Assembly: GCA_964016885.1 (NCBI GenBank)
Contig: OZ024765.1
Location: 14,632,001-14,696,000 of the forward strand
Direction: 5' to 3'
Length of the DNA stretch: 64,000 nt
Source of the DNA: Eledone cirrhosa
Lineage: Eukaryota
Part shown: piece after piece, positions 1 through 64,000 of the stretch
Layout: each line of letters starts with the position of its first letter
Numbering within the stretch: position 1 is the stretch's first letter
Program-made: the position numbers and the translations under genes
The notes under the pieces: generated by a model
Database searches by the model: none
The model's input: the letters and a program-made list of their open reading frames with translations, nothing else
What the model was told of the DNA's origin: nothing

Positions 1-2540
<2,540 letters not shown>

Positions 2541-2740
2541 NNNNNNNNNNNNNNNNNNNNNNNNNNNNNNNNNNNNNNNNNNNNNNNNNNNNNNNNNNNN
2601 NNNNNNNNNNNNNNNNNNNNNNNNNNNNNNNNNNNNNNNNNNNNNNNNNNNNNNNNNNNNNNNNNNNNNNNNNNNNNNNNNNNNNNNNNNNNNNNNNNNN
2701 NNNNNNNNNNNNNNNNNNNNNNNNNNNNNNNNNNNNNNNN
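2541..2740. other. Scaffold gap (200 N)
   Basis: Run of exactly 200 N. Confidence 1.
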
Positions 2741-2771
2741 ATATAAATATATTATATATATATAAATATAT

Positions 2772-2823
<52 letters not shown>

Positions 2824-2928
2824 CATATATATATATACATATATATATATACATATATATATATACATATATATATATACATATATATATACATATATAT
2901 ATACATATATATATACATATATATATAC

Positions 2929-2994
<66 letters not shown>

Positions 2995-3010
2995 TTATAT
3001 ATATATAAAT

Positions 3011-3059
<49 letters not shown>

Positions 3060-3386
3060 AATATAAATATATATAAATATATATATATAAATATATATAT
3101 ATACGCATATGTATAAATATATATATATATGAAAATATATATATACACACATATATATAAATATATATATATATAAAGAGAGAGAGAGACAGAGATAGAT
3201 ATATAGATAGATACTTAGATGCCATAACAAGATGAAAGGATGCTTAAGGCATTTAAGAAGTACTTAGATTAATATTTCCTTTTTACATTTACTTCTCTCT
3301 CTCTCTCTCTTTTTCTTTTTCTGACCTTTCCTTTTCCCTTCGTTTTTAAGTTAACCACGTATGCATAGGCCCCCACCTCCGAACAG

Positions 3387-3420
<34 letters not shown>

Positions 3421-3424
3421 GTAC

Positions 3425-3463
<39 letters not shown>

Positions 3464-3661
3464 GTACTATAAATATATATATATATACATATATATATAT
3501 ACGTACTATAAATATATATATATATACATATATATATATACGTACTATAAATATATATATATATGTTTATATATATATACGTGTATATATATGTGTGTGT
3601 GGGTGTGTGTGAATACATATATATATATATATATATATAATAAATATATATATTTATATAT

Positions 3662-3693
<32 letters not shown>

Positions 3694-3852
3694 TAACTTA
3701 TGTATACAGTATATATACATACATACTATAAATGTATATATACGTTTATATATATATATATATATATATTAACTTATGTATACAGTATATATACATACAT
3801 ACTATAAATGTATATATACGTTTATATATATATATATATATACGTACTATAA

Positions 3853-3883
<31 letters not shown>

Positions 3884-3930
3884 CGTACTATAAATATATA
3901 TATATATATGTTTATATATATATATACGTG

Positions 3931-3968
<38 letters not shown>

Positions 3969-3969
3969 A

Positions 3970-4003
<34 letters not shown>

Positions 4004-4057
4004 AATATATATATTTATATATATATATATATAAATATATATATAGTATATATATAG

Positions 4058-4106
<49 letters not shown>

Positions 4107-4466
4107 CTTATGTATACACTATATATACATACATACTATAAATGTATATATACGTTTATATATATATATATATATATATACACTCACAAATATATATATG
4201 TGGATGTCTAATTTATATATATCCAATTACAGCTGTAAAAATGCCATTATAGATGCTTGTGTGCATGCATATATAAGATTACATGGCGTATTTTCTCATA
4301 CTATTACACATCTAATGAAATGTTTGGTTCTACCGTCTGCATGATTTGTTTTCAGGCCTTACTTGGTATATAGGCTGGTATATATATGTGGAAAAACTTC
4401 GATCACACACATCCTCTTGCCTGCCAGCTTCTTATATATATGTATATATATATATATATGTATATA

Positions 4467-4565
<99 letters not shown>

Positions 4566-4670
4566 GTATATGTATATGTATATATATATATATGTAAATG
4601 TATATATATATATGTATATATATATATATGTATATATATATATGTATATATATATATGTATATATATATG

Positions 4671-4783
<113 letters not shown>

Positions 4784-4802
4784 GTATATGTATATATATA
4801 TG

Positions 4803-4851
<49 letters not shown>

Positions 4852-4928
4852 GTATATATATATGTATATATATGTATATGTATATATATATGTATATATA
4901 TATGTATATATATATGTATATATATATG

Positions 4929-4963
<35 letters not shown>

Positions 4964-5096
4964 GTATATATATATGTATATATATATATATGTATATATA
5001 TATGTATATATATATGTATATATATATATATGTATATATATATGTATATATATATATATGTATATATATATGTATATATATATGTATATATATATG

Positions 5097-5167
<71 letters not shown>

Positions 5168-5285
5168 GTATATTTATATATATAGGTATATATATATATA
5201 TACATATATGTATATATATATTTATATATATAGGTATATATATATATATACATATATGTATATATATATAGGTATATATATATAC

Positions 5286-5316
<31 letters not shown>

Positions 5317-5338
5317 TATATATATAGGTATATATATA

Positions 5339-5626
5339 TAGAAAGGATGAATATAAAATGAAAGTGCTTTTGTTAAAAAGGAATTTATTAGGTATTGACA
5401 TATGTTTCTGTAACAGACCGAATACCTATGTATCGCTGCTTGCGTTTATCCAAAATCTCTGAAGAAGTGACAACTGATTATACATTTGCTCTCGAATACT
5501 TGCTAACATTATATGATTACGCAAGCAGCGATACATAGGTATTCGGTCTGTTACAGAAACATATGTCAATACCTAATAAATTCCTTTTTTAACAAAAGCA
5601 CTTTCATTTTATATTCATCCTTTCTA
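5339..5626. repeat. Foldback inverted repeat, ~107-bp arms
   Basis: 5339-5445 is the reverse complement of 5519-5626 apart from one homopolymer difference; the spacer has CTGAAGA (5459) and a degenerate GAATAC, possibly a decayed HHR. Confidence 0.9.
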
Positions 5627-5727
5627 CATTTCTCCGGAATATAATTTATACTCGTTGAGCAAACCTGCACGTACGCTGTTCATCTCTAACGTAACGATAT
5701 ATTATCACTACATTATTGATAACCTGA

Positions 5728-5828
<101 letters not shown>

Positions 5829-5834
5829 TATATG

Positions 5835-5872
<38 letters not shown>

Positions 5873-5878
5873 TATATG

Positions 5879-5916
<38 letters not shown>

Positions 5917-5948
5917 TATATGTATATATATATATATATATACATATA

Positions 5949-6006
<58 letters not shown>

Positions 6007-6024
6007 TATATATATATACATATA

Positions 6025-6343
<319 letters not shown>

Positions 6344-6410
6344 GTATATATATATATATAAATACACATATATATATATATTCATATATATATATATATA
6401 CATATATGTA

Positions 6411-6443
<33 letters not shown>

Positions 6444-6543
6444 TCATATATATATACATATATATATACACATATATATGTACATATATACACATATATA
6501 TATATGTATATATATATATGTATATATATACATATATATATAC

Positions 6544-6575
<32 letters not shown>

Positions 6576-7059
6576 TCATATATATATACATATATATATA
6601 CACATATATATGTACATATATACACATATATATATATGTATATATATATATGTATATATATACATATATATATACATATATATATATATATACATATATA
6701 TACATATATATATATATATACATATATATACATATATATATATATATACATATATATACATATATACATATATATACATATATATACATATATACATATA
6801 TATACATATATATACATATATATATATATATATACATGTATATATATACATATATATATATATATACATGTATATATATACATATACATGTATATATATA
6901 CATATACATGTAATATATATACATATACATGTATATATATACATATATACATGTATATATATACATATATATACATATATATACATATACATATATATAT
7001 ATATATAAATGAAATATATGAGATGTGAGAAAAACCATAGAACCTCCATCTCAATTCTA

Positions 7060-7093
7060 CTTTTGAAAAGCAAGAACTGCGAAACCGGTAAAG
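7060..7093 (+). ncRNA. Minimal type I HHR-like motif, U3-A8 core variant, in a repeat shared with 42695-42835
   Basis: CTT-TTGAAAA-GCA(AGAAC)TGC-GAAAC-CG-GTA-AAG; palindromic stem III ACCGGT. Confidence 0.6.
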
Positions 7094-7367
7094 GAACCTA
7101 ATAAATATATATTTTTATAAAATAAGACTCCAGTTGCATTTTTGATTTCATCTTTTTTCCTCATACTATCACTCGTGTAGGACACCTCGTTTTTTATTCA
7201 TTTTGTAAAAAAAACCTCACTTTCTAATAATATATATATACATATATATATATATATAACGAAGGAAATGTGGTAAGGAACCAGGTGGACCATAACGCAC
7301 CAAAATACTCGAAACGGCTTGAGCTCAGCCGTCGGGGTCCTACTCGTTCCTATTACACACTCTACTA

Positions 7368-7436
<69 letters not shown>

Positions 7437-7499
7437 TATACGTATGTGTGTGTGTGTGTCTTTTACGTAGAAATCGTGCAAAACAATTTCAAAAACGAA

Positions 7500-7544
<45 letters not shown>

Positions 7545-7547
<3 letters not shown>

Positions 7548-8165
7548 GAGGAGGTTATAGGTCACTTGAAGCATTGTGTAATGAGGTATAAACGTTTGTA
7601 TATGTATAATAAAGCGAAAACAATGGAAGTATGGACATAGAATAAAGAATGCAAATGCAAAAGATATTGTTGATAATTAGTCTTTTACCTTAGATTTATT
7701 CAAATGTCCTTAATTTTCGAGATAATATCTCTTCTTCGGAGGGAAGTAAAGCGGTTAAACCAGTGTTCTAAATAGCTTGCCAAGTCATGCTGACAGGAAA
7801 TGGTATAGAGTATCTGTTCTATCTCTAAAAAAAAAATCCTTTTAAAGCGAGACTACTCTTTATCCACCTAACCTTAACTCTTTGACATTAGAGATAGAAC
7901 AGATACTCTATACCATTTCCTGTCAGCATGACTTGGCAAGGTATTTAGAACACTGGTTTAACCGCTTTACTTCCCTCCGAAGAAGACATATTATCTCGAA
8001 AATTAAGGACATTTAAATAAATCTAAGATAAAAGACTAATTGTCAACAATATTTTTGCATTTGTATTCTTTATTCTATGTCCATACCTGGATTGTTTTGG
8101 CTTTATTATACTATACAAACGTTTATACCTCATTACACAATGCTTTAAGTGAACTATAACTTCCT

Positions 8166-8168
<3 letters not shown>
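7545..8168. mobile_element. Foldback PLE-like element, ~280-bp arms, HHR-like motif in each arm
   Basis: 7545-7828 is the reverse complement of 7888-8168; both outer ends abut (TA)n; motif CCT-CCGAAGA-A-GASAT(ATT)ATCTC-GAAA-AT-TA-AGG at 7974-8008 (+) and 7708-7742 (-). A short 3' stub of this family is at ~63359-63392. Confidence 0.75.
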
Positions 8169-8228
<60 letters not shown>

Positions 8229-8285
8229 TATACATATATATACATATATATATATAAACATATACGTATATATGTATATATACAC

Positions 8286-8316
<31 letters not shown>

Positions 8317-8631
8317 AACATATACGTATATATGTATATATATATACATATATATACATATATATATATATATAAACATATACGTACATATGTATATATA
8401 TACATATATATACATATATATATATATATATAAACATATACGTACATATGTATATATATACATATATATACATATATATATATATATAAACATATACGTA
8501 CATATGTATATATATACATATATATACATATATATATATATATAAACATATACGTATATATGTATATATATATACATATATATACATATATATATATATA
8601 TAAACATATACGTATATATGTATATATATAC

Positions 8632-8663
<32 letters not shown>

Positions 8664-8698
8664 TTACATATATATATATATTTACATATATAAATACA

Positions 8699-8731
<33 letters not shown>

Positions 8732-8839
8732 TTACATATATAAATACATATATAAACACATATATATATACATATATATATATTTACATATATAAACACA
8801 TATATATATACATATATATATATATACATATATAAACAC

Positions 8840-8871
<32 letters not shown>

Positions 8872-8887
8872 TTACATATATAAACAC

Positions 8888-8919
<32 letters not shown>

Positions 8920-8963
8920 TTACATATATAAACACATATATATATATATACATATATAAACAC

Positions 8964-8994
<31 letters not shown>

Positions 8995-9011
8995 CTTACA
9001 TATATAAACAC

Positions 9012-9042
<31 letters not shown>

Positions 9043-9107
9043 CTTACATATATAAACACACATATATATATATATACATATATATATATACTTACATATA
9101 TAAACAC

Positions 9108-9138
<31 letters not shown>

Positions 9139-9155
9139 CTTACATATATAAACAC

Positions 9156-9253
<98 letters not shown>

Positions 9254-9263
9254 ATACATATAC

Positions 9264-9295
<32 letters not shown>

Positions 9296-9317
9296 ATACA
9301 TATACATATATATATAC

Positions 9318-9426
<109 letters not shown>

Positions 9427-9439
9427 CATATATATATAC

Positions 9440-9470
<31 letters not shown>

Positions 9471-9509
9471 CATATATATATACATATATATATATACATA
9501 TATATATAC

Positions 9510-9570
<61 letters not shown>

Positions 9571-9571
9571 T

Positions 9572-12500
9572 ACTATCACCCCACTGCACAAACTCCCATT
9601 GCTGCCATTAACAAACAAACAAATTAACAACACACCAAAACAATTAAAACCATCCACTCTCGCCTCTACATTTTTGCTTAACGCCCAAGGCATCAGCCCT
9701 TCCACCAATACTCAAAAATGGAAGATCAAATTCCTGGAGGACTGGATTGATGTCCATCCAAACCACATCCCTTTCTTCGTCCTCACTGAAACCCATCTCA
9801 GTAACCTCCACTTGGAAGCCGAGGTGAAAGTGAAAAATTTCAAAGCCATCCGTGCTGATCGCGCTGGCAGAAGAAAGGGCGGAACTGCCATTTATGTCCA
9901 TAATTCTTTCTCAACAGAGGCTATGAACATATTCACTAATGGATACTGTGAGGCAGTCACTGTATTCAGTCAAACCAACAACCTATTAGTAGTTGGGCTC
10001 TATAGGCCACCCCAAACGCCTGTACCATGCTTCAAGGAATGCCTCAACAGCATAAAGTGTTTCATCCAAGAGTGTCACCCTGACAACATCTTAATGATGG
10101 GGGACTTCAACCTCCCCGGAGTTGACTGGTCCACAAACACCCTGCCACCAGGTTCTTCTGCCTCAACCTCTGACAGGGAAGCTGTGGAATCGCTTCTTGA
10201 CTTCATGGATGATTTCTTCCTATCCCAACTAGTGCTCGAACCAACGAGGTGCCACAAAAACGTCCTAGACTTAATTTTCAGCAATCACACTGACAATATC
10301 CACAATATTGCAGTGGAGAAAACTCTACTCTCTGATCATGACATGGTTCTCTGTGATCTGAGATTCCACCGTCCAATATACAAACCCAATGTCATTTCTC
10401 CTGTCCATCCGTTTGACGCTATGGATTTCCACAATGCAAACTGGGAAGCGATCAGTCATGATCTTGCACATGTCGACTGGTCCTTCACGCACACTCATAC
10501 ACCCACTAACATCAAAAAGTCCTGGCAGACATTTGTGGACACTGTTACAAACATATGTGCTAAACACACCCCATTAAGAACTATAAACAAATCTAAGAGC
10601 AGAATCCCTAGAAATAGAAAAACACTCATCAGAAAAATTAAGAGAACGAACAAAAAAATCAACAAGCTGAAATACTGTCAGCAGCAACACATCAACTTGA
10701 CTGCCATTTCATCACTAGAGATTAAAAAACATAACCTCCAAAACAACATAATGTCCCTCATCAACAATCAGAGAAGAGCTGAAGAGGCCTGGGCCATTGA
10801 GAAGATCAAACTCAATCCCAAAGTGTTCTTTTCATTTGCAAAAAAACACAAAATCACTGGCTCTACTGTTGGCCCTCTAATTGATGAAAATGGCACTCTT
10901 CAAGACAATGCTAAAACCATGGGTGAGATACTGCAGAAACAATACTGCTCTGTTTTCAGCAATCCTGATATGGCCGATCTGGGCTGTATCGGCGATGTTA
11001 CTCCCCATTACACCTTATCGGACATAACGTTTGGCGCCCCTGATGTCTTGGCGGCAATAAAGGAAATCAAGCATAATTCAGCAGTAGGTCCCGATAGGTT
11101 CCCTGCTTGTGTCTTGAAGGCGTGTCAACACCAACTTGCTTCTCCTCTTGCCAATCTGTGGCGGAACTCACTGGATGCTGGATATGTGCCAGAAAACCTT
11201 CTATCCCAGTCTGTTGTCCCAGTTTTCAAAAAGGGAAACAAATCCCTTGCCGTGAATTACCGTCCAATCTCACTCACCTCTCATATCATTAAGGTATTTG
11301 AGCGAGTGGTGAGATCGCGAATGACCCACTTCCTTGAGAGTAACAATATGCTGAACTCCAACCAGCATGGATTCCGTAATGGAAGGGATTGCCTGACGCA
11401 ACTACTGCATCACTTTGATGACATTTTGAGAGCCTTGGGAGAGGGTTCCAACACTGATGTTATCTACCTTGATTTCAGCAAGGCCTTTGACAGGGTTGAT
11501 CATAACATTCTACTGAGAAAGCTGTCCAATATTGGTGTCACTGGAAAGCTGCTGCAGTGGATCAAGAGCTTCCTGTCAAACAGAACCCAACATGTTGTAG
11601 TTGAGGGAGTCAAATCAAGCCCAGCCAAAGTCAGTAGTGGAGTCCCACAAGGCACTGTGTTGGGCCCACTTCTCTTCATCATCTATATTAATGACATCAC
11701 TGACATCATCAAACACAGCAACATTAAAATTTTCGCTGATGATTCCAAGCTCCAAAAGGTCATCAATGGCGTGGATGACCGGATAAGCCTTCAGTCAGAC
11801 CTACTGGCTGTTACCCAATGGGCAGAAAAGAACAACATGTTACTGAACGAAGACAAATTCGAACTGATCCACTTTGGAAAAGAGGATGCTCTGAAACTCC
11901 CGTACTCCCTTCCCTCCGGGGAAACTCTCGTGGCATCTAACAACATCAGAGACTTGGGAGTAACCGTGGACAGCAACATAAGCTGGACCACGCATATAAG
12001 CAGCAAAGTTGACATGGCCCGCAGAATGTGTTCCTGGATCCTCAGAACCTTCCAGTCGAGAGATTCCCGCACCATTATCCTTCTCTTCTCTACTTTCGCC
12101 CGACCACACCTTGAATACTGTTGTCCACTGTGGTCTCCCCACACGAAACAAAGTATCATGAAACTTGAAGCTCCTCAAAGGGCAATCACGAAAAAGATAG
12201 ATGGCATGTCAGACCTTGACTACTGGGGTCGATTGGAAAACCTGAAACTTTACTCACTCCAACGTCGCCGTGAGCGTTATATTATCTGCATGATGTGGAA
12301 AATGTTCCATCATCACTGCCCAAATGATGTTGGCATCGCCTTCAAGATACACCCAAGGCTTGGGCCCCGTGCTATCCGTCCCATTCAAAAATCTAAATCG
12401 CAACTCATAACAACAATACGGCACAATTATTTCACCTCAATCGGCCCTGCTCTCTTCAACATCACACCAGGACACGTCAAAACAGAAACTGACCACACAA

Positions 12501-12696
12501 AATTCAAGAAGTCTTTGGACAAATTCCTCCAAGTAATCCCGGACAAACCACCCACACCCGGATATGTCTCCGCAAACAGTAATTCTCTTCTCGAATGGGC
12601 CATGGTGCCCAAATCCTGAATTGAAAGACTTCGCCAGGTGGTGCTATTAAGTTAGACATGGCCTGGGCCAATACTGGCCAAAACATTTCAAAGTTA
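9572..12696 (+). mobile_element. Non-LTR retrotransposon (LINE, CR1-group-like), 5'-truncated, inserted in (TA)n
   Basis: Uninterrupted APE+RT ORF, ~77-bp 3' UTR with a GGCCA-ATAC-TGGCC stem-loop, (TA)n on both sides, no ORF1 or 5' UTR. Confidence 0.95.
9599..12619 (+). CDS. LINE ORF2: AP-like endonuclease plus reverse transcriptase (1006 aa, no ATG start)
   Basis: APE motifs LNAQG, LTETHL, GGTAIYV, LYRPP, GDFN, LDLIF, SDH; RT motifs [49 protein letters not shown]. The frame is open back to the 5' junction at 9572. Confidence 0.95.
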
Positions 12697-12739
12697 CATA
12701 TATATATATATATATATATTTACATATATATATATATTT

Positions 12740-12810
<71 letters not shown>

Positions 12811-13028
12811 TCCGTGTGTGCCTCACTGTATGTGCGTATATGTCAGTGTATGTGTGAGTAGGTGTAGAAGTCTTTGTTGCGCGCATGTCTACACATGCAA
12901 GTGATTATCTGTTATCTCATCGCATGTAACTGACAGATTTCCTTTGTTCATACATAGATACATACTTATAAATATATATATATATATATATATGCATACA
13001 CAGACACATACACATACACACACACACA

Positions 13029-13068
<40 letters not shown>

Positions 13069-13231
13069 TCATGTATGTATGTCGGAGTTGACAGGTTCAG
13101 TAGTTCAGAGACAAAATATATAAATATATAAATATATATACACATCTATATTGCTATATATTATATATATGAATAATATGACATATACACGCACACACAC
13201 ACACATATAAACATATACATACGTATATATA

Positions 13232-13264
<33 letters not shown>

Positions 13265-13269
13265 TTATA

Positions 13270-13312
<43 letters not shown>

Positions 13313-13570
13313 GTATATATATATTTATATATATGTATATGTATATATATATACACACACAAACACACACACATATAAACATATACATACGTATATATAT
13401 ATACATATATATATATATTTATATATATGTATATATATATTTATTTATATATATGTATATATATATATATATTTAGATATATGTATATATATATATATTT
13501 ATATATATGTATATATATATATATTTATATATATGTCTATGTATATATATATATATACACATATATATAT

Positions 13571-13605
<35 letters not shown>

Positions 13606-13683
13606 CCTGAAGCACCACCTGTCTGAAGAGTAAAAAAAAAAACCACATCACCAGAAAGTTAATTGGAAAGGAAATTAAAGTTA

Positions 13684-13747
<64 letters not shown>

Positions 13748-14184
13748 TGATAATGATAATAATTAATCAATAATGAATATATAAAATATAACAATGGACT
13801 TGGAATTGAAAGAAATGTCTTATATTCGACAATGGTAGCAACAACAACAACAATAACAACAACAGCAACAACAACAACAGAGACGACGACAACAACAACA
13901 ACAACAGCAACAACAGAGACGACGACAACAATAACAACAGTAACAACAACAGAGACGACGACAACAACAACAACAACAGAGACGACGACAACAATAACAC
14001 CAGCAACAACAACAGAGACGACAAAAACAATAATGACAACAACAACGATAACAACAACAACCACAACAACAACAGCAACAGCAACAGCAACCACAACAGC
14101 AACAACAACAACAACAACAACGACGACGACAACGACAACTGTATTAAGCACAACAACAACAGCAATAACTACAATATATATATT

Positions 14185-14449
14185 TATATAACAGTTATTA
14201 CAACAGGCAGAGGCCTGACGGGCTTCTGATTTACAGAGTCGTGCCGAATCGATACAGATCGAACCTAGAGCTGATAAATAGCGAAACGTGCGTCACCAAT
14301 CAAATAAACGTAATAAAAAAGGCTTAACAAATCAGAGACATGAGGGCGACCGACTATTTAGCAGCTTCTACCTCAGCCTGTATCGAACTGGCACGACTCT
14401 GGAATCAGAAGCTCGTCAGAGCTCTGCCTGTTGTAATAACTGTTATATA
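14185..14449. repeat. Diverged foldback (~75-bp arms) with a degenerate HHR in the spacer
   Basis: 14185-14259 vs ~14377-14449 inverted; spacer has GCT(GATAAAT)AGC-GAAAC-GTGC-GTC (14270-14294) with a damaged CTGANGA; 15280-15327 is an inverted copy of 14326-14369. Confidence 0.7.
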
Positions 14450-14589
14450 CCTCCGGAGATACGCCTTCTCCATTCTGTCCGCCGGGGCTGTGGGTGGGCC
14501 CCATCGCGTACCAATACATTAGTTAAATACCATTCTTTCATCGTTACAACTTATAGCCACATTAATGACGTATTATCTATATGTACGTT

Positions 14590-14768
14590 GGATTGGCAGT
14601 ATCGGTAGAGGGTCGGACGCCATGCTTTCCAGCATAGTTACGTCCCTTTACCATCTGAGTTCAAATCCCGCCGAGGTTGACTTTGCCTTTCATCCTTACG
14701 GGGTCGATAAAATAAAGTACCAGTAATGCACTGGTAATTGCTGGCCTTGTGCCTAAAGTAGAAACAAT
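14590..14768 (+). mobile_element. tRNA-derived SINE, octopus-type family (copy with TSD)
   Basis: B box GAGTTCAAATCCC, body GACTTTGCCTTTCATCCTTACGGGGTCGATAAAATAAAGTACCAG; flanked by ATTATCTATATGTACGTT (14572-14589 and 14767-14784). Confidence 0.85.
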
Positions 14769-14784
14769 TATCTATATGTACGTT

Positions 14785-15086
14785 TTTATGAAAGGTGGGT
14801 GAAAGTGGCGAGAATGGCCCGTGTGAATGGGCCTTCTCTCTACATCAGCCTGTAGGTGGAAAAGAGGAAGGAACGAGGGAGCACCCTCTCTCTCTGTGCT
14901 CCTGAGGAGAAGGAGTTGCACACTTTTTTCGGGGGTGTGTGCGACCCCCCAAATGCCCCCTCCCCATTGAGGACTTTATTGTTAATTTTATATTTGTTAT
15001 TTGTTTTCTTTACTCGCCTTTTTGTGTAAACACCCCCTTTGTATTTGTCCCCTTCTTTTGCGCCCTAGTGGCAATAAATAGAAATC
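14785..15086 (+). mobile_element. L1/Tx1-like LINE 3' end
   Basis: Encodes FYERWVKVARMARVNGPSLYISL*, identical to the end of the ORF at 43142-43465, then a 3' UTR with AATAAA. Confidence 0.75.
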
Positions 15087-15327
15087 TATCTATATGTACG
15101 TACGTATAAATATATAAATATGTGTACATACATATATATATATGTATATACTTATGTACATACGTCTAAATATATATATTGTAGTTATTGCCGTTGTTGT
15201 TGTGCTTCATACAGTTGTCGTTGTTATTGTTGTTGTTATCGTTGTTGTTGTTATCGCTGTTGTTGTTGTTGTTGTGGTTGTAGAAGCTGCTAAATAGTCG
15301 GTCATCCCCTTGTCCCTGATTTTGTAA

Positions 15328-15379
<52 letters not shown>

Positions 15380-15416
15380 GTATATATATGTATATGTATA
15401 TATATATGTATATATG

Positions 15417-15450
<34 letters not shown>

Positions 15451-15544
15451 TATGTGTATATATATATATATATATATGTATATATGTGTATATAAATATG
15501 GTTATATGTGTATATATATATGTATATATATATATGTATATATA

Positions 15545-15912
15545 TATTTCGTTTCTGAATTCGTTTAGCAAGATTCTTTATCTGAAAACGTGTGTTGAAA
15601 CCGATATTGTTATGCTTTGGGAGGATCATGTTGCCAATAACACAACATACACGAAACCAAGATGGCGTAGGACAGAACAAAGGAGAGGCACAAAAACAAA
15701 GAAAAGAATCCACAGTCACTGACGAGGTCACAGAATGTGTGACGAAAAGAACTTTGAGAATATATGAACAATCGTCTGGTTGTGGAACCAACCAACAAAT
15801 CGGAAATTCATATATTCTTAAATTTATAAATTTAATTCATAATAAATTGAAGTGAAGCAACTGGTGCGTGTGTTTCTTTTGGCAACATGACCCTCCCAAA
15901 GCATAACAATAT
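15545..15912. mobile_element. Foldback element with an HHR in the spacer
   Basis: Arms 15604-15637 and 15879-15912; related pieces at 32682-32760 (-) and ~48644-48670. Confidence 0.65.
15716..15757 (+). ncRNA. Minimal type I HHR motif
   Basis: TCA-CTGACGA-G-GTCACA(GAATG)TGTGAC-GAAA-AGAAC-TT-TGA; sister motif at 62986-63027. Confidence 0.65.
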
Positions 15913-16011
15913 ATATATATATATATATGTATATGTATATATATGAATATGTATATATATGTATATATATGTATATATATATATATGTATATATATGTAT
16001 ATATATATATG

Positions 16012-16060
<49 letters not shown>

Positions 16061-16322
16061 GTATATATATATGTATATATATATGTATAGATATATAGAT
16101 ATATATGTATGTATATATATATATATATGTGTGTGTGTGAGTGTATATTTATCAACATCTGTCTGTATGTGTCCGCATGTGTTTATATATCTATCTATAT
16201 ATATATATATAAACATTTATATATACATACACACACACATATATATGTGTGTGTGTATAGATCATTGTATATATGCATGTGACTTCCTTACTGTGCATGT
16301 GTGTCCGTGTGTCGGCGCGTCC

Positions 16323-16389
<67 letters not shown>

Positions 16390-16614
16390 CGTGTGTGTCT
16401 AGGTGAGTTCTTGAGTGTGCATCTCTCTTTCTTTCTCTCCCCTCTCTCTCTATCTCCCCCAATCTCTCTCTCGATCCCCCTCTCTCTATCTCACACTCTC
16501 TCTCCCTCCCTCTATCTCTATCTGCCCCTCCCTCTCGCTTTAGCAGGAAATTTGATCAAGACATTGAAAAATTAGAAGAAACTTAATAATTCTGACAATA
16601 ATTTGATCAAAGTT

Positions 16615-17270
16615 TTTGAAGGCAGTTCTATTATATTGTTGTGGCGGTAGTGGTGGTGTTGGTGGTGGTGGTCGTGGTCGTTGTGGTGGTGTTGGTGTTG
16701 GTGGTTGTGGTGGTGGTGGTGGTTGTTGTTGTTGTTATTGTGGTGGTGGTGGATGTTGGTGGTGGTTGTGGTGGTTGTTGTTGTTGTTGTGGTGGTGGTG
16801 GTGGTAAAGGCAGTTCTATTATATTGTTGTTGTTGTTGGTGGTGGTGGTTGTGGTGGTTGTGGTGGTGGTGGTGTTGGTGCTGGTGGTGGTGAAGGCAGT
16901 TCTATTATATTGTTGTGGCGGTAGTGGTGGTGGTGGTGGTGTTGGTGTTGGTGGTGGTGGTGGTCGTGGTGGTTGTGGTTGTTTTGGTGGTGGTTGTGGT
17001 GGTGGTGTTGGTGGTGGTGGTGGTAGTGGTGATGGTGTTAGTTTTGGTGTTGGTGGTGGTGGTGGTGGTGGTGGTGGTGGTTGTTGTTGTTGTTGTGCTG
17101 GTGGTGGTGGTTGTTGTGGTGGTGGTGGTGTTGGTGTTGGTGCTGGTGTAGGCATTTCTATTATGTTGTTGTTGGTGTTGTTGTTGTTGTTGTTGGTGGT
17201 GGTGGTGAAGGCACTTCTATTATATTGTTGGTGGCTATAGATAGTGTTGTTGTTGTTGTTGTTGTTGTTG
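16615..17270. repeat. (GGT/GTT)n low-complexity array with recurring AAGGCAGTTCTATTATATTGTTG unit
   Basis: Unit recurs at ~16619, 16806, 16893 and, degenerate, at 17150 and 17208. Confidence 0.8.
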
Positions 17271-17399
17271 AGGGTGGTGACAGTGTAGATGGTGACGTTG
17301 GGGTGTCAGTGGAGGGGTTGGTAGCTCAGCATGTTCGGCTGATTGACTAAAACGGACAAGTCTCTAAATAGCTCTCTGGTAATTTACTGCTGCAGCAGC

Positions 17400-17456
<57 letters not shown>

Positions 17457-30907: not shown

Positions 30908-31730
30908 GGAGAGAGATAGAGATAGAGATAGAGATAGAGAGAGAGATAGAGATAGAGAGAGAGATAGTCAGAGAGCACCCACACAGACACAACTACAACC
31001 ATATATACACCTACATACATACACCTACATATATACATACACACCTACATACATACATGCATCTACATACATACATACAGACCTACATACATACACATAT
31101 ACACCTACATACATATATACACGCACAGGTAAGTATATATAAATGCCAGCAGTAGAAATAAAATGAACAAAACATAACCAAACACCAAAAACAAACCAAA
31201 ATGGCTGCTATAAGTCGAGTACTTAAATCTTCAATAACTATGGAATACTCAAGAAAATTTTAAGAGTTCTTCTCGAAGAAAAATAAAAAGAAAAGATAAA
31301 GGCAACACTTACTAAAAACTACAAAATATTACAAAAAAGCAATAAAAGGAAAGTGTATATAAAAATAATAATAAGAAAAAGCCAAGAAAAACGCACACAA
31401 AAGCAACAAAGAAAAGTGTTTGACAGTTACTATCTATTATAATAATGGTTTCTCTGTCTGATATATCTTACAAGAGATTTGGTAGAGATTTGCTAGAGAG
31501 TTGGTAGAGATTTGGGATATTGTGAAGTTAATGGAATATGTAAGATACCATTGTATTACTGGTATACACACACACACACACATATATATATATAAATAAG
31601 AGAGTGTTGAAGTTTGCTTGAAGCATCGTGAAAAAATAAAAAATAGCCATTTTAGAAGCCTCAACAATGCAGATGTTTAAATCTCCGGGTAATAGAATCA
31701 GGTGATAATAAAAGAGAGATAGATAGATAG

Positions 31731-31765
<35 letters not shown>

Positions 31766-32289
31766 TGTAAGAGGAAGCGTAGAAAGAGACGTAGAGAGCG
31801 TAAAAGAACGAAGGAAAAGTGTGAAATATAATAACACGAAGTGATTTAGTAGTCCCTATATTTCGGATTTCACATCCATCAACTGGGATTTTCCAATGGG
31901 AAAATGTTATGTCGGAGGGGGACACCACGTGGCCTCCACTAATTACCGTGTGCGTACAACTTTAAAAAAGCATTAGCATAGAGAAAAGCCTAATATACAC
32001 GATGCAACCCCCAACACACCCCCAACACACACGGGCCTACCATGGCAGGAAGGCCAGCCAATGGGGGTCAGCTAATCGAATAATGAAATGAAGGGAGGGG
32101 TGGGTGAATGACAGGCAGTACATGCGAGCCTCTTCTGTGCCTCAGCGGCGCCACTCGAAAAAAAAAATATGGCAAAGGCGATACCACAGAGAATGGCCAG
32201 AGGCACGCGCTGCAACAGCTATCCCTCCTTGCGTGCCTCCCAGGTAATCTAAGCAATGAGGTTAGCCAATCATTTTTCTCCGTTCCATC

Positions 32290-32537
32290 CCCATTGAAAT
32301 GACGGCTTTTCCACCCCCATTAAATTGGTAGCTGTTCCACCCAATTAAAACGGTAGCTATCCCCGCCCCCCATTAAAATGACGACTGTTCGAACACCATT
32401 AACATATTGGCTGTTCTATCCCAATTAAAATAGCGGATTTTCTGTCCCATTAAAATAGTGGCCGCTCCACCCCTATTAAAATGGTGCCTGTTCTACCCCA
32501 TTAAAATGTTGGCGCTTCCACCTACATTGAAATAGTT
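32290..32537. repeat. Diverged ~26-bp minisatellite, ~10 units
   Basis: Recurring CCCATTAAAAT followed by a GG.GGCTGTTCCAC-like half. Confidence 0.75.
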
Positions 32538-32681
32538 GTTTCTACTTTTGGCACAAGGCCAGCAATTATCCCAGTGTATTACTGGTATTTTATTTTATCG
32601 ACCCCGTAAGGATGAAAGGAAAAGATTAACCCCGGCAGGATTTGAACTCAGACCATAAAGGGCCGTAACTCTATGCTGCAA
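32535..32681 (-). mobile_element. tRNA-derived SINE, same family as 14590
   Basis: Reverse complement of the SINE body. Confidence 0.8.
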
Positions 32682-32981
32682 ATCCCAAAGTATAACAATA
32701 TCGGTTTCAACACACGTTTTCAGATAAAGAATCTTGCTAAAAAAATTCAGAAACGAAATATATATATATATATGTATATACATATATATATATACATACA
32801 CATATATATATATACATACACATATATATATATACATACATATATATATATATACATACATATATATATATATACATACATATATATATACATATACTCT
32901 TTTACCTCTTTTACCTGTTTCAGCCATCCGGCTGAGGCCATGCTGGGGCACCGCCCTGGTATATATATACATACATATATT

Positions 32982-33012
<31 letters not shown>

Positions 33013-33189
33013 GTAATAATAATAAATTCGAAGACTAAAATCCATAGATAATAATAAATATATATATATATATATGTGTGTATGTATATATATATATATA
33101 TATACGTGTGTGTATATTTATATATACATATATATATATATATACATCTCTATATATATTTATATATACATAATATATATGTGTGTATG

Positions 33190-33272
<83 letters not shown>

Positions 33273-33550
33273 CAGCGTTCCTTTGTCAGTGTTGAACAAA
33301 CGAGCAACGATGGTTGCTGGACACTACGGTTTAATACGGGATGTTTGTTTACAAACACACCGAGCATTATAATAAATGTTCGGTGCATCCATACGTACAT
33401 ATATATATATATATGTGTGCATGTATGTATATATATATACATACTACTGAACGTCTGTATACATATATGTATGTACGTGTACATACTTATATTTAAGTAA
33501 CAGCCGTACTAAGAGTGGGAAATGAAATTTCGTTTCATTTTTTCTGTTTA
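33273..33550 (+). mobile_element. Dispersed, diverged partial copy of the 470-bp array unit
   Basis: Matches the reverse complement of 59051-59362 (CGTTCC..TGTCAGTGTTGAACAAA, GTTTGTTTACAAAC, ACGTCTGTATACATATATGTATGTACG, TACTAAGAGTG.GAAATGAAATTTCGTTT); (TA)n on both sides. Confidence 0.85.
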
Positions 33551-33554
33551 TATA

Positions 33555-33604
<50 letters not shown>

Positions 33605-33634
33605 CATCTATATATATATATTTATATATACATA

Positions 33635-33689
<55 letters not shown>

Positions 33690-33720
33690 ATATTTATATA
33701 TATATATATATATGTGTGTA

Positions 33721-33771
<51 letters not shown>

Positions 33772-33895
33772 ATATTTATATATATATATATATATATATA
33801 CATATTTATATATATATACATATTTATATATAAACAAATACACATTCTGTTATTGTGTTTAGAGTACATGTACCCCCGATGGCTCAAAACAACGA

Positions 33896-33926
<31 letters not shown>

Positions 33927-33950
33927 GTGTGTGTGTGTTTGTTTGTGTGC

Positions 33951-34045
<95 letters not shown>

Positions 34046-34308
34046 CTTATGGGTGCATAAACATATATATATATATATATGTATATCTATATGAATATAT
34101 GTATATATATATTTATGTATTTATATATATGTATATATACATATATATATATATAAATATACACATACATATATATATATATAAATATACATATATATAT
34201 ATATACATACATGCACACACACACACATATATGTATATATAAATATATATATATTTATATACACATACATACATACACACATATATATATATATATATAT
34301 ATACACAT

Positions 34309-34353
<45 letters not shown>

Positions 34354-34979
34354 TACACACACACATAAGTGTATGTATATATGTATACACATATTCACTG
34401 AAATACATATACACACACGCACACACACATACATACATACATAAACACGTATATAAACACATATATAAACACACATAGGCAAAGCTACACACCAATATAA
34501 TTATACACCTACACATGCCCCACCCTGTTACATGGACTAGTCCACCAATACTGTTACGACTCCCCACAGCTGAATTCTGGTCACGTAAACCTCAATTGAT
34601 TAAAGTATTGCAGTGAATTCCTTCCGCCATCTTAACTGTAGCAATAATAACAACAACAACAATAATAGTATCGAACGCAGCAACAACAATAAACAACATA
34701 GTGTATAAATAAATGTAACAACAACAACAACAACAGCAAAAGCAACATCGTATATAGCAACATCAACAACTGCAACAGAAATGTGTATAACAACAACAAT
34801 AATAGCAACAACTACAACAACAGGACATCGTATATAGCAACAACAACTGAAGCATAATGTGTAAACAACAACAAAAACAACAACTACAGCAGAAATGTGT
34901 ATACATCAACAAAAACAACAACAACTACAGCAGAAATGTGTATACAACAACTGCAGCAGAAATGTGTATACATCAACAG

Positions 34980-35330
34980 CAACAGCAGACATGTGTATAC
35001 ATCAACAACAACAACAGTAGCATCGTATATAACAACAACAGCAGCAGTAGCATCGTATATAACAACAACAACAACAGCAGCATCGTATATAACAACAACA
35101 ACAACAGCAGCATCGTATATAACAACAACAACAACTGCAGCATCGTATATAACAACAACAACAACTGCAGCAGCATCGTATATAACAACAACAACTGCAG
35201 CAGCATCGTATATAACAACAACAACAACAGCAGCATCGTATATAACAACAACAGCAGCATCGTATATAACAACAACAACTGCAGCATCGTATATAACAAC
35301 AACAACAACTGCAGCAGAAATGTATACAGT
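34980..35330. repeat. ~30-bp minisatellite GCAGCATCGTATATAAC(AAC)n
   Basis: About 10 tandem units. Confidence 0.9.
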
Positions 35331-35454
35331 AACAGTAGGGACAACAAAAACAACAGCGACAACAGAAATGCGTATAGAGCAACAATTCAATCACTACCAC
35401 CAACAATTGTAGTCAGAATAATTGCAATTTCATGACTAACAACAAGAACGTATG

Positions 35455-36635
35455 TAACGATGATGATGATGACTATGATGATGATGATGACTATGATGAT
35501 GATGATGACTATGATGATGAAGAATATGATGATGATGATGACTATGGTGACGAATATGATGATGATGACTATGATGATGACTATGACTATGATGATGATT
35601 ACTATGATGACTATGATGGTGATGACTATGATGATGATGATGACTATGATGACTATGATGGTGATGACTATGATGATGATGATGACTATGATGACTATGA
35701 TGGTGACGATGACTTTGATGGTGATGACTATGATGATGGTGATGACTTTGATGGTGATGACTATGATGATGGTGATGACTTTGATGGTGATGAATATGAT
35801 GATGACTATGATGGTGATGACTATGGTGATGGTGATGACTTTGATGATGGTGATGACTATGATGGTGATGACTTTGACGATGATTACTATGATGAGTATG
35901 ATGGTGATGATGATGACTACGACGATGATGATGACGAGTATGATGATGATGGTGATGACTATGACTACGATTGTGATGACTATGACTATGATGATGATGA
36001 CTATAATGACTATGATGATGATGGTAATGACTATGACTATGATGATGATGACTATGATGGAGATGGTGATGACTATGATGGTGATGACTATGATGGTGAT
36101 AACTATGATGGTGATGACTATGATGGTGATAACTATGATAGTGATGACTATGATGGTGATGGTGATGACTATGATGGTGATGACTATGAATATGATGGTG
36201 ATAGTGATGACTATGACTATGATGGTGATGACTATGTTGGTGATGGTGATGACTATGACTATGATGATGATGACTATGATGGTGAGGACTATGACTATGA
36301 TGGTGATGACTATGACTATGATGGTGATGACTATGACTATGATGGTGAGGACTATGACTATGATGGTGATGACTATGACTATGATGGTGATGACTATGAC
36401 TATGATGGTGATGACTATGGCTATGATGGTGATGACTATCGCTATGACTATGACTATGATGGTGATGGCTATGATGGTGATGATTATGATGGTGATGACT
36501 ATTATGGTGATGACTATGACTATGATGGTGATGACTATGGCTATGACTATGATGGTGATGGCTATGATGGTGATGATGACTATGATGGTCATGACTATGA
36601 TGACTATGATGGTGATGGCTATGATGATGATGACA
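35455..36635. repeat. Cryptic trinucleotide array (GAT/GAC/TAT/GGT)
   Basis: 1.2 kb of in-phase triplets, open in several frames. Confidence 0.9.
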
Positions 36636-36739
36636 GTTAATAAGGAAGGCGGGTATCGATTCATTAAAAAATTATTCTAATCAAACGTTCAGCTGATTGA
36701 CTGATTAAACGAATTGAAAGCAATGAACTGAATCATCCC

Positions 36740-38500
36740 TTGGTGGTGGTGTTGTGGTGGTGTGGTGGTGGTGTGCTGGTGATGTGGTGGTGTGATGGTG
36801 TGGTGGTGGTGCGGTGTGGTGGTGTTGTGGTGGTGTTGGTGTTGGTTTGGTGGTGGTGTGGTGTGGTGGTGGGGTGATGTGGTGTTGTTGTTGTGATGGT
36901 GGCGGTGATGTGGTGTTGTTGTTGTGGTGGTGGTGGTGGTGTGGTGGTAGAGGTGGTAGTGGTGGTGGTGGTGTGGTGGTGGTTGTGTTGTTGTTGTGGT
37001 GGTGCTGGTGGTAGAGGTGGTGGTGTTGTTGTTGGTGTTGTTGGTGGTGGTGGTGGTGTTGTTGTAGGTGTGTTGTTGCTGTTGTTGGTGGTGTTGTTGG
37101 TGGTGGTGTCGTTGTAGGTGTGTTATTGGTGTTAGTGGTGGTGGTGTTGAGGCGGTTGTTGTTGTTGAAATGCAAGCTGTTGTTGTACTGGCAATTGTTG
37201 TTGTTGTTGTTGTTGTCTTTGTAGTAGCAGCTGTTGTAGTTGTTACAGCAGCTTCTTCTTCAACCCTACATCATAAAGACCACCACTACTACCACCATCA
37301 CAACCACAACCACCATCATCATCATCACCACAACCACCACCACCACCACCACTACTACCACCACCACAACCACCATCATCATCATCACCACAACCACCAC
37401 CACCACAACCACCATCATCATCATCACCACAACCACCACCACCACAACCACCATCATCATCATCATCACCACAACTACTAGCACCACCACCACCACCACA
37501 ACCACCACCACCACAACCACCATCATCATCATCACCACAACCACCACCACTACTACCACCACCACCACAACCACCATCATCATCATCACCACAACCACCA
37601 CCACTACTAGCACCACCACCACCACCACTACCACCACCACCACAACCACCATTATCATCACCACAACCACCACCACCACAACCACCATCATCATCATCAC
37701 CACAACCACCACCACTACTACCACCACCACCACAACCACCATCATCATCATCACCACACCACAACCACCACCACTACAACCACCACCACCACAACCACCA
37801 TCATCATCATCACCACACCACAACCACCACCACTACTACCACCACCACCACAACCACCATCATCATCATCACCACAACCACCACCACCACCACCACCACC
37901 ACCACTACTACCACCACCACCACAACCACCATCATCATCATCACCACAACCACCACCACAACCACCACCACTACCACCACCACCACAACCACCATCATCA
38001 TCATCACCACAACCACCACCACCACCACCACCACCACTACTACCACCACCACAACCACCATCATCATCATCACCACAACCACCACCACCACCACCACCAC
38101 CACTACTACCAACACCACCACCACCATCATCATCATCTTGATGTTCCGTATTGATTTGAACGAAATTCGACCTAGAAAAAATATATTCCACACAACGGAC
38201 TGGAAACTACCAGAAAAGCAGCACACCACCACCACAGCACCACCACCACCACCACAGCACCACCACCACCACCACCATCACCATACCGCCACAGCACCAC
38301 AGGCACCATCACCACCACCACCACCACAGGCACCACTACCACCACCATCACCCTACCGCCACAGCACCACAGGTAGCATCACCACCACCACCACCACCAC
38401 CACCACACCGCCACAGGCACCACCACCACCACCACCACCACCACACACCACCACCGCAGCACTACAGGCACTACCACACCACCACAACTAGCAACGCCAT
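36740..38500. repeat. (GGT)n then (CAC/CAT/AAC)n low-complexity arrays
   Basis: Directly visible triplet repeats. Confidence 0.9.
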
Positions 38501-38792
38501 CATCACTACCACAATCATCACTATCATCACTACCACAACTACCACCACAACAATCTCCACTATAATTACCAACACCAGCCCAACAACAACACAAACCCCA
38601 ACCAGAACAACAACAGCCACCGCCACCGCCACCACCAAAACAACAACAACAACAACGGTAACGACAATGAAAAGATCCACCGCCGCCGCCGCCAAACAAC
38701 AACCACAACAACGTCAATAAAACAAGTGACATTAACAAAACGAGTAAAACAACAACCAACAAAAATGATGATAATAATAATAATAATAATAA

Positions 38793-39300
38793 TGTTTTCT
38801 TTATTAACCACAAGGGTTTACATAAAGTAGACATTAAGGACAGTACAGGACAATACAGTACGGTACAAATGGGCGTTTCTGCGTGTAAAGAACAAAAACA
38901 GAGGATGTAACAAAAAATAACAATGAAAAATTCCCCAATAGGGGGGAGACTTCGAAGGGAAAGCCCATTAAAAAGCCACAGTGACCCTGACCACCAGGGC
39001 AAGTGCCCTCTCCCAGTTTTCCACCTTTAATTTACAGACACATACTCAGGCCAGTCTTGCCTCTCTCACCCATCTTTCAACAAAATGCTGGGAAGAGAGC
39101 ACTCCCCTCTCTCTCCTGATTTTCCTTTTCAAATGAAATTTGAAAAAGTCAATCAGGGCATCGCCGAAGAGGTAAGTGCTCGTCTTCAACCCTTTCAGAC
39201 GTGTCCACCATACTATCTCTTTCGCCATGGCCACCAGACAGATAAAAACTGCCTGCCCTTCCCGGCTAAAGCAAGAGGGCGGGGCAATCCTCACGATGGA
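38793..39300 (-). mobile_element. L1/Tx1-like LINE 3' fragment, second subfamily
   Basis: AVFICLVAMAKEIVWWTRLK...FVERWV is homologous to 43142-43465; (AAT)n on both sides; a 3'-UTR stub is repeated at 39542-39660. Confidence 0.7.
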
Positions 39301-39304
39301 CTCA

Positions 39305-39657
39305 TAATAATAATAATAATAATAATAATAATTGTTTCTACTTTTGGCATAATGATAATAATTATTTCTACATTAGGCACAAGGCCAGCAATTAACCAGT
39401 GTATTACTGGTACTTTATTTTATCGACCCCGTAAGGATGAAAGGCAAAGTTAACCTTGGCAGCATTTGAATTCAAAATGGCAAGGGCCGAAACTCTATGC
39501 GTCAAAGCGTGGCGTCCGACCCTCTACCGATACTGCCATGCTTTATTTATTTACCACAAGGGTTTACACAAAGTAGACATTAAGGACAGTACAGGACGGT
39601 ACAAAAGGGCATTTCTGCGTGTAAAAAAAACAAGAAACAGAGGATGTAATAGAACAA

Positions 39658-39698
<41 letters not shown>

Positions 39699-39881
39699 TG
39701 TTTCTATTTTAGGCACAAGGCCAGCAAATCACCCAGTACATTACTGGTACTTTATTTTATCGACCCCGTAAGGGTGAAAGGCAAAGTTAACCTCGGTGGG
39801 ATTTGAACTCAGATCATAAAGGGACGTAACTCTATGCTTCAAAGCATGGCCTCCGACTCTCTACCGATACTGCCAATCCAC
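39305..39881 (-). mobile_element. Stacked SINE copies (39305-39350 stub, 39351-39538, 39660-39881)
   Basis: Same family as 14590, with (AAT)n tails. Confidence 0.8.
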
Positions 39882-40228
39882 CATAATAATAATAATAATA
39901 GTAGTAGTAATGGTAGCCGTAATAGTAATAATAGTAGTAACAACAACAACAAGAACAACAACAACTAATACTACTACCACTAATACCACTACTACTACTA
40001 CTACTACATAGTAATAAAAATGTTTTTCTGCGCCATTCAAAATATAATAGGACAGACGTTTTACATCAATATTTGTACTTGCTGTGTATAAATCTACATA
40101 CAAAGGTGTATATACACATGTATATATAAATGTATATATACATATATGTATATGTGTATGTATGTGTGGATGTGTGTATTCACAAGTGTATTTTTCATAT
40201 ATATATATATATGTATGTGTATATTATC

Positions 40229-40309
<81 letters not shown>

Positions 40310-40499
40310 AATGTATGTATATATGGAGACATATATAGCAGGGAAATGGAGAAACATGTGTAGAAATACAAATGTATATACATAAATATATATGTGTATG
40401 TATATATATACATACCTATATATATGTGTATATATATACCTATATCTATCTATATATATATATAAATATATACATATATATATAGATGTATATATATAA

Positions 40500-40540
<41 letters not shown>

Positions 40541-40673
40541 CATATATATATAGATGTATATATATAAATAAATATATATATATATTTATATATATATATA
40601 TAAATACATATATATATAGATGTATATATATAAATAAATATATATATATATTTATATATATATATATAAATAC

Positions 40674-40728
<55 letters not shown>

Positions 40729-40873
40729 CATATATATATATATATATAAATAAATATATATATATATTTATATATATATATATATATAAATACATATATA
40801 TATATATATAAATACATATATATATATATAAATACATATATATATATATATATAAATACATATATATATATAC

Positions 40874-40918
<45 letters not shown>

Positions 40919-41362
40919 AGTACATACATATATACATGTACATAAATATATACATGTACATACATATATACATGTATATAAACATACAGGTAGACATACA
41001 TATTTCATAATGAGATAAGTAGTCACAGAAATTCTGAAAGGAAAATTGATAATGCTGTTTAAAAAAAATGTATGTATACGTGAGCATATAATATTGTTAA
41101 TTATAGATATAGGTAGATTGATACACAGGTGTACATGATTGAATATCTAAATAGATAATATATATAAATATATATATATATATAGTTTTAATATAGATGA
41201 GATTCTACAGGACTAGAACTGTTTTATTCTTTAGAAATCATCAGGAATCTGGGTATCAAAAAATAAGTATGGTATTTATAGGTATTTACAAGTGGTAGGA
41301 GAGGGTGGGGAGTGGGATGGGTGTAGGTCATTGGTTGATAGAAAAGGGAATTCATTAAAAGC

Positions 41363-41443
<81 letters not shown>

Positions 41444-41552
41444 ATATATATATAATAATAAGAATAAATTTGAAGACTAAAATCCAAAGAGGGCTCGATA
41501 AGGATAAATATATATCAAATATATAAGAACAGTAGAGCAAATATTTATTAAT

Positions 41553-41664
41553 ATAACAGATTAAAGTTTAAGCAAGGAATCGCTGCTTTCACCCATAACG
41601 GGATTTCAGAAGATCCCGTTAAGGGTGAAAGCAGCAATTCTTTGCTTAAACTTTAATCTGTTAT
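41553..41664. repeat. Foldback, 52-bp arms, HHR-like remnant
   Basis: 41553-41604 vs 41613-41664 inverted; CAGAAGA-T-CCC(GTTAA)GGG-T-GAAA; the arm is shared with 27240-27266. Confidence 0.75.
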
Positions 41665-41721
41665 TTTAATATATATATATATATTAAATATAATTTTAAT
41701 ATATATATATATTAAATATAA

Positions 41722-41762
<41 letters not shown>

Positions 41763-41967
41763 AATATATATATATTTATATAATTTTAATATATATATAT
41801 ATTAATATAATTTTAATATATATATATATTTAATATATATAATTTTAATATATATATATATTTAATATATATATATATATATATATTTAATATATATATA
41901 TATATATATTTTATATATATATATATATATATTTTATATATATATATATATATATTTTATATATATA

Positions 41968-42043
<76 letters not shown>

Positions 42044-42121
42044 GTGTATACTTACAATTATACATAGGTGTATATACATCCATGCATGTATGTTCGTTTG
42101 CATTTATCCATGCACGTATGC

Positions 42122-42156
<35 letters not shown>

Positions 42157-42313
42157 CATATATATATATATATTCATATATATATATATATATATACACA
42201 TTCATATATATATATATATTCATATATATATATATATATATACACATTCATATATATATATATATTCATATATATATATATATATATACACATTCATATA
42301 TATATATATATTC

Positions 42314-42346
<33 letters not shown>

Positions 42347-42833
42347 TATATATATATATATGAATGTATGTATATATATATACACACACACACACATATA
42401 TATATATATGAATGTATGTATATATATATATATATATACACACACACCTGTATATATGTGTGTGTCTTTGTATGTTTGTCTGTGTGTACGTGTGTCTGTG
42501 TAGGTGGCAAAATTTAATTAGGAGTTCAGATCGAGCACATGTATATGTACGTCAGTGTGTGTGTATCTGTGTGTGTGTGTGTGTGTGTGTGTGAGTTCGT
42601 GGGTGTGTGTGTGTGGGGTGTGTATAGAGAGTACATCAGACGTACAGAAATAATAAACAGATTGACATATATATATATATTTATATATATATATATATAT
42701 GAGATGCGAGAAAAACCGCAAACCCTCCATCTCAATTCTACGTTTGAAAAGCACAAGACCTGCTAAACCGGTAACGGAACCATATAAATATAAAAAAAAA
42801 ACTCCAATTGCATTTTCTATTTCATCCATTTTT

Positions 42834-42882
<49 letters not shown>

Positions 42883-42901
42883 TATATAGATATAGATAGA
42901 T

Positions 42902-43520
42902 ATGTTTCTTTATTAGCCACAGGGGCACAAAAGAAGGGGACAAATACAGAGGGGGAAGTTTACATGCAATAAAAACGTGTAAAATATTATCACAATTGCA
43001 ATTTAAAAAATTAGTCTATTTTCCCCAATAGGGGGAGACAGTTCATATGGGTAACACATACCCCCGAAAAAATGTGCAACCCTCATCTCCGGGAGTACGA
43101 AGAGTGAGTACCCCTTTCCTCTCTTCCTCTTTTTCCTCAACCTACAGGCTGATATAGAGAGAAGGCCCATTCACTCGGGCCATTCTCGCCACTTTCACCC
43201 ACCTTTCATAAAACTTGCTGGGGTACAGCACCTCTCTCTCCATCCTGATTCTTCTTCCAAAGTGGTATTTGAAAAAAAGAATCAGTTGTTGGCCGGAGAG
43301 AAAGGTGTCTGACCTCAGCACTTTAAACCTTGTCCACCATACAACCTCTTTCGCCATAGCTATCACACAAAGGAAAACCGCCTCTCCTTCGTTTTTGAAG
43401 GAGGCTGGCGGTTCGATCATGACGATGGACTCGGTGGTCAACCGGATTGGTCCCACCAGCGACAATAGTCGCTCTACATAGCCCCACAGATCGGTGACGC
43501 CCGGGCATTGTATGAATGCG
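42902..43520 (-). mobile_element. L1/Tx1-like LINE 3' fragment
   Basis: AFIQCPGVTDLWGYVE...AMAKEVVWWTR resembles the C...W...AK..W..R tail of L1/Tx1 ORF2; 3' UTR with AATAAA; GATA-type microsatellite on both sides. Confidence 0.7.
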
Positions 43521-43602
43521 TATAGACAGATAGATAGTCAGCTGGATAGATAGATATATAGATAGATATATAGACAGATATATAGAGAGACAGACAGATA
43601 GT

Positions 43603-43642
<40 letters not shown>

Positions 43643-44181
43643 ATATATATATAAATATATATATAAAATTATCGAGAATCGGAACTTCGGCCCACGAAAT
43701 AACGAAAAACAATCTTCGAAATGTGCGGCAAAGTGCTCAATGGTTCGGGTGAACCAGAGCTATAACTAACGTTTAATACCAAACACACTGAGACGATGCT
43801 TAAACAATCATTCGCACAGCCAAAAAATACGATCAAGTAATTCGGGTCAAACAAATAAAAAATATATATATAGAGAGAGAGAGAGGTGGGGGCGGGGGAG
43901 AGATATGGGAATTTACATTTTGATGAATCAAGGGTTTGCATTAATGAAACTGAATATTTATTACATCTATTACACGTGAAAATTATTCACTGTAAAAATA
44001 TTTTAATTTAGAGCTAGGATATATTTACATAAATGTTCAATATATATACAAAGTATATAGAGCGTTAAATGTATGAGATATTTCAGTGGAATAGGTATTT
44101 CATGTATTCCTATGGACAAATATAGGGTTAGAAGCCAGGACCTGGTGAATAAATAGCGAATATCTTATCGTCTTATTGTAG

Positions 44182-44362
44182 GGATTGGCAATACCGGTAG
44201 AGGGTCGGACGCCATGCTTTGCAGCATAGTTACGTCCCTTTACGATCTGAGTTCAAATCCCGTCGAGGTTGACTTTGCCTTTCATCCTTACGGGGTCGAT
44301 AAAATAAAGTACCAGTAATACACTGCGTAATTGCTGGCCTTGTGCCTAAAGTAGAAACAATT
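44182..44362 (+). mobile_element. Full-length tRNA-derived SINE
   Basis: Same family as 14590; possible TSD ATTGTAG. Confidence 0.85.
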
Positions 44363-44545
44363 GTAGTGAATTCACTGAGATTCGGAAATTCATAGTGTGT
44401 AAGTGTCTATGTATAAATTATGAAGGTTCTTACGTATATATATAAAAATGCATATATATATATATATGTATATATATATCCAGCGAATTTTCTACCGTCA
44501 AGGTTGTTTCCTACGGTTATGTCAATATTTATAAAACAAATTTTG

Positions 44546-44610
44546 TATTTTATCTGATGAAAGCGCACCAAGACTGCCTTGGTTGCCCTTGAAATATATA
44601 CAATAAAATA
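44546..44610 (+). ncRNA. Type I HHR motif with a mutated cleavage triplet
   Basis: TATTTTAT-CTGATGA-AAG.GCA-CCAAG(ACTGC)CTTGG.TGC.CTT-GAAA-T(ATAT)A-CA-ATAAAATA; position U16.1 is C. Confidence 0.7.
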
Positions 44611-44651
44611 ATTATGGTTTTATAAATATAGTTTCCATTTATTAACATATC

Positions 44652-44696
<45 letters not shown>

Positions 44697-44779
44697 TGTA
44701 ATAAACAACATAAAGCAATTATTTCATTTACCAGTGGTTTCTTGAAAGGAAACAAATTTTGCTTTCAATCATCAGAATG

Positions 44780-44814
<35 letters not shown>

Positions 44815-44875
44815 TGTATGTATGTATGTATGTATGTATGTATGTATGTATGTATGTATGTATGTATAATGTTTA

Positions 44876-45388
44876 TGTCAGGTCACCAGTTGGTGCTACT
44901 GGTAACATGTATCCCAGTACAATCTAAAAACAAAAGCTGTCAAAGGGCAAAGGAGCTCTTAAGAGTCAATGGCCATCCAAAATCACCGGGAGAGATGACC
45001 CCTTAGCCTTTGTCAAGGCAGAATTCTAGGAGAAGGAAAACTCTGATATAACACCTGCAACTCTGATGGTATCCAATGATGTTGACTTCTTTTTGGTAAA
45101 TATCATCTTGGTTAAGAGAGTGGGAATGGCTTTGTGCAGTGCTCACTATAAAAGCTTCACGGCACAGGCATTGCTTTATATCTGGAGATCTCTCTGCACT
45201 TGTCGTGACGTGGTACCATGGGCCCACCACTATGTGTCAATAATTGTCACAAGTGTAGTGTTTGTACCAGAGTTTTCAAGTCGCTGGCTGGACTAAAAAG
45301 TCACACTCGTTCAGCGCATCGGTAGGGGTTCTCCAACATGGATATAAAGTAGTGGCCGTACTCGAAAACGAGTTGGCAACCACCATGT
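44876..45388 (+). mobile_element. RTE-derived retroposon, copy 2 (internal deletion)
   Basis: Matches 23018-23630 minus ~23066-23152; possible TSD ATGTATAATGT. Confidence 0.7.
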
Positions 45389-46044
45389 ATAATGTAAACA
45401 GAAATAACAACACAATCAGTACAGGATATGGAAGGAATATATTACATTAACGCTTGAAATAGCATGAAGAGGGCCTTATCGTTTCGGAAGCTAGTCCTTC
45501 ATCAGTAGAAAGAATGAAAAATAAGGTAGATTGAAGGGACGCGTGGGTTGGAATGGAAAAAAATATATATATAGTAGAAAAAATTAGAAAGTTTCGTTTG
45601 TATGTATTGGATTTTTATTGTTTAACGATCTGTTACTCGCGTTCATAAGAATGCACACTTTCGTTAATTAATGAGGAAGACGACTTCGTGGGCGTACGTT
45701 ACTATAACAGTTTCCACGGTCCCAATCCGCTTCTGGTTCACTGAGAGATGGAGCCGTGTGCAGAAGGTTAGGTAATGATAGTACACATTACGTAAACTAG
45801 GTGCTGGCGTCGTTTCGTCAGCGGGTTTTCGCCTCTCAGTTAAGGCGGGCCAACTGTCTAAGTTGCTGATAGCAAGGGAAGGTAGAAGCATGTCCTCTAA
45901 TAAAGTGTGACCTCACATCAAAGAGGAGGAAAGCCAGGCCTTACAAGGTACAGGGGATCACGTTGACAGTAAGTTCACATTGAAAAAATATGATTGTTGC
46001 CAAAAGCACTCAACCATTCTGCTTTCAAATAGAAAATAAATACA

Positions 46045-46089
<45 letters not shown>

Positions 46090-64000: not shown

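Follow-up and report, generated by a model that had tools for sequence, protein, structure and literature searches.

We found that the 5' ends of a family of ribozyme-bearing repeats are not fixed and form no peak at the predicted hammerhead cleavage site, and that the fixed 3' end of these repeats in TA microsatellites is real. One member, the copy at 33272-33551 of the window (the whole 64,000-nucleotide stretch of DNA analysed here), had been read in a first-pass annotation as the cDNA of a self-cleaved RNA. It is probably a randomly 5'-truncated non-LTR retrozyme that was copied from a monomer circle and, as seems likely, mobilised by a Penelope-like RT/GIY-YIG element.

The copy, the array and their family

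The features of the copy and of the array with which it aligns are as follows.

33272-33551, plus strand: the copy, one 5'-truncated arm of subfamily B that extends from unit position -1 to unit 275, the main fixed end
33273-33279, plus strand: 3' strand of hammerhead stem I (CAGCGTT), the first bases past the predicted cut
33493-33551, plus strand: 'tail' of about 60 nt between the second and main fixed ends, a predicted hairpin; start approximate, from consensus position 216-219
32960-33271, no strand: TA microsatellite, 5' flank of the copy
33552-34355, no strand: TA microsatellite, 3' flank of the copy and likely target
59049-60434, minus strand: the array, which is the direct arm of an insertion of subfamily A and has 2.9 units of 470 bp (99% identical, 36% GC)
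60435-60486, plus strand: inverted arm of the same subfamily-A insertion, from unit 204 to about 252-255, where it meets TA at the second fixed end
59356-59400, minus strand: predicted type I hammerhead whose stem III is the palindrome ACUAGU; the predicted cut lies between 59363 and 59362
59826-59870, minus strand: hammerhead copy 2 of the array
60296-60340, minus strand: hammerhead copy 3 of the array

The copy sits between TA tracts; window positions 33272-33282 read ACAGCGTTCCT, directly after the long TA-rich tract 32960-33271, and its opening bases on the plus strand are ACAGCGTTCC. Its alignment with the array (59049-60434, minus strand) begins at the A that closes the GUA triplet and continues to the 3' end of the array. 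The two 3' ends, at 33551 and 59049, both read TTTAT followed by ATATA/(TA)n in exact register, so that the 3' point proposed as common to copy and array held, and the agreement is far beyond chance. The proposed start at the predicted cut stood to within one base; the copy begins before it, at position -1. This A would be missing from a cleaved RNA and could be an untemplated or a flank base. We found neither a hammerhead core nor an inverted arm in the copy, its sole upstream 'inverted' match being plain TA. The 5' end of the array is at unit position 339, away from the cut.

The copy had also been described as a diverged relative of this array. It is rather an approximately 96% member of a sister subfamily, with 96.7% identity to the subfamily-B consensus (422 nt), which was built from 18 cut-to-cut units taken from the copy's matches. 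In a genome search with the copy, the 40 best full-length matches of 720 candidates were scored, the copy itself among them, and their identity to it was 94-100%. Together with the consensus comparison, this rules out that the copy is a decayed daughter of the window's array. The ribozyme was kept upstream of the cut in 24 of the 26 closest relatives that were scored (29 examined, 3 unscored).

The host genome of the window is 3.0 Gb, and the family to which both elements belong comprises thousands of ribozyme-bearing repeats in TA microsatellites. The unit is 470 bp in subfamily A, to which the array belongs, and 422 bp in subfamily B, to which the copy belongs; arrays reach at least 16 units. 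The B consensus and the array unit are 86% identical (354/412 aligned positions), by which we distinguish at least two subfamilies. Divergence is about 0.2% within A and about 3.5% within B. With subfamily A 99% identical and hundreds of dated insertions, the family is young and abundant. The unit has a GC content of 36%, below 50%, and is non-coding, its 135-aa frame having no Pfam match. We assign the family to the non-LTR retrozymes as a new member.

Some relatives depart from this pattern. A large heterogeneous subfamily-B array at about 110.0 Mb of a second contig (G000:C28, loci L043 and L051) looks like a satellite evolving after insertion, and a more distant short TA-flanked relative (L371:5616-5738) has retained the tail hairpin.

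The predicted hammerhead

The array hammerhead (59400-59356, minus strand) reads AACGGUG-CUGAUGA-stem II-GAAA-CUAG-UA/CAUCGUU, where the slash marks the predicted cut, and is present in all three units; a pattern search recovered the CUGANGA/GAAA core with its stems in each. Rfam returned nothing for it at the gathering threshold, the only match being a sub-threshold HH9 (E 0.026, 18.5 bits versus 52), and the 81-nt ribozyme region folded no better than its shuffles (z -0.79). Minimal hammerheads usually fold no better than shuffled sequences. Between A and B the 46-nt hammerhead has five differences, at N7, loop II and stem I, sparing the core and stems II-III (P about 0.015). A wobble pair in stem I is swapped from G-U to U-G (4/0/1/43 loci, Fisher P 3e-5), a P value that overstates independence since one or a few historical events may underlie it. 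The hammerhead thus looks maintained under constraint. Such maintenance does not demonstrate activity, and self-cleavage is predicted.

A third subfamily has a GUU cleavage triplet and often a U-A pair closing stem II (L113, L160, L169, L170, L172). Other hammerhead-like cores in the window, at 58708-58744 and 63682-63712 on the plus strand and at 17990-18019 and 45478-45505 on the minus strand, are probably ends of unrelated Penelope-like elements.

5' ends are not concentrated at the predicted cut

For each subfamily, 5' breakpoints were mapped in the 90 loci listed first, mostly on contig C1, with two duplicates dropped from B (L085, L090) and 11 direct arms left out that were cut off by locus edges or N. 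Among the 276 mapped breakpoints (167 in direct and 109 in inverted arms), two fell within -2..+3 of the cut, compared with 2.8 expected, and the arms of these loci cross the predicted cut 369 times. Taken alone, the sampled loci permit a several-fold excess at the cut (95% upper ratio 2.7 for A and 5.1 for B). The 5' ends of subfamily A were not quite uniform (chi-square P 0.03), with an excess in the first 140 nt past the cut; 17 versus 11 lay within 20 nt of it (P 0.06).

Genome-wide start patterns were counted with one design, consisting of two forced mismatches plus a 19-nt anchor in three-base windows. The window at the cut had 117 matches, the adjoining one on its upstream side 106 and the one on its downstream side 151 (binomial P 0.41). 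Nearly half of the first 'cut' matches (14/30) were not junctions but intact units with small changes; the flanking control windows carry the same false-junction background, and their matches were counted by pattern alone. A wider pattern produced 719 matches, the first 100 of which, judged by eye, were scattered from -12 to +7 and showed no step at the cut. By our estimate, the copies whose 5' end lies at the cut number about a hundred or fewer, no different from any other set of three positions, and the copy at 33272-33551 is one of them. Intact units across the cut number 10,608 genome-wide.

In R2-type elements a self-cleaving ribozyme sets the 5' end, and full-length copies begin at the cut. 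The interpretation given in the first-pass annotation resembles this model. In contrast, copies of the family described here run through the cut, and neither the mapped loci nor the genome-wide patterns showed the concentration of 5' ends at the cleavage site that belongs to a ribozyme-defined 5' end. The 5' breakpoint peak expected in the annotation was absent from the collected copies, the outcome that it had itself named as speaking against its reading. As copies of the family cross the predicted cut about 99 times in 100, the start of the 33272-33551 copy at this position is likely what chance would produce, in keeping with the earlier caution that a single copy might be coincidence.

Two fixed 3' ends and an inverted arm

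Exact end-plus-TA junctions were found genome-wide 2,828 times for B and 891 times for A, and reversed-pattern controls gave 0. Because the loci behind these counts had been chosen by the very end under test, we added a second set chosen on the ribozyme side only: 90 loci, reduced to 72 distinct ones by removal of 18 duplicates and to 68 uncensored ones by removal of 4 that were censored. Their arms ended at the main site in 29 cases, at a second site in 23 and elsewhere in 16, and TA lay directly beyond the end in 43 of the 52 arms that stop at either fixed site. The fixed ends are A314 and A252-255 in subfamily A and B275 and B216-219 in subfamily B, the second lying about 60 nt upstream of the main one. 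The proposal of a fixed 3' end in TA repeats was therefore confirmed.

An inverted arm was detected in 65/80 A and 49/87 B insertions with a 40-nt cut-off, at which some may be TA-only matches, and in 61/80 A and 48/87 B insertions when at least 60 nt was required. Its far end was found at a single position, A255 in 43/54 and B219 in 36/48 cases.

The template

Many direct arms exceed the length from the cut to the priming site (57/87 in B, 43/80 in A), and the predicted cut is read through up to 16 times per arm. Since such arms are longer than a linear cut RNA primed at 275 or 314 allows, the template must have been sealed, have remained uncut, or have been bridged by jumps. The RT would fall off about once per 0.7-1.6 kb in subfamily A; the fall-off rate drops with length from 1.4 to 0.6 per kb.

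Variants were compared among units in 53 A loci with at least three units; 8 occurred in all units of an insertion, 3 in part of them and 68 in a single unit. In the older subfamily B the corresponding counts were 42, 33 and 169, partial sharing being common. Five of the six variants seen in both arms occur in every unit, and each is found in only 1-2 of 47-65 direct arms; at L262 a two-arm variant is present in 9/9 units. Unit lengths agreed in 67% of comparisons within insertions versus 21% between them (30 loci), and in 76% versus 23% across arms, the latter from 7 loci only (permutation P 0.0008). Given these array-wide variants and lengths, a putative monomer circle copied by rolling-circle synthesis is favoured as the template, ahead of an uncut multimer. 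The shared variants could alternatively have arisen from many source arrays, each homogenised separately.

The cut itself is crossed almost without scars. No indel was seen at -1/+1 in 245 A crossings, one array-wide deletion excepted. A deletion just upstream of the cut was present in 92 units, and 11 of the 23 multi-base ones can abut the cut, compared with 6.7 expected (P 0.04, by-eye counts); microhomology and the ACTAGT palindrome would also account for this lean toward the cut. At L250 (G000:C1:184445920-184447808), where the unit period is exactly 465 bp, all five inverted-arm units are without the 7 nt directly 5' of the cut, with stem III and GUA gone. At L257 variants and unit lengths partly alternate with a period of two, from either a dimer template or a local duplication.

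Proposed mechanism and rival explanations

In the mechanism that we propose, array transcripts would self-cleave to monomers, which would be ligated into circles, and a Penelope protein (GIY-YIG/RT) would nick both strands of a TA tract. cDNA synthesis would start at two internal sites of the circle around the predicted hairpin, each with 3-5 nt of TA-like microhomology; the RT would go round the template until it falls off, and the two cDNAs would be joined head to head. The cut would then leave no genomic 5' end because the template is sealed there, and at 33272-33551 the RT would have stopped at -1 by chance. Several observations weigh against this mechanism: variants are often shared by only part of the units in subfamily B, the 5' ends of A are not quite uniform, the fall-off rate changes with length, and none of 50 GIY-YIG loci shares its ends with the unit. 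Whether a single event produces an entire head-to-head array, with both strands of a nicked TA tract priming at two fixed internal sites of the same circular monomer and then being extended by the RT in rolling-circle fashion, seems to us evenly balanced. Were this so, L250 would preserve in the genome a circle that had been mis-ligated, L257 would represent a dimer circle, and the insertions would be genomic footprints of a retrozyme life cycle that is so far hypothetical.

The reading that the copy is run-off cDNA of a self-cleaved RNA, and so marks cleavage in vivo, draws on its start within one base of the predicted cut and on its single arm, and the several-fold excess allowed by the sampled loci leaves room for a minority route behind one copy. 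We nevertheless consider it very improbable, as the -1 A is present, the closest relatives mostly retain the ribozyme upstream (24/26), and an excess at the cut is absent both locally (2/276 versus 2.8) and genome-wide (117 versus 106 and 151), where 14 of 30 supposed matches were not junctions at all. Slightly less improbable, but still doubtful, is a linear cut-to-cut monomer from whose 5' end the RT jumps precisely to the 3' end of the same RNA. Such a template would likewise produce a monomer bottleneck, and at the cut a few units do carry one A too many or too few, besides the 11 of 23 multi-base deletions that can abut it. The jumps would, however, have to be scarless about 99% of the time, as the 245 A crossings with their one array-wide deletion indicate, and for the excess of deletions the palindrome and microhomology offer another explanation.

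An uncut multimer transcribed from a homogeneous source array, with the same Penelope-type two-site priming and a hammerhead incidental to insertion, is a possible template that we regard as unlikely, with appreciably more in its favour. It accounts for both the read-through and the missing peak, long homogeneous arrays exist, and the ribozyme is dead in 5/5 units of L250. For the Penelope element PAc, passages of Frangieh 2024 (PMC11167929) report that hammerhead mutants insert normally in vitro and that no RNA-seq reads end at the cut; uncut RNA is described there as the dominant substrate and hammerhead cleavage as unnecessary in vitro, a result with which the missing peak agrees just as well. 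Against this, each array-wide haplotype would require a separate homogenised source array, and the 30 loci show many lengths and private variants; moreover, pure copying neither fixes a new variant in all units nor lengthens an array.

RT+GIY-YIG elements are present in the genome, one of them with a 938-aa frame ending in TA. A search for an autonomous partner sharing ends with the unit found none in 50 GIY-YIG loci (from 150 scored of 10,596 candidates). Three BLAST matches at GIY-YIG loci were considered as partners and rejected, being separate retrozyme insertions nearby. The element with the 938-aa RT+GIY-YIG frame (L361, G000:C1:145868500-145876500) belongs to a Penelope-like family, has a CxxCxxC linker and ends in TA; a pattern search found no canonical hammerhead core in it.

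Comparison with known systems

As far as passages of the retrozyme papers describe them (PMC7229834; 10.64898/2026.07.22.740005), animal non-LTR retrozymes consist, like the family here, of AT-rich units in tandem that are non-coding and contain a single type I hammerhead apiece; they range from sub-monomers to long arrays, are without LTR features and coexist with Penelope-like elements. A range of 150-450 bp is stated there for their units, and the present ones, with 422-470 bp, lie at its upper end or beyond it. Those passages give no insertion ends, inverted arms, TA targeting or two start sites. Cervera and de la Pena 2020 (PMC7229834) showed circles for other retrozymes and proposed tandem cDNA synthesis from them by a Penelope RT; expression and circles were demonstrated in those systems, whereas the circles of the present family are putative. 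Vertebrate retrozymes are linked to pLTRs in Li et al. 2026 (10.64898/2026.07.22.740005).

There are also resemblances to EN+ Penelope-like elements. According to Craig et al. 2021 (PMC8557442), these form partial tandems, have inverted 5' copies and a tail of 30-40 bp, and are biased towards microsatellites, and in the in vitro work of Frangieh 2024 (PMC11167929) two internal start sites define the tail of a Penelope element, both strands are extended and targets are AT-rich. In these elements as in the present family, tandems are partial and copies are truncated at the 5' end, an inverted 5' copy occurs, only one end bears a tail, targets are AT-rich or microsatellite, RT starts lie at two internal sites, and the hammerhead does not mark the ends of insertions. 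Unlike the elements in those accounts, it has no ORF and forms whole-unit arrays of at least 16 units; its tail is about 60 nt versus 30-40 (PMC8557442), and both of its start sites have TA-like microhomology to the target, whereas the PAc start site is described as non-homologous to its target (PMC11167929).

The insertions carry the Penelope signature that was established in vitro in 2024, together with the monomer bottleneck expected of rolling-circle copying. Whether Penelope-like elements move animal retrozymes, and whether the template is a circle, can be read from DNA here. Our literature search, cephalopods included, found no paper that maps retrozyme insertion ends in this way, with most subscription journals and supplements lying outside its reach.

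Other features of the window

At 9152-12619 on the plus strand, AP endonuclease and RT domains are encoded in a 1155-aa open frame, which represents an apparently intact LINE between TA tracts. At 58003-58500 there are about three copies of a 170-190 bp unit with CA/TA microsatellites between them.
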